This document shows, piece after piece, positions 1-64,000 of a DNA stretch of 64,000 nt. The stretch spans positions 128,001 through 192,000 of the forward strand of contig CBDCFW010000003.1 of NCBI GenBank assembly GCA_965216465.1, read 5' to 3'. How positions within the stretch are numbered: position 1 is the first letter of the stretch; each line of letters starts with the position of its first letter. A program made the position numbers and the translations under genes. Source of the stretch: Bacteroidia bacterium (GTDB taxonomy: Bacteria; Bacteroidota; Bacteroidia; NS11-12g; UBA9320). The notes beneath the pieces were generated by a model. The model did no database searches, was not told the DNA's origin, and saw only the letters and a program-made list of their open reading frames with translations.

Positions 1-314
1 CATTTATCTACTTCGCCTAGCATTCCTTTAGGGTTAAATTCAGCTAAAATCTTAGCTTCTTCTCCTGGAGCCACACTGTAGCTCGATGCTCTAGGGTTGG
101 TACAGCCGCATGCCGCATCAATTTCTGAGATTTCAAATGTTGCTGTGCCGTTGTTCTTGAACTTATATTCAGCAGTAACAACTCCAGCTTCTACATAAAT
201 GCGACCAAAGTCAATTGTTTTATTTACAAATTGAATGTCTTTTACATCAACTTGGCCAACTGCAAACAGATGGAACACAAGTGAGAAACAAAGAATGAAT
301 ATTGATTTTTGCAT
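1..314 (-). CDS. DUF1573 (Ig-like) domain protein, runs off the left edge
   Basis: Not in the ORF track; translated by hand from ATG 314: MQKSIFILCFSLVFHLFAVGQ...IDFGRI...YKFKNNG...IDAACGCTNP...VAPGEEAKI. Signal peptide plus the CGCT and DFG/F.N.G motifs typical of DUF1573. Confidence 0.8.
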   Translation of the reverse strand, partial: MQKSIFILCFSLVFHLFAVGQVDVKDIQFVNKTIDFGRIYVEAGVVTAEYKFKNNGTATFEISEIDAACGCTNPRASSYSVAPGEEAKILAEFNPKGMLGEVDK

Positions 315-420
315 TAGCACCTCAAATGAAACGTCTATATTTTGAAAAGAATTATCTTTTAGATGAAATGTTTATAAAAAACGTTGCCTTTGTTTCAAAT
401 TCTTCATTTACATTCGCCTC

Positions 421-1449
421 GTGAGCAATGAATTATTAGACGGTACAGGTCAAAATTTTTCAGATCAAGAGCGTGATTTTGAACGTGTCTTGCGACCTAA
501 GTCGTTTGATGATTTTACCGGCCAAGATCGTATTCTTGAGAACCTAAAAATCTTCGTAGAGGCAGCAAATCAACGCGATGAGGCCTTAGATCATGTTTTG
601 CTTCACGGACCCCCAGGTCTTGGAAAGACAACACTAGCACACATTATTGCGAACGAACTGAACAGTGGCATTAAAGTGAGTAGTGGTCCAGTTTTGGAGA
701 AGCCAGGTGACTTGGCAGGTTTGCTAACCAACTTGAATGAGGGTGATGTTTTGTTTATTGACGAAATTCACCGTTTAAGTCCTGTAATTGAGGAGTACTT
801 ATACTCGGCTATGGAAGACTATAAAATTGACATTGTTCTAGACACAGGTCCAAATGCAAGATCGGTTCAAATAGGTATCAGCCCCTTTACCTTAATTGGA
901 GCTACAACCCGCAGTGGGTTGCTTACAGCTCCGTTAAGAGCTCGTTTCGGAATTACTAGCCGTTTAGCGTATTACGATACCGATTTGTTGGCTGAAATAG
1001 TTGAACGTTCCTCATCCATTTTGCAAGTTCCTATCGACCATAAGGCAGCCATGGAGATTGCGGGTAGGAGTAGAGGAACCCCGCGTATTGCGAATGCCTT
1101 GCTTCGACGAACTAGAGATTTTGCACAAATTAAGGGTGACGGAAGCATTTCACTGGACATTGCAAAAATGGCACTGGGTGCTTTGAATGTTGATGCAAGA
1201 GGTTTAGATGAAATGGACAATAGAATATTGACTGCAATTATTGATAAGTTTAAAGGTGGACCGGTAGGGATCAATACCATTGCCACCGCGGTAAGTGAAG
1301 AAGCAGGAACTATTGAAGAAGTTTACGAACCGTTCTTAATCAAAGAAGGATTTCTTCAACGTACGGCTCGAGGAAGAGAAGCTACAGAGCTGGCGTACAG
1401 GCATTTAGGTAAGCAAATGAATAAAGGTGGAAACCCAAGCTTGTTCTAA
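421..1449 (+). CDS. ruvB: Holliday junction branch migration ATPase RuvB
   Basis: [12 protein letters not shown], Walker [46 protein letters not shown]. Confidence 0.98.
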
Positions 1450-2379
1450 ATGCATGCAGCTAAAACTCGACATACCCAAATTATAAAACGAATTGCCAAA
1501 GATCTTGGTTTTGATTTCTGTGGAATAAGTAAGGCCGAAAGGCTAGAGAACGATGAACGACATCTTGATCACTGGTTAAGTCAAAATTATCACGGTACCA
1601 TGCAGTGGATGGAGAATCACTTTGATAAACGTGTTGATCCTGCGAAACTTGTGCCTGGTGCAAAAAGTGTAGTATCGTTATTACTAAATTACCATCCCGA
1701 AGAAGAATTAGATAATCATGCAATTAAAGTGTCTAAATACGCATATGGTACGGATTATCACTTTGTTATAAAAGACAAAATGAAGAACTTTATGCATCGA
1801 ATTCAATCAGAGATTGGTGAAGTTGGGGGTAGAGTGTTTGTAGACAGTGCTCCTGTGCTAGATCGGGCTTGGGCAGCAAAAAGTGGTTTAGGTTGGATAG
1901 GTAAAAACAGTATGTTGATTACAAAACAGAAAGGAAGTTTTTACTTTATTTCTGAATTGATTATTGACTTAGAATTGGAAGAAGATCAAGCTACCACTGA
2001 CCACTGTGGAACCTGTACAGCGTGCATTGATGCGTGTCCGACCGACGCAATTGTCGCAGATAAAGTAATTGATAGCAATAGGTGCATTTCCTATTTAACC
2101 ATCGAGTTAAAATCTCAAATTCCAACTCATTTTAAAGGACAAATGGAAGGATGGGCGTTTGGTTGTGATATTTGTCAAGACGTTTGCCCATGGAATAGAT
2201 TTGCTTCACCGCATAGCACTTCTCAACTTCAATCTCATCCTATGCTTCGTGATTTGCATCAAGCAGAATGGGTTGAATTAACAGAAGAAGTATTTAAAGA
2301 AGTGTTTAGAAAGTCGGCAATTAAACGGGCCGGTTATGTGAAATTAAAAGAAAATATAGAGTTTTGTAAAGATGAGTGA
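1450..2379 (+). CDS. queG: Epoxyqueuosine reductase QueG
   Basis: [25 protein letters not shown], 4Fe-4S motifs [13 protein letters not shown] and [21 protein letters not shown]. Confidence 0.96.
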
Positions 2380-3769
2380 ACCTAATCCATCAGAAAACCA
2401 AGAATCAAGACAACCCAGTATTGCAGCTCAAGTAGCCAAATATTTGTCTGGAATATTTGCTCTAGATAACATTAACTACAAACAGTCGATTGAAGACATA
2501 AAGAGTGATGTCTCGTTCAAAGGATTCAATATTTGGATTTTAATCTGCTCGATTCTTGTCTGCTCGCTAGGTCTCAATATGAATAGCACAGCTGTGGTTA
2601 TCGGTGCTATGTTAATATCACCACTAATGGGGCCGATAGTAGGTTTGGGCTTAGGGATAGGAGTTTTCGATAAGAAGCTGATATATAGAGCTTTAAATAA
2701 TTTAGGTGTTGCTGCGGGAATCAGTATTCTTACTGCTTATATCTTCTTTCGAATTACACCAACAGAAGCCGTTCCTGAAATTTTAGCAAGAACAAAACCA
2801 ACGATGCTTGATCTATTCGTTGCATTTTTTGGCGGTGTTGCTGGAATATTGGCTGCCGCAAAATGTTTAAAGACCAATGTGGTGCCTGGTGTTGCAATTG
2901 CGACGGCTTTGATGCCTCCATTGTGCACAGCTGGATTTGGATTGGCGTCTGGCAATTGGGACTATTTTGCAGGAGCACTTTACTTATTCTTAATGAATAC
3001 CATTATGATAAGTGTTGCAGCTTTGTTAGTGGTTCTCTATTTAAGGTATCCAAAGTTTTCGTTTGTTGATACCAAGATGAAATTAAGAGTACGAAACGGA
3101 ATTATTGCAGTTGTAGTGTTGATTTCGGTTCCAAGCGGATATTTCTACTACAATCTGTTGCAAGAGAATTTAAGAGAAGAGCGAATTGAAAGCTTTATAG
3201 AACGTGAAATAGCTTCATTACCAGGAATATATGTTACGAACAAGGCATATGTTCCTAAAGACGATTCTTTAATTATTCATCTGAACGTGAACGGTATATT
3301 TTTAGAAAAGCACGAATGCGACTCTTTGGATAGTAAGATGGCTGCAGCAGGCATAGACGAGGCCAGGTTAGTTATTACCCAACCACAACCTATAGGGTTT
3401 AAAGAGCAGCGACTGGCTACTTTAAAATCAGATATTATCTCTGAACTGTACCAGCGAAGCTCGGTTTCTTTAGAAAGTAAGGACGATGAAATTGCCTTAT
3501 TGAAGCAGGAGATTGAAAAAATGAGCGGAGTTTCCTTGGCATCAAATAAGCTGACTGAAATGGCAAAGTCTCAATTCAAAATTGATGAGATGGCGATGGA
3601 TGTATTAATTTTCAACGACGGAACCCAACGAGATACCTTGCCGACTGCTTTAGTCTCTTGGCATGATGGCGTATCATCAAGAGATAAAAAAGAACAAACG
3701 CAAAAACTGATTTCATTGCTCCAAATAGAGCTGGAGACAAAAGAAGTTCGCGTGGTTGAATACCACTAG
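2372..3769 (+). CDS. DUF389 (TIGR00341-like) membrane protein
   Basis: [19 protein letters not shown] and [17 protein letters not shown] signatures; several TM helices. Confidence 0.9.
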
Positions 3770-3796
3770 GCACAATATTTGAGTTATATTGAACAT

Positions 3797-4363
3797 ATGA
3801 GATACATCGTTATTCTAATTTTAGCTGGCTTTTCGTTAATGAGCATGGGCCAAAATGTAAATGATACTATTGATCCCAATGCTTTCAATCAACAATTGAT
3901 GGAAAAAGCAGTATTTGATAAGGTAAATGAGTATAGAGTGACCAAAGGGAAAAAAGAGTTGATTTATAACGCTGTTATTTATAAGGTAGCAGACGATCAA
4001 TTGCAATACATTAATGAGAAAGGGGAGCTCACACATGAGCAGAACACACCCAATAAGCGTTACGTGCGTGACCGTGTTAAATTGTATACAAAACAGCAGT
4101 ATTTTCATGCAGGCGAGAATTTGGCTCAAACATCAATACTCATCCCTACATACCAATACGACAGCAAAGGGAGAACAAAGATGTCTGTTGCATATACCTA
4201 TCAACAAGCTGCCGATTACATGTTTTATGCCTGGAAACAATCTGAATTTCATAACAAGAATATGTTATCTGACGTATACCAAATGTCAGCCATTGCTGTT
4301 GGGCTAGATCCTGAAGACAATACTTTAACTGGTGTACAAGTATTTGTTAAGATTGGTCGCTAG
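3797..4363 (+). CDS. CAP (SCP-like) domain exported protein
   Basis: Signal peptide from ATG 3797; VNEYR, AGENLA, W.QSEFHNKNML motifs. Confidence 0.85.
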   Translation: MRYIVILILAGFSLMSMGQNVNDTIDPNAFNQQLMEKAVFDKVNEYRVTKGKKELIYNAVIYKVADDQLQYINEKGELTHEQNTPNKRYVRDRVKLYTKQQYFHAGENLAQTSILIPTYQYDSKGRTKMSVAYTYQQAADYMFYAWKQSEFHNKNMLSDVYQMSAIAVGLDPEDNTLTGVQVFVKIGR

Positions 4364-5612
4364 CTTCGGTAGAGGTTAAAGCCATTCTGACCATATCGAG
4401 AGCGGTATAAGCTGTTCTTTCGATAACTTGAAGACGACTTCCTCGAAATCGACATTTATTCACCTCAACGTCTCCATTAGGTTTAGCGAGTCCAATGTAA
4501 ACCAAACCTACTGGCTTTGTAGGAGTTGCTCCTCCAGGACCAGCAATTCCGGTGGTTGAAATGCAAAAGTCAACGCCTAGCTTTTTTTGTCCATTTTTTG
4601 CCATTTGGTATGCAACTTCTTCACTTACAGCACCTTTTTCAATAAGATCATTCTGGTTAACACCAATATGTTTTACCTTATGATCGTAAGCGTAGGTCAC
4701 TAAACTGCCAAGATAATAAGCAGAGCTGCCTATTGCTGAGGTAATTTGATGCGACACAAATCCTCCCGAACAGCTTTCTACTGTTCCGATGGTGTACTTA
4801 TTCTCAGTGAGTAACTTTCCGATAATTTGAGAAATCCCTTGATCGCCTTCAAACCAAACGTTTCCAAGTATTTGTTTGATTTGGTCGAAGTATTGATCAA
4901 TTTCGATTTCCAATTCTTCTTTAGATGCAGCGTTAGACTTAGCTGTAAGCCTTAATCGCACTAAGTTAAGATGGGGTAGATAAGCGAGTTTTATATGATA
5001 CGGAAGTACTGTTTCTACGTGCTCAATCTTCTTGCTGATTAATGATTCAGGTACGTTAACTGTTGTAATCGTCTGATGTACAATAGTGTAATCGTCAAGA
5101 TGACCTTCGATACGAGGAAGTACTTCATGCTTCATGATATACTTCATTTCGTATGGAACTCCTGGCATGCTAACAAAGATTTTTCCAAATTCGTTGAAAA
5201 GCATTCCAGGAGCGGTGCCCTTTTTGTTTATGAGCACTTCACAATTTTCAGGTACGAGAGCTTGATCGAGGTTTATAGGCAGAATGTCGCGACCTATTTT
5301 TTCAAAGATGTGTCGAACTACTTCTTCGGCCGCTTCGCTTCGTTTTAATCCAACCTTAAAATATTGGGCCAGCGTCTTTTTTGTTATGTCATCTTTGGTC
5401 GGTCCAAGTCCTCCGGTCATCAGAATCAGATCGGCACGTTCTTTCGCTGTATTTAATGCATTTATAATGGCCTCAGGTTGATCGCGGATAGAGGTGATTT
5501 GATCTATGTCTATTCCCTTGGCGTTCAGCTCTTTGGCAATCCATGCAGAATTTGTATCGACAGTTTGACCAATTAAAATTTCGTCTCCTATGGTGATTAT
5601 TTCTGCAAGCAT
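4347..5612 (-). CDS. cinA: CinA family protein (MoCF-like domain plus PncC NMN deamidase domain)
   Basis: IITIGDEILIGQTVDTNS, TGGLGPTKDDIT, PGVPYEM, ESCSGG, GAVSEEVA, TGIAGPGG, KPVGLVY. Confidence 0.95.
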   Translation of the reverse strand: MLAEIITIGDEILIGQTVDTNSAWIAKELNAKGIDIDQITSIRDQPEAIINALNTAKERADLILMTGGLGPTKDDITKKTLAQYFKVGLKRSEAAEEVVRHIFEKIGRDILPINLDQALVPENCEVLINKKGTAPGMLFNEFGKIFVSMPGVPYEMKYIMKHEVLPRIEGHLDDYTIVHQTITTVNVPESLISKKIEHVETVLPYHIKLAYLPHLNLVRLRLTAKSNAASKEELEIEIDQYFDQIKQILGNVWFEGDQGISQIIGKLLTENKYTIGTVESCSGGFVSHQITSAIGSSAYYLGSLVTYAYDHKVKHIGVNQNDLIEKGAVSEEVAYQMAKNGQKKLGVDFCISTTGIAGPGGATPTKPVGLVYIGLAKPNGDVEVNKCRFRGSRLQVIERTAYTALDMVRMALTSTEASDQS

Positions 5613-5660
5613 TTACCTATTAAGAATTTTAAAATTATTTTCGCTGCAAATTATAGAAAA

Positions 5661-5990
5661 ATGAGGGAAGCAAAAGCAAATTTGGCAATAAATAACCTAC
5701 TAAAAGATGTTCAAAAGAAATTTGACGCAGGTAAAGTGGTAGAGCAGTTGCAAGAAATCAGAGAAATGGGTCGTTCTGAAGAAGATCCTACGATTGTGAA
5801 AATTTGTAGATTAGCAAGCGAGTATATTCAAGCAAATGAAGGATTTGACTTAGGTTATGTAGCTGAAGAAGAAATTGGTGACATGACTGATATGGAATAT
5901 CTGCTTGAACTAATGCTTAAAATCGAAAAGCAAGAAAATCGCGAAGAGATTCAAGACATTCGCGACCGTATAAAAGCGGATCTATACTAG
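5661..5990 (+). CDS. Hypothetical acidic helical protein
   Basis: 109-aa ORF with plausible composition, divergent from cinA; no recognised motif. Confidence 0.7.
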   Translation: MREAKANLAINNLLKDVQKKFDAGKVVEQLQEIREMGRSEEDPTIVKICRLASEYIQANEGFDLGYVAEEEIGDMTDMEYLLELMLKIEKQENREEIQDIRDRIKADLY

Positions 5991-6187
5991 AGGTTTCTCA
6001 ACACATTTAAATCTCTTTTAAGCTTACTTATTTTACGCTTAATAACCCCGGAGTCACTCCAAGCGTAACATGAGGCGGAAGAGCAGTGCCGTAAGTTTAG
6101 CGTTTAAACAACATTCAAAGCCCTTGAATTCAAATCGTTAACAAATTGAAAAGGAGTCGATTTTCGACTATTTTCGCAACCATAATT

Positions 6188-7271
6188 ATGACCACAGATC
6201 AATTCAACGAACTAAGGAGCCGCACAGCAAAACTGGCGGAATATCTTTGAAGTAGAAAAGAATTTAATTCTAATAGCAGAAGAGGAAGAGCAAACTCATG
6301 ATCCCAGTTTTTGGGATGATCCAAAACGTGCTGAAGCACATCTTAAAAACATCAAAAAGAAAAAAGTATGGACCGATGCTTGGGCAAATATTAACTCAGG
6401 TGTAGAAGAAATTGAAGTTCTTTTAGAGTTCAAGGAGATGGGAGAGGATGTTGCGGATGAAATTGAGTCAAATTATGCCAAAACCTTTGAAGAACTAGAA
6501 GATCTTGAGTTTAAAAACATGCTCAGCGGCGAAGAAGACCAGCTCGATGCTATTTTAGAGATAAATGCAGGAGCCGGAGGAACAGAGAGTAACGATTGGG
6601 CGAGTATGCTTAGTCGTATGTATCTCATGTGGGCAGAGAAGAACGGTTTTAAAGCTCAAGTAGTAGACCAGGTTGATGGTGATGTTGCAGGCATTAAGAG
6701 TATTACCGTCGAAATTTCAGGTGATTTTGCCTTCGGTTATTTAAAAGGTGAAAATGGAGTACATCGATTGGTCCGTATTTCTCCTTTTGATAGCAGTGCA
6801 CGTAGACATACATCATTTGCATCAGCTTATGTTTATCCTGTAGTTGATGATACCATTGAAATTGAAATTAATCCAAGCGATATTGAAATGCAAACATCTC
6901 GTTCTGGAGGTGCTGGAGGACAAAACGTAAACAAGGTAGAGACTAAGGTGCAGTTAACCCATAAACCAACGGGAATCGTTGCTGTATGCCAACAATCTCG
7001 GTCTCAGCTTGCGAACAAAGAGGAGGCATTAAAAATGATTAAATCGCAGCTGTACGACATTGAGTTAAGGAAACGAAATAATGCCCGAGCTGAAATCGAA
7101 AATGGTAAAATGAAAATCGAGTGGGGGAGTCAAATTCGAAATTATGTAATGCATCCCTATAAAATGGTTAAAGACGTTAGAACAGGTCAAGAAACCAGTA
7201 ATGTTCAAGCCGTTATGGACGGTGACTTAGAAGCTTTTCAGAAAGCCTACTTGTTAGGAGAAGAGAAGTAA
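6188..7271 (+). CDS. prfB: Peptide chain release factor 2 with programmed +1 frameshift
   Basis: ATG 6188 gives [20 protein letters not shown] then CTT TGA (6245-6250). The +1 frame continues EVEKNL...DPSFWDDP into the 6438 ORF, which carries the SPF specificity motif (VRISPFD) and GGQ. Confidence 0.96.
6236..6251 (+). promoter_or_regulatory. prfB +1 frameshift site
   Basis: GCGGAA TAT CTT TGA A; canonical CTT-TGA slippery site. Confidence 0.9.
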
Positions 7272-8267
7272 TTATTTGATAATCTCCATTAAGTGATCCA
7301 GCTTAGGCGTTAGAATTATTTCAATTCTACGATTCTTTGCTCGTGCTTCAGCTGTTTTTGCAGGATCAATGGGAACATATTTACTTCTTCCTGAAGGGAT
7401 AATTTTCAAAGGATCCATTCCTCCTTCAGTTGTCATGTAACGCACAACGGAAGTAGCACGGAGAACACTTAGGTCCCAGTTGTCTTGTATCGTACTTGAT
7501 CTCATAGGCACGTTGTCGGTATGTCCCTCAACCATAATGTCAAAATCTTCAAGGTCTTTGAGACTTTCAGCTACCTTCAATAAAGCTTCTTTTCCTTTCC
7601 AGTCGATATCTGTCTTGCCTGACTTGAAAAGCAAGCTATTATCCAATGAAACATATACTTTTCCATCCTTCTGAACCACTGTAATGCCGCTGCCTTCGTA
7701 TCCAATTAGAGCATTTGTTAGCTTATCCTTAAGCCCTTTTAGAGCCTCATCTCTAGCTGCTAATTGAGCTTCTAGTTCGTTTACACGACTTTCACGTTCT
7801 TTTAACGATGCATCTAGTGCGTCAAGTTCTACTTTAAGCTTTGCGGTCTCTTGTTCTTTTGCCAATAACGATGCTTCTTTATCAAATAATTCGCGCTCTT
7901 TTTGATCTAGTCTTTTATCTAGGCGTTCGAGTTCGTACCGCAAATCTTTCTTGGTTAGTTCATTGCTAGCCACCAAGTCTTTGTAATTTCTGTTTAGTAA
8001 TTCATAGGTCTCTTGAACCTTCTTAAATTCAACTTCCTGTTCTTCACATTGAGTTCTATACTCTTCATATTCAGCAAGTAACATTGTGAATTTACGTTGC
8101 TCCCTAGCATAGTTCGTGTCACAGTATTCTTTGAGACTTGAGAGTTCATCGAACTGACTTTTTAAGTTGTCGTAGGATACTTGAAGTTCTTCTAATTTTC
8201 TTGCAGGCACGCAAGAAACCAAAAATATAAGAGTGAATGCGATGAGTGTAAAGAAAGACTTGTTCAT
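7272..8267 (-). CDS. OmpA/MotB-family lipoprotein with long coiled coil
   Basis: Likely start MNKSFF (8267), lipobox LVSC, coiled coil, VEGHTDNVP, NWDLSVLRA, NRRIEI. Confidence 0.9.
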   Translation of the reverse strand: MNKSFFTLIAFTLIFLVSCVPARKLEELQVSYDNLKSQFDELSSLKEYCDTNYAREQRKFTMLLAEYEEYRTQCEEQEVEFKKVQETYELLNRNYKDLVASNELTKKDLRYELERLDKRLDQKERELFDKEASLLAKEQETAKLKVELDALDASLKERESRVNELEAQLAARDEALKGLKDKLTNALIGYEGSGITVVQKDGKVYVSLDNSLLFKSGKTDIDWKGKEALLKVAESLKDLEDFDIMVEGHTDNVPMRSSTIQDNWDLSVLRATSVVRYMTTEGGMDPLKIIPSGRSKYVPIDPAKTAEARAKNRRIEIILTPKLDHLMEIIK

Positions 8268-8363
8268 AAAGTGCACTATTTGTAAGTACAATAGTAAGAA
8301 TCGAATCGAGTAAGGATGTGTGCTAAGTTTAAACATATTAACACACGTTCAAAGTGAAACGTA

Positions 8364-8900
8364 CTAAAAAGAACGCTTGTTACCGCTCAGCTTTTCCAGC
8401 CGTCTTAGCGTATGACTGCCACGATTTTTTATTCCGCTTGAGGCATCAATCATGCAATTCTGAATCGCATCTGAAAGTTCTGGGATTAGCTCTTGATATT
8501 TGACGGCGATCAATTCACAAACCCGCATACTAAACGCTTTTACAGCAATTGCTTCTTTCGGGTCAAGTATAAAGCCCATACAAATGTCGTATAGCTCACC
8601 TTCGATCAATTCAGGAATGGGAACGAATTGATAGAGTCTAACAATGTTTCTTCGAATTGCATTATGCCTGTCATCATGACGAAGTTGCTCCACCATCTGC
8701 TGGTGGTAAGGGGCTATGAGTTGAGGTTGTTTTTCGCCTATATGTCCAACTACCCAACTGGTAAGCTGTGTAATGCGCAAATTGTTTCCCAGAAAGTGAA
8801 CCATAAGCTCTTCAAAAAGCTTAGCATCATGGCCAATGAACTCAATAATCTCGTTGATGGTTTGCTTGTTGTGCGGACGTTTTACTAACTCGTTGAGCAT
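8364..8900 (-). CDS. Hypothetical helical (HEAT/ARM-like) protein
   Basis: 178-aa amphipathic helical pattern; no catalytic motif recognised. Confidence 0.65.
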   Translation of the reverse strand: MLNELVKRPHNKQTINEIIEFIGHDAKLFEELMVHFLGNNLRITQLTSWVVGHIGEKQPQLIAPYHQQMVEQLRHDDRHNAIRRNIVRLYQFVPIPELIEGELYDICMGFILDPKEAIAVKAFSMRVCELIAVKYQELIPELSDAIQNCMIDASSGIKNRGSHTLRRLEKLSGNKRSF

Positions 8901-8926
8901 GCTAATTTATGCTTCAAAGCTACAAA

Positions 8927-10018
8927 TTACATGCTTGTTTTCATCGCCTCTTCTTCTTTAAATCGGTCGATTGCAAGATTGAGCAGGGTAGTTATAAGAT
9001 CGGTGTAGCTTAGGCCGGTTGCTTCCCATAGTTTTGGATACATAGAGATGTCAGTAAACCCAGGAATGGTATTCACTTCATTCACAAAGACGTCGCCATT
9101 TTCTTTCAGAAATACGTCGACACGTGCCATTCCTTCACAACATAAACACTGGTAAGTTTTTATTGCAACTTCTCTTATGGCGTTCATATCTGTTTCAGAC
9201 ATTTCTGCTGGAATGACCGTTACAGAACCATTCGCATCAACATATTTTGCATCGTAAGAATAGAACTTGTGTTCATCTCCAATGGTTAGTACTTCTCCGG
9301 TAGGCGATGCCTTAACATCGGCGTTTCCTCGCACGGCACATTCGATTTCTCTTCCCACAATATTTTCTTCAATCAAAACCTTGCGATCGAATTGAAAAGC
9401 TAATTCAATGGCTTGGTTAAATTCTTCTTCATTGTTAACCTTAGAAATGCCAACGGAAGACCCCAGATTTGGAGGCTTTATGTAGACAGGCATTCCAAGC
9501 TCGTTTTTAACCGTTTCGAATTTAATCTGGTCTTTTTCACTGTTGAGATAAGAAAGGAATTTTGAGTTTTTAATTCCCGCGTCGCGTAAGAGCCTTTTAG
9601 TCACTTCTTTATCAAGACAAAGTGAAGATCCTAGAACCCCAGGGCCAACAAATGGTAAATTGATAATCTTAAACAATCCTTGAATCGTGCCGTCTTCACC
9701 TCCGGTTCCATGTACAATGGGAAATACAACGTCAACGTTTCCGATGGATGAAAGGTCTTTTTTTAAGCACACTTGATTGTGCTGTGCACCTGGCACTACA
9801 GTTAGAGCCATTTGCTCATCGCTTAATACAACATCTTCTGAAAGCAGTTGGTCATGTGATTTTAAAATCCATTCTCCTGTTTTAGAAATGCCAATTAGTA
9901 GAGCATCATATAGGTTGATATCCAGTGCCTTAACAATGTTTCGAGCTGATCTTACAGAGACTTCATGCTCGGTTGATTTTCCGCCAAATAGAATTGCTAC
10001 AGTTTGTTTTTTTGCCAT
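8927..10018 (-). CDS. ddl: D-alanine--D-alanine ligase
   Basis: FGGKSTEHEVS, HGTGGEDGTIQG, GSSVGISKV, FYSYDAKY, NEVNTIPGFT.ISMYP. Confidence 0.96.
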   Translation of the reverse strand: MAKKQTVAILFGGKSTEHEVSVRSARNIVKALDINLYDALLIGISKTGEWILKSHDQLLSEDVVLSDEQMALTVVPGAQHNQVCLKKDLSSIGNVDVVFPIVHGTGGEDGTIQGLFKIINLPFVGPGVLGSSLCLDKEVTKRLLRDAGIKNSKFLSYLNSEKDQIKFETVKNELGMPVYIKPPNLGSSVGISKVNNEEEFNQAIELAFQFDRKVLIEENIVGREIECAVRGNADVKASPTGEVLTIGDEHKFYSYDAKYVDANGSVTVIPAEMSETDMNAIREVAIKTYQCLCCEGMARVDVFLKENGDVFVNEVNTIPGFTDISMYPKLWEATGLSYTDLITTLLNLAIDRFKEEEAMKTSM

Positions 10019-10170
10019 TTCTTGGTAGTTGTAAAACGATTACAATGCAATATTAATTATTCTATGAGCGAGGTTATACACCTATCGACATTCATTGTTA
10101 ACTATTTTCATTCTGTTGGAAGTCAAATTATTAGCTAAAAGGATTAAATTAGTCCCGAACAATTCAATTT

Positions 10171-12063
10171 ATGGGAGATCAATCGGTTAATAAATTTTCT
10201 GATCCTGATGCAAAAAAGTTGTTTACACGTATGTTGTTGAACGACATTAATGCTCTAGATCGAATGATCAAAGAAGGTTTAATTGAATCTGGTATTACTC
10301 GAATTGGTGCTGAGCAGGAACTATGCTTGGTTGATGAAGAGTATTATCCGTCCATAAACAATATTGAAGTTTTAAAGGCTATAGACGACCCTCATTTTGT
10401 GCCTGAGATTGCTAAATTCAATATTGAAGCCAACTTAGATCCTCAGGAGTTTGATTCTGACTGTTTTATACGGATGGAAGATCAGCTCCGAACACTCATG
10501 GCGAAGGCTCATGAAGCTACGTTAAACAAGCGAACAAAAATTGTAATGACGGGCATATTGCCTACCTTAAGAAAGGAACATTTGCAATTTGACCATATGA
10601 CACCTAATCCAAGGTATCAGGCTTTAAACGATGCAATGTATGCCCAGCGTGGAAGTGATTTTGAGCTGAACATGATGGGGGTAGATGAGTTAATAACGAA
10701 TCACACCAACATCCTCTTTGAAGCGTGTAATACGAGCTTTCAGGTTCATATGCAAATAAGTCCTGAAGAGTTCACAGAGAAATATAACTGGGCTCAAATG
10801 ATATCGGGTCCAGTTTTAGCCGCTGCTGCTAATTCCCCTTTACTTCTGGGCAAACGTCTGTGGAAAGAAACGAGAATTGCGTTGTTTCAGCAGAGTGTTG
10901 ATATGCGGAGCTCGACCAATATAAAACGAGATCAAGAACCCCGTGTCACCTTTGGCAAACACTGGCTGCGAGGCAATATAGTAGACCACTATAAAGACAA
11001 CGTGAGTCGTTTTAACCTCTTGTTTGCTTCTGATAAAGAAGAAGATGCAATGAAAGTGCTCGACGAAGGGAAAATACCAGAACTTGAAGCATTGAAACTG
11101 CACAATGGTACCGTATATAAGTGGAACAGAGCGTGTTATGGCGTAGGAGGAGGTAAGCCTCACTTAAGAATTGAGAATCGTTATATTCCTGCAGGACCAA
11201 CCATTAAAGATGAAATGGCGAACACGGCATTTTGGCTTGGAGTGATGTATGGTATGCCTGAAGAATATCGAGAATTACCTGAACTGGTAAATTTTGAAGA
11301 CGTTCGATACAATTTTTACAATGCGTGCAGAAGCGGTTTAGATTCTCAATTCAAATGGTTTGGAGAAACTGTCAGTGCTGCTGATTTAATAACCAATACG
11401 CTGTTGCCTATTGCACATCAAGGATTGCAAAATGCAGGAATAGCAGAGCAGTCGCGTGTTGAGTTGCTTGGAGTTATTGAGCAAAGAATTAAATTGAATA
11501 GAAATGGCGCCAAATGGATACTCGAAAACTTTAGCACCATGCTTAAAGGCTCTACGGCAAACGAATCGAGTAGAAATATTACAGAAGCGATATATCAAAA
11601 TCAAATGACCTCAAGACCAGTACATGAGTGGGAAGACTTAGATCCTAATGGAGAGATTGTACCTCGACGGTTTAGCAAAGCTCGGGACATTATGGAAACA
11701 GAATTGTATATCGGAAAAGAGGATGACATCATTGAGCTTGCTATCAATATGATGGACTGGAAGAATATTCGCAGTATTCCGGTTGAAAATACAAAGAATG
11801 AATTGGTGGGGCTTATTACCCCACGTGAAATATTAAAATATCATACCTTAAGTCAAGACGAAAAGCCCGAAACGCTAAAAGAAATCATGACTACTGAATT
11901 TATCACAATTCCGCCCTACGCTTCAACGCAAGAAGTAGTAGATTTGCTCGGCGAAACCAGAGCATCTTGTGCCTTGGTTGTTGATGGTAAACATATTGCC
12001 GGTGTTGTGAGCGAAAGTGATGTAGTTCAGGTGGCAAGAATGACAAAAATTTTTAATAAGTAG
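10171..12063 (+). CDS. Glutamate--cysteine ligase family (GCS2-like) enzyme with C-terminal CBS pair
   Basis: IGAEQE, EIAKFNIEAN, CNTSFQVH, ANSPLL, WKETRI, NGTVYKWNR, HLRIENR; two CBS repeats in the last ~130 aa. Confidence 0.85.
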   Translation: MGDQSVNKFSDPDAKKLFTRMLLNDINALDRMIKEGLIESGITRIGAEQELCLVDEEYYPSINNIEVLKAIDDPHFVPEIAKFNIEANLDPQEFDSDCFIRMEDQLRTLMAKAHEATLNKRTKIVMTGILPTLRKEHLQFDHMTPNPRYQALNDAMYAQRGSDFELNMMGVDELITNHTNILFEACNTSFQVHMQISPEEFTEKYNWAQMISGPVLAAAANSPLLLGKRLWKETRIALFQQSVDMRSSTNIKRDQEPRVTFGKHWLRGNIVDHYKDNVSRFNLLFASDKEEDAMKVLDEGKIPELEALKLHNGTVYKWNRACYGVGGGKPHLRIENRYIPAGPTIKDEMANTAFWLGVMYGMPEEYRELPELVNFEDVRYNFYNACRSGLDSQFKWFGETVSAADLITNTLLPIAHQGLQNAGIAEQSRVELLGVIEQRIKLNRNGAKWILENFSTMLKGSTANESSRNITEAIYQNQMTSRPVHEWEDLDPNGEIVPRRFSKARDIMETELYIGKEDDIIELAINMMDWKNIRSIPVENTKNELVGLITPREILKYHTLSQDEKPETLKEIMTTEFITIPPYASTQEVVDLLGETRASCALVVDGKHIAGVVSESDVVQVARMTKIFNK

Positions 12064-12965
12064 TGGAGCGAATAATAGGAGAGATTAACGGCGAAGAAAA
12101 AGGGCCGTTGTTAATATTTATTGGAGGAGTACATGGGAATGAGGCTCAAGGACTAATAGCACTTGAAAACATCTTTAGTCAATTTAAGGGTTCAACTGCA
12201 GGCTTAAAAGGGAGAGCCATTGCTTTAAGAGGAAATTTAGAAGCTATTCGTCAAAATATTCGCTTTGTTACCTTTGATTTAAACCGAATATGGGATGTTA
12301 AGCATTTTAAGCGAGCAATAGATGTGCAAGCTGCCGAAGTGTTTGAATTGCAAGCCATACGAAAAATTGTTGAAGAAGAGCTGAAAGGAGATTTTACTCA
12401 AGCCTACCTCATAGATCTGCATACCACATCAGCCCCTACAATACCATTTATTGTAACGACGAAGAAACCAGGTAACCAAGACTTTGTACAAAAAATGAAT
12501 GTGCCTTATGTGACCGGACTTGTTGGACATTTAGATGGTACCATGTTAGCTTGGATGTGCGAGAAAGGACACTGTGGCATGGCCTTCGAAGCAGGCCAAC
12601 ACCACAGCAAAACGAGCATGATTAAGCATGAGGCGTTTGTACGCTTAAGCATGTATTACTCTGGTTTTACACCAAACTTGTCTGACGAAGAAGTCAGTAA
12701 ACTTCATAATTTACTTGAGGATGAATTGATGCCAAAGCAAAATCACTTTGAACTCAAGGAGAGGTATCGCATTGACGAGGAGGAAGAGTTTAAGATGGGA
12801 GAAGGATTTTCAAATTTCCAAAGGATTTATCAGGGAGAAGTGTTGGCTACCAATAAGTATGGAGACATACTTTCACAAGTAAATGCCAATATCTTCATGC
12901 CTTTGTATCAAGAGCAAGGGAATGATGGATTCTTTATTATTGAGCCGTTTACAGAATCGGTCTAA
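12063..12965 (+). CDS. M14-type succinylglutamate desuccinylase/aspartoacylase family hydrolase
   Basis: GGVHGNE, DLNRIW, DLHTTS, FEAGQH; start overlaps the upstream stop. Confidence 0.88.
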   Translation: MERIIGEINGEEKGPLLIFIGGVHGNEAQGLIALENIFSQFKGSTAGLKGRAIALRGNLEAIRQNIRFVTFDLNRIWDVKHFKRAIDVQAAEVFELQAIRKIVEEELKGDFTQAYLIDLHTTSAPTIPFIVTTKKPGNQDFVQKMNVPYVTGLVGHLDGTMLAWMCEKGHCGMAFEAGQHHSKTSMIKHEAFVRLSMYYSGFTPNLSDEEVSKLHNLLEDELMPKQNHFELKERYRIDEEEEFKMGEGFSNFQRIYQGEVLATNKYGDILSQVNANIFMPLYQEQGNDGFFIIEPFTESV

Positions 12966-14065
12966 GCAATTTGCTGCCTTCGAATAGCTTCCTTTTCAAG
13001 AATATTGGCAACTGACCTGAAATCAGTTCTAATTATTGGCCAACGGTCTGGATACCGCTTGAACAGCTCAAAAATCTTTTTAGCATGCTTGTTTAGTGCA
13101 TCGGTTATGGATGCATTTGAAACAGATGGGGAACAGTGGCTTCCAATGTGCTTTCCAATGATCTTAAGACCCTTTTGTTGAACCAACTCTGCAGATCGTT
13201 CGTAGCGGTCAAGCAGCTTATAGGTTTTTGCATATCGGCCAAGGTTAAGGTCTGTTTCAGACGTAGAGGCTTTGTTTCGCTGAACGCTTTTACCAAGAGC
13301 TTGCAAATGAGCAGGAGTGAGGGTTATTTCTGATTCACCTTGCACCATAGCTAGGTTTAGTTCTATTTGTATATGTTGTTTGAGGTTGTCTTCAAGCGAT
13401 TCAAAAGGCTGGTTGTAAGTCTTTAAAGCTTGAATGAATGCTTTAGATAAACGAATGGGCACACCAAATTGATCTTGAAGTCGATCGATTATGAGTTGAA
13501 TAAACTGCGTTATAGCTACCTCAAAATTTTTGCTTTGGTAGTCGAGCTGTTGCTTAATGGTTCCAATCTCCTGTTTTGTTTGCTGATTCGATTGGGCAAT
13601 GTGTTTTAAGATTGTGTGGTCTCGTTGGGCCTGAGCAATTAAGGATGAGGCAATTCCTCGAACACTGTTTTCCATCATTTTCTTTTCTCCAGCAAGCAAG
13701 TATTTAGTCTTAGAAATACCATAAGGTTTAAAGCTGGCCAGAATAAATAATGTACCACTACCGCATTCAATTCCCTTCAAGAATAAGTAATCTCGATTCA
13801 ACTCCATTTCAAGAGATGTTTGCCCAATTTGGGTCGATTGACTAAATGGAGTTTCTGTGAATGTATACCATCCTGTGTTAGCTTTATTTAAAAATTGTTC
13901 TAAACCTTTTGGTAGCTCTTCTTCATATTCACCGTGCTCGGTATAAATATGAACCGCCTTATTCTCTTGTCTCATTATGCCATACAAATGCTTTGCTTCA
14001 GGTATGGCCTGATTAATGAAATCCACCACCAGGTGGGAGATAGGTATGTTGCTACTTAATAACAC
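12962..14065 (-). CDS. Hypothetical protein, possible DNA-binding regulator
   Basis: 367-aa ORF; central coiled coil, AAA+ lid-like segment, basic helical C-terminus. Confidence 0.7.
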   Translation of the reverse strand: MLLSSNIPISHLVVDFINQAIPEAKHLYGIMRQENKAVHIYTEHGEYEEELPKGLEQFLNKANTGWYTFTETPFSQSTQIGQTSLEMELNRDYLFLKGIECGSGTLFILASFKPYGISKTKYLLAGEKKMMENSVRGIASSLIAQAQRDHTILKHIAQSNQQTKQEIGTIKQQLDYQSKNFEVAITQFIQLIIDRLQDQFGVPIRLSKAFIQALKTYNQPFESLEDNLKQHIQIELNLAMVQGESEITLTPAHLQALGKSVQRNKASTSETDLNLGRYAKTYKLLDRYERSAELVQQKGLKIIGKHIGSHCSPSVSNASITDALNKHAKKIFELFKRYPDRWPIIRTDFRSVANILEKEAIRRQQIA

Positions 14066-14260
14066 AGTTAAGTACGAAGATAAGATAATTAAGTAAAATA
14101 TTAAGTGTAATTAAGATTAATTAAACACTTAATTTAAGCTTGATTAAGCTTTGTTAAGTGTTGATATTTTTACTTAATAAGCTGATAAATAGCGGTGTAT
14201 GTTAATACTTTTGATGCAGTTTAGTCGTTTTTAAGTAATCAAAATTGTTAAATAATTAAG
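14055..14260. repeat. Phased TTAAG/CTTAA motif array in a divergent intergenic region
   Basis: TTAAG at 14068, 14089, 14101, 14111, 14134, 14144, 14154, 14231, 14256; CTTAA at 14055, 14128, 14173. Confidence 0.75.
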
Positions 14261-14264
14261 TAGT

Positions 14265-14633
14265 ATGAACACCGTAAAAAGTATCGAACAGCATCTTATA
14301 TTTGAGATTGCATCACGTTTTAATTCATTTTCTTCTAGGTCTTGGGCCCAAAGAAAACAGAACTTTCTAAAGTCTCTTGACCGTTTTATGTTAGACTTGG
14401 ATGTAAAAGAATTTAAAGAATTAGAGCTTCCCAGCGAAGCAAAACCAAAGTCAAAAACCGAAGAGAAACTCAAACCAAAATCTCGAAGAAAGCGTCGCCA
14501 TGTTGGCAAGCAATTGCAATTATTCTTTTTGAGACCAACAAAGAAAATTCTGTTATCTGCTGTCGAAACAATTGAAAATATGCTCGAGGGTCTGCACCGA
14601 AATCAAGAACAAGAAAATACTCTTAGAAACTAA
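14265..14633 (+). CDS. Hypothetical small basic protein
   Basis: 122-aa ORF with a Lys/Arg-rich linker followed by KQLQLFF. Confidence 0.55.
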   Translation: MNTVKSIEQHLIFEIASRFNSFSSRSWAQRKQNFLKSLDRFMLDLDVKEFKELELPSEAKPKSKTEEKLKPKSRRKRRHVGKQLQLFFLRPTKKILLSAVETIENMLEGLHRNQEQENTLRN

Positions 14634-14634
14634 G

Positions 14635-15315
14635 CTATGTTTTTTCTTGGGTATGGAGGGTTTTACCGTCAAACGACACATTGTAGCTTACGCCATTTTG
14701 TACGATTTGTGCTTCGAAAGCTTCAGGACGTAGTTCGACCATGGTAGGGTACCAATTAGGCTTTAGCTCAGGGTTGGGTAGAAGAAAAATTCCTTCTTGG
14801 TCACCGTTAGTTCCGAATCGATATTTATTCCCTTTCCAAAATGGTGTGTTCAATTCGTTTTCGAGTTGAGTGTTGGTTGCTTCAACATCTGTTGTTGGAA
14901 GTCCAATCTCATTAACGCACAATAGGTTCTTTGGAGAGAAGGGTAGTGCTGATTCATTATTGAGATCATATCGAACAATGCATTCAGCTATATTGTTGTC
15001 GCCATCAACAAAATAAAAAGCTCGAGCATTCCAACTCTCAAAATGATGAAGGTCTTCAAAGTCATCAACTCGAACAACATTTGCATTTTGGTCAAACCAT
15101 GCAAATGCCTCATGCAATTGGTTTGAAGGAATAAGGAAACAATAATGGTATATGTGCTCAGATTCTGATGCTGTAAACCTTAATCGTGTCCAACCCGTTT
15201 GTACCTCAAAATAGTCAGGTCCATCGTTGACCTGGTTTAACCCCAAAACTTCAGTATAGAAGTTTCTTTGTGCCTGAAGCTTGTTGGTGTATAGGTTGAG
15301 GTAGGTTACTTTCAT
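14635..15315 (-). CDS. VOC/glyoxalase family protein
   Basis: FYTEVLGL, YHYCFLIP, YFVDGDNNIAECI, VNEIGL; likely start MKVTYL. Confidence 0.85.
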   Translation of the reverse strand: MKVTYLNLYTNKLQAQRNFYTEVLGLNQVNDGPDYFEVQTGWTRLRFTASESEHIYHYCFLIPSNQLHEAFAWFDQNANVVRVDDFEDLHHFESWNARAFYFVDGDNNIAECIVRYDLNNESALPFSPKNLLCVNEIGLPTTDVEATNTQLENELNTPFWKGNKYRFGTNGDQEGIFLLPNPELKPNWYPTMVELRPEAFEAQIVQNGVSYNVSFDGKTLHTQEKT

Positions 15316-15459
15316 TCTTGGCCTGTGCATACAAAGGTAGCAAGCTCAATGCTTGCCACTTATCATATTCTGTGATAGTGGGGTAGATAAAAAAGATAAA
15401 GACACAAACATTGTCGGTATTTCTGTGTTTTTTCGTACGAGGTGAAGCATCTGCTTAAT

Positions 15460-16449
15460 ATGAAATCTAAGAAAGCGATAATTGCAACTATTGCTATGGT
15501 TGCAGTTGTGCAGCTTGGATGCAATAGAACCGTAAAAATGAAAGAAAAAACTACTATGATTTGCGATCCAGATACTGGAATCTGTGAAACACCAGAATCT
15601 GATTCTTTATCCCAAAAAGCAATACATCCCATGAATCAAAAAACAAAGCTCGTATACTTTACAGACCCTATTTGCTCAGCTTGTTGGGCTATTGAACCTC
15701 AATTGAAAAAGCTTAAGCTTCAATATGCGCAGTCAATTGATATTGAGTACCATATGGGTGGACTGCTGCCGAATTGGGAGAGTATGCGTGGTGCTGCAAT
15801 TGCATCTCCTTCAGATGTGGCTCATCATTGGGATGAGATGAGCGAACATTACAAAATGCCCATCGATGGAGATGTTTGGCTAGAAGATCCGCTATCGTCT
15901 TCTTACCCTCCCTCCATTGCTTTTAAAGCGTCTGAAATTCAAGGCGAAGAAAAAGCACTCCTTTTCTTACGTCGTTTGCGTGAAATGGTCTTTGTTGAAA
16001 AAAAGAATATTACAAAATGGGATCACATTTCAACGGCGGCTGAAGAGGTTGGGCTGGATACTCAAAGATTGAAAGAAGATATTGAAAACATTGGTCCAAA
16101 ACTGTTCTACCAAGATCTTATGCTTGCCAAACAAATGGGTGTTCGTGGATTTCCAACCGTTTATGTGATAAAGCAAGGACAAGATCCTGTTCTAATTTAT
16201 GGTGCAAGACCTTACCAAAACTATGCTCAGGCTATTCATTCTGTTGATCCATCTATTAAACCATCAAGCAATGAATGGACACCATCCAACCTGATAAAGG
16301 AATATCCAAGTTTAACGGTGCGAGAGCTTGCTGAACTTGCCGAAATTGACTTTGAAGAAGCTAAGAACTTTCTTGACGAGCACGTAAGTGCTAATGAACT
16401 CCTCGAAGTTCAAACAAAAAACGGAAGCCTGTATACCAAGCTTCCGTGA
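15460..16449 (+). CDS. DsbA-fold thioredoxin-like protein (YjbH/SpxH-like)
   Basis: YFTDPICSACW, MGGLLP, SSYPPSIA, GVRGFPT; start uncertain (15460 or 15538). Confidence 0.85.
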   Translation: MKSKKAIIATIAMVAVVQLGCNRTVKMKEKTTMICDPDTGICETPESDSLSQKAIHPMNQKTKLVYFTDPICSACWAIEPQLKKLKLQYAQSIDIEYHMGGLLPNWESMRGAAIASPSDVAHHWDEMSEHYKMPIDGDVWLEDPLSSSYPPSIAFKASEIQGEEKALLFLRRLREMVFVEKKNITKWDHISTAAEEVGLDTQRLKEDIENIGPKLFYQDLMLAKQMGVRGFPTVYVIKQGQDPVLIYGARPYQNYAQAIHSVDPSIKPSSNEWTPSNLIKEYPSLTVRELAELAEIDFEEAKNFLDEHVSANELLEVQTKNGSLYTKLP

Positions 16450-16471
16450 ACCATTGAATAAGTAATTGTGC

Positions 16472-17539
16472 TTATTTAGCCACCAATATTTTCTCATCAA
16501 TTAGCGCTTGAAAAGAATCTTCCATTGTTTGTTTCAATGGACGAAAACTCATGTTCAACTCATTTATTATTTTCGAGTTGTCTGCTCTCCAAGGCACATT
16601 GATGTTTTTACGAATGAAATCTCTCGTAAAGAGTTTGTTTGTCATAGGACCTACAAGCATCATTAACCATTTTGGCAAAGCACGCTTTGGTAGAGGGAAC
16701 TGTTTACCGTATTTAGGTAGCAGTGTGGTTCCCATTTCCAAGAAGTCGCTGTTGTGTGCTGATGTGATGTATCTACCTTGTGCACTTGGGGTGTAACCCG
16801 CCTTAAAATGAGCTTCTGCAACGTCGCGAACATCCACGATACCAACACCCATTTTTGGTGCACCCATTTTCATTTCACCTCCTCCGAGCATTTTCAGCAC
16901 ATTGATGCTTTCAGATGTTGCATTCTTGGCATTAAGAGCAGGACCTAGCACAAAGCTCGGGTTTATGGTTACCAAATCCCAACGCTCTTGATTTTGCTGC
17001 ATTTCCCAAGCCTTCTTTTCAGCCATTGTTTTAGAATAGGAGTAAGGCTGGTAATCCAGAGAAGCAGTTGAATTCCATACGTCTTCTGTTATTTTTCCTG
17101 TAGGTGCATTTATAGTGTCTATAGCATCGGTATAGATCGCCGCACAGCTGCTAGTAAGTACCACACGCTTAACGCTTGGTGTTTGATTTGCTGAGTTAAG
17201 CACATTCTCAGTTCCCATTACAGCAGGCTCAATCAATTCCTTTTGTGGATCTTTTACATCTGTTGTGAAAGGAGAAGCGGTATGATAAACCAATTCGCAG
17301 CCTTCCATAGCTTCGTTATAAGAATTAGGTTTCAATAAGTCTCCTGAATAGAACTTTAATGTGCCTGGTGTACCCTTAGCGGCATCTAGCAAATGTTGCG
17401 TTTTAGCTGTGTTGCTTGGGTCGCGAACAACAGCGTGAACAGTTCTTCCTTCTTTAAGGAGTTTTTTAACTAACCAGCTTGCTACAAATCCGTTAGCTCC
17501 GGTTACCATTACAGGTTTTGTGGTGTTTATCTCTTTCAT
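16472..17539 (-). CDS. NAD(P)-dependent epimerase/dehydratase (aldehyde reductase / DFR-like extended SDR)
   Basis: VTGANGFVAS, HTASP, TSSCAA, YSYSKT.AE. Confidence 0.9.
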   Translation of the reverse strand: MKEINTTKPVMVTGANGFVASWLVKKLLKEGRTVHAVVRDPSNTAKTQHLLDAAKGTPGTLKFYSGDLLKPNSYNEAMEGCELVYHTASPFTTDVKDPQKELIEPAVMGTENVLNSANQTPSVKRVVLTSSCAAIYTDAIDTINAPTGKITEDVWNSTASLDYQPYSYSKTMAEKKAWEMQQNQERWDLVTINPSFVLGPALNAKNATSESINVLKMLGGGEMKMGAPKMGVGIVDVRDVAEAHFKAGYTPSAQGRYITSAHNSDFLEMGTTLLPKYGKQFPLPKRALPKWLMMLVGPMTNKLFTRDFIRKNINVPWRADNSKIINELNMSFRPLKQTMEDSFQALIDEKILVAK

Positions 17540-17633
17540 TTTATCAACCTTTTGAATTATACTTCAAAGGTCGAGTGCACTGAGATGTCAATTAAACACG
17601 ATATCCTGAACTTAAAACACTATTTACATATGG

Positions 17634-18689
17634 CTAGAATTGCGTGCTGTATTTCACAGGGAATTGACCAGGAATGTCATCTTTTGACTCACTCAAGTTT
17701 TGTCTTAAATCAATTTCAATTCCTCTAGAGATAGTAGAGATTGGTACGTCATTGGCTGTACCTTCAAATGGATTTTCACCAGTTCTTCCAATTCGCTCCA
17801 TGGTGTGAAATATCCAAGAAACAATAACATAGAATGGTATCGACAACCAAACAAACAGGTTGCCCATCATCGGGTAGCTTTCAGCCATCTTACTTCCTAG
17901 GTCTTGAAACTGAGGAACAAGAGCAACAGGAAGTAACAACACAAAAATCCACATAAAGAAGTGGTTTAGTGTAGCAAAATGTCTTGGATATGGGAAATTC
18001 TTAATTCTTTCACTTTTACCCTGCAGTGTAAACAACTCTTGAAGTACCGCTTCAAGCTCAAGAAATGAGAATTCCCAAATGTTACCTTTTGATTTAAGTC
18101 GTTTCAAGTGCTCAGACTGTATATACAACAATGCGGTTTGCTTGTTGTCTTTGGCCATGATCTCCTTTATCTCATCATCTGAGATATAGCCCTTTAAGTC
18201 AGCTTCCAGGGTTGATTCCATTTCAGGTGGACGAGTATCCCATTCACGGTTGGTCTTGTGGTTCATGATGGTTTCCCAAGGCTTGTTTTGACGCATTGCG
18301 TGTCGAAGAGCCGTCATCCACGCAATGTGGCGATAGGTTAAGACTTTTATTTCCTTGTTTAACTCTTCTTGAGAAAGGACATCTTTTGCATGTTCGTTAT
18401 CGACCATGCTTTGTACGTACATCCCAAAGGTTCTGGAGGTGTTTACAATTCCTCCCCAAATCTTTCGTGCTTCCCAAATTCGTCCGTATGCAGCATTGTT
18501 TTGAAATCCTATAACAAAGGCAACGGCTGTACCAATAAGAGCTAGGGGAGTCCAAGGGATGCTTAGCCAAGCAAGGTCAAAGAAGTAATAGAGGCAAACC
18601 CATAACAGACCGATACCAATAAACTGTAGGGTTTCGTAACGGGTCCACATGGTCATTTCAAATGCAGAGAAGTTTTTCTTAGTATACAT
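17634..18689 (-). CDS. Bestrophin family ion channel (YneE-like)
   Basis: FQNNAAYGRIWEARKIWGGIVN, ERIKNFPYP, ENPFEG..NDVP; likely start MYTKK. Confidence 0.9.
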   Translation of the reverse strand: MYTKKNFSAFEMTMWTRYETLQFIGIGLLWVCLYYFFDLAWLSIPWTPLALIGTAVAFVIGFQNNAAYGRIWEARKIWGGIVNTSRTFGMYVQSMVDNEHAKDVLSQEELNKEIKVLTYRHIAWMTALRHAMRQNKPWETIMNHKTNREWDTRPPEMESTLEADLKGYISDDEIKEIMAKDNKQTALLYIQSEHLKRLKSKGNIWEFSFLELEAVLQELFTLQGKSERIKNFPYPRHFATLNHFFMWIFVLLLPVALVPQFQDLGSKMAESYPMMGNLFVWLSIPFYVIVSWIFHTMERIGRTGENPFEGTANDVPISTISRGIEIDLRQNLSESKDDIPGQFPVKYSTQF

Positions 18690-19077
18690 GAAGCAAAGTG
18701 TTTTAGTTTTAAGTAAATATAACAAACCTATTTCGAAATGGATTGATTGTCAATTTTTAGGCCTAGAAATATTACTACAAGATGAGCCAAAAATGCAAAG
18801 AATCTTTGTGGCATTCAATGCGATAGACCGACCTTGATGAATATAAACTTTAGAAACTTCACAACACCTTTGGTGCTTCATAAAGTGTTTCTACTTAACA
18901 GAACGCTGATGGAGGAGAATGAAAATCAAATTGAAAAGAATAATAAAGAAATTGCCACGTGTAGAAGGGCTATACGGTGCCTTTTAGCATTGTTTGCAAT
19001 CTTGTTAGCGTCAGCGTTCTTGTTATAGGTTATAAGGTGTCTAGGGAAGTTGGTTAGGATATCTTTATTCCCTTTTT

Positions 19078-19401
19078 TTATTTGGGTTCAAGTGTCATTA
19101 CATAGTCGTAGCTTTCATCTAACAGCTTAACTACGTTGTCTGAATCTTTTAACATCGTATCTGTGATAAGAATATAGCCACGCATAACGGCATTGTATGA
19201 CTTGAATAGGCTGGTGTTGTATTGATCGATATACTTTTCTTGAACCTCTTTCGAGAATCGAATACCCAATTCACCACTCTTGTTGAGCAATGAAAACATG
19301 TATCCGTTGGCCGAGGTATATGGCATGGTTTTTCCTTTACGCTCAAATCGTGAACATTGGGCTACAAGTGCGTCATATTTTTTTAGCTGCTCTTCGTACA
19401 T
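19078..19401 (-). CDS. Hypothetical protein (TfoX-N/YjbR-like fold possible)
   Basis: GKTMPYTSANGYMF, YNAVMRGY pattern. Confidence 0.65.
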   Translation of the reverse strand: MYEEQLKKYDALVAQCSRFERKGKTMPYTSANGYMFSLLNKSGELGIRFSKEVQEKYIDQYNTSLFKSYNAVMRGYILITDTMLKDSDNVVKLLDESYDYVMTLEPK

Positions 19402-19402
19402 T

Positions 19403-19849
19403 TTATTGCTTCTCTACAAATTCTTTAAACTGTTTCATCCATTTCTCGCCTTGTTTGCGGTACATGCTTGGAAACAAAATTGCCATTAACCTTGGCATAA
19501 ACCAATTGATGCGCGTGTATTCAAACTCGTACTCGTAACGCGTATTGTTTTCATCGATTGGCACAAACTTGCAACGCATGAAATTATCCATGTGAATATG
19601 GTGGTATTCAGCATCGAATGATTCGGGTAGATTGTTGTTCAATATGGTTTCGGTGAGTTCTAGTTTACGCTTTCCATATTCGTAGTACATTTTTGCAACT
19701 GCTCCGGTTTGTGACACCTCACCACTCACATGGTCTTTACGAACAAAGCCATCTTGGTAGTTTCCTAAATATTGAGGATCGATAAAATACTTGACCACCT
19801 CTTCGCGGGGTTTAGCAATATCAACTGATCCGTTAAACTTCATATTCAT
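19403..19849 (-). CDS. SRPBCC family protein
   Basis: SVDIAKPREEVVKYF.DP N-terminus and C-terminal helix ending FKEFVE. Confidence 0.85.
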   Translation of the reverse strand: MNMKFNGSVDIAKPREEVVKYFIDPQYLGNYQDGFVRKDHVSGEVSQTGAVAKMYYEYGKRKLELTETILNNNLPESFDAEYHHIHMDNFMRCKFVPIDENNTRYEYEFEYTRINWFMPRLMAILFPSMYRKQGEKWMKQFKEFVEKQ

Positions 19850-19882
19850 GGGTTAACAAATATAGGGAAGAGATTAATAAAG

Positions 19883-20359
19883 CTATTTGCTCCACACACG
19901 AATAAGATTTTCAACATTTTCAGGAGTCAATTCATTAAATCTTTTTATGATTTGCAAGGCCTGAATTATAATCATCGCTGCTCTGCCTGTTTCATATTGA
20001 TAGGTCAAAGTGTTGCCATTGGCTAGCTTCAAAGTGGCATAGTCAATGACTTTGTTCGAGATACCCTTTACATCGCCGGCCTGCACAGATTCGTGTCCAT
20101 GAATATATCCTGATTTAAGAAGCCCATTTAACTTAGAAAATAATCTGCTGGTTGTAATTACTGTAAAGTTGTTTTGGTCCGTAAATACAGAACAAACTAC
20201 CAATTCGTCTTGCAAGTCAAGCTCAGTTAAGTCAAACGGGAAGTTATTTTTATCTTCATGAATTCTTGAATGCTTATAGGTGCCCATTTTTTCAGTTGCT
20301 CTCTTAATGCTGAGAATTGCAAGCTGGTGCAAGGACATTGTAGAGTGTTCTGTTTTCAT
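19883..20359 (-). CDS. Hypothetical protein
   Basis: 158-aa ORF, no recognised motif. Confidence 0.6.
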   Translation of the reverse strand: MKTEHSTMSLHQLAILSIKRATEKMGTYKHSRIHEDKNNFPFDLTELDLQDELVVCSVFTDQNNFTVITTSRLFSKLNGLLKSGYIHGHESVQAGDVKGISNKVIDYATLKLANGNTLTYQYETGRAAMIIIQALQIIKRFNELTPENVENLIRVWSK

Positions 20360-20414
20360 GAGATCTTAGGAAAGTGCAATATAATAATCCCATTCTTATA
20401 TAGCCTGAGTAGAA

Positions 20415-20692
20415 TTGGGATTGGCTTCAGTTTTCCATCGTTGTACCTGCTGAAAAAGTAAAGCTCCTATTAGTCTGCGACTGACCGCTTTTTTATATGA
20501 ATTCTAATTGAAAACGGATTACTTTCAGTGATCCGTCCTTATCCGTGTTGAAAAAGCAAAGCTCCTTCAGTCTGCGACTGTTCGCTTTTTTTTAGGTGTA
20601 TTCTAATTGAAAACGGATTACTTTCAGTGATCCATCCTTATCCGTGTTGAAAAAGCAAAGCTCCTTCAGTCTGCGACTGAATGCCTTTTTCA
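20415..20692 (-). repeat. tRNA-Arg-linked tandem array of 98-99 bp units
   Basis: TGAAAAAG(C/T)AAAGCTCC... recurs at 20451, 20549 and 20648; the tRNA-distal unit is degenerate. Confidence 0.92.
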
Positions 20693-20694
20693 CC

Positions 20695-20729
20695 CCATCT
20701 TAAACTGAAGCGAGCTTCGTTTAAGATGG
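20695..20729 (-). other. Conserved hairpin between tRNA-Arg terminator and array
   Basis: Minus strand CCATCTTAAAC GAAGC TC GCTTC A GTTTAAGATGG. Confidence 0.85.
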
Positions 20730-20732
20730 CAT

Positions 20733-20767
20733 AAAAAAAAGCTCTTCCAATACTTGGAAGAGCTTTT
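20733..20767 (-). terminator. Intrinsic terminator of tRNA-Arg
   Basis: AAAAGCTCTTCCAA-GTA-TTGGAAGAGCTTTTTTTT on the minus strand. Confidence 0.85.
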
Positions 20768-20778
20768 ACTTTTATTCG

Positions 20779-20852
20779 TGACCTCGTCAGGATTCAAACC
20801 TGAGACCTCTTGAGCCGTAATCAAGTGCTCTATTCAGCTGAGCTACGAGGCC
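20779..20852 (-). tRNA. tRNA-Arg(ACG)
   Basis: GGCCTCG...CTTGA TT ACG GC TCAAG...CAGGTTTGAATCCTG..CGAGGTCA cloverleaf; CCA not encoded. Confidence 0.95.
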
Positions 20853-20862
20853 AATGTGGGTG

Positions 20863-20870
20863 CAAATATA
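20863..20870 (-). promoter_or_regulatory. Bacteroidota -7 promoter element for tRNA-Arg
   Basis: TATATTTG matches TAnnTTTG, 10 nt upstream of the tRNA. Confidence 0.75.
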
Positions 20871-20979
20871 ATATCACTTAGTGGATTAGAAATATAAAAT
20901 TTAAGAGATTTTGAAATGCGAATCGAACAGGGTTTCAGACCTATCTCGTATATTCGAAATCCATTTAAAGTTTTAACCA

Positions 20980-21501
20980 TTGGAGAACTCAGAAGTAAAT
21001 AAAAATCCAGCTTTTCTTGAAGAAGTATACGAGCTAACTGCTGGATTAGAAATGTTTGAAGCCCTACAACAAGGTTTAACAGACATCGATAACACCGACC
21101 TAAATCAGTTGAATAGAATAGGTCTGCGAACCTATCAAGAAGGCAAATGGACCATCAATACCATTTTTCAGCACCTTATCGATTGGGAACGCATCTGGTG
21201 TTTTCGGGCTATTCTTTTTGCACGCAAAGAAGGAACTGTTCCGGTTGCTCATGAACAAGAAATTATGGGTGCTAATTCAAATGCCAATGAACTGCCAATA
21301 GAGCAGTTGATTGAAGAGTTTCGCATTGTTCGTCAATCAACCATCATGCAGTTTAAGTCGTTCAACCAGCAGATTCTCGATACAACCTGCGAATTCTTCG
21401 AGTACGAGATGCCACTACGTGCCATTGCGTTGACGATTGCAGCACACCAAATTCATCATTTTAAAGTGATTAAGGAGCGGTATTTGCCGTTGGATAAATG
21501 A
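20980..21501 (+). CDS. DinB/YfiT family protein
   Basis: YQEGKWTI...HLIDWERI...AAHQIHH metal-binding His pattern. Confidence 0.88.
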   Translation: MENSEVNKNPAFLEEVYELTAGLEMFEALQQGLTDIDNTDLNQLNRIGLRTYQEGKWTINTIFQHLIDWERIWCFRAILFARKEGTVPVAHEQEIMGANSNANELPIEQLIEEFRIVRQSTIMQFKSFNQQILDTTCEFFEYEMPLRAIALTIAAHQIHHFKVIKERYLPLDK

Positions 21502-21541
21502 CCTATGCCAACAGATGTTATGGTAATTGATTATTATTTTC

Positions 21542-22711
21542 TTACTTTAATCCTGCTTTTGCCAGATTAATGTAGTTATCGATTCTAAATGTTGAAGCGT
21601 CTTGGTCTTTGGCTTTAACAAAGTATTCAAGAGCTTTGTTGTATTCTTTTCTATCTAAATGAAAAATTCCTCGATTTCGTAAGGCATATGAATATTCAGG
21701 TTTTAATTGTAGAGCCTGCTTAATATCTCTTAGTCCGTCGAACTCATTACCCATTTTTAAATTAGCGTACCCTCCGTTGTTATATGCATCAACAAACGAG
21801 TCGTCTAGTTCCAATATTTGATTGAAGTAGGGCAGAGCCTCATTAAATCTTTCTAGTTCGTTCAATGTGAAGCCAATGTTGTTTAAAGCAATCGTATTCT
21901 TAGGTTCTAGTGCCAAAGCTTTATTGTAGTACTCAAGAGCTTCATTATGTTGTTCTAAATGCGAAAGTGGGAGTGCAATTCGCAAAAAGTCATCGACATA
22001 TAGCCTTTTAGTTAGCTTAAACTTGTCGTTTATTTGTCTTGCTTTTGCCCAATCTTTTAAATTGATATAGGAAGAGATAGCCATACGATAGATCTCATCT
22101 CGTTTTACCCCTTTATCAATCATTTTCTTATAAATGACCACGGCATTTTTGAAGTCTTTTTTATTGTAGAATTCTGCAGCTTTTTTGATATCTTTTGAAT
22201 ATCGTTTCAAGTAAAGCAATTTCCTGATTTGATAACCGTCATTATAAACTTCTTTTCCCGAGAATGGGGTAACGGGTTCTTCCTTTGGGCTCAAATTCTC
22301 AAATAAATCTACAATCGCCGCTCCTAAAAATACCGCTAGTGCAAATTTGATGCTCCCATGAATATCAAAGTAAAAAGCGAAATAAAAGCAGATTAGTGCT
22401 ATTATGAACGACATTAGAGGTCCAGCAAAAGTGGCGAATATCTGTTTGTTGATTGAAGTTGAGGCTGAAGGAGCACAAAGTCCTTTTGTCCAATAAATGG
22501 GATTGGCTCTAAACCAAATGTTAAGCAAACCAAGACGAAGCTTAAAGCTATTGTCTGGATCTCCGTATGAACCCAGATAAATTGTAACATTCTTTCTCGT
22601 TACAAGTATCCATGATAAAGCATGTCCAAGCTCATGGAGCAATACTGTGATAGGTCTTACTAAATAAAAGACCCCAAATATGTACAATAAGATGTATCCG
22701 AATTCTCCCAC
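21542..22711 (-). CDS. M50-like membrane metallopeptidase with C-terminal TPR repeats
   Basis: LLHELGH, FAGP, YNDG motifs in the TM region; TPR repeats (ALNNIGF, AYNNGG, ALRNRG). Confidence 0.85.
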   Translation of the reverse strand: MGEFGYILLYIFGVFYLVRPITVLLHELGHALSWILVTRKNVTIYLGSYGDPDNSFKLRLGLLNIWFRANPIYWTKGLCAPSASTSINKQIFATFAGPLMSFIIALICFYFAFYFDIHGSIKFALAVFLGAAIVDLFENLSPKEEPVTPFSGKEVYNDGYQIRKLLYLKRYSKDIKKAAEFYNKKDFKNAVVIYKKMIDKGVKRDEIYRMAISSYINLKDWAKARQINDKFKLTKRLYVDDFLRIALPLSHLEQHNEALEYYNKALALEPKNTIALNNIGFTLNELERFNEALPYFNQILELDDSFVDAYNNGGYANLKMGNEFDGLRDIKQALQLKPEYSYALRNRGIFHLDRKEYNKALEYFVKAKDQDASTFRIDNYINLAKAGLK

Positions 22712-22720
22712 CTAATTGCT

Positions 22721-23380
22721 TCAAATTTCGATTTTTTCTCCTTTAAACTTCGGTTGCTTGTTGAATATTAAATCTAGCATGACCTTAACACGGGCAAGCT
22801 TCTCTCTTAAGTTCGTTTTAAATCCATAAAAGGCACTTTCTTGTTTTGCGTTGTACCCAACGGCGTTTATTCCCTTGCGATTTGCGATAAACACTGCACG
22901 TTCATTGTGAAACTTTTGAGAGATTACCGTAATTGATTTTTGTCCAAAAATCAACTTGCTGCGTACTACAGAATCGAGCGTTCTAAACCCAGCGTAGTCA
23001 AGTACAATTTTAGCTTCGGGAATGCCCCTTTTTAACAAGTCGTCTCGCATGGTTTCAGGCTCGTTATATTCTTTTCTGCTGTTGTCTCCGCTTATCAAAA
23101 TATAATCAATCTTTCCAGTCTTAAATAACTCAACCGCGGCATCAATTCGATATTTATAATACAAGTTCAAACGGCCATTAGATAAATACTTGGTTGTTCC
23201 TAGAAGCAAGCCTGTTTTGTTATGTGGAAGATCAACTGTAGTGTTATACATCTTTGTTTTGGTTTCTGACTTTACCATTGCATCCGAGATGAGAATGCTT
23301 ATTATGCATAACAATAAAAAGCTAAACATGTATTTACTTCTTTTTCGCTTGAAAATTCGATTTATATTGAGTTTTTTCAT
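22721..23380 (-). CDS. sanA: SanA/ElyC/YdcF (DUF218) family protein
   Basis: LLLGT, ISGDN, YNEP, LDYAGFRTLDS, SQKFHNERA, REKLAR. Confidence 0.88.
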   Translation of the reverse strand: MKKLNINRIFKRKRSKYMFSFLLLCIISILISDAMVKSETKTKMYNTTVDLPHNKTGLLLGTTKYLSNGRLNLYYKYRIDAAVELFKTGKIDYILISGDNSRKEYNEPETMRDDLLKRGIPEAKIVLDYAGFRTLDSVVRSKLIFGQKSITVISQKFHNERAVFIANRKGINAVGYNAKQESAFYGFKTNLREKLARVKVMLDLIFNKQPKFKGEKIEI

Positions 23381-23505
23381 ATTTCAAGAGTCGCTTTTGC
23401 GATATTACGTTAATATTTTCATTCGAACGTTTGCAAGACAAAATAATCGATCGTTTTGCTTTCTCGCAGGATTAAGTTGAGATATTTTATATTCGTAAGT
23501 CTATT

Positions 23506-24399
23506 TTGAAACTACTGAAATTCGCTTCTATAGATGTGGGGTCTAATGCGGTTAGATTGCTGTTTACCAATGTGTTTGAAACACCAAACGGTCCCGTATT
23601 TAGAAAGCTTTCCCTTGTTCGAGTACCCATTCGATTGGGTGAAGATGCCTTTGTTCATGGACGTATTCGTGAAGAGAAGGCCGACCAATTGGTTCGTACC
23701 ATGCGTTCGTTTAAGCACCTGATGAATGTGCATCAAGTGTTAGACTATCGTGCCTATGCAACGAGTGCCATGCGTGAAGCTGAGAACAGCGAAGAGTTGT
23801 TAAAGTCGATTAAGGTCTTTGCCGACATCGATCTTCAAATTGTGTCAGGAGACTTGGAAGCAGAAACCATTTCAACCGAAAAAATTCCATCGCCTTTGCC
23901 ACAGTTTCCAAATGCGGTGTTTATTGACGTAGGAGGGGGGAGTACTGAAATGACCTACCTCAAAGACCATAAGAAATACGATTCAATATCTCTAAAAATT
24001 GGAACCATTCGATTGCTTCACGATACGGTTAAACCAGAACTCTGGGATGAATTCATTGAATGGTTTGATAAGCACGATCTCAAGAATTCTCATACGCCGA
24101 TCATTGGAACTGGAGGTAACATCAACAAACTGTTAAAAGTTTTGCGTGACAATCAAAACGACTACTTCATTAGAACCGAAGCCCTGAGTGATTTCAAAAA
24201 GAAGCTTGACGATGTTGATGTCGACGAAAGAATGGTTAAATTCATTCTGAATCCAGATCGTGCAGATGTAATCGTACCGGCTTCGAAGATTTTTTTAAGT
24301 GCAGCCACTCACATGGACTCTAGAGAAATTTACATCCCCAAAGTTGGACTATCAGACGGTATTGCTCGTCAGTTGTACAAGCAACATAAAAGTAAATAA
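23506..24399 (+). CDS. ppx: Ppx/GppA exopolyphosphatase
   Basis: IDVGSNAVR, ATSAMREA.N, IDVGGGSTE, GTGGN, DRADVI, GLSDG. Confidence 0.92.
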   Translation: MKLLKFASIDVGSNAVRLLFTNVFETPNGPVFRKLSLVRVPIRLGEDAFVHGRIREEKADQLVRTMRSFKHLMNVHQVLDYRAYATSAMREAENSEELLKSIKVFADIDLQIVSGDLEAETISTEKIPSPLPQFPNAVFIDVGGGSTEMTYLKDHKKYDSISLKIGTIRLLHDTVKPELWDEFIEWFDKHDLKNSHTPIIGTGGNINKLLKVLRDNQNDYFIRTEALSDFKKKLDDVDVDERMVKFILNPDRADVIVPASKIFLSAATHMDSREIYIPKVGLSDGIARQLYKQHKSK

Positions 24400-27300
24400 T
24401 TACTCTGCTTCCTCTTCTATTATTGGATCAAGATTTTCGTACTTCTCAATTGCTTTCAATTTCTCATTACACTCGTCAATGATTCCATCGGTGTAGTTCG
24501 TATAATTGTCAATAATACTTTGCAATGTCGCTTTGGCTTGGAAGTAATCTTCTTCCTTAACATAAATGTCACTTAGTAATACAAATCCTTTTACAACCCA
24601 GTATTCGTATGCTGAGAAGTCATCATTTAGTCGATATACGTCGTTACGAGCACTGTCAAGGTCGTCTTGGCTGTACAGTATAAACGCCCTGTGGTAAAGT
24701 GCTTCTGCAGTTTGAGCATTTCTACTCTCCTTAATTACATAATCGAAATGGAATTTTGCAGATCGTAAGTTACTACCTTGAAGTTGAATTCGTCCTAAGG
24801 TCATGTTGGCCTCAACCAAGTTTTCTTTAGGCACATTCTCGATAGGAAGTATTTCAATTGCCTTTTTCTTAGATCGTTCTAAGTTTCCAAGAACATAGTG
24901 ACAACGCATCTGTCCTAAGAGTGCTTTTAAATAATTAGTCTTAGTCGATGCAACAGGTTCTAGAGCTTGATAGTGTTCAAGGGCTTTAGCATGATTCTCG
25001 CGTCCGTAATAGGTAGACGATAGTTTAAGCAACGATTTCTCAGTGTATTCGTTATTGCTTTGACTTACAACGAACTGGTAATGTTTTAGTGCTTCATCTT
25101 CACGGTCGTTATAATAGTCGCATTCAGCCTTGAAATAATTAACCGGTACAATAAAGTATCCGTCATTACCAAACTTATTGATGTAGCTTTTAAACGTAGT
25201 GGTGGCACCAATGCAGTCTCCAGCACGGTAGCGGGTCATAGCACTTTCATAGATTGCACTATCTTGGTACGATACACTGACATCTGCTCCAGGTACATTT
25301 TTAACGTAATCAAAGTAGTCTTCCGGACGGCCTTGGTCGGTATAGATGATTTCGATAAACGATAATGCCTCTTTTGATGCTGTAGTCTTCGGAAAGCGCT
25401 CAACAACCGTTTTATAGTGCCTTAGTGCTATTTCGTCTTTATTCTGATTGTAGTTAATCAAACCCAGTTTGAGGTAGCTATCTGGTAAAAATTGTGATTT
25501 GTCGTACTGAGAAATAATCATACTGAAGATGTTTTCTGCCATGCTATAATTCTCAATTGCCATATACTCTCGAGCAATTTGGAAGAGTGCATCATCACGG
25601 TAAACACTCTTTGGGAAATCCTTTTGGATTAATTTCAGCGTATTAATCTTTTCGGAGTGTCTTTCTTGCAAACCATATAGCATTCCTTTTTGAAAGATGC
25701 TATAATCTGAGTTTTTATAATTCTTCTTGATAATGAAGTCGTACTCTTTTATTGCCTCATTATACATTCCTGTTAAGAAGTAACAATCGGCTAAACGTTG
25801 CGTGTTATTTAAATAGATGTCTCTATTCTCTGCAGAATATTTTTCATTCTTACTGTACTTAGCAAAGTAGTTTTGAGCACGAGCATAGTCTTTCTTCTTG
25901 AAGTAATTAAAACCCATCGAGTAATATCCATAGTTACGATTTTTTGTATCGCTTGAACTGGCATTACTAATAAAGCGATTCATGAGGTTGATGCTTTCAT
26001 CGTAGTCATTAACTTTAAAAGCAATCTCTGCCCTCCAGAAATAGGCCAAAGCTTCCAGCTTCTTGTCTTTCGGATATTTTAAAGACTTGTTAAAGAACAC
26101 ATTCGCATCTTGATATTGTTTATTCAAATACAGCTCTTCACCCCTGTGGAAGGTTAATTCTTGATAAGCAAGTTTCGTAGCGTTGTTGAGTTGGTCAATA
26201 TCTTCAAGTACTTCTATTGCGGCCTTATAGTTCTTTGTACTTAAGAATATATCAGCCATCATTGATTTAGCTTCGTCTTCGTACTCAGAATTTGGATAGT
26301 CAGACAAGAATTGCTTGATTGACTTAATGGCAACTGAATTTTTTTCAAGTTCTGCTGCAAGCTTTGCATAGTTAAAAGCAGAAACCTCAGTTATGTGCTT
26401 ATCAAAGTTCTTGCGCTTAGCCTCTGCAAATGCATTTAAAGCTCGTTCTTTTTTATCGTTTTGAACATCAGATACCCCTAAATGATAATTTGCAGCCTGA
26501 CCAATCTCGTTATCGAGGTTTGACACCATCAGAAAGTACTCGGTTGATTTTTCGTATTGCCCTGCATCGAAATATGCACTAGCAAACTGATAAATTTCAT
26601 CTGGACTTAGATCAGCTACGTCTCCTTCATACTTTTTAAAATGGGTGAGGGCTATGCTCTTATTACCCAATTGAAACTGAATTTTACCTTTTAGCAATTC
26701 AATTTCATTGGTTCTTTTTTCAATTTTTAAATCGCGGATAATTTCGAACGCTTTTTCATACTCCTCTTTTTCATAGTAGATCTGAGAAATATAAAGCTTC
26801 ATGGTACGTGGACCTTTATTTCCAATCTTTTCAAAAGTGGCAAGAGCACAGGTGTAATCTTTTAGAATATAACACTGGTAGCCGTAGTAATAGTTTGCTT
26901 CTACAGCGTACTTGCCATTGCCATTCATGATTTTGCGAAACTCATTTTTAGCCTTAGCATACTCTTCATTTTTGAAGTAACTGTATCCCTTTTTAAATGT
27001 AAGTTCTTCCCGCTGGGCCTTCGATATATCCGTTTCGTTAATATCGTCTAAATACTTAAGTGCTCGGCTGTATTTGCCTTTGTTGAAGTAGTATAATCCC
27101 AGCTCATAGTGAATTTCAGTGTTTAGTTTGTGCTCAGGTTCACTTTTAACAAATCGGGCAAGATCTCGAGAGGCATTGGCTTTATCGAGTTTTAATCTGC
27201 TAAGCCCAATATATGCTTTGGCTTCGTAAGTGAAGTTTGGACCAGGATTGGTTTTTAAAAACTTGTTGAACTCCTTCATGGCGGGTACATATTGCTTTTT

Positions 27301-27432
27301 AACATACAACATTTTAGCATGTTCAAACAAGGTGGCATGATCGGTATACTCTTTCGTACGCTGGGCTTGAGCACTAAACAAGCCGGCGAACATCAAGCTG
27401 AAAACAAGCGATAACTTTAAAATTTTGTTCAT
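24400..27432 (-). CDS. Large exported TPR-repeat protein
   Basis: Signal peptide plus about 1000 aa of TPR repeats, ending FQAKATLQSII. Confidence 0.9.
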   Translation of the reverse strand: MNKILKLSLVFSLMFAGLFSAQAQRTKEYTDHATLFEHAKMLYVKKQYVPAMKEFNKFLKTNPGPNFTYEAKAYIGLSRLKLDKANASRDLARFVKSEPEHKLNTEIHYELGLYYFNKGKYSRALKYLDDINETDISKAQREELTFKKGYSYFKNEEYAKAKNEFRKIMNGNGKYAVEANYYYGYQCYILKDYTCALATFEKIGNKGPRTMKLYISQIYYEKEEYEKAFEIIRDLKIEKRTNEIELLKGKIQFQLGNKSIALTHFKKYEGDVADLSPDEIYQFASAYFDAGQYEKSTEYFLMVSNLDNEIGQAANYHLGVSDVQNDKKERALNAFAEAKRKNFDKHITEVSAFNYAKLAAELEKNSVAIKSIKQFLSDYPNSEYEDEAKSMMADIFLSTKNYKAAIEVLEDIDQLNNATKLAYQELTFHRGEELYLNKQYQDANVFFNKSLKYPKDKKLEALAYFWRAEIAFKVNDYDESINLMNRFISNASSSDTKNRNYGYYSMGFNYFKKKDYARAQNYFAKYSKNEKYSAENRDIYLNNTQRLADCYFLTGMYNEAIKEYDFIIKKNYKNSDYSIFQKGMLYGLQERHSEKINTLKLIQKDFPKSVYRDDALFQIAREYMAIENYSMAENIFSMIISQYDKSQFLPDSYLKLGLINYNQNKDEIALRHYKTVVERFPKTTASKEALSFIEIIYTDQGRPEDYFDYVKNVPGADVSVSYQDSAIYESAMTRYRAGDCIGATTTFKSYINKFGNDGYFIVPVNYFKAECDYYNDREDEALKHYQFVVSQSNNEYTEKSLLKLSSTYYGRENHAKALEHYQALEPVASTKTNYLKALLGQMRCHYVLGNLERSKKKAIEILPIENVPKENLVEANMTLGRIQLQGSNLRSAKFHFDYVIKESRNAQTAEALYHRAFILYSQDDLDSARNDVYRLNDDFSAYEYWVVKGFVLLSDIYVKEEDYFQAKATLQSIIDNYTNYTDGIIDECNEKLKAIEKYENLDPIIEEEAE

Positions 27433-27583
27433 AGAAATGAAATACCTTTCAAAATAACTGCTTATTGATGGGGAATAGTATTCATTTTGCCCACATTTAA
27501 TTCAGTATTTACTTGTAAGATTCACGATAAATTGAATTAGATAAATATTATATAAATTTTCTTCTCCATTTTTATTCTCTAAT

Positions 27584-27591
27584 TATATTTG
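27584..27591 (+). promoter_or_regulatory. Bacteroidota -7 promoter element for tRNA-His
   Basis: TATATTTG followed by CAGCC. Confidence 0.75.
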
Positions 27592-27662
27592 CAGCCGCTT
27601 AAAGTTAACAGGAATTCATTTGTTGAAGATTTGTAGCTTTAGGCCCTGTATTTATTACAAAT

Positions 27663-27737
27663 GGTGGTTGTAGCTCAGTTGGTTAGAGCACTGGTTTGTG
27701 GTTCCAGGGGTCGTGGGTTCGAATCCCATCTTCCACC
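27663..27737 (+). tRNA. tRNA-His(GTG)
   Basis: G-1 plus GTGGTTG...CTGGT TT GTG GT TCCAG...GTGGGTTCGAATCCCAT CTTCCAC, C73 discriminator. Confidence 0.95.
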
Positions 27738-27742
27738 CAAAG

Positions 27743-27774
27743 AAAAAGGTCTCGCGGTAGCGAGGCCTTTTTTT
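27743..27774 (+). terminator. Intrinsic terminator of tRNA-His
   Basis: AAAAAGGTCTCGC-GGTA-GCGAGGCCTTTTTTT. Confidence 0.85.
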
Positions 27775-27780
27775 ATTCAA

Positions 27781-27813
27781 CCATTTTCTGCAAGCTCGCT
27801 TGCAAGAAAATGG
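27781..27813 (+). other. Conserved hairpin between tRNA-His terminator and array
   Basis: CCATTTTCT GCAAGC TC GCTTGC A AGAAAATGG. Confidence 0.85.
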
Positions 27814-27828
27814 GGAATAAAAAAATAA

Positions 27829-28075
27829 GCCTTGTAAAGGCTCCTTTTTCTTTGAAGGCCCAACAGAAGATATAGGGATAAACGCAGTTAATCCTTCTTT
27901 CGCAGTTCAATTAAATTGGGAAGGGTTGCCTTGTAAAGGCTCCTTTTTCTTTGAAGGCCCAACAGAAGATATAGGGATCAACGCAGTTAATCCTTCTTTG
28001 GTAGTTCAATTAAATTGGGAAGGGTTGCCTTGTAAAGGCTCCTTTTTCTTTTGCAGGTTGAATAGATGAAATCGT
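27829..28075 (+). repeat. tRNA-His-linked tandem array of 99 bp units
   Basis: GCCTTGTAAAGGCTCCTTTTTCTTT at 27829, 27928 and 28027; the first two units are nearly identical and the third decays. Confidence 0.93.
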
Positions 28076-28188
28076 GTGCTTAGTAAATGTTAGTCGTTTA
28101 ATTTACGCTTAGCAGCTTTTGTTTTTTTAACCCATTCAAAACTAATTGAGGATATAATCGACAGATTCATTTACTTTGAAGCACTATT

Positions 28189-28641
28189 ATGAACGAATTG
28201 AAATTAGTGCTATTATTTTTCGCAGCAAGCTTTATGATTGCATGCGGATCAGGCGATAAATCAGAGTCGAATGAAGAAACAACAGTAGAACCTGAAGTTG
28301 AAGAAGTTTCAGGCAGTGTTTCTTTTGGAAATATTCAAGATGGTGATACGCTAACATCGCCTTTTCTAATGGAAATGTATGTAGAAGGAATGACCGTTGA
28401 ACCTAAAGGCGAACCTCGCGAAGGATATGGCCACCATCACTTACTCATAAATGATGGGTTTATTGATGAAGGCATTGTCATTATAGCGGATTCAACTCAC
28501 ATTCATTATGGTGGTGGACAAACATCAGATTCAGTAGCACTTGCTCCGGGCAATTATCAGTTAACACTGCAGTTTGCGGACGGTATGCACGTGTCATACG
28601 GCGAAAATTGGTCTGCATCGATTGATGTCGTTGTAGAGTAG
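28189..28641 (+). CDS. DUF4399 domain lipoprotein
   Basis: Lipobox MIAC; GHHHLLI, HIHYGGGQT, LAPGNYQLTLQFADG.H. Confidence 0.88.
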   Translation: MNELKLVLLFFAASFMIACGSGDKSESNEETTVEPEVEEVSGSVSFGNIQDGDTLTSPFLMEMYVEGMTVEPKGEPREGYGHHHLLINDGFIDEGIVIIADSTHIHYGGGQTSDSVALAPGNYQLTLQFADGMHVSYGENWSASIDVVVE

Positions 28642-28747
28642 TGTAGAGATATCTATTCACATTGACCCCATAAGGGCATTAATTTTTAATGCACTTCTCT
28701 TCTAAATTATTGACCAAGCTTACTTTTGATAAAGTTAGCTCAGGTTG

Positions 28748-29977
28748 ATGAAAATTAAACTTAGATTTACAGTAGCACTACTGCTTGCTCAATTAACGTT
28801 GTTCGCTCAGGATAGTGAACGCAAACATTCTATCGGTCTATACCAAAATTTTACGGATTATAATGTTCAACTTTTGGATGGCAATTGGACTACATTCGAT
28901 AGTTCATTCTCCCATTCAACACGAATTGCCTATCAAAGACTTATATCTCCGACATGGATGTTCAATATAGGAGTTAGTAATGGCTTTATTCTTGGCCAAT
29001 CTATTGATGATGAGTATGTTGAGAAAGCATTTGCAACTGGGGTTGATGGACAAATAATCCTTCGGTTGAACAACGGTCGAATAATTAAGCAAGAAGCACT
29101 TGTAGGTCCTTTTCTTAGCTTTGGATATCAGGCAGACTATATCAACAAATACAAAGAGATGGGTAATTCCCCTTGGAGCACCCATAGTATGTACGGACTT
29201 GGTGTTAACATTCCTCTATCAAACAGAACCCACATTCAGTTGCAATCGAGCATCAACCAAAAACTTGGTGACGATTTCAATACAAGCTTACAATACCGAA
29301 TGGGCATAACACAAAGTTTAGGACGGCTTGAAGACAAACCTGCTTTAAGTGACCCAAATCTTGACTCTGATGGTGACGGTATTGCAGATAAGGATGATAT
29401 GTGTCCAGGACGATTTGGAGTTGCAGAAAAGAATGGTTGTCCAATTAAGAATAATCCAATTCGGGTTAACCCTCATCGAGAAGACAGTCTAATTCACTTA
29501 AATAACCTAAAGAAGTCGAAAATATTAAGTCTAGAACAAGAACTGGATGATCTGCAAAAGAAGTACGCTGCAATTACTAGTGACACTAAAGCTTCCGATA
29601 CTGTTTATGTTCAAGATACACTTAAGGATTTAGAGATTGAATCGCTAAAAAGTCAATTGGATAGCTTGTTAACTGTAAACAAGAGATTGAAATCTTTAAC
29701 CCCAACTGAAATTCCCAAAGCTAAAACACCAGCTGATCGAACTCTGAGTGAAGATCAAAACTTTTACGTAGTAACAATTTCAGCAGTGTCAAAGGCAGGT
29801 GCAGAAGAATGGTTGGTTGAAATGCGAAAAGAATTTAGTTCCTCTATCATTATTCCACAGGCAGATGGGTTGTACAGAGTAGGGGTGTTTGCTGGAAAAG
29901 ATATTAAGCATGCCAACAATCTATTAAAACGAGCCAAGGAAGTTGGATTTGAAACAGCGTGGCTATACATTAAATAA
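28748..29977 (+). CDS. Outer-membrane beta-barrel, TSP3-like Ca-binding repeat, coiled coil and SPOR domain protein
   Basis: Signal peptide, amphipathic strands, DSDGDGIADKDDMCP...GCP, C-terminal FYVV...LYRVGV...AWLY. Confidence 0.75.
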   Translation: MKIKLRFTVALLLAQLTLFAQDSERKHSIGLYQNFTDYNVQLLDGNWTTFDSSFSHSTRIAYQRLISPTWMFNIGVSNGFILGQSIDDEYVEKAFATGVDGQIILRLNNGRIIKQEALVGPFLSFGYQADYINKYKEMGNSPWSTHSMYGLGVNIPLSNRTHIQLQSSINQKLGDDFNTSLQYRMGITQSLGRLEDKPALSDPNLDSDGDGIADKDDMCPGRFGVAEKNGCPIKNNPIRVNPHREDSLIHLNNLKKSKILSLEQELDDLQKKYAAITSDTKASDTVYVQDTLKDLEIESLKSQLDSLLTVNKRLKSLTPTEIPKAKTPADRTLSEDQNFYVVTISAVSKAGAEEWLVEMRKEFSSSIIIPQADGLYRVGVFAGKDIKHANNLLKRAKEVGFETAWLYIK

Positions 29978-29980
29978 GCA

Positions 29981-31093
29981 ATGCGGAAAGTTGTAATCAT
30001 ATCTCTTATTGCTACATGCTCATTTCAGAGTGTAGCTCAGAAGCACGATCCTGCTCGATACTCGGTCTATTATAAAACACATCGTTTTTACGATCCAGGT
30101 GTTTATACGTTGGGTTCAACTAATAATGCAAAAGCACAAGGAGGTGGAATAGAGGTATTAAAAGATGTGAGTAAACGAATTACTTTAGGATTGGGTTATG
30201 GTTTTATGCAAGTAGACAGCTTAGCCTATGGTAACTTAGCAACGTCGCAAGCGGCACACCACCAAATAGAAGGAAATGTCGGGTTAAAGTTGTTACAAAC
30301 GAAACGTGTTAAGCCCTATGTCTTCTTTGGATATGCTTACAACCATATGAGTCAACTCGAAAGTTTTGACGTGAAGCCATATGGAGCCTATGTGAACTTT
30401 GGTAGTCGTTGCGAAATAAAGCTAACAACTAATTTGGCGGTTGCATATGGATTAACCTATAATTTTAGCTTATCTGAGAACATGAGGTATAACTTCAGGC
30501 ATCAATATGGACTCGTTTTTACACCGCGATTAATAAAGCAGTCGAATTCGAATGATCGCAGGGTTGAAGAAGATTATCAAGAAGCACTAGCAATTGAAAA
30601 TCAGCTACTAAAGGAGCAATTAGACTCTGTTCAGCACTTAGTTGATATTCAATCAGAACTTGAAAAGTCACCAGAAGAAAACAGTTTACTTGTAGCCTAT
30701 AATGCAGATTTAAATCAAAAAATTGAACAGTTAGAGCAAGATAACCAAAGACTTCTTGATGAACTCAGAACCAAGCGCTTTTTAAGCGATTCATTATTGC
30801 TTACTGATTTTTCAGGATATACCTTCATTAACGACAAAGGTGATGTAATAAGCCTAAATGTTAGTGAGCTTAAAAAAGGGTATTATCTATCGTTCGTGAA
30901 CGCTAGTAGTTTGAAAAAAGCACAAGAACTGATGGCAAATGAGCATTTTTCTTCGCTCGAATCAGTTTATATCTTAAATCGATTTGATACTTTTTTAGTC
31001 GTGGGTTATCTTACTGAAAAAGAGCGTGTTGCAAAGAAGTACTTGGAAAAAATAGATGAGAATAAGTACAATTATCGAATCTTCCACTTTTAA
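29981..31093 (+). CDS. Outer-membrane beta-barrel plus coiled coil protein (possible degenerate SPOR C-terminus)
   Basis: Signal peptide, KPYVFFGYAY strands, coiled coil, C-terminal alpha/beta domain. Confidence 0.65.
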   Translation: MRKVVIISLIATCSFQSVAQKHDPARYSVYYKTHRFYDPGVYTLGSTNNAKAQGGGIEVLKDVSKRITLGLGYGFMQVDSLAYGNLATSQAAHHQIEGNVGLKLLQTKRVKPYVFFGYAYNHMSQLESFDVKPYGAYVNFGSRCEIKLTTNLAVAYGLTYNFSLSENMRYNFRHQYGLVFTPRLIKQSNSNDRRVEEDYQEALAIENQLLKEQLDSVQHLVDIQSELEKSPEENSLLVAYNADLNQKIEQLEQDNQRLLDELRTKRFLSDSLLLTDFSGYTFINDKGDVISLNVSELKKGYYLSFVNASSLKKAQELMANEHFSSLESVYILNRFDTFLVVGYLTEKERVAKKYLEKIDENKYNYRIFHF

Positions 31094-31182
31094 CTAGAAC
31101 CAACAGAAACGTCCGTTTATCGATAAGTGAGAATAACTCCACTCATTTTTCGTTTTTTTGCCGCAATTATTTTGAATTTAGA

Positions 31183-34014
31183 ATGAAAAAATCAATAATC
31201 TTATTTAATCTTTTTATGTTTTCTCTAGCATCTTTTGCTCAGTCTCCTTTTGAATTAGTCGAAAAGGTTGAGCCTCAAGAAGGAAAAGTTGTTATCCCTT
31301 ATGAGAAGTACAAGTTAACAGTTAATGACCTAACATTAATTATTCATGAAGACCACTCTGATCCAATTGTGAATGTACAAGTTGCATATCACGTAGGAAG
31401 TGCACGAGAAAGTGTGAGAAACAGTGGTTTTGCCCATTTCTTTGAGCACATGATGTTCCAAGGTTCTGCTCACGTTGAAGATGAGGAGCACTTTAAAATC
31501 ATCAGTGAAGCCGGTGGTACGAACAATGCATATACTGCATTCGACAAAACAGTTTATCACCAAACTGCACCAAGTAACCTAACTGAAACCATGTTATGGC
31601 TTGAAGCAGACAGAATGGGTACTCACCTTGAAGGTTTTACACAAGCCAAGTTTGAGAACCAAAGAGACGCAGTTAAAAACGAAAAAAGACAGCGTTACGA
31701 CAACCAACCTTACGGTATGGTAAACGAGATCCTTTTCAAGACTCTTTACTCAAACCACCCATACGAATGGACTCCAATTGGGTTTGTTGATGATCTTGAT
31801 ATTGCAACATTTGAAGATTTACGTAATTTCTTCTTAAGATGGTATGGACCAAACAACGCAGCGGTTGTTGTTTCTGGTGATGTTAACCCAGAGGAAGTTA
31901 AAGCTTGGGTAGCAAAATACTTTGGAGGTATCCAAAAATGTCCAGAGGTTAGAAACATGTATCCTAAGAAACCTCAGTTGTCAATGGACTATTATGTAAA
32001 TACTACAGACAATATTTTCGCTCCATTAACTATGATGGCTTTCCCTACGGTACCAGAATTTCACCGTGACGAGGCAGCTTTAGATATCTTATCTAGAATT
32101 ATCGGAGGTGGTAAGAACTCTATCTTATATAAGAACTTAGAAAAAACTGAAGAAGCTCTTCAAGTTGGTGCATTCCACCAAACATTTGAACTTAGTGGAT
32201 TCTTCGGTATTCAGGCGATTACAATGCCAGAAATGAGAGGAGGACTCTCGTATAAAGCACTTGAAGAAAAATTGAGAAGCTCTATTGCTGAATTTGAAAC
32301 TAGAGGTGTAACTCAAGAGGATTTAGACATTATTAAAAGTCAAATTCTTCGTTCTTCTTACAGTGCGATGAACAGTATTAACTCTAAAGCTGAAGTTTTA
32401 AGTCATTACAATATGATGAAAGGAAACGGCTACAATCTACAAGATGATATTGACAGATACAACGCTGTTACGGCTGAAGACGTAGTGCGTGTATACAACA
32501 AATATGTTAAAGGAAAGAAAGCTGTATTCATTCGTGTAGAGCGTGAAATGAATAGAGATAAAGATGACGATACTCCAAAAAGTGTAAACCCACATGCTGG
32601 TGAAGAAAAGAAAATTGACAAGCAGTACGAAGGTTTATCATACCAAGCTCCTAAAGATGATTTTGATAGAGCTGTTAGACCAACTGTACCTGGAGCAAAA
32701 CCATTTACCATTCCATCTTTTTACACCAGTAAATTAGATAACGGATTGAAAATCATTGGTACAGAGTCTAGCGAATCTCCACTGGTTTACATCTACTTTG
32801 ATATTGAAGGTGGACACTTGTTATCTGCCAACAAAAAAGTTGGAACAGGTACAGCAATGGTTACTGCTGCTATGATGGGAGAGGGAACTTCTAAGTTAAC
32901 TACTGAAGAGTTTTCTAGAGAACTTGAAAAGCTTAGTAGCTCAATCAGCTTTAGCAGTGGAACAAGCTCAACCACAGTTTTTGTAAGCACGCTTGCTTCA
33001 AACGTAGATGCAACGCTTGCATTATTAAAAGATGCAATGTTTGATCCACGTTTCGACCCAGCAGATTTCAAACGTATTAAGAAACAAATATTGGAAGGAT
33101 TGAAAACTCAAAAATCAAATCCTTCAATAATGGCTAGTAAAGCATGGAACTCTGTAATGTATGAAGGAACAGTTCTTGAGAACTACTATTATGGTAACTT
33201 CAAGTCATTGAACAAGATTGATCTTGATGATGTGAAAGAATTCTATAATACATATTACTCTCCAAACGTGACTACATTAGTAGTGTCAGGAGCTATTTCA
33301 AAAGAAGATGCTCTAAGCAAACTTTCATTCTTGAACGAGTGGAAAAACACCAACGTTGTTGTTCCTGAAATTCCAGAATTATCTATGCCAGAGAAAACTA
33401 CCATTTACTTGGTAGATAAACCATATGCTGCTCAATCAACAATCGTTGCAGGACACCCATCTAGAAAATACGACTACAACGGTGACTACTTCAAGTCTAC
33501 GGTAATGAACTTTGCTCTGGGTGGAGCATTCAACTCTCGTATCAACCTAAACTTGAGAGAAGATAAAGGATACACTTACGGTGCACGTTCATTCTTCTCT
33601 GCAAACGACCAATACGGAACATATAGATTCTCTTCTGAAATTAAGAAAGAAGCTACTGATAGTGCTATATCTGAGTTAATGAAGGAAATTACAAACTATG
33701 TTGATGGTGGAATCACGGAAGATGAATTGAAGTTTACAAAGAGCTCAATTACGTTAAGCGAGGCTCTTGATTACGAAACACCTTCTCAGAAGCTTGGTTT
33801 CTTAAGCAGAATTGCTGAGTACGATCTTCCTAGTGATTACACTACACAACAATCTAAGTTGATCAATAGCTTAACTGTTGCAGATATCAATGCACTTGCT
33901 AAGTCTTCACTTCACCCGAACAACATGGTAATTATCGTTGTAGGGCACGCCTATAAGGTACGTGAAGGGCTTAACAAGCTTGGTTACGACGTTAAAGAAA
34001 TTACCGTTGAGTAA
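31183..34014 (+). CDS. M16 family (pitrilysin/PqqL-like) zinc peptidase
   Basis: Inverted zincin motif HFFEHMMFQGS, NAYT.FD.T.Y, Y.PNNA, RINLNLREDKGYTYG; signal peptide. Confidence 0.95.
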   Translation: MKKSIILFNLFMFSLASFAQSPFELVEKVEPQEGKVVIPYEKYKLTVNDLTLIIHEDHSDPIVNVQVAYHVGSARESVRNSGFAHFFEHMMFQGSAHVEDEEHFKIISEAGGTNNAYTAFDKTVYHQTAPSNLTETMLWLEADRMGTHLEGFTQAKFENQRDAVKNEKRQRYDNQPYGMVNEILFKTLYSNHPYEWTPIGFVDDLDIATFEDLRNFFLRWYGPNNAAVVVSGDVNPEEVKAWVAKYFGGIQKCPEVRNMYPKKPQLSMDYYVNTTDNIFAPLTMMAFPTVPEFHRDEAALDILSRIIGGGKNSILYKNLEKTEEALQVGAFHQTFELSGFFGIQAITMPEMRGGLSYKALEEKLRSSIAEFETRGVTQEDLDIIKSQILRSSYSAMNSINSKAEVLSHYNMMKGNGYNLQDDIDRYNAVTAEDVVRVYNKYVKGKKAVFIRVEREMNRDKDDDTPKSVNPHAGEEKKIDKQYEGLSYQAPKDDFDRAVRPTVPGAKPFTIPSFYTSKLDNGLKIIGTESSESPLVYIYFDIEGGHLLSANKKVGTGTAMVTAAMMGEGTSKLTTEEFSRELEKLSSSISFSSGTSSTTVFVSTLASNVDATLALLKDAMFDPRFDPADFKRIKKQILEGLKTQKSNPSIMASKAWNSVMYEGTVLENYYYGNFKSLNKIDLDDVKEFYNTYYSPNVTTLVVSGAISKEDALSKLSFLNEWKNTNVVVPEIPELSMPEKTTIYLVDKPYAAQSTIVAGHPSRKYDYNGDYFKSTVMNFALGGAFNSRINLNLREDKGYTYGARSFFSANDQYGTYRFSSEIKKEATDSAISELMKEITNYVDGGITEDELKFTKSSITLSEALDYETPSQKLGFLSRIAEYDLPSDYTTQQSKLINSLTVADINALAKSSLHPNNMVIIVVGHAYKVREGLNKLGYDVKEITVE

Positions 34015-34033
34015 TATAGATTAAATAAGAGAG

Positions 34034-34061
34034 AAAGCGAGTCGAAAGGCTCGCTTTTTTT
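34034..34061 (+). terminator. Intrinsic terminator between convergent genes
   Basis: AAAGCGAGTC-GAAA-GGCTCGCTTTTTTT. Confidence 0.85.
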
Positions 34062-35244
34062 ATGCCTGATAAAATTTCAAAAGTTCGTCGGCTAATGCTT
34101 CAGTTGCATATCTGTTTTCGATAAGCTGGCGAGCATTTTGAATAATCTTTTGTGCATCAATATCTCCATTGTTTATCGCCTTAAAACAAGCCACAAACTC
34201 ATCGGGAGTGTCAGCAATGAGCAAATGTTCATTAGCAATGTAATCGATGCCTTGTGCACCTATAGTCGTTGATACAACCAATTTGCCTGCTGCCATTGCT
34301 TCTAAAATTTTTAATCGAATTCCACTTCCGCTTTTAAGTGGAACAACGCACACGTCGCAAACTTTCACAAAATCAAATGCCCTAGGAACGTCAGAAGCAA
34401 CAAGAACAGACCTATTAGCATCGTAAAGTTCAGCATCAATACTTTTCCCAGCTAAATGAAGTGTATAATCTGACGATTGTTTAAGAAGCTTTGGGTGAAT
34501 GTCTTTAATGTACCAATCAACTGCTTCGACGTTGGCATGCCACTCCATAGATCCAATGTGGTACCAGTTCAGAAATGTGTGTGCTGGATGATATTGCCAC
34601 TCGTCGAGGTCTATACCTGCTGGTGTAGTATGGCTGGATATGCTTGGAGCAAGAGATTTGAACTTTTCGCCGTCGTTGTCGGTCACAGGAACGATAACAT
34701 CAACCTCTTGTACAATTCTTTTCTCGTACTTCTTAAGTTGCTTAGCAAGAATGTTGAGATAGATCTTCTTTGCAGGATTGGATGCATTGGTTGCCAACCG
34801 TTCCCATATTTCAAACTCGGCATTGTGCATTCGGAGAGATAGCATACCGCTATGATTTTGCCGCACAGTTTCAATATAAGGTCCTGCAAACGTCCCTTCC
34901 AATTGCACTACATCGAAGGTGTTGTTTTTTAAAAGCTCTTCCAGCTCCATTTCAAATGCTCGGTTGTAGAATCGACTAACGTTATACGATTCATTTCGAA
35001 GGAGATGTTTTAAAGCTTCATCTGTCTTTATTCCTGTATCAATTGGATGAATGTAGGTATGTGCAAATTTTGAAAGTTCTGCCTGAGCTTCGGCCACCGG
35101 GGTGTTGTGTTTTAATCCATCTAGACAGTATAGATAAACTTCGTGTCCCAATCTATGAAAGGCTCTAGTATAGTTGTAAATACCAATGTTGCCTCCTTCG
35201 TTTAGCGGCCAGGGAACTCTATTTGAAACCTGCAGTATTTTCAT
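34060..35244 (-). CDS. GT4 family glycosyltransferase
   Basis: RVPWPLNEGG, VVPLKSGSGIRLKILEAMAAG. Confidence 0.92.
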   Translation of the reverse strand: MKILQVSNRVPWPLNEGGNIGIYNYTRAFHRLGHEVYLYCLDGLKHNTPVAEAQAELSKFAHTYIHPIDTGIKTDEALKHLLRNESYNVSRFYNRAFEMELEELLKNNTFDVVQLEGTFAGPYIETVRQNHSGMLSLRMHNAEFEIWERLATNASNPAKKIYLNILAKQLKKYEKRIVQEVDVIVPVTDNDGEKFKSLAPSISSHTTPAGIDLDEWQYHPAHTFLNWYHIGSMEWHANVEAVDWYIKDIHPKLLKQSSDYTLHLAGKSIDAELYDANRSVLVASDVPRAFDFVKVCDVCVVPLKSGSGIRLKILEAMAAGKLVVSTTIGAQGIDYIANEHLLIADTPDEFVACFKAINNGDIDAQKIIQNARQLIENRYATEALADELLKFYQA

Positions 35245-36776
35245 CTTTTTTGAAACACCCGTCCTAATTTTCGATAAAAATCAGCATCAAATAATTTAGA
35301 ATCTGTACTCGCTTTATAGGTTAAAAATATGGCTAGTGGAAAGAGAATGATGGTACTTAGCCACATCCCTGTAACCGAAGGTAAGCTTCCTTCAACTGCA
35401 AGCTTTTCTCCTACAATGTTGATTACATAATACAGGATAAATAACAGGAGTGACACAACCAGCGGTAATCCAAAACCTCCTTTTTTAATAATAGCACCCA
35501 AAGGAGCCCCGATAAAAAAGAGCAAAATACATGATACGGCTAGCGTGTACTTGCGATGCCATTCTACCAAATACTTTGAACGTAATTCAGATTGAGATTC
35601 GGCATCGTCAATATTATTTACGCTTATTCGTTTAACATTGTTTGCATTTTGTACTGCCCGATCAATTATTTTTTCACGGTCTAGTACGGGTCCTTTTACT
35701 GATTGAGGAGCAACCTGTCTTCCAACCCCAGCAACCCCTCCAATTGGTGCAAGACCAATTACATTAGATGTATCCTGAGGCAACGTATCTGGTTTATTTA
35801 AACTTGATAATTTGAGCAAGTAAGCTAGCCGTTCTTCAACGTCATTTTCTTCAACAATCAAAGTGTCATTAGCTTCATAGAAATAGGGCTCTAGGTATCT
35901 ATATAGCCCTTTCCGCTTGTCGGTGATGTAATCGGTCAAAGAATCTATCCTGCTATTAAGCTGAGCCACATTCAACATTCTATGATCCTCAGAAAATCGC
36001 TCTTTATCGGTACGATTAAACTGAAGCTCACTTAGGTCGATGGTCATATCATAGGTTTCAAATTCCATAGTGTTATGAGGCATGCTCTCATGATACTTTG
36101 GGTCATTTACCAATTCTTGATAGCGTTTACCCTTCTCCAAATGCAAGTTCATAAAGTGCTTATCTTCAGAGATCGTCATTTTTCCTTTCTTGGCAATTAG
36201 AATGTTGTTGTTGCCGGTATGGCGTCTATCATCAACATATATAATTACATCTTCAATAGTTTGATTATCATCATGTTTCTTTCCCACGCGAATGGCGTAG
36301 CCATCAATGTCCTTAAAAAATACATTGTCGACAATATTCATTGCCGGCTTTTTTTGAGTTACGTCGTAGAGTAGGGCTCCCCAACTCAAGTTAGCCTTTG
36401 GAATAAAATAGTTCGCTGTGTAGAAGGCTGAAAATGCCATTATAACACTGATAACAAACATCGGACGCATGGCTCGAAGTAAAGACACTCCTGAAGACTT
36501 AATCGCAACGAGCTCTGAACGCTCAGCCAAATTCCCAAACACCATGATCGAGGAAAGTAAGATCGCCAGCGGTAAGGCCAGTGGAATTAGGTGGATAGCA
36601 AAGTAAAATATGAACTCGAAAATTACGGATATCTCTAAGCCCTTTCCAACAAGGTCTTCAAGATACTTCCAGATTGTTTGCATGAGAAGCAAAAACAATG
36701 CAATAAAGAAGGTGCCAATAAATGGCCCAATAAACGACTTAATGAAAAGCCAGTGCAGTTTTTTAAGCATTCTCAA
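35241..36776 (-). CDS. LptF/LptG family LPS export permease
   Basis: LALPLAILLSSIMVFGNLAERSELVAIKSSGVSL, EWHRKY, GAPLGAIIKKGG. Confidence 0.92.
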   Translation of the reverse strand: MRMLKKLHWLFIKSFIGPFIGTFFIALFLLLMQTIWKYLEDLVGKGLEISVIFEFIFYFAIHLIPLALPLAILLSSIMVFGNLAERSELVAIKSSGVSLLRAMRPMFVISVIMAFSAFYTANYFIPKANLSWGALLYDVTQKKPAMNIVDNVFFKDIDGYAIRVGKKHDDNQTIEDVIIYVDDRRHTGNNNILIAKKGKMTISEDKHFMNLHLEKGKRYQELVNDPKYHESMPHNTMEFETYDMTIDLSELQFNRTDKERFSEDHRMLNVAQLNSRIDSLTDYITDKRKGLYRYLEPYFYEANDTLIVEENDVEERLAYLLKLSSLNKPDTLPQDTSNVIGLAPIGGVAGVGRQVAPQSVKGPVLDREKIIDRAVQNANNVKRISVNNIDDAESQSELRSKYLVEWHRKYTLAVSCILLFFIGAPLGAIIKKGGFGLPLVVSLLLFILYYVINIVGEKLAVEGSLPSVTGMWLSTIILFPLAIFLTYKASTDSKLFDADFYRKLGRVFQKR

Positions 36777-36849
36777 ATCCGCCTCAAAAATAATTAATTG
36801 TTGAGTTAAAAAGTCTATTTTCGAACGAATTATAACTTTTCATAGATAA

Positions 36850-38082
36850 ATGATATTCAAAAAGTTTGGTTTGGTTGTTTTCTTCTTGTGCTCTTCGGTT
36901 TCGTTGTTTAGTCAATTGGATAAAGAAAGCGAAAAATTGCTAAAGAAAGCTGAGAGGTGCATGAAAAAAGAAAGATATTCTGAAGCTGCCGACAATGTAA
37001 GAACGGTAATTAGAAAATATCCTGTTAATGAGTATTTGTGGAGCTTCTACCAAGAAATATACTTGCAGAATTACAACACAAACTACTTTCCAGATTTAAG
37101 AGTAAGCGTTTCATCTAAAAATGGGGAGGAGGATACCAGCTTAACTGCTTTCGAACAGTCTCTAAATAAGCTGTTTGTACAGCCTAAAGAAGACTATTTC
37201 AATGCGGTTTATGACGCATCAATTTACATGCCCTTCAACATGAAGTCTTCCGGAATCATGCGGGTTTACCATATAGACCCCTTGCACTTTACTTTAGATG
37301 AAATTGATGAGAAGTCGCTAAGTAAGCTGAAAGAAGCCAATCAGCAGTTTGATGCAAAGAACTATTTGGATGCTATTAGTTTGGCAAAAGAAGCCTACCA
37401 ACTAGATTCTAATAATTATTCCGCATTAGTCAAAATAGGCTTATCTTATTTTCAAGTGGGATACTATGGTGATGCTGCAATACACTTTCGTAAGGCAATC
37501 GAACTTGAACCTTCCTTGAATGAAGCTCGAAAGTACTTGGCCGATGCATTAAATAGAAAAGGGGAGAAGCAACAGGCTTTAGAAGTGCTTAAAGAAAGTC
37601 TCATGGTATACCCTGAAGAAAGCACCTTCGTAAAAATCTCAAAACTGCTTGAACAAACGAGTCGTTCGAAGTATCTAGATAGGCAATGGATTCTTAGACT
37701 GGCCAAGACCAATACCATGACCAATCCGCATAATCGACAACAGTTTTTTGAAGACCATATGCACTTTGGACCTTATATCGACCATTTTAACGACGTTAAA
37801 GCATTTTATTCTGATGAAGGTACTTTGTTGGATGATACCAGCTTCCCAGGAAACAAATACATTGAGGTTGAATGCTGGGAGCACATGTTAAAAGTAACTG
37901 AGTCAGAAGATATTCCAGCGCTACAATATGCCCGAGAAATGCAGAGCAAGGGACTGCTTGAAGCCTACATCTTTATCAGTATGTTTAATGTTGACTTATA
38001 CGATCAATACGTACATTATATAGCTAACAACCGTTCAACAGTTGAACGCTATATAAACAACTACTTAATCAGTACCCGTTAA
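36850..38082 (+). CDS. Exported TPR-repeat protein
   Basis: Signal peptide; TPR repeats (ALVKIGLSYFQ...AIELEP, ARKYLADAL). Confidence 0.8.
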   Translation: MIFKKFGLVVFFLCSSVSLFSQLDKESEKLLKKAERCMKKERYSEAADNVRTVIRKYPVNEYLWSFYQEIYLQNYNTNYFPDLRVSVSSKNGEEDTSLTAFEQSLNKLFVQPKEDYFNAVYDASIYMPFNMKSSGIMRVYHIDPLHFTLDEIDEKSLSKLKEANQQFDAKNYLDAISLAKEAYQLDSNNYSALVKIGLSYFQVGYYGDAAIHFRKAIELEPSLNEARKYLADALNRKGEKQQALEVLKESLMVYPEESTFVKISKLLEQTSRSKYLDRQWILRLAKTNTMTNPHNRQQFFEDHMHFGPYIDHFNDVKAFYSDEGTLLDDTSFPGNKYIEVECWEHMLKVTESEDIPALQYAREMQSKGLLEAYIFISMFNVDLYDQYVHYIANNRSTVERYINNYLISTR

Positions 38083-40673
38083 AGTTGACTCTCTAAAGAG
38101 CTTATTTTGCTTAGCGTGTCAGCTTTTTTCTGCTGTTCACGTTCGATAACTTCAGGCTTAGCATTGGCCATAAACTTCTCGTTGCCCAATTTCTTTTCAA
38201 TGCCAAATAAAAATCCTTTTAGTCGTTTGATTTCTTTCTCAATAGCATCGGTGTCAACCTTCTGAACAAAGTCTTTAAATCCAATACTTATTTCGTCTGT
38301 TCCAACCAAGGCTTTAAATCCATTTTCTACAGTAGCTGAAAGTGATTCAACATTAGCAAGTTTCTCAATAATTCCAGAGGCTTGCTGATACATTGCATCA
38401 TCAGTCGACTGAATGGAAACAGAGGCGGCAACCTTTGGCGAAATTCCATTCTCATTTCTCTTAGCTCGTACTTCAGAAATCAACTTAAATACATTTCCAT
38501 TGATGTTTTCTGAGGTGTTAGATGCCTTTGGCCATTCTTGTTGATTGATGAAGCTATCACCTCTGTCTTCAAGAGCTTGCCACAATTCTTCAGTAATGAA
38601 AGGCATAAAAGGATGAAGCAATCTTAAGATGGTGTTGAAATGGGCTTTGGCTTGATCAAGATCTTGTTGTGGAATTGGATCTCCGTAAGTAGGCTTAATC
38701 ATTTCCAAGTACCATCCACTAAAATCATCGCGAGTTAGCTTATAAAGCTCCATTAAAGCATCCGATATCCTAAAGTCTTCAAAATAGCTATCAATTGCAG
38801 TCACTGTTTTATCAATTCGTGCCTGCATCCATTGATGGGCTTTTTCTCCGTAGCTCTTGTAAAACTCATTTTGATCTGCTGTAACTTCAAGACCTTGAAT
38901 CAAACGGAATGAGTTCCAAAGTTTATTGCAGAAGTTTCTTCCTTGCTCACAAAGTCCTTCATCAAACAGCAAGTCGTTTCCGGCAGGGGCACTGAGCATC
39001 AGTCCCATTCGAACACCATCTGTTCCAAATTGATTCATTAACTCGATTGGATCCGGACTATTTCCGAGCGACTTCGACATCTTTCTTCGTTGCTTATCAC
39101 GTACAATTCCGGTGAAGTACACATTTTTAAAAGGAATTTCCTTTTTGTATGCACTACCGGCCATAATCATACGAGCAACCCAGAAAAAGATAATGTCTGG
39201 GGCCGTTACGAGGTCGGAGGTAGGGTAGTAGTAATCAATTTCCTTGCTATCACCCGCTTTAAATCCATCAAAAACACTAATAGGCCACAACCAACTACTA
39301 AACCAAGTATCTAAAACGTCTTCATCTTGTCTTAAGTCATTAGCCGACAATGATGAGTTACCTAATTGTGCTAGAGCTTCATCAGCTGTTTTTGCAATAA
39401 TTACTTCACCAGTAGGAGTATACCACGCCGGAATTCTTTGTCCCCACCAAAGCTGTCTTGATATACACCAGTCTTTAATGTTTTCAATCCAGTGGCGGTA
39501 TGTGTTTTTAAACTTAGCTGGATGGAATTTTATTTTATCTTCCATCACATCTGTAAGAACTTCAGGATAGTCTGCCATGAATTTTTTCATGTTAACGAAC
39601 CACTGAGCAGATAGTCGAGGTTCAATTATCGCTTTGCTTCGCTCGCTTTTCCCAACCTTATTCGTAATGTCTTCAGTCTTGATTAGCAAACCTGAATCTT
39701 CGAGATCTTTTGCTGAAATTTTTCTTGCTTTGAAGCGATCCATTCCAACATATACTTGTGCAGCTTCGCTTATTGTCGCATCTTCATTAAATACATCAAT
39801 AGTTTGAAGATTGTGACGTTGACCTATCTCATAGTCATTGATATCGTGAGCCGGAGTTACTTTAAGAGCTCCTGTTCCAAACTCAATATCAATATAGTTA
39901 TCCGCGATTATTGGAACCTCTCGATTAACAAGTGGCACAATACATTTTTTGCCAACTAAGTTCTTATAACGCTCGTCTTCAGGATGAACGCAAACTGCAG
40001 TATCGCCCATTATGGTTTCCGGACGTGTTGTTGCAATGCTTATGTAGTCATCACTGTCAACAAGCTTGTATTTTACATAATACAATTTAGCCTGCTGTTC
40101 TTCATAGTTTACTTCTTCGTCGCTTAGTGCAGTCTTACCAACTGGATCCCAATTTATCATACGAGTACCGTGATAGATATATCCACTTTTATGAAGATCT
40201 ATGAAGGTGTCGATTACAGCATCGGAAAGATCCGGTTCCATGGTGAAACGCGTTCTATCCCAATCGCAGCTGCAACCAAGTTTTTTAAGTTGTTCTAGAA
40301 TAATTCCTCCATACTTATCCTTCCATTCAAAGGCATGTTCTAGAAATTTTTCTCGTCCAACTTCTTCCTTGCTACTCCCTTGTTCTTTAAGTAGGTTAAC
40401 TACTTTAGTTTCTGTGGCAATAGAAGCGTGATCGGTTCCAGGAACCCAACATGCATTATATCCAAGCATACGTGCTCTACGAATCAAAATATCTTGAATC
40501 GTGTTATTGAGCATATGCCCCATATGAAGAATACCTGTGACGTTAGGCGGAGGAATTACAATTGTGTAACTAGGCCTTTCGTCTGGGGTAGATCTAAACA
40601 ACTTGTGTTGCAACCATTGATCATACCACTTCTGTTCGATTCCATCGGGGTTGTATTTTGCGGATATTTCCAT
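38079..40673 (-). CDS. valS: Valine--tRNA ligase
   Basis: PPPNVTGILHMGH, DHASIATE, WCISRQLWWG, DVLDTWFSS, KMSKS, C-terminal coiled coil. Confidence 0.98.
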   Translation of the reverse strand: MEISAKYNPDGIEQKWYDQWLQHKLFRSTPDERPSYTIVIPPPNVTGILHMGHMLNNTIQDILIRRARMLGYNACWVPGTDHASIATETKVVNLLKEQGSSKEEVGREKFLEHAFEWKDKYGGIILEQLKKLGCSCDWDRTRFTMEPDLSDAVIDTFIDLHKSGYIYHGTRMINWDPVGKTALSDEEVNYEEQQAKLYYVKYKLVDSDDYISIATTRPETIMGDTAVCVHPEDERYKNLVGKKCIVPLVNREVPIIADNYIDIEFGTGALKVTPAHDINDYEIGQRHNLQTIDVFNEDATISEAAQVYVGMDRFKARKISAKDLEDSGLLIKTEDITNKVGKSERSKAIIEPRLSAQWFVNMKKFMADYPEVLTDVMEDKIKFHPAKFKNTYRHWIENIKDWCISRQLWWGQRIPAWYTPTGEVIIAKTADEALAQLGNSSLSANDLRQDEDVLDTWFSSWLWPISVFDGFKAGDSKEIDYYYPTSDLVTAPDIIFFWVARMIMAGSAYKKEIPFKNVYFTGIVRDKQRRKMSKSLGNSPDPIELMNQFGTDGVRMGLMLSAPAGNDLLFDEGLCEQGRNFCNKLWNSFRLIQGLEVTADQNEFYKSYGEKAHQWMQARIDKTVTAIDSYFEDFRISDALMELYKLTRDDFSGWYLEMIKPTYGDPIPQQDLDQAKAHFNTILRLLHPFMPFITEELWQALEDRGDSFINQQEWPKASNTSENINGNVFKLISEVRAKRNENGISPKVAASVSIQSTDDAMYQQASGIIEKLANVESLSATVENGFKALVGTDEISIGFKDFVQKVDTDAIEKEIKRLKGFLFGIEKKLGNEKFMANAKPEVIEREQQKKADTLSKISSLESQL

Positions 40674-40707
40674 GTATTAAAATTGGTGACTTAAAGTTAT
40701 TGCAAAT

Positions 40708-40738
40708 AAAAAAGCCCAAACTGTAAAGTTCGGGCTTT
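40708..40738 (-). terminator. rplS intrinsic terminator
   Basis: AAAGCCCGAACT-TTAC-AGTTTGGGCTTTTTT on the minus strand. Confidence 0.8.
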
Positions 40739-40757
40739 CGGTATAAATATTTTGTAA

Positions 40758-41099
40758 TTATCTTTTTTCTTTAATTCTAGCAGCTTTACCAGATCTTTTT
40801 CTAAGATAGAATATTCTAGCCCTTCTTACTTTACCTCGTCTATTGACTTCAATTTTGTCAATGTTTGGAGAGTGTAATGGGAAAATTCTTTCTACACCAA
40901 CACCGCTACTGATTTTTCTTACAGTAAATGTTTCATCTAAACCAGTATTTCTTTTCTGTAGTACAGTACCTTGAAACACCTGAATTCTTTCTTTATCGCC
41001 CTCTTTAATCTTGTAGTGAACAGATACGGTATCACCTGCTCCAAACTCTGGAAGATCGGTTCTAATGTGGCTTGCTTCTATGTGCTTAACTAAATCCAT
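40758..41099 (-). CDS. rplS: 50S ribosomal protein L19
   Basis: [38 protein letters not shown]. Confidence 0.98.
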
Positions 41100-41115
41100 T
41101 TTTGTAAAGTGGCTG

Positions 41116-41123
41116 CAAAAGTA
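41116..41123 (-). promoter_or_regulatory. -7 promoter element for rplS
   Basis: TACTTTTG on the minus strand. Confidence 0.7.
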
Positions 41124-41220
41124 AATAAAAGAATTTGTAGTTATTCACAATTATTAAAATAATATGCAAAAAAAAATCAAAAAAAACATTGGTGGTGACT
41201 TGCTTATTTAAAATATCTTT

Positions 41221-41228
41221 TAATTTTG
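41221..41228 (+). promoter_or_regulatory. -7 promoter element for rplU-rpmA
   Basis: TAATTTTG followed by CAGC. Confidence 0.7.
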
Positions 41229-41246
41229 CAGCATCATTAAAGAATA

Positions 41247-41558
41247 ATGTACGCGATTGTTGATATAGCAGGGAAACAATTTAAGGTTGAGAAAGACCAG
41301 AAATTGTATGTTCATAGACTACTTGAGGATGAAGGTAAATCTGTGAAATTTGATAACGTTATGCTTGTAGATAACGACGGTAAAGTGAGTGTAGGAACTC
41401 CAAGCGTTAAAGGAGCAAGCGTTAAGGCAAAAGTTCTTCAGCATCTTAAAGGCGATAAGGTTATCGTATTTAAAAAGAAAAGAAGAAAAGGTTACAAAGT
41501 TAGAAACGGTCACAGACAGTATCTAACTCAAATTCAAATTGAAAGTATAAAAGGATAA
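41247..41558 (+). CDS. rplU: 50S ribosomal protein L21
   Basis: [31 protein letters not shown]. Confidence 0.98.
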
Positions 41559-41562
41559 TAAA

Positions 41563-41814
41563 ATGGCACATAAGAAAGGAGCAGGAAGTAGTAAAAACGG
41601 AAGAGAGTCGCATAGTAAACGACTTGGTGTTAAAATTTTTGGTGGACAATCTGTTGTTGCCGGAAATATTATCGTGAGACAGCGTGGTACAGTTCATCAC
41701 CCTGGCAACAATGTAGGTATGGGAAAAGACCATACTTTGTTTGCTTTAACTGATGGAACTGTAGAATTTAAAAAGAAATCAAACAATCGTTCCTTTGTGA
41801 ACGTTATAGATTAA
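41563..41814 (+). CDS. rpmA: 50S ribosomal protein L27
   Basis: [31 protein letters not shown]. Confidence 0.98.
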
Positions 41815-41861
41815 AGAGCTTGGGCGTTCTAGTCCAAGATTTAGAGTTTTCATAGTCAATT

Positions 41862-41895
41862 GAGAAGGTCTCCGCAAGGAGACCTTCTCTTATTT
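41862..41895 (+). terminator. rplU-rpmA terminator hairpin
   Basis: GAGAAGGTCTCC-GCAA-GGAGACCTTCTC then TTATTT. Confidence 0.75.
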
Positions 41896-42427
41896 ATACG
41901 GTTTTGTATTGCTGTGAAACTTCGAATTAATCCCATTCAGGTTGCACTAAATTTTATGCAATAAAAAAGTCCCGGCTCTTTGCGGACCGAGACTTAGTGT
42001 ATCTAACTTGGTTAATAATAAGCACTTCGTTTGATAACAAAGTACCTTTCGAATATACAATTTTTTTGTGACAAATCGATAGAGTATTTTATTCTAAACA
42101 AAAATACCCACCAATGGTGATGGGTAGATTTTTACATATTTTGACCGCAATTCTAATCCTTGAGATTTAAGAATTTCAAGCTGCTCTTTTTGCTCTTGTG
42201 TGGCACTTATATGTAATGGTGGTTCCATAAATTACAAATTTGTAGAATGCCCTGGCAACTGAAGAATAAAGTCAGTACTTTTATTGTATGAAGTGTTCAA
42301 CATCCTTGATAAATCTTAGCGTTTTGCAAAGGTTTTAATAGGTTGCACAAGTACCTCATTAACCAAATCACATAAAAATATGTTAACTTAGTAGCGTAAA
42401 CTACCGAAGTCTAACCTTGTTCAGCGT

Positions 42428-43819
42428 ATGAGATTACTTCTAGCTTGTATTTTTTATGTGATCGCGTTTGTGGGATTCGCACAAAACGAATTGAAGAACG
42501 AACAAGCGGTTATTTCAACTTCAGGTAGTATTATCACCTTACATAATTTTGAGTTGACCAATAACGGAACCATCAGAGATTCCGCTGCCACCTGGTATAT
42601 TTCTGGTGCTGAAGACACGCTTGATAGTGAAATAGGAGGAGATTCACTGTCCGTAATCAACAACTTAACGGTTAACAAAACAACTGGAGATCAAGTGGTT
42701 CAGCTTAAAGGTGACTTTGAAGTGCTTGGGACAATTTCGTTGACTTCTGGCAGCATTAATTTGAATCAATATGATATTGAACTCGGAGAGAATGGAAGAA
42801 TAGAAAGCGAAGACAACAACAATCGAATCTTTGGTTATACGGGAGGTACAATTTTTAAAGATACAAGTTTAAATAGCCCTTCGTCGGCCAATCCTGGGAA
42901 TATGGGATTGGTTATAACTTCTTCTTCTAACCTAGGTGCAACCCGTGTTATTCGTGGACACAACACGCAATACAATGCCGATAGCTCTTGGAATAGCATT
43001 AACCGTTGGTACGACTTTGTTCCAACTACAAATTCAAGCTTAAATGCCACGCTGAGATTTTACTATCTTGATGTAGAAATTAGTCCATATTTTCATGCCG
43101 ACTTAGACATGTGGGAAGATCCAAGCGGAATCTGGACCCAAAACGCAGTACCATTTAATGCTGCAAATCGAGACAGTGCAAACACCTGGATGCAGTTAAC
43201 GGGATTTGATTCGTTAGTTCGAATTACACTCGGACCAGATAGTATACCAATACTGCCAATTGATCTAATCTCATTTGATGTGAATTGGATTGACGCTCCA
43301 ACAATTTCTAATGTAACATGGCAAACTGCAAGCGAAGACAATGTCTCATTTTATACCGTCGAGCGATCGTATGATGGATTAAATTTTGAATCTATTTATA
43401 CGCTGAATAATATAGGCTCTTCAACTGAAATTAAGACTTACAGCTATACAGATGATCAGGTGAATCAACCAAGCTTTACAGACATCGTTTATTATCGTTT
43501 ACGCCAAGCTGATTACAGCGGTGAAGAATTCGAAAGTCAAATCGTGCCACTAATTTATAGCGCGAAAAATGGATTAAGCGTAGCTGTTTATCCCAATCCG
43601 ACTAAAGAAAAGGTTGTATTAAGAGCTTCGTCTAAGGTTAAGAACCTAACAATTCAAGTGCTTGATAACAATGGAGCATTAATTAAGGAGCAAGTTATGG
43701 AGAACATGAGTAAGTTTGAAATAGATATGACTGAACTGACCTCGGGTACCTATTTTATCTCAGTGCTTGATCAAAACTCTGGCTTTAGAGAAGTGGTGCA
43801 AGTCGTAAAGACTAACTAA
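42428..43819 (+). CDS. T9SS type A sorting domain-containing secreted protein
   Basis: Signal peptide; LPIDLISF...WQTASE...YYRLRQ.D module; CTD VYPNPT...LTSGTYFI...VVK. Confidence 0.88.
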   Translation: MRLLLACIFYVIAFVGFAQNELKNEQAVISTSGSIITLHNFELTNNGTIRDSAATWYISGAEDTLDSEIGGDSLSVINNLTVNKTTGDQVVQLKGDFEVLGTISLTSGSINLNQYDIELGENGRIESEDNNNRIFGYTGGTIFKDTSLNSPSSANPGNMGLVITSSSNLGATRVIRGHNTQYNADSSWNSINRWYDFVPTTNSSLNATLRFYYLDVEISPYFHADLDMWEDPSGIWTQNAVPFNAANRDSANTWMQLTGFDSLVRITLGPDSIPILPIDLISFDVNWIDAPTISNVTWQTASEDNVSFYTVERSYDGLNFESIYTLNNIGSSTEIKTYSYTDDQVNQPSFTDIVYYRLRQADYSGEEFESQIVPLIYSAKNGLSVAVYPNPTKEKVVLRASSKVKNLTIQVLDNNGALIKEQVMENMSKFEIDMTELTSGTYFISVLDQNSGFREVVQVVKTN

Positions 43820-44459
43820 AAACCTTACTGCCTACACGAATCATATTTGACCCACACTCGATTGCGTCTTGATAATCACCGCTCATACCCATAGACAAAG
43901 TGCTCCAAGACTCTTGTTCTGCATGGGCAATAAACAGATTTCTTAGCGATGAAAATTCACTTCGAACTTGGTCTTTGTCTTCAGTAAGCGTAGACATTCC
44001 CATTAACCCCTTGCACTTAACATGATTTAGGTTTCGATAATCGTCACTGGCCAATATTTGTTTCAAACCCGAAATGGTTAACCCAAACTTACTGGTTTCT
44101 TCAGCAATATGAATTTGAAACAAGAATGAGATTACTCTGTTGTGCTTCTCGGCTTCCTTATTTATTACACGCAAGAGCTTTAAGCTGTCAACAGAATGAA
44201 TCATGTGAACAAAACTCGCTATGTATTTCACTTTGTTTGTTTGCAAATGCCCGATAGCATGCCATTTAATATCTGCCGGCAAATGCTGTTGTTTGTCGAC
44301 CATTTCTTGCACCCTGTTTTCACCAAAATCACGGTGATTACAATCATATACGGCTTGTAATTCAGCAAGGCTTCTGTATTTAGAAACTACAACTAAATCA
44401 ACATTTTCAATTTCTTGCTTTAAATCTTTAATATTTTCGCAAATCGAATGGGACATCAT
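43812..44459 (-). CDS. yggS: PLP homeostasis protein YggS
   Basis: VVVSK, FGENRVQE, WHAIGHLQTNKVK, LSMGMSGDY, IRVGS. Confidence 0.95.
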   Translation of the reverse strand: MMSHSICENIKDLKQEIENVDLVVVSKYRSLAELQAVYDCNHRDFGENRVQEMVDKQQHLPADIKWHAIGHLQTNKVKYIASFVHMIHSVDSLKLLRVINKEAEKHNRVISFLFQIHIAEETSKFGLTISGLKQILASDDYRNLNHVKCKGLMGMSTLTEDKDQVRSEFSSLRNLFIAHAEQESWSTLSMGMSGDYQDAIECGSNMIRVGSKVFS

Positions 44460-44789
44460 ACCGCGACAAAAATAATTTTACTTTGCCTGGTATTGGCATT
44501 TAGTGCATGTAATTCTGGTAAAAGAAATGTACCAGATGGAGTTTTATCTGAAGAAAAGATGGAAGCCATCATCACTGATATCCAACTTATTGAAGCTGCA
44601 CACCAAATGATCAACGATCCTACTCTAAATCAAAAACGAATGCGTGACACGTCTTTCGCTATTATTTATAACAAGCATGAAACCACAGTTCAGGAATTTG
44701 ATAGCAGCTTAAAAGTGTATACCCAATACCCAGAGGTGTTCAGCGAGATTATGAAACGTGTAGATGAAAACCTCAATAAAACGAAATAG
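44448..44789 (+). CDS. DUF4296 domain lipoprotein
   Basis: Lipobox FSAC; LSEEKMEAIITDI.LIEA, FDSSL..Y. Confidence 0.8.
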   Translation: MGHHTATKIILLCLVLAFSACNSGKRNVPDGVLSEEKMEAIITDIQLIEAAHQMINDPTLNQKRMRDTSFAIIYNKHETTVQEFDSSLKVYTQYPEVFSEIMKRVDENLNKTK

Positions 44790-44792
44790 ACC

Positions 44793-47135
44793 TTGTTTTT
44801 TCCAAAAAACATAGCTCAAAAGCTTGGCTTTGACCAAGTTGTTGAAATTGGCCTCGAGTTCTGCGAAACAGACAAAGGAAGAGTTCACTTTCAGAAACTT
44901 AAGGCATCCAATTCTCAAGAAACAATCCTGCTTCTGTTGAATCAAACCAATGAAGTACGGCAAATTGTTGAAAAAGGTGAATTGGCTTTTCCTCTTGCAA
45001 TCGACTTTGACCTGCAAACTGATAGAGCATTGGTAAAAGGGTTTTACTATAATGAGGAAACAATCGCAGAGATTAAAGAGCTTCTATATGTTTTACAAAG
45101 AATTTCTGGTTATGCCCAGAAACATGCAGAAGACTACCCTCAGCTCTTTCAACTTTTTTCGAATCTTGATATAGATTATGACTTAATCGGTGCAATCGAT
45201 AAGGTGTTGGGGCCTGATAATGAAGTTAAGCCAAGTGCTAGCCGAGCTCTCCAAAAAATATCAAGTCAAATTTCAGCGGCAGAAAAAAGCGTTATCCGAA
45301 ACTCAAATAAATTGTTTAATCAGGCAAAGGATAAAGGAGTTTTAGCCGAAACTGAACTAAGTATCAAAAATGGAAGGGTCGTGCTGCCTGTGCTTTCTGA
45401 GCATAAACGAAAGGTGAGTGGTGTGCTGATTGATCAATCAGGAACAGGGAAGATTTCGTATATAGAACCCATCGAATTGGTGGAGCTGAATAATGAGCTG
45501 GCCGAACTCCAAATTCAACAAAGGCATGAGATTATTCAAATCTTAAAAAAGCTGACGGCTCAAATAGTTGAAGACCTCTACGAAATAAAAAAGGGAGTAA
45601 ACAAGCTTGCTGCATTTGATTTTATTCGAGCCAAAGCTAGACTGGCGGTTGAATGGTCATGTATTCTTCCTAAATTAGGCAAAACTACGCACGTAGAGAA
45701 AGCTGAGCACCCCTTACTGCGTAAGCGGCTTAAAGATGAGGAAGGAGAAATTGTTCCGTTAAGCTATGTATTAGACGATGATCAACGCATAATAGTGATC
45801 TCAGGACCTAATGCTGGTGGGAAATCTGTAGCTCTAAAGACAGTTGGTCTTTTGCAATATATGTTGCAGTCTGGATTGCTTGTTCCCTGCCTGTCAACAA
45901 GTGTCTTTCACATTTTTAAGAATATCTTTATTGATATTGGAGACGATCAAAGTATCGAATCAGACTTAAGTACTTATAGTTCGCACCTGAGAGCTGCTAA
46001 GCATATAATCAATTTTTGTGATGAGAATACCCTAGTGCTCATGGATGAAATTGGAACAGGCACCGACCCTATGTTTGGTGGACCTATGGCAGAAGCCGTT
46101 CTTGAAGAAGTTCATAATCGCAATGCATTTGGTGTAATAACAACGCACTTCAGCGATATCAAGACCAAAACCAAACAGCTGAAGCATGCAGTAAATGCTG
46201 CAATGCTTTTCGACATCAAGAAACTAAAGCCACAATACAGACTTGAGGTAGGTCAGCCAGGCTCATCTTTTGTATATGAAGTTGCAGCCAATATCGGGTT
46301 GAATAAAAAGCTCATAAAACGGGCTAAGAAGCTAACTAACACCAAACAATATGACCTTGATGCGTTATTGGCTGAAGTACAAGAACAGAAGGATGTGTTA
46401 AACAAGCAGATTTCTGAGCTCGAAGAAAAAGCTAAAAATGCTCGTCATCTTGAAAGTGAATACAAAGAGCTTAAAAAAACACTGAGCGATCAAAAGAAAG
46501 TAATTCTTAAGCAGGCGCATGAAAAGGCCGATGGAATTATCAAAGATGCAAACAAAGCCATAGAAAAGACCATTCGTGTAATTCAGGAAAGCAAGGCTGA
46601 TAAGGCCAAAACCAAACAAGCCCGATCAAAACTTGAGAAACAGGTAGAATTGCCATCTTCAACCGCAAAGAAACAGGTGAATGCTGATTTAAAGCCCGGC
46701 GATAGAGTTCAAATAAAAGACACTACATCGGTCGGAGAAATTATTGAGATTAAGAAAAACAATGTCACGCTACAGATTGGTGCCATGGTCACCAAAACTA
46801 AGTTAGCCAATGTTGTGAAGGTGGGGAAGAAGACTGAAAAGGCTGTTAAAAAGTACATCTCATCTTCTAGCTTTAATCATCGGCAAGAAAGTTTTACCGC
46901 CGAGAAAGATATTCGTGGTATGCGTACAATGGATGCTTTAAAAGAGATTGACGAGTGGATAGATTCGGCCATTATTCTCGGTTTTAATCAATTGCGTTTG
47001 GTACACGGTAAAGGAAATGGTATTCTTAAAATGGAAGTGAGGCGTCATTTGAAGCCAAATCCTGCTATTGAAAGTATAAATTATGAAAGAGTAGACCTTG
47101 GTGGCGAAGGAGTTAGTATAATTGTGCTGAAATAG
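44793..47135 (+). CDS. mutS2: MutS2 family ATPase with KOW and Smr domains
   Basis: ISGPNAGGKS, DIGDDQSIE.DLSTYSSH, DEIGTGTDP, TTH, coiled coil, DIRG...VHGKGNG...GGEG. Confidence 0.93.
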   Translation: MFFPKNIAQKLGFDQVVEIGLEFCETDKGRVHFQKLKASNSQETILLLLNQTNEVRQIVEKGELAFPLAIDFDLQTDRALVKGFYYNEETIAEIKELLYVLQRISGYAQKHAEDYPQLFQLFSNLDIDYDLIGAIDKVLGPDNEVKPSASRALQKISSQISAAEKSVIRNSNKLFNQAKDKGVLAETELSIKNGRVVLPVLSEHKRKVSGVLIDQSGTGKISYIEPIELVELNNELAELQIQQRHEIIQILKKLTAQIVEDLYEIKKGVNKLAAFDFIRAKARLAVEWSCILPKLGKTTHVEKAEHPLLRKRLKDEEGEIVPLSYVLDDDQRIIVISGPNAGGKSVALKTVGLLQYMLQSGLLVPCLSTSVFHIFKNIFIDIGDDQSIESDLSTYSSHLRAAKHIINFCDENTLVLMDEIGTGTDPMFGGPMAEAVLEEVHNRNAFGVITTHFSDIKTKTKQLKHAVNAAMLFDIKKLKPQYRLEVGQPGSSFVYEVAANIGLNKKLIKRAKKLTNTKQYDLDALLAEVQEQKDVLNKQISELEEKAKNARHLESEYKELKKTLSDQKKVILKQAHEKADGIIKDANKAIEKTIRVIQESKADKAKTKQARSKLEKQVELPSSTAKKQVNADLKPGDRVQIKDTTSVGEIIEIKKNNVTLQIGAMVTKTKLANVVKVGKKTEKAVKKYISSSSFNHRQESFTAEKDIRGMRTMDALKEIDEWIDSAIILGFNQLRLVHGKGNGILKMEVRRHLKPNPAIESINYERVDLGGEGVSIIVLK

Positions 47136-47138
47136 ACT

Positions 47139-47948
47139 ATGCATTTTCGAATTCTCTTCTTTCTTGTAATTGTCGGATACCAAATTTACCCATTTGTAAA
47201 GTATCTCTTGCCATTTAAAGAAGTGCCTGACAATCTTTTGCATAAGCGAAAATTTAAGCATCTAGTTAAGGATGTTCATCGCATCTGCCTTGAACACAAC
47301 ACGTACTATAGAAAGTTGAGCAAAAAAGGAAGGCAAAAGTTCATTAGCCGTTTACTGCACCTAATTCAGAAGAAAGAGTTTGTCGGCTATCACGATTTAG
47401 AAATTGATTTTGAGATGAAGGTTGTGGTGTTGAGTGCACATGTTCAACTGACCTACGGTTTTAATCGGTTCTCTTTACCGATGTTTAAACGTTATATATT
47501 GTATCCCGAGCAATTTTACTCCCGTTACTTCGACTCCAATCTCAAAGGATTAACAGGCAGAGGATTTGTTACCTTGTCATGGAAAGATACCTTGCATGGG
47601 TTTCAAGAAGAGGATGACAATCTGAATTTAGCTATCCATGAAATAAGCCATGCAGTAGTTATCAATTTCCAAAAACACGGAAAAGATGATTTTCTGATAT
47701 CGAATATGTTCGCACAGAAACAAGATGAAATTCTGGCCCACTTTATTAGGCTTGGAGAACTTCGTCATCAACACACCTACCTTAGGGACTATGCTTTTAC
47801 TAACGAAAATGAATTCATAGCGGTTTGTATCGAGCATTTCTTTGAAACACCTATGGAATTTCAGTCAAGATTGCCAAATTTGTACTCAAACTTGGTTAAT
47901 CTGCTTAGGCAGAATCCTTTAAATGTTACCAACGACTACAAAGTATAA
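47139..47948 (+). CDS. M90 (MtfA-like) zinc-dependent peptidase
   Basis: NLNLAIHEISH, LRDYAFTNENEFIAVCIEHFFETP. Confidence 0.88.
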   Translation: MHFRILFFLVIVGYQIYPFVKYLLPFKEVPDNLLHKRKFKHLVKDVHRICLEHNTYYRKLSKKGRQKFISRLLHLIQKKEFVGYHDLEIDFEMKVVVLSAHVQLTYGFNRFSLPMFKRYILYPEQFYSRYFDSNLKGLTGRGFVTLSWKDTLHGFQEEDDNLNLAIHEISHAVVINFQKHGKDDFLISNMFAQKQDEILAHFIRLGELRHQHTYLRDYAFTNENEFIAVCIEHFFETPMEFQSRLPNLYSNLVNLLRQNPLNVTNDYKV

Positions 47949-48340
47949 TGCTTAATCCATTTCAAATAGGAGACGTAAAGCAATTCACAAAAGAGGTACT
48001 TCCTTCAGAGACTGCAACTTTTGATGTGGGAGAGGTGCATCCTTTTTATGGAACATTTGCCTTAGCTCGCGATGCGGAGTGGAGCAGTAGATTGTTTGTC
48101 TTAGAAATGAAGGAGGAACATGAAGAAGGCATTGGAACTTATGTAAATATTAAACATTTATCACCAGCGATGGTCGGTGAAACAGTTTTGTTTGAAGCCA
48201 CTTTAAAATCGGTAGAGCGTAACAATGTAATTTGTGAAATTAAGGTCAAAGTAGGAGATAGGCTAATAGCCGAAGGGGAGACCGGACAAAAGATTTTAAC
48301 CAAAGAACGTTTAGACCAACTAGCAGAAAGTTTAAAGTGA
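47948..48340 (+). CDS. FlK-like hotdog thioesterase
   Basis: HPFYGTFAL...E, GIGTYVNIKHLSPA.VG, IAEGE. Confidence 0.82.
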   Translation: MLNPFQIGDVKQFTKEVLPSETATFDVGEVHPFYGTFALARDAEWSSRLFVLEMKEEHEEGIGTYVNIKHLSPAMVGETVLFEATLKSVERNNVICEIKVKVGDRLIAEGETGQKILTKERLDQLAESLK

Positions 48341-48801
48341 TGGCAAAGAAGAAGGCGAGAGAAAATAGCATAACAAAGAACAAGCGAGCATACTTTGAGT
48401 ATGCAATCGAAGAAACGTTCGAGGCTGGCTTAGTGTTAACAGGGCCTGAAATTAAGTCAATTCGTGCCAAAAAAGTTAGTATAAGTGAGGCGTACTGCTT
48501 CTTTGACGAAGAAGACTTGTTCAAGATAAAGGGAATGCGCATCGCAGAATTTAAAAATGCAGGTTATGCACCACAAAATCCAGACCGAGAAAAACTTCTT
48601 TTGTTGAACAAAACAGAGCTCAAGAAAATAAAGAACAAGCTAAAGGATCAGGGTAATACAGTAATTCCAATAGAGGTATTCATTTCAGATAAAGGCTATG
48701 CGAAGATCGAAATAGGAATTGGTCGCGGTAAAAAGCTACATGACAAACGCGAAAGCATTAAAGATAAGGATGTTAAGCGTGAGATTGATCGGTACGTTTA
48801 G
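48340..48801 (+). CDS. smpB: SsrA-binding protein
   Basis: NKRAYFEY, EAGLVLTGPEIKSIR, KLLL, GKKLHDKRE. Confidence 0.97.
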   Translation: MAKKKARENSITKNKRAYFEYAIEETFEAGLVLTGPEIKSIRAKKVSISEAYCFFDEEDLFKIKGMRIAEFKNAGYAPQNPDREKLLLLNKTELKKIKNKLKDQGNTVIPIEVFISDKGYAKIEIGIGRGKKLHDKRESIKDKDVKREIDRYV

Positions 48802-48839
48802 AGAATCAAACCAGAATTATTTTACTGGAGTAGTTTAAG

Positions 48840-48923
48840 TGCTCACGACTGGATTCGAACCAGCACGTCCATAAGGACACTACCCCCTCAAGGTAGCGTG
48901 TCTACCAATTTCACCACGTGAGC
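48840..48923 (-). tRNA. tRNA-Leu(GAG)
   Basis: GCTCACG...CTACC TT GAG GG GGTAG, long variable arm, GGTTCGAATCC...CGTGAGCA. Confidence 0.95.
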
Positions 48924-49082
48924 AATTGATGGCTGCGAATTTAAGTGTTTATGCAATTTTTACAATACTATTTGTAATCGATTTAAAGGCCAATTGAATT
49001 CTTAGCTGCGAATTATTATCTAACTTAGCAGGAACCCAAAACAAAACTTTAATTTACATATTTAACGCCCAAAAAACTCCCC

Positions 49083-49475
49083 ATGAATATCAAAAACTTT
49101 ATTATTTCCGGACTCGTCGGAGGAATTGTAAATTTCTTACTGCGTTGGCTCTTTTATGGCTTTCTAGTCAATAATCCTTATCCCGCTACCCAAGATGTAG
49201 GACTGGTTTCAATCATACTAGGCTGTTTTACACTTGGATTCTTATTTGCCTATATCTTTTTGAAGTGGGGACATATATCTACCCTTCAAACAGGGTTTAA
49301 GGCAGGTATTGTTCTCGGTGTCTTCTTCGGGCTATTGAGTGTCTTCTTTCAGCAAAGTGATTTATTAAGTGCTGAACCAGCAATGATGGTCTGGGAAATG
49401 GTAATTAGTATTGTTGTTATTTCATCTACTTGTGGTGCAATTGGCTATACTTTACACCTATTACGAAAAAAGTAA
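49083..49475 (+). CDS. 4-TM membrane protein (DUF1761-like), paralog 1
   Basis: MNIKNFIISGLVGGIVNFLL.WLFYG; four hydrophobic segments. Confidence 0.75.
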   Translation: MNIKNFIISGLVGGIVNFLLRWLFYGFLVNNPYPATQDVGLVSIILGCFTLGFLFAYIFLKWGHISTLQTGFKAGIVLGVFFGLLSVFFQQSDLLSAEPAMMVWEMVISIVVISSTCGAIGYTLHLLRKK

Positions 49476-49647
49476 GTGTATCTATGAGTTATCAACTAAA
49501 ACACTAATAATCCTAAACGGCACATAATTAGTGGTTTAGGTAGATAATATTTGCCTTTTTCTATCAATTTAATCAATAGCATTGTGAATAAGATTAAGTT
49601 TTTCACTGCCTCGCTTCGTACCTTTATATGAACCAAAATATATCATT

Positions 49648-50034
49648 ATGAACACAAAAAACTTTATTGTGGGTGGATTAGTGGGAGGTATTATTAACTT
49701 TTTAGCTGGCTGGTTATTCTACGGAATACTATTCAAAGAACAGTTTGGAGGAGGAGATGACATGAACATGCTATTTATCTTTTTAGGCTGTTTGACATTT
49801 GGCTTTTTAATGGCCTATGTTTTTGTAAAATGGGCCAGCATTTCAACGGCTATGACTGGAGCAGTAGGTGGTGCAGTTATTGCAGCACTGAGTGCACTTT
49901 CAAGCGACTTTTTCCGTTATTCAGGAGAAACAAACCCTGATTATATGCTCATCCTTTTGGATGTTGGAGTAATGGCGGTGATTGGAGCCATGATGGGAGC
50001 AGGCATTGGATTTGTTCTCAGTAAAATGAAATAA
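49648..50034 (+). CDS. 4-TM membrane protein (DUF1761-like), paralog 2
   Basis: MNTKNFIVGGLVGGIINFL.GWLFYG; clearly homologous to the upstream gene. Confidence 0.8.
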   Translation: MNTKNFIVGGLVGGIINFLAGWLFYGILFKEQFGGGDDMNMLFIFLGCLTFGFLMAYVFVKWASISTAMTGAVGGAVIAALSALSSDFFRYSGETNPDYMLILLDVGVMAVIGAMMGAGIGFVLSKMK

Positions 50035-50056
50035 CATCAATTTAAATATTTGAGGT

Positions 50057-50090
50057 AGCACCCTGCAGATTGCTGTGGGGTGCTTTTTTT
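50057..50090 (+). terminator. Intrinsic terminator
   Basis: AGCACCCTGCAG-ATTG-CTGTGGGGTGCT then T-tract. Confidence 0.8.
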
Positions 50091-50168
50091 GTCTAGTTCT
50101 TGAAATTTTTCAGCACAATGCAAAAAGTACCTTAATTCCTTTTTACATTTGGCCCACTTAATACACTC

Positions 50169-51308
50169 ATGAAATTCGGAACTAAAGCCCTACATGCTGG
50201 AATCGAACCGTGTCAAAGCACCGGAGCGATAATGACACCAATATATCAGACTTCAACCTATGTGCAAGAAGGTATCGGTAATCACAAAGGATTTGAATAT
50301 AGCAGAACCGGAAACCCAACAAGAAACACGCTCGAAGCCAATATAGCAGCTATCGAAAACGGAAAGTACGGTGCTTGTTTTGGGTCCGGATTAGCAGCAA
50401 TTGATTGCGTTATTAAAATGCTTAATCCAGGTGACGAAGTAATCTCAACAAACGATCTTTATGGGGGCTCATACCGAATCTTCAAGACAATCTTTGAGAA
50501 GTATGGAATTAAATTCCACTTTGTAGATATGCTTGATATTCAAAACATTGAAGCAAACATCAATGCCAATACAAAGTTGATTTGGATTGAAACACCAACC
50601 AATCCAATGATGAATATTATTGACATAGAAGCCGTGGTTAATTTGGCGAAACCAAATCAAATAAAAGTGGCCGTTGATAACACATTCGCAACCCCATTCT
50701 TACAGAATCCACTTGATTTAGGTGCTGATATCGTAATGCATTCAGTAACCAAATATTTAGGAGGACACAGTGATGTTGTAATGGGAGCTCTTGTTGTGAA
50801 TGATGATGCCTTAGCTGAAGAGATGTATAGAATTCAAAATTCGAGTGGTGCGGTTACTGCTCCAATGGATTCTTTCCTCGTGCTTCGTGGAATTAAAACA
50901 CTTCACCTTCGCATGCAACGACACTGTGAGAATGGAGCTAAAATTGCTCAATTCCTAGTAGATCACCCAAAAGTTGACCAAGTTTATTGGCCAGGACTAG
51001 CAGATCATCCAAACCACGATGTTGCAAAACGTCAAATGAGAGATTTTGGAGGAATGGTTTCATTTACTTTGGTAGGAAACAATATTGAGGATGCTAAAAA
51101 TGTGGTAGCCAATACACATTACTTTGCACTTGCTGAAAGTTTAGGTGGGGTTGAAAGCTTAATAGGCCATCCAGCAACCATGACACATGCTTCAATTCCC
51201 AAAGAAGAACGTGAAAAGTCTGGCGTTGTCGATTCTCTGATTCGTTTAAGTGTTGGAGTTGAGGATGTGGAAGATCTAATCGAAGATCTTAGCAAGGCAT
51301 TAGCATAA
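50169..51308 (+). CDS. Cystathionine gamma-synthase/lyase (Cys/Met metabolism PLP enzyme)
   Basis: PIYQTSTY, YSRTGNPTR, ETPTNP, DNTFATP, HSVTKYLGGHSD, AESLGGVESL; TACATTTG promoter at 50144. Confidence 0.93.
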   Translation: MKFGTKALHAGIEPCQSTGAIMTPIYQTSTYVQEGIGNHKGFEYSRTGNPTRNTLEANIAAIENGKYGACFGSGLAAIDCVIKMLNPGDEVISTNDLYGGSYRIFKTIFEKYGIKFHFVDMLDIQNIEANINANTKLIWIETPTNPMMNIIDIEAVVNLAKPNQIKVAVDNTFATPFLQNPLDLGADIVMHSVTKYLGGHSDVVMGALVVNDDALAEEMYRIQNSSGAVTAPMDSFLVLRGIKTLHLRMQRHCENGAKIAQFLVDHPKVDQVYWPGLADHPNHDVAKRQMRDFGGMVSFTLVGNNIEDAKNVVANTHYFALAESLGGVESLIGHPATMTHASIPKEEREKSGVVDSLIRLSVGVEDVEDLIEDLSKALA

Positions 51309-51982
51309 TGCTTCCTTTAGCACTTGCCATAGCCCCGGTTGTTGCCATTATTTGGTACATTCTGTTTCTAGATTCTTTGAATCGAGAACCCGTAAAAATG
51401 TTGGTACTCACCTTCATTTTTGGGTTATTAAGTGTTATTCCTGCTGTATTGCTTGAGATGTTTGGAGGCGCAGTGCTGGGCAATGTAAATACAGTTGTAA
51501 AAGCGGCTATTCAAGCTTTCATTATCGTTGGGTTTAGTGAGGAGTTCGCTAAATACTTCTTTTTACGGGCCTTTGTATACAAACGAAAAGAGTTTGATGA
51601 ACCCTATGATGGTATTGTTTATGCTGTAATGATCTCAATGGGCTTTGCCGCTCTTGAAAATGTGATGTATGTGATGCAAGGAGGCTTAAATGTTGCCATT
51701 TTAAGAATGTTTACTGCTGTTCCAGCTCATGCAACATTTGCCATCTTGATGGGATATTGGGTGGGAAGAGCGAAAATGGAAAACAAACCTTACCTTAACT
51801 GGGTGGGACTATTTTCAGCAGTGCTTTTTCACGGTCTTTATGACTTTTTTCTTCTCACCGAGATGTTTGAAGGTCAATTAATTGGAGCTTTGCTTTCTCT
51901 CATAATTGCTGTTGTATTGTCACGTTCTGCAATTCGAATTCATCGCCGATATAAGCTCGAAAATGATATTCCAAGAAGCTAA
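51308..51982 (+). CDS. PrsW family glutamic-type intramembrane protease
   Basis: EEFAK, FDEPYDGIVY, GFAALEN, PAHA, FHGLYD. Confidence 0.92.
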   Translation: MLPLALAIAPVVAIIWYILFLDSLNREPVKMLVLTFIFGLLSVIPAVLLEMFGGAVLGNVNTVVKAAIQAFIIVGFSEEFAKYFFLRAFVYKRKEFDEPYDGIVYAVMISMGFAALENVMYVMQGGLNVAILRMFTAVPAHATFAILMGYWVGRAKMENKPYLNWVGLFSAVLFHGLYDFFLLTEMFEGQLIGALLSLIIAVVLSRSAIRIHRRYKLENDIPRS

Positions 51983-52712
51983 AAAAGAACTGGATTCAGT
52001 AATTCAACAACTTGATGTTGAGTCGTTTGTAGCACATGACCCCATTCAAATTCCCAAGCGATTTACCCAAAAACAAGATATTGAAATAGCTGCTTTTTTT
52101 GCGAGCATCTTGGCTTGGGGACAACGAAAGACTATCATCCGAAATACAAATCAACTGATGGATTGGATGGGAGAGGAGCCGCATAACTTTATCCTTAATC
52201 ATCATCCTTCAGACTTAAAACCTTTTGAGCACTTTGTGCATCGAACATTTAACGGCACCGATTGTCTTTATTTCATTGAGGTTCTAAAGCAATTTTACAA
52301 AGGAGAAGAAAGCTTGGAAGCTTTTTTTAAAGGTGAGAACATGAAACAGCGTATCAGCAATTTTCATCATGCCTTTTTCAACTTTGACTTTGCACCGGCA
52401 AGAACACGAAAACACATCGCTAATCCATCTAAAAATTCTTCGGCTAAAAGATTGAATATGTTTTTGCGTTGGATGGTGCGAAACGACGAGCTAGATTTCG
52501 GCATTTGGTCAACCATAAATCCATCTGAGCTTCGATGTCCACTTGATGTTCATGTTCAACGTGCCGCAATGCATTTCGGTCTTTTGCAACGTAAACAACA
52601 AGATTGGAAAGCGGTTGAAGAACTATCTGATAATCTATTGGTTCTAGACCCAACAGATCCAATAAAATATGATCTAGCACTGTTCAAATGGAGTGAGACT
52701 AAATCACGGTAG
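51963..52712 (+). CDS. TIGR02757 / DUF2400 family protein
   Basis: DPIQIP, AWGQRK, HRTFN, SSAKRLNMFLRWMVR, PLDVH, DP.DPIKYD.ALF; likely start MIFQ. Confidence 0.9.
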   Translation: MIFQEAKKELDSVIQQLDVESFVAHDPIQIPKRFTQKQDIEIAAFFASILAWGQRKTIIRNTNQLMDWMGEEPHNFILNHHPSDLKPFEHFVHRTFNGTDCLYFIEVLKQFYKGEESLEAFFKGENMKQRISNFHHAFFNFDFAPARTRKHIANPSKNSSAKRLNMFLRWMVRNDELDFGIWSTINPSELRCPLDVHVQRAAMHFGLLQRKQQDWKAVEELSDNLLVLDPTDPIKYDLALFKWSETKSR

Positions 52713-52805
52713 TTTGTCAAACCTGTGCAACCTTTTGTGAATTGGTTGTCTCTTTATATAAATAGTTTTCGTTTTCTGTATGAAAATGAACTAACTTTAT
52801 CGAGA

Positions 52806-55800
52806 ATGAAAACGCTAAAAGCTAGCTATATTATCCTCTTTCTTCTTTTAAGTGCTTTATGCTTTGGGCAGAGTAACCAATTTTTCATAAAGGTTAATCA
52901 GAATAAAACTATGGTGTTTGAGGGCTCCGACCTCACTTCATGGGCAAGTGATGAGCACTTGAATAGATTCTTACAAGAGCTGGAAGTTTCATCTGTAGAA
53001 AAAGCCTTTAGAATGAATCATCCAGAGCTTAATGCTATTTACGTTATAGAATGTGAGAACAAGCCTGCTGATTTTATTCAAAAAGGAATCTCCAGCTTAA
53101 TTTACATTGAACCGGTTCCGGTTTATGAGCATTTTTATACGCCCAATGATGTTCATGCCAACCAATGGAATTTGACCAAAATTAATGCAAGTGGAGCATG
53201 GGATGTGAAAAGAGATGCTTCTAATATCAAAATTGCAATAGTCGATGATGCTGTATTAACGAGCCACCCCGACCTTTCTGCTAACATTTGGATTAATCCG
53301 AATGAAACCATAAACGGCATTGACGATGACGGAAATGGCTACATAGATGATATCAACGGCTATGATGTATCAGATAACGATAACAACCCCAATCCACCAG
53401 GGTCTGCCACAGCTTCAAAATTTAGTCACGGTACGCATTGTGCCGGAATCGCTTCGGCATCAACAAACAATGGTGTTGGAATTGCATCAATTGGGTTTAA
53501 TGCCAAAATCATTGCCGTTAAAAGTGCTCCGGACGCGTCGGGCGGACGAACACTCCCTGGAGCTTACAAAGGGGTTGAATATGCCATCGCAGCGAATGCA
53601 GACATTATTAGTATGTCGTGGGGTGGAGGTAGCTATTCAACAACTTACCAAACCCTTTTTAATATTGCTCATGGTAAAGGGATAGTTCTTGTAGCCGCTG
53701 CTGGGAATAGTAATGTTTCGACACCAATGTATCCAGCGGCTTACAATCATGTTATAAGTGTTGCAGCAACCAACAACAACGACAAGAAAGCAAGTTTTAC
53801 AAACTTTGGTTCTACTATCGATGTATCAGCACCGGGAGTTAATATTTGGAGTACAGTGGCTGGGTCTACACAGTACGATTATAAAAGTGGTACTTCGATG
53901 GCCTGTCCATTAGTTTCAGGGCTTTGTGCACTCATGGTTGCCAATTCTCCAGGAATATCTCCTGACAGTGTTGAAAGTTGTCTTAAATCAACCGCAAAAA
54001 ATATCAACGCACTAAACCCTACGCATAGTGGGCAATTGGGCGCCGGAAGAATTGATGCCAAAGAAGCGTTGAATTGCACTAAAGGCATCGTAAGTTCAGC
54101 ATTCACATTTGATAAGGCAGTGGTCTGTCCAGGTCAATCCGTACAGTTTGACGCTAAAACACCTCAAGTGCCTGGTTTAACTTACTCATGGGAGTTTCAA
54201 GGAGGTAGCCCCAGTACATCCGCATCAAAGAGCCCGACCGTAACGTATAATACGGCTGGTACATTTTCGGCTAAGTTGACGGTAACCAATGCCAATGGTT
54301 CATCGGTAACTGAAAGAAAGGATATTATTATTGTTTCAACTCCAACCGCGACTATTTCTGGAGTTTACGATATTGAAGATGGAGAAACTGCCTATGTCGA
54401 GATTCATTTTGATGGACAGCAACCCTTCTCGTTTTCTTATTCAGATGGATCAACAACAAAGTCGGTGTCTGGTATCACTGTCAATAAGTACTTTTTAGGT
54501 GTAACACCATCTGACACCACAACATATACAATAACTCAATTCAGCGATGATAATTGTGCCGGAAATTTTTCGGGTACTGCGATAGTAAATGTGATACCAA
54601 CGGATAGTAGTTGTCTCAGAAATGTGTATTCGTTGTCTTTTAAGCGACAAGAAACAGTACATATCGTTCGAATTACGATGGATGACGATGAAAATGTTTA
54701 CGCTTGTGGTTATGGAATTACCGGAGCTGGTGTTTACTACGGAACCTTGATGAAGTTTAGTAAAAATGGAAAGCTACAATGGTTTAGAGAGTACCATGGA
54801 ACACGTCAATTTGCGTTTCTAACTATGGCAAAGAACAACAATGACGTATTGCTTTTAGGTATCGACAATCAAGATCAGGTGATTCAACGTGTAGATAAAG
54901 ATGGTAACACGGTGTGGACCAAAAGATATAACTATTCGAATGAGCGTTATTACTATGGAATAGTACCTTCTGACAACAACTCATTCATTTTTGGTGGAAT
55001 GGGAACAGGCGCCGGAGGTGATGATCTGTATGCCATAAAGATTAACGGTTCAAATGGGAGTATCATTTGGAATTACGCATTTCATAAAGGAGACGATCAA
55101 TTGGCATTTGTGCATTCTAATGGAAGCGATGGAGTTTTCTTCAACGGCAATAGCCCATCAAATGGAGTATTCTGTGAATTAGACAAGGATGGAAATATGG
55201 TGCAATCGCATTTGGTAACAGGTTCTGCTAATATGCAAGGATTGCAACGAGTTGGTAATTACCTCTTTGTAACTCATGCATCACAGAGAAATTCACCTGT
55301 AACTTTATCTGTTTCAATGATTGATATATCTAACTCGAGCTCGCCTTCAGTACAATGGGATAAAAAAATAGGAATTACATCAAGACAGTGGAGTGAAATG
55401 TTATTCTCCAATGAAAATACTGGCAATGTATATTTAAGTTATGTTGGTCATACAGATCAGAAAGCTAAAATTTTGTTACTCAAGCAAGATGGATCGCTTA
55501 AAGAAGTGCATAGTGCAGATGTAAACGGAAGCTTCAAAATCGCTTTTAAAGATCGGGCCATGGTCATGATGATTTCACGTAGAGTTGGGAATGAGTCAGA
55601 AATAATTATGGTAAAACGAAGAGACACTGTTGGTTTAGATTATTGTTTTTTAGATGATCGTACCACGACATATCAAAACTCTTCTCACACTTTTTCGGCA
55701 CACAACATGACGCGATCTGTCAAGAACTTTACGGTGACTAATCAAAACTTATCCATACAAAATGGAAGTCTAGACGCATCTTGTTTGTGTGCTACCACCA

Positions 55801-57242
55801 GCCTTACGTCATCGAAATCCTCTATTTGCAAAGGTGACAGTATTCAACTTGAAGCTGATGGTGCCGGACGATACAAATGGTTGCCAGCTGACGGCTTACG
55901 ACCTGAAGATCAATTCATTTCCAATCCGTGGGTAAAACCAACAAAGACAACTACTTATCGTGTTATAGTCTATAACTGTGAATGTCCGAAAGATACCATG
56001 GACATAACCATTGAGGTAAATGGCGGAGCATTTAAAGACTTGGGAAGAGATACAACCATTTGTAATGATGATACGCTCACGCTGCAGGCAGAACCAGGCT
56101 ATAGCGTCTATTCATGGACTCCAAATTATAACATGATTCACTTATCGAATTGGAAGAAACAAGTTTACCCAGATGTTGACACCGCCTACATATTAACGGT
56201 AACCTACGCTTCTGGTTGTACAAGCTCAGACACCGTTCAAGTTAACGTTAAATCTTGTTGCGAACTCGACGCTCAATTTGTGGTTGATGATAATTTGGTA
56301 TGCTTGGGCGAAACGGTCAATGTTACAAACTTAACCCAAACCAATAAGCCTACTACATACAACTGGACCATGCCTGGAGCATCGCCGAGCACCTTTGTCG
56401 GAAATAATCCCGGAGCATTGTTATACAACACTCCTGGCAACTATGAAATTGAGTTAATTGCTACAAACCCCTGCGGTTCAGATACGGTGAAACAGCCTTT
56501 AAGCATCATTGATTTCCAAATTGATGCAGGAAACGATACCTCAATCTGCATAGAGGATACTATCCAAATTGGTCACCCAGAAGTGAGCGATCATGAGTAT
56601 TTCTGGAGGCATACCGGGTGGATTTCAGACGCAGAAATAGCCGATCCATTGGTTTCAACACCTGTCAGCGGTAAGTATGTTTTAGAAGTGTACAATCGCG
56701 TAACAGGTTGTGCGGCTAAAGATTCCTTTTATATTGATGTCATCGAATCTTTAGATCTAAATATTAGTGACACCGTGTTGTGTGAAGGTCAACGCTTTCA
56801 TGTAGATGTTTCAGGCTATGATTATGATTTTACATGGTCTAACGGTGCGCAAGGACCAAACTTTTCAACCAATGAAGATGGACTTGTTGTATATACTGCA
56901 ACCAGGAACAACTGTTCATTCCAAGACAGTTTCACGGTTGATTTTGTAACCTGCTCGTGTATTAAGTTCATTCCCAACGTGTTTACACCGAATGAAGATG
57001 GCAAGAATGAAACCTACAAACCTATGTTAGAATGTAATATTGAAGATTATCACTTCATGATTTACAATCGATGGGGTGAAAAAATCTTTGAAACATTTGA
57101 TCAGGACGCTTATTGGACGGGGGAGTATAGCGGTAAGCGTGTTCCAGACGGAGTATACTTTTGGATTTTAGAGTTTGCCAGTAAACGTGATCAAGGAAAA
57201 AATCGAGAAACGCTCTCTGGAACTGTAACACTTATTCGATAA
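52806..57242 (+). CDS. S8 subtilisin-like protease with PKD domains and type B T9SS (gliding-motility-associated) CTD
   Basis: Catalytic triad IAIVDD / HGTHCAG / GTSMACP; PKD W.F.GG.P...Y.TAG; CTD IPNVFTPNEDGKNE...IYNRWG...PDGVY...GTVTLIR; likely start MKTLK. Confidence 0.92.
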   Translation: MKTLKASYIILFLLLSALCFGQSNQFFIKVNQNKTMVFEGSDLTSWASDEHLNRFLQELEVSSVEKAFRMNHPELNAIYVIECENKPADFIQKGISSLIYIEPVPVYEHFYTPNDVHANQWNLTKINASGAWDVKRDASNIKIAIVDDAVLTSHPDLSANIWINPNETINGIDDDGNGYIDDINGYDVSDNDNNPNPPGSATASKFSHGTHCAGIASASTNNGVGIASIGFNAKIIAVKSAPDASGGRTLPGAYKGVEYAIAANADIISMSWGGGSYSTTYQTLFNIAHGKGIVLVAAAGNSNVSTPMYPAAYNHVISVAATNNNDKKASFTNFGSTIDVSAPGVNIWSTVAGSTQYDYKSGTSMACPLVSGLCALMVANSPGISPDSVESCLKSTAKNINALNPTHSGQLGAGRIDAKEALNCTKGIVSSAFTFDKAVVCPGQSVQFDAKTPQVPGLTYSWEFQGGSPSTSASKSPTVTYNTAGTFSAKLTVTNANGSSVTERKDIIIVSTPTATISGVYDIEDGETAYVEIHFDGQQPFSFSYSDGSTTKSVSGITVNKYFLGVTPSDTTTYTITQFSDDNCAGNFSGTAIVNVIPTDSSCLRNVYSLSFKRQETVHIVRITMDDDENVYACGYGITGAGVYYGTLMKFSKNGKLQWFREYHGTRQFAFLTMAKNNNDVLLLGIDNQDQVIQRVDKDGNTVWTKRYNYSNERYYYGIVPSDNNSFIFGGMGTGAGGDDLYAIKINGSNGSIIWNYAFHKGDDQLAFVHSNGSDGVFFNGNSPSNGVFCELDKDGNMVQSHLVTGSANMQGLQRVGNYLFVTHASQRNSPVTLSVSMIDISNSSSPSVQWDKKIGITSRQWSEMLFSNENTGNVYLSYVGHTDQKAKILLLKQDGSLKEVHSADVNGSFKIAFKDRAMVMMISRRVGNESEIIMVKRRDTVGLDYCFLDDRTTTYQNSSHTFSAHNMTRSVKNFTVTNQNLSIQNGSLDASCLCATTSLTSSKSSICKGDSIQLEADGAGRYKWLPADGLRPEDQFISNPWVKPTKTTTYRVIVYNCECPKDTMDITIEVNGGAFKDLGRDTTICNDDTLTLQAEPGYSVYSWTPNYNMIHLSNWKKQVYPDVDTAYILTVTYASGCTSSDTVQVNVKSCCELDAQFVVDDNLVCLGETVNVTNLTQTNKPTTYNWTMPGASPSTFVGNNPGALLYNTPGNYEIELIATNPCGSDTVKQPLSIIDFQIDAGNDTSICIEDTIQIGHPEVSDHEYFWRHTGWISDAEIADPLVSTPVSGKYVLEVYNRVTGCAAKDSFYIDVIESLDLNISDTVLCEGQRFHVDVSGYDYDFTWSNGAQGPNFSTNEDGLVVYTATRNNCSFQDSFTVDFVTCSCIKFIPNVFTPNEDGKNETYKPMLECNIEDYHFMIYNRWGEKIFETFDQDAYWTGEYSGKRVPDGVYFWILEFASKRDQGKNRETLSGTVTLIR

Positions 57243-57801
57243 CTAATCCATGTTGATTGAGCAGTCCAGCAAGGTCAGATCTCAAAAACTTTGCCCCTTT
57301 TAGACGATTTGATTCTGGGATAATACTAAAGTTTGAAGCAGTTCTAAAGTCTGCATTTTGCAAATTGGTGTTTTCAAATTGTGCACCATATAAATCAGAG
57401 CCGGCAAAGTTGGAGTGTTCAAGATTTGCAGACACAAAATCACATTCTTTAAGGCTACAGTTAGCAAATTGGGTTCTTTCTAGCTTTAGGCTGTAGAAGG
57501 ATGATAAGTCAAGTTGACAATCATCAAAATTTAGTGCTAAAAGAAAAGGGTTTGCTTCCGAAAACTGCAGTCCAAGCATTTTGCATCCTTTGAAGCTGAC
57601 CGTTTTCAGTCCACAATTCTTCAATTGTGATGATGAAAAGTTACAGTTTATAAATGTGCAATCTTCAAAAACGGCATTATTAAAGTTAGTATTGCTAAAG
57701 TCACATGAGTCGAAAGTGCAAGCTTCATACTCCTTATTCAAGAATTGTTCACTATAGTCTTGATTGCTTAATACCTCGTCGTAAACTATAGAATCGCTCA
57801 T
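57232..57801 (-). CDS. Pentapeptide repeat protein
   Basis: Continuous (C/A)-(D/N/T)-(F/L)-x-x repeats. Confidence 0.92.
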   Translation of the reverse strand: MSDSIVYDEVLSNQDYSEQFLNKEYEACTFDSCDFSNTNFNNAVFEDCTFINCNFSSSQLKNCGLKTVSFKGCKMLGLQFSEANPFLLALNFDDCQLDLSSFYSLKLERTQFANCSLKECDFVSANLEHSNFAGSDLYGAQFENTNLQNADFRTASNFSIIPESNRLKGAKFLRSDLAGLLNQHGLVIE

Positions 57802-58181
57802 AGGTTTTGTGTTTTATGTTCCATCAAACCGGCTATGTTTTGAGCTCGTGCCATCATGGTATGTGCTCTTAGGCCTTCAAAATTTTCTTCAACAGTTTGA
57901 GTCAGATAATTTACCCAAGTGCGAAAGTGCTCTGGTGTTAATGGGCTCTTTTTGGCCAAGTCGATGTGAACTTGCATGGCATTGTTGCGATAGGTTCCGC
58001 TTCCAAACAAAATGCTATCCCAGAAGTCAACAAGAATAGGGAAGTGGTGTTCAAGATTAACTTGAGCAATTTCTGTAAAAAGGTAGGATATAGAGTCGTC
58101 AGCTAATAATTTGTCGTAGAACGATTTCATAATCAGCAAGATATCTTCTCTTGATTCTATATCCCTCATAGGTTTATTCAA
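57798..58181 (-). CDS. Group III truncated hemoglobin
   Basis: DIESREDI...SFY, LEHHFP...FW, HF..W, A..MARA..IA. Confidence 0.9.
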   Translation of the reverse strand: MNKPMRDIESREDILLIMKSFYDKLLADDSISYLFTEIAQVNLEHHFPILVDFWDSILFGSGTYRNNAMQVHIDLAKKSPLTPEHFRTWVNYLTQTVEENFEGLRAHTMMARAQNIAGLMEHKTQNL

Positions 58182-59244
58182 TAAGAGTGCCGTTATCCCA
58201 TTTCTCTGTCTTCCACTTGCTGCCGTCGTGCTTGTAATACACCCATTTACCGTCTTTTAGGTTGTTTACAAATTTGCCTTTGCATTTACCGAATAGATTG
58301 GTAGCTCCAAGTTTCCACTTGCCTTCTTTAAGTCCAGCTACATACTTTCCTTTACTTCCTCCACCTGAACTGTACTTGTTTTCTACCCATTTGCCGTATT
58401 TTTCTCCGTCTACATAATTTCCATAGGTGTCTAATCCTTGCTGTTTGAATAATTTATAAGGGCCGTGTAGAACACCTTCTTCAAAGGTTTTTATTTCTAA
58501 TGGGAAACCATTCATAGTGTACGAAATAGATTCACCATGCAGTTTGCCTTCTTTATAGTGTTCTTTAAGCATGATTTTACCTCCCATGGTATAAAGAATT
58601 TTAGCTCCATCGAGTAATCCATTTTTGTACTTTGCTTTTTCACCAACCTTTCCGCTAGCATGAAATACTGTACTTGTTCCGTTGCGAACTCCAGCTACAT
58701 AGTTCACTTCCTTAATTTTTATTTCATCGAAATCAAACGTAGTAATGAGACCTTCTGGCTTCCCATCTTTATATATTCCAATTTGCCTTTTCTTGCCATT
58801 TTTATGAAACAATACAAACTTGCCCTGTTCCTTGCCGTCAACAAAATTGGCTTTCTTACTAGGGAAACCATTGGTGTGATATAAGGTGTAGCTGCCGTGT
58901 ATAACACCATTTACATATTGACAGTCAACTTCAGGAGCTCCATTAATATAGAACGTTTGAAATCTGCCATGACGCTTTCCATCTTTGTATTCGATAAGCT
59001 GATCTTGCTTTTGATTCTCATACCAACTTCGAAAAAGACCATCAATTTTACCGTCAACCCAATCTACTCGTTGCATGGGTCGATTGTTACTTGGCCATAG
59101 AAGCAACGACTCTCCTGTGTAAGGTTCTCCTTCATAGTAGTACAAACCATCGCTTTGTTTAACTAACTTGTTGTAAGCAACTTTATTTTGGCCGTATGCT
59201 AACCCTGTTGCGAAAAGAATAGTAAGTATTAGAATCTTTCTCAT
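58174..59244 (-). CDS. Exported MORN-variant repeat protein (YwqK-like)
   Basis: Signal peptide; repeated Y.DG..HG...(Y/F)(Y/H).NG units. Confidence 0.88.
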   Translation of the reverse strand: MRKILILTILFATGLAYGQNKVAYNKLVKQSDGLYYYEGEPYTGESLLLWPSNNRPMQRVDWVDGKIDGLFRSWYENQKQDQLIEYKDGKRHGRFQTFYINGAPEVDCQYVNGVIHGSYTLYHTNGFPSKKANFVDGKEQGKFVLFHKNGKKRQIGIYKDGKPEGLITTFDFDEIKIKEVNYVAGVRNGTSTVFHASGKVGEKAKYKNGLLDGAKILYTMGGKIMLKEHYKEGKLHGESISYTMNGFPLEIKTFEEGVLHGPYKLFKQQGLDTYGNYVDGEKYGKWVENKYSSGGGSKGKYVAGLKEGKWKLGATNLFGKCKGKFVNNLKDGKWVYYKHDGSKWKTEKWDNGTLIE

Positions 59245-59290
59245 TTATAATATTAATGAGTGACAAAGGTATTTATTGTTCGAATTCTAT

Positions 59291-60268
59291 TTAAGTACAG
59301 TTTTTAACGATTTCATCCACATTTTGAAGATTCATGCAGTTGAAATGACCTCGGGGGCAGCTAGAGCTTCCTAGTTTACTACATGGCCGACAATTCAGAT
59401 CGACTTGATGGGTGTATACCTGGTTCTGAAATTCGCCAGGCACATAAGCATACATACCGAGTAGGGGATGGGTGTTGCCCCAAACAGATACTATCCGCTT
59501 TTTATAAGCTGCCGCAATGTGCATCATACCGGTATCGCCAGTGAGTACTCCTGCTGATTTGGAGATTAGAAAGGCAGAGTCATGTATACTCAGTTTGTTC
59601 ACCAAATTCACCACATTTTTACCACCAACATTACGTGTTATTCGTTCAGCATTTTGCTCATCATCTGAACCTCCTCCTATCAGTACGCAAGGCTTATTTA
59701 AGCGTTTAATTGTTGTTTCGAGCAAAGAGTTCGGCATTCTTTTAGTGGCATAAGTTCCTCCAATGCTGATCACAATATACTGGCTTTCGCTGAGATTAAA
59801 GTCCTGTAATTTTTGACCATGATCTGCGGGTAAAAAGTATTCTAATCCTTTATGATCGTTGGTTACACCAAGAGAAGTAATTCCTTCAAAGTAGCGATCA
59901 ACAAGGTGCTTCTTGGGCATAAGATTGAGTTTGAAGTTCACCCATAGCCACTTTTGAATATTTAGCTTATTGAACGAATACCAAGGGGTATTTAAGTGTT
60001 TTTTGATTTTACGGGTTCTTAGATTCTTGTGCAGGTCAATAACTGCATCATATCCTTCCTGCTGCAAGCTCAAAATAAGATCATCCAGATTGTCTTCAAG
60101 GCCAATGCAACGATCAATGTACGGATTATTCTCAACGAGAGAAATAAACTTCTCTTTCGTTAGAAAATGTATTTCTGCATTGTTTATTTGGGATTTAACA
60201 GCACGAACCACAGGAGATGTGATTACGATGTCGCCAATTGAACTAAATCGAATGATTAGTATCTTCAT
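59291..60268 (-). CDS. GT9 family (heptosyltransferase-like) glycosyltransferase
   Basis: ILIIRFSSIGDIV, DTGMMHIAAA, CRPCSKLG...CP.GHFNCM. Confidence 0.92.
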   Translation of the reverse strand: MKILIIRFSSIGDIVITSPVVRAVKSQINNAEIHFLTKEKFISLVENNPYIDRCIGLEDNLDDLILSLQQEGYDAVIDLHKNLRTRKIKKHLNTPWYSFNKLNIQKWLWVNFKLNLMPKKHLVDRYFEGITSLGVTNDHKGLEYFLPADHGQKLQDFNLSESQYIVISIGGTYATKRMPNSLLETTIKRLNKPCVLIGGGSDDEQNAERITRNVGGKNVVNLVNKLSIHDSAFLISKSAGVLTGDTGMMHIAAAYKKRIVSVWGNTHPLLGMYAYVPGEFQNQVYTHQVDLNCRPCSKLGSSSCPRGHFNCMNLQNVDEIVKNCT

Positions 60269-60690
60269 TGCTTGGGGGCGAATATCAGCTCTTCTGCGTC
60301 AAATGCCTGTTCTATTATGTATCCTACTGATTTACCACTTTCAATCATTACAATGACAACCGTATGGTAGTTTTCATCTTCATCAACAACACCCATCATG
60401 TGTTTAATAATGCCGTACTTTCCGCTATACGAGCAGGGTAGGCGTCGTATGTCGAAGTCACCGGTCTCGAAAAAGGTGTTATAAAAATCCCACTCAATGA
60501 GTTTATTAAAATCGACTTCTGTTGAATCTTCGAAGCGTGTTTTAACATATAGGTCAATGTATTCAAAGCTTTCGCCTTCGCATGCACCAAAATAAAGCGT
60601 GTCTCCAATTTGAATTTCAACTTCATTCTGAGCTTGTGCAAAGAAGCCCATCAACATACATATACCTAAAATAATTCCTTGTTTAATCAT
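60265..60690 (-). CDS. Hypothetical exported acidic protein
   Basis: Signal peptide ending AQA; coupled to both neighbours by 4-nt overlaps. Confidence 0.7.
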   Translation of the reverse strand: MIKQGIILGICMLMGFFAQAQNEVEIQIGDTLYFGACEGESFEYIDLYVKTRFEDSTEVDFNKLIEWDFYNTFFETGDFDIRRLPCSYSGKYGIIKHMMGVVDEDENYHTVVIVMIESGKSVGYIIEQAFDAEELIFAPKQ

Positions 60691-62072
60691 GAATCTACTT
60701 GTTTGACCACTAGATATTCGTTTTCGATGCTTATTACTTCAACCGAAGTGTTGCTATCGATGAATTCTCCATAAGTCTTAGCTTCAAAATTCGTTCCATT
60801 GATATCTACTTTACCCATAGGACGTAGAGCGGTATGAGCAATTCCAACACTTCCAATGAGATTTTTGATGTCATTTTCTTCTTGCTGATAGTGTACTCTA
60901 CTTTGGTCAAGTGTGTCGGTGTGAATCACACGTCCGAACAGGCGAGATCTAAGGAAAGCAGAGCCAAAGAAGTACATCAAAACACCTAGACCTAGCATGG
61001 CAAAGAAGACACTTCCAAGAGCTCCATTGATTTGATCAGTATCCGTACCACTAAAATCAAAGTTTACGTTGCCAATCATGCTTAATATCAGACTACCAAA
61101 AATGATGATAATGCCACTGACACCCGCAACACCAAAGCCGGGTATGACAAAGATTTCGACGGCCAAGAGAATAAATCCAACAAAAAATAAAACAATCTCC
61201 CAATTCTCTGCCAAACCATCAAGGTAGAGCGGAGCAAAGTAGGCTACGGCAGCTATTACTGCTACAGCTAAAGGAAAACCAATGCCTGGGCTTTGAAGCT
61301 CAAAATATATCCCACCAATCATTAGCATGATAAGAATCGATCTTAAAGCAGGATTAGCAAAAAAAGCAACGACCTTATCAATTGAACTCTTTTCAACCTT
61401 CTCAGTTGTATATGCCGTTATTCCATTTGCTTCCAAAACTTCTTCAATGGAGTTGGCCTTACCTTCACAGTAACCCCAAATCAAAGCTTCTTCTGTGGTT
61501 AGTGTTATTACTTTAGATGAGTCGTCAAGGCCTTCAACAACAATGCTTTCATCAACCATTCCTTCAGCGATATCAGGATTTCGTTTGTATTTATAAGTGG
61601 TGTCATTGCCCGTTATAATCGTATCCATACCATGGCTTTCAGCGGTACTACGCATTTGTTTTCGCATGTAACTTTGATATTTATCAGGTGCTTTTTCTCC
61701 AGTTTCGTTAACTACCGTGGTTGCTCCAATGCTACCTCCCGGACGCATATAGATTTTATCGCAAGCTAAAGAAATAAGAGCTCCGGCAGAAGCTGCATTG
61801 TTATCAATAAACACATAAACCGGAATTTTGGTGTTCAATAACCTTGTTCGAATAGAGTCGGCATCTGTTACATAACCGCCATAAGTATTCATGTGAACTA
61901 TAATCAAATCAGCATTGATTGATTCGGCGTGTTCCACGGCTTTAGAAGTGATACGTGTGGCAGCAGGTGCAATATCTTCCTTCAGGTCAAAGATCACTAC
62001 CTTTTTCTCAGTATCTTGTGCAGAAGAAAACAAGGTGAGCAGTAACAGGATTTTAACGAAGAAATGTTTCAT
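60687..62072 (-). CDS. NfeD-family membrane-bound ClpP-class serine protease
   Basis: NTYGG, AASAGALI, GSIGA, DKYQS, TM region, C-terminal OB fold (TALRPMGKV); likely start MKHFF. Confidence 0.9.
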   Translation of the reverse strand: MKHFFVKILLLLTLFSSAQDTEKKVVIFDLKEDIAPAATRITSKAVEHAESINADLIIVHMNTYGGYVTDADSIRTRLLNTKIPVYVFIDNNAASAGALISLACDKIYMRPGGSIGATTVVNETGEKAPDKYQSYMRKQMRSTAESHGMDTIITGNDTTYKYKRNPDIAEGMVDESIVVEGLDDSSKVITLTTEEALIWGYCEGKANSIEEVLEANGITAYTTEKVEKSSIDKVVAFFANPALRSILIMLMIGGIYFELQSPGIGFPLAVAVIAAVAYFAPLYLDGLAENWEIVLFFVGFILLAVEIFVIPGFGVAGVSGIIIIFGSLILSMIGNVNFDFSGTDTDQINGALGSVFFAMLGLGVLMYFFGSAFLRSRLFGRVIHTDTLDQSRVHYQQEENDIKNLIGSVGIAHTALRPMGKVDINGTNFEAKTYGEFIDSNTSVEVISIENEYLVVKQVDS

Positions 62073-62157
62073 TTTAACAACAATATTACGAATAGAAACA
62101 ATAAAGTGAATAACTAAATGTTTAATACCAAAACAACATAAATAGATTTGCAATATA

Positions 62158-63102
62158 ATGAGACACGTAATAGCATTAGGAATTTTGTTGAGCACAATGT
62201 TTTCGTACGCCCATAAAGCCGATTCTGTAGGAACAAAGGTTAAAAATGGCAAGGTTTACATTATGCACAAAGTGGTAAAAGGAGATGGGCTGTATAAGAT
62301 CAGCAAGATGTATGGGGTGCCGTTAAAAGCTATTGTAGATGAAAATCCAGGGTCAGACAAAGTCATTAAGCTTGATCATATACTTTTAATTCCAACCGGA
62401 CAGGATGCTGTGATGGAAGAGAAAGTTGTTACCGACTATTTTGAGAATACCGAAATAGCCAATACCGAGCCTGACGTGGATGAGCCGGCCGAAACAGGAA
62501 CCACCGAGGTGGCCACTTTTGCAAAATACCATACGGTAATGGCTGGTGAAACGTTGTACGGAATATCTTTAAAATACAATACGAGTGTTGAGATGATTCA
62601 AAACCTCAACAATATGACAGGTACCGCATTGCGAGAAGGGCAGAAGCTGTTGGTTCAAGATGGAAAGGCTGAATCTACAACCGTTTCTATTGTTGAAGAT
62701 GACTACGATGCCATGCGTGACCGAATGACAGAAAACCACTACGAAGATTTAGGCTTTGATACAGCTGTTCAAACCGAAACGAATGTTAGCTCAACGGGAT
62801 ACAGCATCAAAATAGAGAAGCTGGTTGAATACAATATCGAAAAAGTGGAAGAGACAGGAACTGCATCTATTGATGTAATCAATGTTCCTTTAGATAAGAA
62901 CTTTGCTCATCACTTCAACGCTCCGGTAGGAACCGTAATTATGGTTACCAACCCAGAAAACACCAAAAGCGTGTTCATAAAAGTGACGGGCAATTTCAAT
63001 CGACCCGATTCTAGTGCCGAAATTATACGATTATCTGAACAATCAGCAAATCAGATTGGATTTACCGGTGATGGCAAAATCCTATTGAGCTATGCCCGTT
63101 AA
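62158..63102 (+). CDS. LysM peptidoglycan-binding protein (two LysM domains plus DPBB-like C-terminus)
   Basis: HKVVKGDGLYKIS, HTVMAGETLYGIS...LN, APVGTVIMVTNP...VFIKV. Confidence 0.88.
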   Translation: MRHVIALGILLSTMFSYAHKADSVGTKVKNGKVYIMHKVVKGDGLYKISKMYGVPLKAIVDENPGSDKVIKLDHILLIPTGQDAVMEEKVVTDYFENTEIANTEPDVDEPAETGTTEVATFAKYHTVMAGETLYGISLKYNTSVEMIQNLNNMTGTALREGQKLLVQDGKAESTTVSIVEDDYDAMRDRMTENHYEDLGFDTAVQTETNVSSTGYSIKIEKLVEYNIEKVEETGTASIDVINVPLDKNFAHHFNAPVGTVIMVTNPENTKSVFIKVTGNFNRPDSSAEIIRLSEQSANQIGFTGDGKILLSYAR

Positions 63103-64000
63103 GGCAATTTCAAAAGTTTATTTCTACGCACTTCTTATGGGCTTTGCAGCCCTGTGGATTTCTCCTTTTGCTGTTAGCTTATCAACAGGGATTATTGCAC
63201 TTACAGTTCTCATTTCATTCAAGCAAATATGGACTGATTATCGCTCACATGTAATACTTGTTGCTTTATTTATCATTCTCGGATCTATTGACTTTTTGAG
63301 AGGCGGTGACACGCAGAAAGTCTCTGCCAAACTTATGTTACTAGCGGGATTCGCATTTCTTCATTTAGGGGCGTTGCTTCATCTGAAAAGGAAATCAGAC
63401 ATCGTGAACTTGCTACTGATAGCAAGTTCAATTGTTGCTGTCATTAACATTCATTCAGTTGTTAATTATTTGATTAACAAGGAAGTATATGATCAGATGT
63501 TGCTTCAGTCAAAGGCAATTTCAATATTTAACATGCACCATATTCATTTTGGTGTTATCAATGCACTTAGCATTTTTAGTTTGATAGGATGCCTCGTTTA
63601 TGCTCTGATTGAAAAACCGATAATGAAAAAAGTCGCATGGGGGCTGTTGGTTATTTTAACCGTTTGTTTTCACATCCTTAGCTCTCGAACGGGACTCATC
63701 GCCTTCTATTCAAGTATTGTATTCACTGTTTTTGTTTTTGCCATTAGCAGACGAGAATTTAAGAAACTATTGTTAGTAATTGGTGGGCTTTGTCTTTTGT
63801 TAATCAGCAGTTATTATTTAGTGCAACCCTTTCAAAATAAGGTATATAACTCATTAGAGGATATTGAAAGCTGGAGAGACGGGGGTGATATTAACTTTAA
63901 ATCGATGGGTATGCGTTTCGAAGCTTACAGAATGTGTAATGCCATTATAGCGGACCATTCATGGATAGGCGTGGGTGCAGGACACCAAGAAAGAAGCATG
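63092..64000 (+). CDS. O-antigen ligase (WaaL/Wzy_C) family membrane protein, runs off the right edge
   Basis: Translated by hand from ATG 63092 (MPVKAISKV...); multiple TM helices, HHIHFG, SSRTG, SMGMRF, IGVGAG. Confidence 0.82.
   Translation, partial: MPVKAISKVYFYALLMGFAALWISPFAVSLSTGIIALTVLISFKQIWTDYRSHVILVALFIILGSIDFLRGGDTQKVSAKLMLLAGFAFLHLGALLHLKRKSDIVNLLLIASSIVAVINIHSVVNYLINKEVYDQMLLQSKAISIFNMHHIHFGVINALSIFSLIGCLVYALIEKPIMKKVAWGLLVILTVCFHILSSRTGLIAFYSSIVFTVFVFAISRREFKKLLLVIGGLCLLLISSYYLVQPFQNKVYNSLEDIESWRDGGDINFKSMGMRFEAYRMCNAIIADHSWIGVGAGHQERSM

Follow-up and report, generated by a model that had tools for sequence, protein, structure and literature searches.

What is a 19-nt hairpin motif doing, in closely similar forms, behind two different tRNA genes of one bacterial genome? 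The question arises from the window analyzed here, a stretch of 64,000 nucleotides from a Bacteroidia bacterium, in which a sequence-only reading had picked out the motif in two tandem arrays and had proposed that it might be a T-loop-derived recombination site, an attachment-site decoy or a mimic of the tRNA elbow. We consider it probable that the motif forms the end hairpin of a very small integrative element, ~150–190 bp long and devoid of protein genes, which inserts at the 3′ ends of tRNA and tmRNA genes in Bacteroidota, and that the two arrays of the window are amplified and decayed copies of this element.

The 19-nt hairpin and the two arrays of the window

When we scanned the window with the pattern GGWTMANNGNANNTAATCC, we observed four matches, two on the minus strand (20516–20534 and 20615–20633) and two on the plus strand (27876–27894 and 27975–27993). 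Shuffled versions of the window are expected to contain 0.09 matches, and none of 100 shuffles contained four. The paired version of the motif occurs at the same four sites only in the whole genome of 3,231,698 bases, and both searches bear out the positions that had been reported. All four copies lie within 99-bp tandem arrays directly 3′ of tRNA-Arg(ACG) or tRNA-His. The closest Arg and His copies are identical at 14 of 19 positions; the five differences comprise two compensatory pairs (C-G/U-A versus A-U/C-G) plus the N of a G-N-A loop, just as had been described. All versions of the motif are predicted to adopt the structure ((((.(((...))).)))), a hairpin of 4+3 bp in which a C/A mismatch is conserved, and the stability of the isolated 19-mers is unremarkable (z of −1.0 to −2.5).

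The flanking motifs CAACA, GATA and TTCAATTA are common to both arrays, in agreement with the sequence-only reading. The same reading held the arrays to be otherwise dissimilar, and this does not stand, as the Arg and His arrays are homologous across the entire unit. The two tRNA genes are divergent, each array lies downstream of its own tRNA, and both arrays contain the same parts in the same order when read in the orientation of the tRNA. The module begins with an A-rich trailer (X), followed by a terminator with a T-run, a hairpin (H0) with the tip AAGCTCGCTT, an A-run, a 5-bp hairpin with a G-N-A loop (hp′), a T-rich segment complementary to X (X′), the CAACA..GATA tract and finally the 19-nt hairpin. 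We built a covariance model (R1) from an alignment (A1) of 21 units, and the bit scores given below for individual units refer to this model.

The left-hand array lies on the minus strand behind tRNA-Arg(ACG) at 20778–20852 (called by ARAGORN; 59.8 bits for the Rfam tRNA model). Sequence and predicted fold place trailer X at 20762–20777 and a rho-independent-type terminator hairpin with its T-run at 20733–20767 (together 20733–20777), as well as a long H0 at 20692–20732 with the conserved tip at 20708–20717. Unit 1 (20615–20690, 43.8 bits) comprises the A-run, hp′ with a GCA loop at 20667–20679, X′ at 20650–20664, the CAACA..GATA tract and the 19-nt hairpin at 20615–20633. In unit 2 (20516–20593, 48.3 bits), hp′ is found at 20568–20580, X′ at 20551–20565 and the 19-nt hairpin at 20516–20534. 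A degenerate unit 3 (20418–20494, 21.7 bits, E of 0.005) retains hp′ at 20471–20483 and ends in a diverged copy of the 19-nt hairpin at 20418–20436, overlooked in the earlier reading, which still closes with AATCC. TRF delimits the array at 20426–20680, with a period of 99 bp and 2.6 copies.

On the plus strand, the right-hand array follows tRNA-His(GTG) at 27664–27738 (ARAGORN and Rfam). Here sequence and fold place X at 27739–27749, the terminator hairpin with its T-run at 27743–27774 (together 27739–27774) and H0 at 27775–27818, with the tip AAGCTCGCTT at 27792–27801. Unit 1 (27819–27894, 27.9 bits) contains the A-run, hp′ with a GTA loop at 27829–27841, X′ at 27842–27854, the CAACA..GATA tract at 27860–27875 and the 19-nt hairpin at 27876–27894. 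Unit 2 (27928–27993) is delimited by the TRF array and falls below reporting by the covariance model at E ≤ 0.01; its hp′ lies at 27928–27940, its X′ at 27941–27953 and its 19-nt hairpin at 27975–27993. A truncated unit 3 (28027–28051, from sequence and TRF) consists of hp′ at 28027–28039 and only the start of X′. The TRF array spans 27829–28051, again with a 99-bp period and with 2.3 copies. In both arrays a short spacer follows AATCC, after which the unit restarts from the A-run or from hp′. The TTCAATTA motif of the spacers may, as judged by eye, represent the collapsed base of H0 in the His array.

Taken whole, the two modules fold strongly, with z scores of −8.4 and −8.7. The end of the tRNA is not repeated after AATCC in either array; by manual count, ~2 of 12 bases agree in the Arg array and 3–6 of 12 in the His array. 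The neighbors of both arrays are housekeeping genes. An Rfam search of the window returned only tRNAs at the gathering score and no family for the module.

The module elsewhere in the genome and its conserved helices

Using TRF and ARAGORN, we found arrays of the same module behind seven tRNA genes of this genome: Arg-ACG, His, Ser-TGA, Pro-TGG, Val-TAC, Ser-GGA and Pro-GGG. Nearly all covariance-model matches in the genome (26 of 28 at E ≤ 0.1) fall within these seven arrays, and an Rfam search of the seven loci at E ≤ 1 yielded only sub-threshold chance matches. The five further arrays have periods of 102–125 bp, a C-rich tract resembling CCACCCC and a longer end hairpin of the form GGA..CGACC-GNAG-GGGAGG.AATCC. 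In six of the seven loci the module is predicted to form a four-way junction, with the X:X′ helix closing the terminator, the T-run:A-run helix with its H0 arm, and hp′, while the end hairpin stays separate. The boundaries of the repeated unit vary by array, lying within the H0 tip, within the H0 arm or past H0, which indicates independent duplications of one module. The likeness between the Pro-TGG and Pro-GGG modules is 85%, compared with at most 61% to any module from another genome, and the cores of their two tRNAs differ. In this Pro/Pro pair as well as in the Ser/Ser pair, the trailer and terminator travel with the module.

The helices are conserved well beyond the two arrays of the window. 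We aligned 92 units (90 distinct) to R1 and observed 86.5% of cells paired, versus 67.7% in shuffled sequences and at most 46.4% with the partner slid, and changes on both sides in 12 of 13 pairs, in an alignment that was fitted to the model itself and therefore favors pairing. An independent MAFFT alignment shows double changes in four of the five hp′ pairs. The covariation that had been noted between the two arrays is thus genuine and extends to the 90 distinct units. The complementarity of X to X′ is specific to the locus, with a mean of 10.7 on the diagonal versus 5.8 off the diagonal for 16 loci, and X′ pairs with the pre-tRNA trailer together with 0–4 bases of the tRNA end. In 54 tRNA-adjacent modules carrying the tip AAGCTCGCTT, a set chosen by the tip pattern, the 8-mer just 5′ of the tip differs in 52. 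A crude count of H0 stem extension (median of 7 paired positions) was set aside because it underestimates folded stems. Possible resemblances of the end hairpin to the 3′ end of 16S rRNA, and of the H0 tip to the loops of plasmid single-strand origins, were considered, and we make no claim for either.

The hp′ loop is GCA, GTA or GAA in 48 of the 92 units. On the tRNA-sense strand, G-T pairs exceed A-C mismatches by 47:26 and 41:20, and the MFE energies of the two strands give a mixed picture. Together with the helices, these loops (G-N-A or G-NN-A) and the surplus of G-T pairs suggest that selection acts on the tRNA-sense strand in a folded, single-stranded form, whether DNA or RNA. A small RNA on the reverse strand with its own terminator was rejected on the same grounds, the loops and the wobble bias favoring the tRNA-sense strand.

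tRNA and tmRNA 3′ ends in related genomes

Across 29 loci from the order, a same-strand tRNA lies 70–310 nt upstream in 21; the other eight are at a tmRNA 3′ end (L082 and L091), at a partial or undetected tRNA 3′ end (L083, L085, L102 and L103) or in arrays interrupted by a contig end (L090 and L095). In 12 further contexts, a tRNA called by ARAGORN precedes 17 of 20 matches; beyond these, one match follows a partial tRNA-Pro 3′ half, the match at 8751 in L119 follows no tRNA and a pair in L121 lies at a contig end. Enrichment 3′ of tRNAs had been suggested as a check on the motif, and this is what we observe, with model matches behind tRNA or tmRNA genes and the L119 match as a tRNA-less exception. 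As targets we count at least 18 tRNA species, to which tmRNA, Glu-TTC and Leu-CAG are to be added, and the module sits at the 3′ end of the gene, which is left intact.

An automatic screen of the loci identified eight clean single inserts, each of 146–173 bp and lying between exact direct repeats of 16–21 bp. The bracketing repeat is the tRNA's 3′ end from T-loop position 58 onward, and in six of the eight it begins with AATCC, AATCT or AGTCC. Between 64 and 73% of the bases of these inserts are paired, and we found no open reading frame in any of the eight. Terminal inverted repeats are likewise absent from the clean inserts, with 3–11 of 30 positions matching compared with shuffle means of 7–8.4 and maxima of 13–15. 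Bracketing repeats are also present in L081, L082 (tmRNA), L103, L135 and L190, and a systematic comparison turned up near-perfect repeats in L031, L081, L082, L084 and L104. In L135, from Polaribacter filamentus ATCC 700397, a unit of 168 bp behind tRNA-Val has a perfect repeat of 17 bp. In L082 and L103, the tmRNA or tRNA 3′ end appears once more behind the module, and this copy sets in precisely where the end hairpin has its AATCC-equivalent.

Different copies of the module can also be seen stacked at one gene. Behind tRNA-Pro(GGG) of a genus-mate (L084), two different complete modules lie in tandem, with three copies of the core between and around them and the native trailer and terminator coming next. 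The same tandem arrangement occurs at tRNA-Pro(CGG) in L104, and full elements are repeated in tandem with periods of 156–178 bp in L142, L171 and L153. With its bracketing repeats, and with a trailer, terminator and matching X′ that belong to it, the module is thus inserted as a discrete piece into tRNA 3′ ends. In intact relatives, the AATCC that closes the hairpin provides the first five bases of the bracketing tRNA-end repeat, and a T-loop-derived recombination site is therefore favored among the three options that had been proposed. That proposal was too narrow in treating the motif as a free-standing site, as the motif is one of four helices of an element of ~150–190 bp.

Occupied and empty sites can be compared among close relatives. 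At the tRNA-His site, only one of 30 family loci is filled, that of this genome, and in a genome with an identical tRNA-His the site is empty and runs directly into the next gene. Within the genus, only one of 15 other genomes of at least 90% completeness has covariance-model matches, and comparison by eye shows no sequence relationship between the tRNA-Pro(GGG) modules of that genus-mate and their counterparts in the present genome. Across the order, matches are present in 50 of 121 genomes of at least 90% completeness, representing 17 of 23 genera and both families; many of them are tandem, and many lie at contig ends. A DNA similarity search with both arrays in 40 relatives returned terminator-sized fragments only, indicating that the arrays are not conserved as sequence.

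The family also extends past the order. The order-derived covariance model matched 4 of 150 sampled genomes from the rest of the phylum at E ≤ 1e-4, which implies that the family is either patchy or fast-evolving there. We then scanned a collection of species genomes with a broader pattern (T-run, H0 tip and A-run), which matched at least 115 stretches. Among the 80 matches listed, 41 sit 24–37 nt behind a same-strand tRNA; three of the other 39 listed were inspected, and these are two chance matches in coding sequence and a 204-bp array in a Bacteriovorax genome. The tRNA-adjacent matches include the Flavobacteriaceae Polaribacter filamentus (ATCC 700397), Aureicoccus marinus, Muriicola jejuensis, Flavobacterium species (including Flavobacterium saliperosum) and Sungkyunkwania. 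Others are from Crocinitomicaceae, Cryomorphaceae, Fluviicola, Croceimicrobium, Candidatus Brachybacter and Pararhodonellum marinum, which we take to be a member of the Cytophagales, as well as from Chitinophaga, Chitinophagaceae MAGs, one MAG labeled Sphingobacteriia and MAGs labeled Bacteroidales, Rikenellaceae and Prolixibacteraceae.

Set beside these elements, the arrays of the window are best seen as the right-hand two thirds of two old elements, amplified in tandem with a period of 99 bp. Direct repeats that start in the T-loop bracket the modules of relatives, and the window keeps only AATCC. Since the core copies of the window have decayed past AATCC, these copies are probably immobile, inert remnants, and an interpretation in terms of att sites would rest on the elements of relatives rather than on the window copies.

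A proposed miniature integrative element and competing readings

An intact copy begins on the left with the tRNA, running through the T-loop AATCC to the 3′ end (core copy 1), followed by a new trailer X and a terminator. The T-run, H0, the A-run, hp′, X′, the C-rich tract and the GGA..hairpin..AATCC segment form the middle, and on the right the AATCC of the hairpin continues into core copy 2 and then into the original trailer and terminator. Such an insert thus rebuilds the tRNA end and supplies a replacement terminator. In the element that we propose, insertion would take place by site-specific recombination within the 16–21-bp core, and because the inserts encode nothing, the enzyme would act in trans on a non-autonomous element. 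The element may act as a folded single strand in the tRNA sense, which would be the reason that its four covarying helices matter.

A repeat of 16–21 bp is typical in extent of tyrosine integrases that use the tRNA T-loop. Covarying hairpins are not needed by classical double-stranded att sites. As far as it invokes an integrase, the proposal thus leaves the structure unexplained, and a double-stranded circle of 150–190 bp would be very stiff. By analogy with attC sites, we can imagine a bolder version, doubtful but worth stating, in which the family is a still living class of mobile DNA without proteins, with its own folded single strand serving as the recombination substrate and a recombinase of the host or of an unrelated element moving it into any tRNA or tmRNA gene. 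In such a picture, the X:X′ helix would hold a body of three hairpins against a “head” displaying the T-loop core, in the way that attC sites are displayed to integron integrases.

We looked for the enzyme and for an autonomous parent. No recombinase was found in or near the elements and arrays examined. The present genome encodes four tyrosine recombinases, none adjoining an array, and there is no PF00589 match near its arrays. Two of the four are accessory; they were not found in the element-bearing genus-mate and were found in element-free genus-mates, and in view of this lack of co-occurrence within the genus they were rejected as the movers. A search for the tip pattern in 2.9 million viral contigs gave a single chance match in a coding region and thus no autonomous parent. 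Pfam assigns HipA and CBM domains, and no integrase, to the open reading frames beside the half-module in L119. The inserts contain no gene remnants from which derivation from an ICE or IME could be recognized.

The same element could in principle move by another chemistry, with the repeats being target-site duplications left by staggered cuts at two landmarks of the tRNA gene, its discriminator base and position 58 in the T-loop, as by a casposase or Cas1-like enzyme, or with a single-strand, structure-guided reaction. Casposons integrate at tRNA 3′ ends and produce 14–15-bp duplications. The breadth of targets would fit such a mechanism, as would a repeat that invariably extends from one structural landmark as far as the end of the tRNA, the 85%-alike modules at two tRNA-Pro genes with different cores, and helices that point to a folded strand. 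We nevertheless judge it unlikely, given that the clean inserts lack terminal inverted repeats, that the extent of the repeat is the one typical of T-loop integrases, and that modules from different genera tend to cluster according to the type of tRNA, as expected if the core is carried by the element. At Arg-ACG, the short end hairpin occurs in two genera.

A more conventional account would treat the modules as ordinary integration scars, that is, leftovers of integrase-bearing islands or prophages triplicated by slippage, with hairpins that are merely terminators. The tRNA genes of the order are indeed busy landing sites: L059 has a plain duplication of the tRNA-His end and trailer, a duplicated tRNA-Leu end is present in this genome, and partial tRNA 3′ halves that begin at the anticodon stem mark larger elements in L083, L085 and L117. 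The window arrays themselves are gene-less and their repeats decayed, as scars would be. Random decay should produce inserts of variable size and content, yet all eight clean inserts measure 146–173 bp, hold no gene fragment between their repeats and share the same ordered parts with modules at 18 or more tRNA species in several orders, with compensatory changes in the helices. L084 and L104 moreover hold two different complete modules in tandem. We therefore think it very unlikely that the modules are scars of this kind.

Equally improbable, in our estimation, is that the host maintains the units as structured RNAs or as cis-acting modules of tRNA 3′ ends, with a role in processing, termination or insulation, or as small RNAs. 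Each unit would be transcribed by read-through from the tRNA or from its own promoter, and arrays would raise the dose. The strong covariation, the G-N-A loops, the preponderance of G-U over A-C on the tRNA-sense strand and the pairing of X′ with the pre-tRNA trailer and tRNA end are all features that an RNA would show, and every unit has a hairpin between its A-run and T-rich stretch. Such a role does not account for the tRNA-end repeats that bracket the modules, the empty orthologous sites of close relatives or the patchy distribution. A strong terminator also separates the tRNA from the remainder of the module, we see by eye no promoter of the Bacteroidota type, and no Rfam family matches. 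The integrative element and a structured RNA are compatible if the element is also transcribed. A related idea, a host-encoded, tRNA-like four-way-junction RNA with an X′ adapted to the local trailer, was dropped as the main reading because the trailer and terminator travel with the module and repeats bracket it.

Integration into tRNA genes by integrase-bearing islands and prophages is textbook knowledge, and integrative elements are classified by the “sublocation” of attB within the tRNA gene. The integrative element proposed here resembles those that use the tRNA T-loop in its insertion at the tRNA 3′ end, its repeat from the T-loop to the end of the gene, the rebuilding of the gene end and accretion in tandem. 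It differs from them in its size of 146–173 bp, its conserved four-helix fold, the absence of an integrase or any other gene, and in that no autonomous relative was found. For mycobacteriophage Ms6, whose attB lies at tRNA-Ala, the published account supports T-loop targeting (PMC1762012). CIMEs, in turn, are described as cis-mobilizable elements that have lost their integration and transfer genes and kept attL and attR (PMC5704250). Like CIMEs, the modules are gene-less, have att-like flanking repeats (in relatives) and form tandems with further inserts behind one tRNA. A CIME, however, is the decay product of a particular ICE or IME and of arbitrary size, whereas the modules have a uniform size and an architecture shared by several orders, and no parent was found.

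Small non-autonomous repeats include MITEs, REPINs, Correia elements, ERIC and REP/RAYT sequences. The modules are similar to MITEs and REPINs in being small, non-coding, strongly folded, multi-copy, patchy and presumably mobilized in trans, but they lack terminal inverted repeats, strictly target tRNA and tmRNA 3′ ends and have a 16–21-bp repeat that rebuilds the gene. Arrays of integron attC sites and cassettes share with them the conservation of structure over sequence, strand-specific loops and short units arrayed beside a fixed site. In contrast to integrons, the modules have no IntI or attI context, target tRNA genes and consist of units with a terminator and a copy of the target, and single-strand recombination is hypothetical for them.

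The family is apparently rich in members and undescribed, and we found no description of such an element in the literature outside subscription journals. A uniform, gene-less, folded insert of 150–190 bp would be the smallest integrative element known to us. These elements bring their own terminator, replace the native terminators of tRNA genes, stack and amplify into arrays, and such arrays are open to confusion with small-RNA genes or CRISPR-like repeats. They raise the concrete questions of which enzyme moves the element and whether its substrate is double- or single-stranded, and the cultured carriers (Polaribacter filamentus ATCC 700397, Flavobacterium saliperosum, Muriicola jejuensis and Pararhodonellum marinum) make these questions accessible at the bench. 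The arrays also break short-read assemblies at tRNA genes, in keeping with the matches at contig ends. In three low-depth DNA runs the contigs break at the arrays, and one contig from these runs skips a 99-bp unit, which may reflect collapse during assembly.

A Bacteriovorax array with the module hairpin tip

The gene-less folded inserts of about 150–190 bp that lie at the 3' ends of tRNA genes in Bacteroidota, here called modules, have a long hairpin with the conserved tip AAGCTCGCTT, and we observed this same tip in a tandem array from Bacteriovorax sp. DB6_IX (NZ_AUNJ01000411.1, positions 301–1179). The array comprises five 204-bp units, each carrying a terminator, a T-run, a hairpin tipped AAGCTCGCTT as in the module family, and an A-run. 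About 50 nt of neighbouring sequence, which by eye is a putative end of a coding region, is also repeated in every unit, and ARAGORN detected no tRNA in the locus. This array hints that the module family extends both beyond Bacteroidota and beyond tRNA targets.

Larger elements, a plain scar and a probable scar at tRNA genes

At three loci from other genomes (L083, L085 and L117), we found partial copies of tRNA-Pro and tRNA-Val that begin at the anticodon stem, with a module after each. These partial copies mark the upstream insertion of larger elements, whose core is longer and which pushed away the old tRNA 3' half along with its mini-element.

In the genome containing the window (G000), a direct copy of the 3' end of tRNA-Leu(CAA) lies about 90 nt downstream of that gene, followed by a 428-bp tandem repeat of 2.3 copies that is coding in appearance (contig C1, 167601–168785, outside the window). 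The locus appears to be a classical att-type scar, distinct from the modules. In a genus-mate (G001, locus L059), a second copy of the last ~55 nt of tRNA-His, including its trailer and terminator, lies about 70 nt further downstream, and no module separates the two. The tRNA that carries a module in G000 thus bears a plain integration scar in this genome.

Other repeats and tRNA calls

In the G000 tRNA-Val array (contig C6, 529505–530061), the poly-C tract of the units ranges from ~9 to 13 C and differs among adjacent copies, which suggests slippage inside the array. On contig C5 of the same genome (395410–395713, outside the window), a tandem repeat with a 93-bp unit (3.3 copies at 93% matches) lies ~1.9 kb from a tRNA-Ile/tRNA-Ala pair, a pairing expected in an rRNA operon; its sequence shows no relation to that of the tRNA-linked modules. 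In another relative (G067, locus L061), tandem repeats of ~15 nt, with units containing caatccttcc, follow the tRNA-His terminator.

Seventeen tRNA genes cluster within 1.65 kb on G000 contig C6 (445784–447434, outside the window), many duplicating tRNAs located elsewhere in the genome; the cluster may be a mobile tRNA array. On contig C4 (7301–7385 and 8521–8609), ARAGORN calls an 85-nt 'tRNA-Asn' with anticodon ATT next to the normal tRNA-Asn(GTT). A weak match to the covariance model built on module units (E 6.5e-4) overlaps this normal tRNA on the opposite strand.

Directly downstream of the 99-bp array 3' of tRNA-Arg(ACG), a pair of ORFs encoding 148 and 158 aa (window 19403–20359, minus strand) have no Pfam match, and the ORF next after them matches TfoX_N weakly, under the curated cut-off.

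Follow-up and report, generated by a model that had tools for sequence, protein, structure and literature searches.

What kind of element is a small hairpin that stands, with the same tip, behind two different tRNA genes, each time at the head of a tandem array? The two hairpins lie in a 64,000-nt stretch of the genome of a Bacteroidia bacterium (hereafter, the window), one behind a tRNA-Arg gene and one behind a tRNA-His gene. The initial annotation, made from the sequence alone, had described them as a conserved hairpin with a bulged A on the 3' side and matching CCAT/ATGG ends, and had suggested a protein-recognised site in single-stranded DNA (ssDNA) or cruciform form that may seed the array. 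Our analysis bore out both hairpins and their shared tip, in sequence and in fold. On the - strand (20695-20729), the Arg hairpin reads CCATCTTAAAC-GAAGC-TC-GCTTC-A-GTTTAAGATGG, then GG; on the + strand (27781-27815), the His hairpin reads CCATTTTCT-GCAAGC-TC-GCTTGC-A-AGAAAATGG, then GG. Folding as ssDNA gave -12.3 kcal/mol for both, far better than shuffled sequences (Arg: z = -6.7, with an equal fold in 0 out of 200 shuffles; His: z = -4.6, with an equal fold in 1 out of 200). Pairing continues beyond the Arg hairpin into the adjoining T run and A run (20686-20738) and beyond the His hairpin to 27768-27825. Each hairpin sits between the tRNA terminator and a 99-nt tandem array, so the annotated position, after the terminator and before the first unit, holds at both loci of the window (Table 1).

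Table 1. Coordinates of the features at the tRNA-Arg and tRNA-His loci of the window
Feature	Positions	Strand	Evidence
tRNA-Arg (ACG) gene with the module in its 3' flank	20778..20852	-	ARAGORN; Rfam tRNA, 59.8 bits
tRNA-Arg terminator hairpin, 14-bp perfect stem, then T run on the - strand	20737..20767	-	Inverted repeat, arms 20737-20750 and 20754-20767
Arg hairpin: variable stem, AAGCTCGCTT tip, 3'-side bulged A	20695..20729	-	Sequence, fold, inverted repeat
Arg tandem array, about 2.6 units of 99 nt	20418..20694	-	Repeat analysis
tRNA-His (GTG) gene	27664..27738	+	ARAGORN; Rfam
tRNA-His A-rich trailer, terminator hairpin (GGTCTCGC/GCGAGGCC) and T run	27740..27774	+	Sequence, fold
His hairpin: tip as at Arg, 3' bulged A	27781..27815	+	Sequence, fold, inverted repeat
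His tandem array, 2.3 units of 99 nt	27829..28051	+	Direct and inverted repeats

In each unit of the Arg array, a small hairpin is combined with the mirrored tRNA trailer and a pseudo T-arm (GGAT...TAATCC); in the His array, each unit contains CCTTTTTCTTTG, the tRNA-His trailer CAAAGAAAAAGG in inverted form. Homology between the two modules extends through trailer, terminator, hairpin and units, with a local alignment score of 98 against a shuffle mean of 35 and a shuffle maximum of 54. Since even the trailer and terminator are shared, the whole module, rather than the hairpin alone, was copied between different tRNA genes. This paralogy also accounts for the common CCAT/ATGG ends, which the initial annotation had taken for a conserved feature: by our own reading, they occur at the two paralogous window loci and in none of the other hairpins listed, and a search for the CCAT...ATGG pattern matched, within the genome, only these same two loci. 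The exact 10-mer tip is likewise confined to the Arg and His hairpins in the window, and allowing one mismatch gave 10 matches against 4.4 expected, a count reached by 4 out of 100 shuffles and so no excess over chance.

We rejected a coding role for the arrays: the longest open stretch in the Arg array spans 35 aa, and the ORFs at the His array, 59 aa at most, share sequence with the tRNA or the repeats. In an Rfam search of the window stretch, tRNAs alone reached the gathering score, and the hairpin matched no family. Phe_leader matched weakly, and antisense to the tRNA genes, at 27740-27836 (-) and 20672-20770 (+); the scores of 37 and 30 bits fall short of the cut-off (55), and we take these matches as a chance resemblance of two neighbouring hairpins to an attenuator. 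One short-read contig joined 20535 to 20635 and thereby skipped one 99-nt Arg unit, which may reflect repeat collapse (three DNA runs at a depth of about 2-3), and we base no conclusion on it. A second joint, between 27739 and 27966 with a side of 28, is too weak to use. Arrays of this kind break short-read assemblies and can be mistaken for arrays of small-RNA genes or for CRISPR-like repeats.

The genome that contains the window (G000) is 100% complete. In a survey of its repeats with Tandem Repeats Finder, seven tRNA genes proved to be followed directly by arrays with units of 99-125 nt, and all seven flanks have a common layout of tRNA, A-rich trailer, terminator, T run, hairpin with variable stem, A run and units. 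The exact AAGCTCGCTT tip follows the terminator of six of these genes (Arg-ACG, His, Ser-TGA, Ser-GGA, Pro-TGG and Pro-GGG), and the hairpin of tRNA-Val carries the variant tip AAGCTTCGCTT. Genome-wide, there are 157 AAGC-N2-3-GCTT cores; six have complementary flanks, and all six of those lie behind tRNA genes. Judged by eye, the two Pro modules resemble each other, as do the two Ser modules.

Other tRNA flanks in this genome showed related or neighbouring features. Behind tRNA-Asn(GTT) (G000:C4:8564), terminator and T run lead to a hairpin with a palindromic tip of another sequence (GAGCTAGCTC), and an A run and a mirror of the trailer come next. The T-arm, acceptor end and trailer of the tRNA-Asp gene at C6:383088 of G000 are partly duplicated behind that gene. 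Behind tRNA-Leu(CAA) (G000:C1:167601-168586), a pseudo T-arm and a repeated tRNA-Leu 3' end stand ahead of a tandem array (2.3 units of 428 nt); each unit has an ORF of about 115 aa, the product of which resembles, by eye, a four-helix bundle of the '23S rRNA intervening sequence' kind. At G000:C6:445784-447434, 17 tRNA genes of differing identity are tightly clustered on one strand and have the look of a phage-type array; the hairpin is absent from all 17.

Comparison of hairpins from many loci, drawn from the scan described below, showed that the stems are specific to each locus yet remain paired, with a value of 6.3 for cognate arms and 1.9 for non-cognate arms. When we aligned 24 hairpins without internal gaps, 91.9% of the cells paired, against 72.7% in 500 shuffles, none of which reached the observed value, and pairing fell to 44-55% when the partners were slid against each other. 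At 15 of the 21 pairs in this alignment, both sides had changed, which substantiates the earlier observation, made on the two window loci, that the lower stems differ and stay paired. Arm-to-arm template switching can, according to published work, create covariation in a DNA palindrome without selection. An identical tip across distant families, on stems that have been replaced, would require selection or recent spread.

The departures from perfect pairing strongly favour one side: in 57 out of 58 hairpins, the 3' side is the longer one where the stem is first interrupted below the core, the extra base or bases being mostly A; a single A lies one pair below the core in 15 of the 58, and GT stands opposite TAA three pairs below the core in 12. 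The 3'-side bulged A of the initial annotation was therefore right as to the side, whereas the position of the bulge varies by class. Unpaired and loop bases comprise 370 purines and 92 pyrimidines. The 207 mismatched oppositions (one spurious locus, L082, included) contain 112 of the G.A/A.G type, 42 G.T and 11 A.C, and purine-purine oppositions outnumber pyrimidine-pyrimidine ones by 142 to 12. The 3' arm has 64 extra bases and the 5' arm has 18, again with L082 included. By our own reading, two loci with a reversed tip (L059 and L104) keep the bulge in tRNA orientation, with only the central TC flipped to GA, and a third (L042) is inverted in its entirety. Neutral decay of a palindrome predicts equal numbers of purine-purine and pyrimidine-pyrimidine oppositions, so the asymmetry indicates that the fold of the tRNA-sense strand matters. 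On these sequence patterns, the best reading is that the hairpin would be used as a folded single strand of tRNA-sense polarity, and DNA or RNA would fit alike. For the proposed ssDNA or cruciform site, the asymmetry says only that one strand, the tRNA-sense one, is the strand that folds; it does not favour ssDNA or a cruciform over RNA.

The hairpin is the symmetry centre of a larger imperfect palindrome made up of tRNA tail, trailer, terminator, hairpin, mirror, pseudo T-arm and, sometimes, a direct repeat of the tail. Beyond the hairpin arms, a mirror of the tRNA tail, trailer and terminator scored better than all 30 shuffles in 44 out of 56 loci, and the tRNA tail recurred as a direct repeat, again beating all shuffles, in 13 out of 56. 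The tip stands 45-64 nt behind the tRNA 3' end in these 56 loci. About 95-121 nt past the tip, most of 58 loci have an AATCC-type T-loop end with the cognate T-stem, preceded by an enlarged loop that often contains a hairpin; these T-loop-end copies reproduce the tRNA-specific variants ATTCC, AGTCC and AATTCC. The inserts consist of 100-180 nt of hairpins and mirror sequence. The order of copies is plainest at L025, where a direct repeat starts in the T-loop and ends with the T run; by hand count, about 52 nt of it seem identical (25 nt aligned without mismatch), and the second copy continues into a diverged 5' arm of the hairpin. The resulting order is direct-inverted-direct, with joints at the tip and at a modified T-loop. 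In several arrays, the inner units begin inside or beside the hairpin. The idea that the site seeds the array gains from this position and from the central place of the hairpin in the palindrome, around which the repeated unit is built. The array junctions vary in position relative to the hairpin, so that a fixed cutting site is not visible.

We scanned one genome per prokaryote species, in a strand-neutral manner, for a T run, the tip and an A run, and obtained at least 120 loci; all figures on distribution depend on the exact 10-mer. Among the 120 matches listed, a tRNA gene ended 20-110 nt upstream on the same strand in 51 and was reversed in 3, and at least three further loci (L035, L047 and L089) had only a leftover tRNA 3' end ahead of the terminator. 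Nearly all tRNA identities were represented among the matches listed. We judged 43 of the first 80 listed loci, those with titles, to be real hairpins by eye; their labels named Bacteroidota lineages in 41 cases (including Chitinophagaceae, Flavobacteriaceae, Crocinitomicaceae, Saprospiraceae and Bacteroidales), Sphingomonadales in one and 'uncultured bacterium' in one. The pattern matched in 7 out of 401 evenly sampled genomes of the phylum and was linked to tRNA genes in three: the window genome; G362, with three tRNA-linked loci; and G270, with one locus that has a reversed tip and forms a perfect palindrome. Five further carrier genomes had about one to six loci each, so that the hairpin is usually multi-copy where present. 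Two cultivable carriers, Robertkochia flava and Myroides sp. DW712, are among the matches listed. The numbered genomes that we count as carriers are G000, G031, G045, G046, G047, G270 and G362, against 27 congeners without the tip. In viral contigs the pattern matched 88 times; no tRNA lay within 300 nt of any of these matches, and the module architecture was likewise absent.

Closer to the window genome, only one of 40 relatives (G031, from another family) had the hairpin, behind tRNA-Cys and ahead of an array of units of about 86 nt. The hairpin was absent from all 19 congeners with a readable tRNA-His flank, and by our own reading most of these 19 share a lipoprotein gene downstream of tRNA-His. 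Three congeners (L158 in G001, L148 in G018 and L150 in G017) carry insertions of about 65 nt in this flank, without the AAGCTCGCTT tip and with a common GTGCYGAG...AGT motif; the L158 and L148 insertions are bounded by direct repeats of the tRNA-His 3' end and terminator. In the congener G024 (L257 1128-1400), a tRNA-Arg(ACG) gene is followed by a like architecture with a two-unit array of about 120 nt and an unrelated tip, CAAAGTTTACTTTG. Five congeners have one exact copy each of its 14-mer; we retained only these five matches, as counts at one mismatch were not above a reversed-pattern control. Together, the G024 and tRNA-Asn flanks, with tips of their own, show that the architecture extends more widely than AAGCTCGCTT and that this tip is not obligatory for it.

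A covariance-model search of the genome, seeded with one structural class and with the best 150 of about 1,400 candidates scored, recovered three of the seven known loci here; its single extra match led to the variant tip in G024. We left this search out of the distribution figures. For 18 loci submitted to Rfam, only tRNA scored above the gathering threshold. The element was not described in the main texts searched, and a full-text search for the 10-mer gave only unrelated papers; Rfam has no entry for it. In the main text of a MITE survey (PMC11602168), tRNA appears once, in the reference list, and the word 'hairpin' does not appear.

We considered two kinds of enzyme that might read such a hairpin. 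The Y1 transposase family PF01797 had 0 matches in the 100%-complete window genome, with a control that was positive in 6 out of 14 genomes. The other kind is the small GIY-YIG ssDNA nuclease of the Ssn type, for which the hairpin would be a recognition motif (SRM, or Ssn-related motif). For Ssn enzymes, cleavage of ssDNA has been described next to the hairpin repeats flanking their genes (PMC11893778). The niche is indeed shared: mini GIY-YIG genes stand directly behind a same-strand tRNA gene in 50 out of 79 loci (L177-L255), which are dominated by Bacteroidota, and gene and hairpin occur together at L025 and L060. The tip lies within 1.5 kb at only 2 of the 79 GIY-YIG loci; tblastn found a GIY-YIG gene at only 2 among the 121 listed scan loci that were searched; the carriers G045 and G047 have only long GIY-YIG matches (450-608 aa); at least 10 congeners that lack the tip carry mini GIY-YIG genes; and the window genome has only a truncated one. 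In addition, the degenerate SRM pattern, as given in PMC11893778, matched 0 out of 128 hairpin windows on both strands. These counts largely refute the Ssn-motif reading, and we regard it as highly improbable. For the proposed protein-recognised site, we thus found no recognising protein: the Y1 transposase is missing from the genome, and mini GIY-YIG genes are not associated with the hairpin.

The truncated gene of the window genome (G000:C6:327269-327418, about 50 aa, then TGA) lies 40 nt behind tRNA-Phe and begins right past the terminator, in the slot that the hairpin occupies at other tRNA genes. At L060, the GIY-YIG gene is followed by a partial tRNA-Pro copy in which a 16-nt palindrome replaces the T-loop.

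The main rival to a DNA-level element is a structured RNA of about 100-130 nt, derived from read-through or from a processed 3' trailer, with a factor that binds the tip and thereby affects tRNA 3' maturation, termination or stability. In such an RNA, pairing between the trailer and its mirror copy would close a junction holding the terminator hairpin, a long hairpin (with a CUCG-type loop and purine-rich internal loops) and a third small hairpin. Predicted minimum-energy folds of the Arg, His, Ser-TGA, Val and Pro-GGG flanks are multi-branched and closed by trailer and anti-trailer, as this model would have it. All the irregularities are in the tRNA sense (42 of G.U type against 11 A.C, 370 purines against 92 pyrimidines, and the 3' bulge in 57 of 58), covariation is strong, and the distance of 45-64 nt behind the tRNA 3' end is constant. 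An RNA thus explains the polarity as well as the DNA reading does. It fits poorly with three other sets of facts: the hairpin lies past a strong intrinsic terminator, whose U run forms half of the basal helix; the pattern is linked to tRNA genes in just 3 out of 401 sampled genomes, and 19 congeners lack the hairpin at their orthologous tRNA-His flank, which would be odd for a tRNA-processing signal; and both the direct repeats of the tRNA tail and the tandem amplification are DNA-level events. Nor does Rfam hold a matching family. We therefore consider the RNA explanation unlikely, while giving it more weight than any other rival.

Another rival would make the module an inert scar, left by integrative elements or by spontaneous inverted triplication (of the tandem-inversion-duplication [TID] or ODIRA type) between two natural quasi-palindromes, with the arms kept complementary by template switching within the palindrome and the tip shared only by common descent. 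Integrases leave tRNA-tail repeats that start in the T-loop, and the congener insertions L158 and L148 are flanked by tRNA-His tail repeats without the AAGCTCGCTT tip. The direct-inverted-direct structure, the junctions at the hairpin and T-arm, and the irregular array junctions are also as a scar would leave them. But the mismatch spectrum and the shared tip do not suit this explanation. Neutral decay predicts equality of the opposition types, and we counted 142 purine-purine against 12 pyrimidine-pyrimidine oppositions, while the extra bases fall mainly on the 3' arm (64, against 18 on the 5' arm). More than 50 stems from several families, unrelated in other respects, bear an identical 10-nt tip; the spacing is constant, with the tip 45-64 nt from the tRNA end and the pseudo T-arm mostly about 95-121 nt after the tip; and no element genes lie between the repeats. 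We accordingly hold an inert scar to be quite unlikely.

The explanation that we tentatively favour is that the hairpin is the conserved core of a gene-less, duplicative DNA module in the tRNA 3' flanks of a minority of Bacteroidota. Its architecture, its restriction to tRNA tails, the covarying stems and their one-strand irregularities, the paralogy between modules of different tRNA genes, and a rare but multi-copy occurrence are what we observed. A module runs from the tRNA tail, beginning in the T-loop, through the A-rich trailer, terminator and T run to the AAGCTCGCTT-tip hairpin, and on through the A run and mirror to a pseudo T-arm with an enlarged loop, after which a direct copy of the tRNA tail sometimes follows. 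Spread and growth would be DNA-level processes. The hairpin and its T-arm-like counterpart may serve as turn-around points for template switching or fold-back copying, and fold-back copying would yield direct, inverted and direct copies of the tRNA tail; slippage or unequal recombination might then expand them into arrays of 99-125-nt units. Slippage or unequal exchange fits the irregular array junctions better than a fixed enzymatic cut. The invariant tip would presumably be read by some factor, and the single polarity of all the irregularities suggests that the hairpin is used as the folded tRNA-sense strand, features equally expected of read-through RNA from the tRNA gene. In the window genome, all copies lie behind tRNA genes, and we found neither a candidate enzyme nor an autonomous partner that carries the hairpin. 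A more specific version of this duplicative-module explanation, which we think improbable, would make the module the trace of an undescribed kind of DNA copying: a piece of tRNA tail, closed by the AAGCTCGCTT tip and by a lineage-specific enlarged T-loop, would form a dumbbell-like or otherwise folded single-stranded intermediate, be copied, and be re-inserted by homology to tRNA genes. That would be a gene-less, tRNA-anchored counterpart of recombination of the attC or CTX-phage type, with an unrecognised enzyme.

The flanks of tRNA genes are the main landing sites of mobile DNA, and small non-coding structures in them are seldom catalogued. The present element unites an invariant tip, covarying one-sided stems and an obligatory mirror copy of the tRNA tail. 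If read by a protein, it would represent a new system of hairpin-specific recognition, useful for ssDNA or RNA tools; if it spreads without a reader protein, it would offer a clear example from nature of tRNA loci shaped by palindrome-driven duplication.

Several known systems share parts of this description. The 178-bp repeats behind E. coli tyrT, together with rtT RNA, are arranged in tandem directly behind a tRNA gene and contain a copy of the tRNA 3' end. In this respect they resemble the arrays reported here; they are enterobacterial and are not known to have a hairpin with a conserved tip or a mirror copy, which sets them apart. The attL/attR repeats of integrative elements and their gene-less remnants (CIMEs) likewise involve a direct repeat of the 3' part of a tRNA gene that starts in the T-loop. 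By contrast, the insert here is 100-180 nt long, without integrase genes, element genes or their debris, and it also holds the tail in inverted form, arranged around a conserved hairpin; the same architecture and spacing recur at more than 50 loci.

Inverted triplications are close in the order of their copies. In Salmonella, TID gives direct-inverted-direct order, and both TID and ODIRA have copies in that order joined at short inverted repeats, as in the modules described here, where a mirror copy was found in 44 out of 56 loci. For ODIRA, the published model gives the same order with junctions at quasi-palindromes (PMC4689423). Those events, however, are sporadic and kilobase-scale, with arbitrary junctions, whereas the junction hairpin here is conserved and has strand-specific irregularities.

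Among hairpin repeats, REP, BIME and REPIN sequences with their RAYT transposases are similar in being intergenic hairpins beside terminators that are thought to act as folded single strands. REPs carry a GTAG or CGTC tag (PMC3733652). They are conserved over their full length in many dispersed copies, whereas here the tip alone is conserved, in six to seven copies that all lie behind tRNA genes. We rejected a REP/RAYT reading, as the Y1 transposase and dispersed copies are absent and the stems are unrelated. The Ssn repeats (NTS/SRM; PMC11893778) are likewise oriented hairpin repeats read as ssDNA, and GIY-YIG genes share with the present hairpin the niche behind tRNA genes in Bacteroidota; however, the SRM flanks a single-domain GIY-YIG gene (cd10448-type), whereas the present hairpin and such genes do not co-occur.

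The comparison with integrons extends to both the fold and its position. The hairpin studied here has extra-helical bases on one strand (the 3' side being longer in 57 out of 58), stems that vary and stay paired, and a place at the joint of tandem units. Integron attC sites are imperfect palindromes at the joints of tandem units, in which structure is kept while sequence varies and extra-helical bases on one strand give polarity; they have conserved boxes at the stem base (RYYYAAC/GTTRRRY), an integrase gene with attI beside the array, and cassettes that carry genes. In contrast, the conserved block of the present hairpin is the tip, its stem base is a T run and an A run with variable sequence instead of core sites, and its units are 99-125 nt long, contain no credible gene and are tied to the tRNA tail. 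Repeats of tRNA tails, hairpin repeats and inverted triplications are thus each known singly, and what is new is their combination with a conserved tip.
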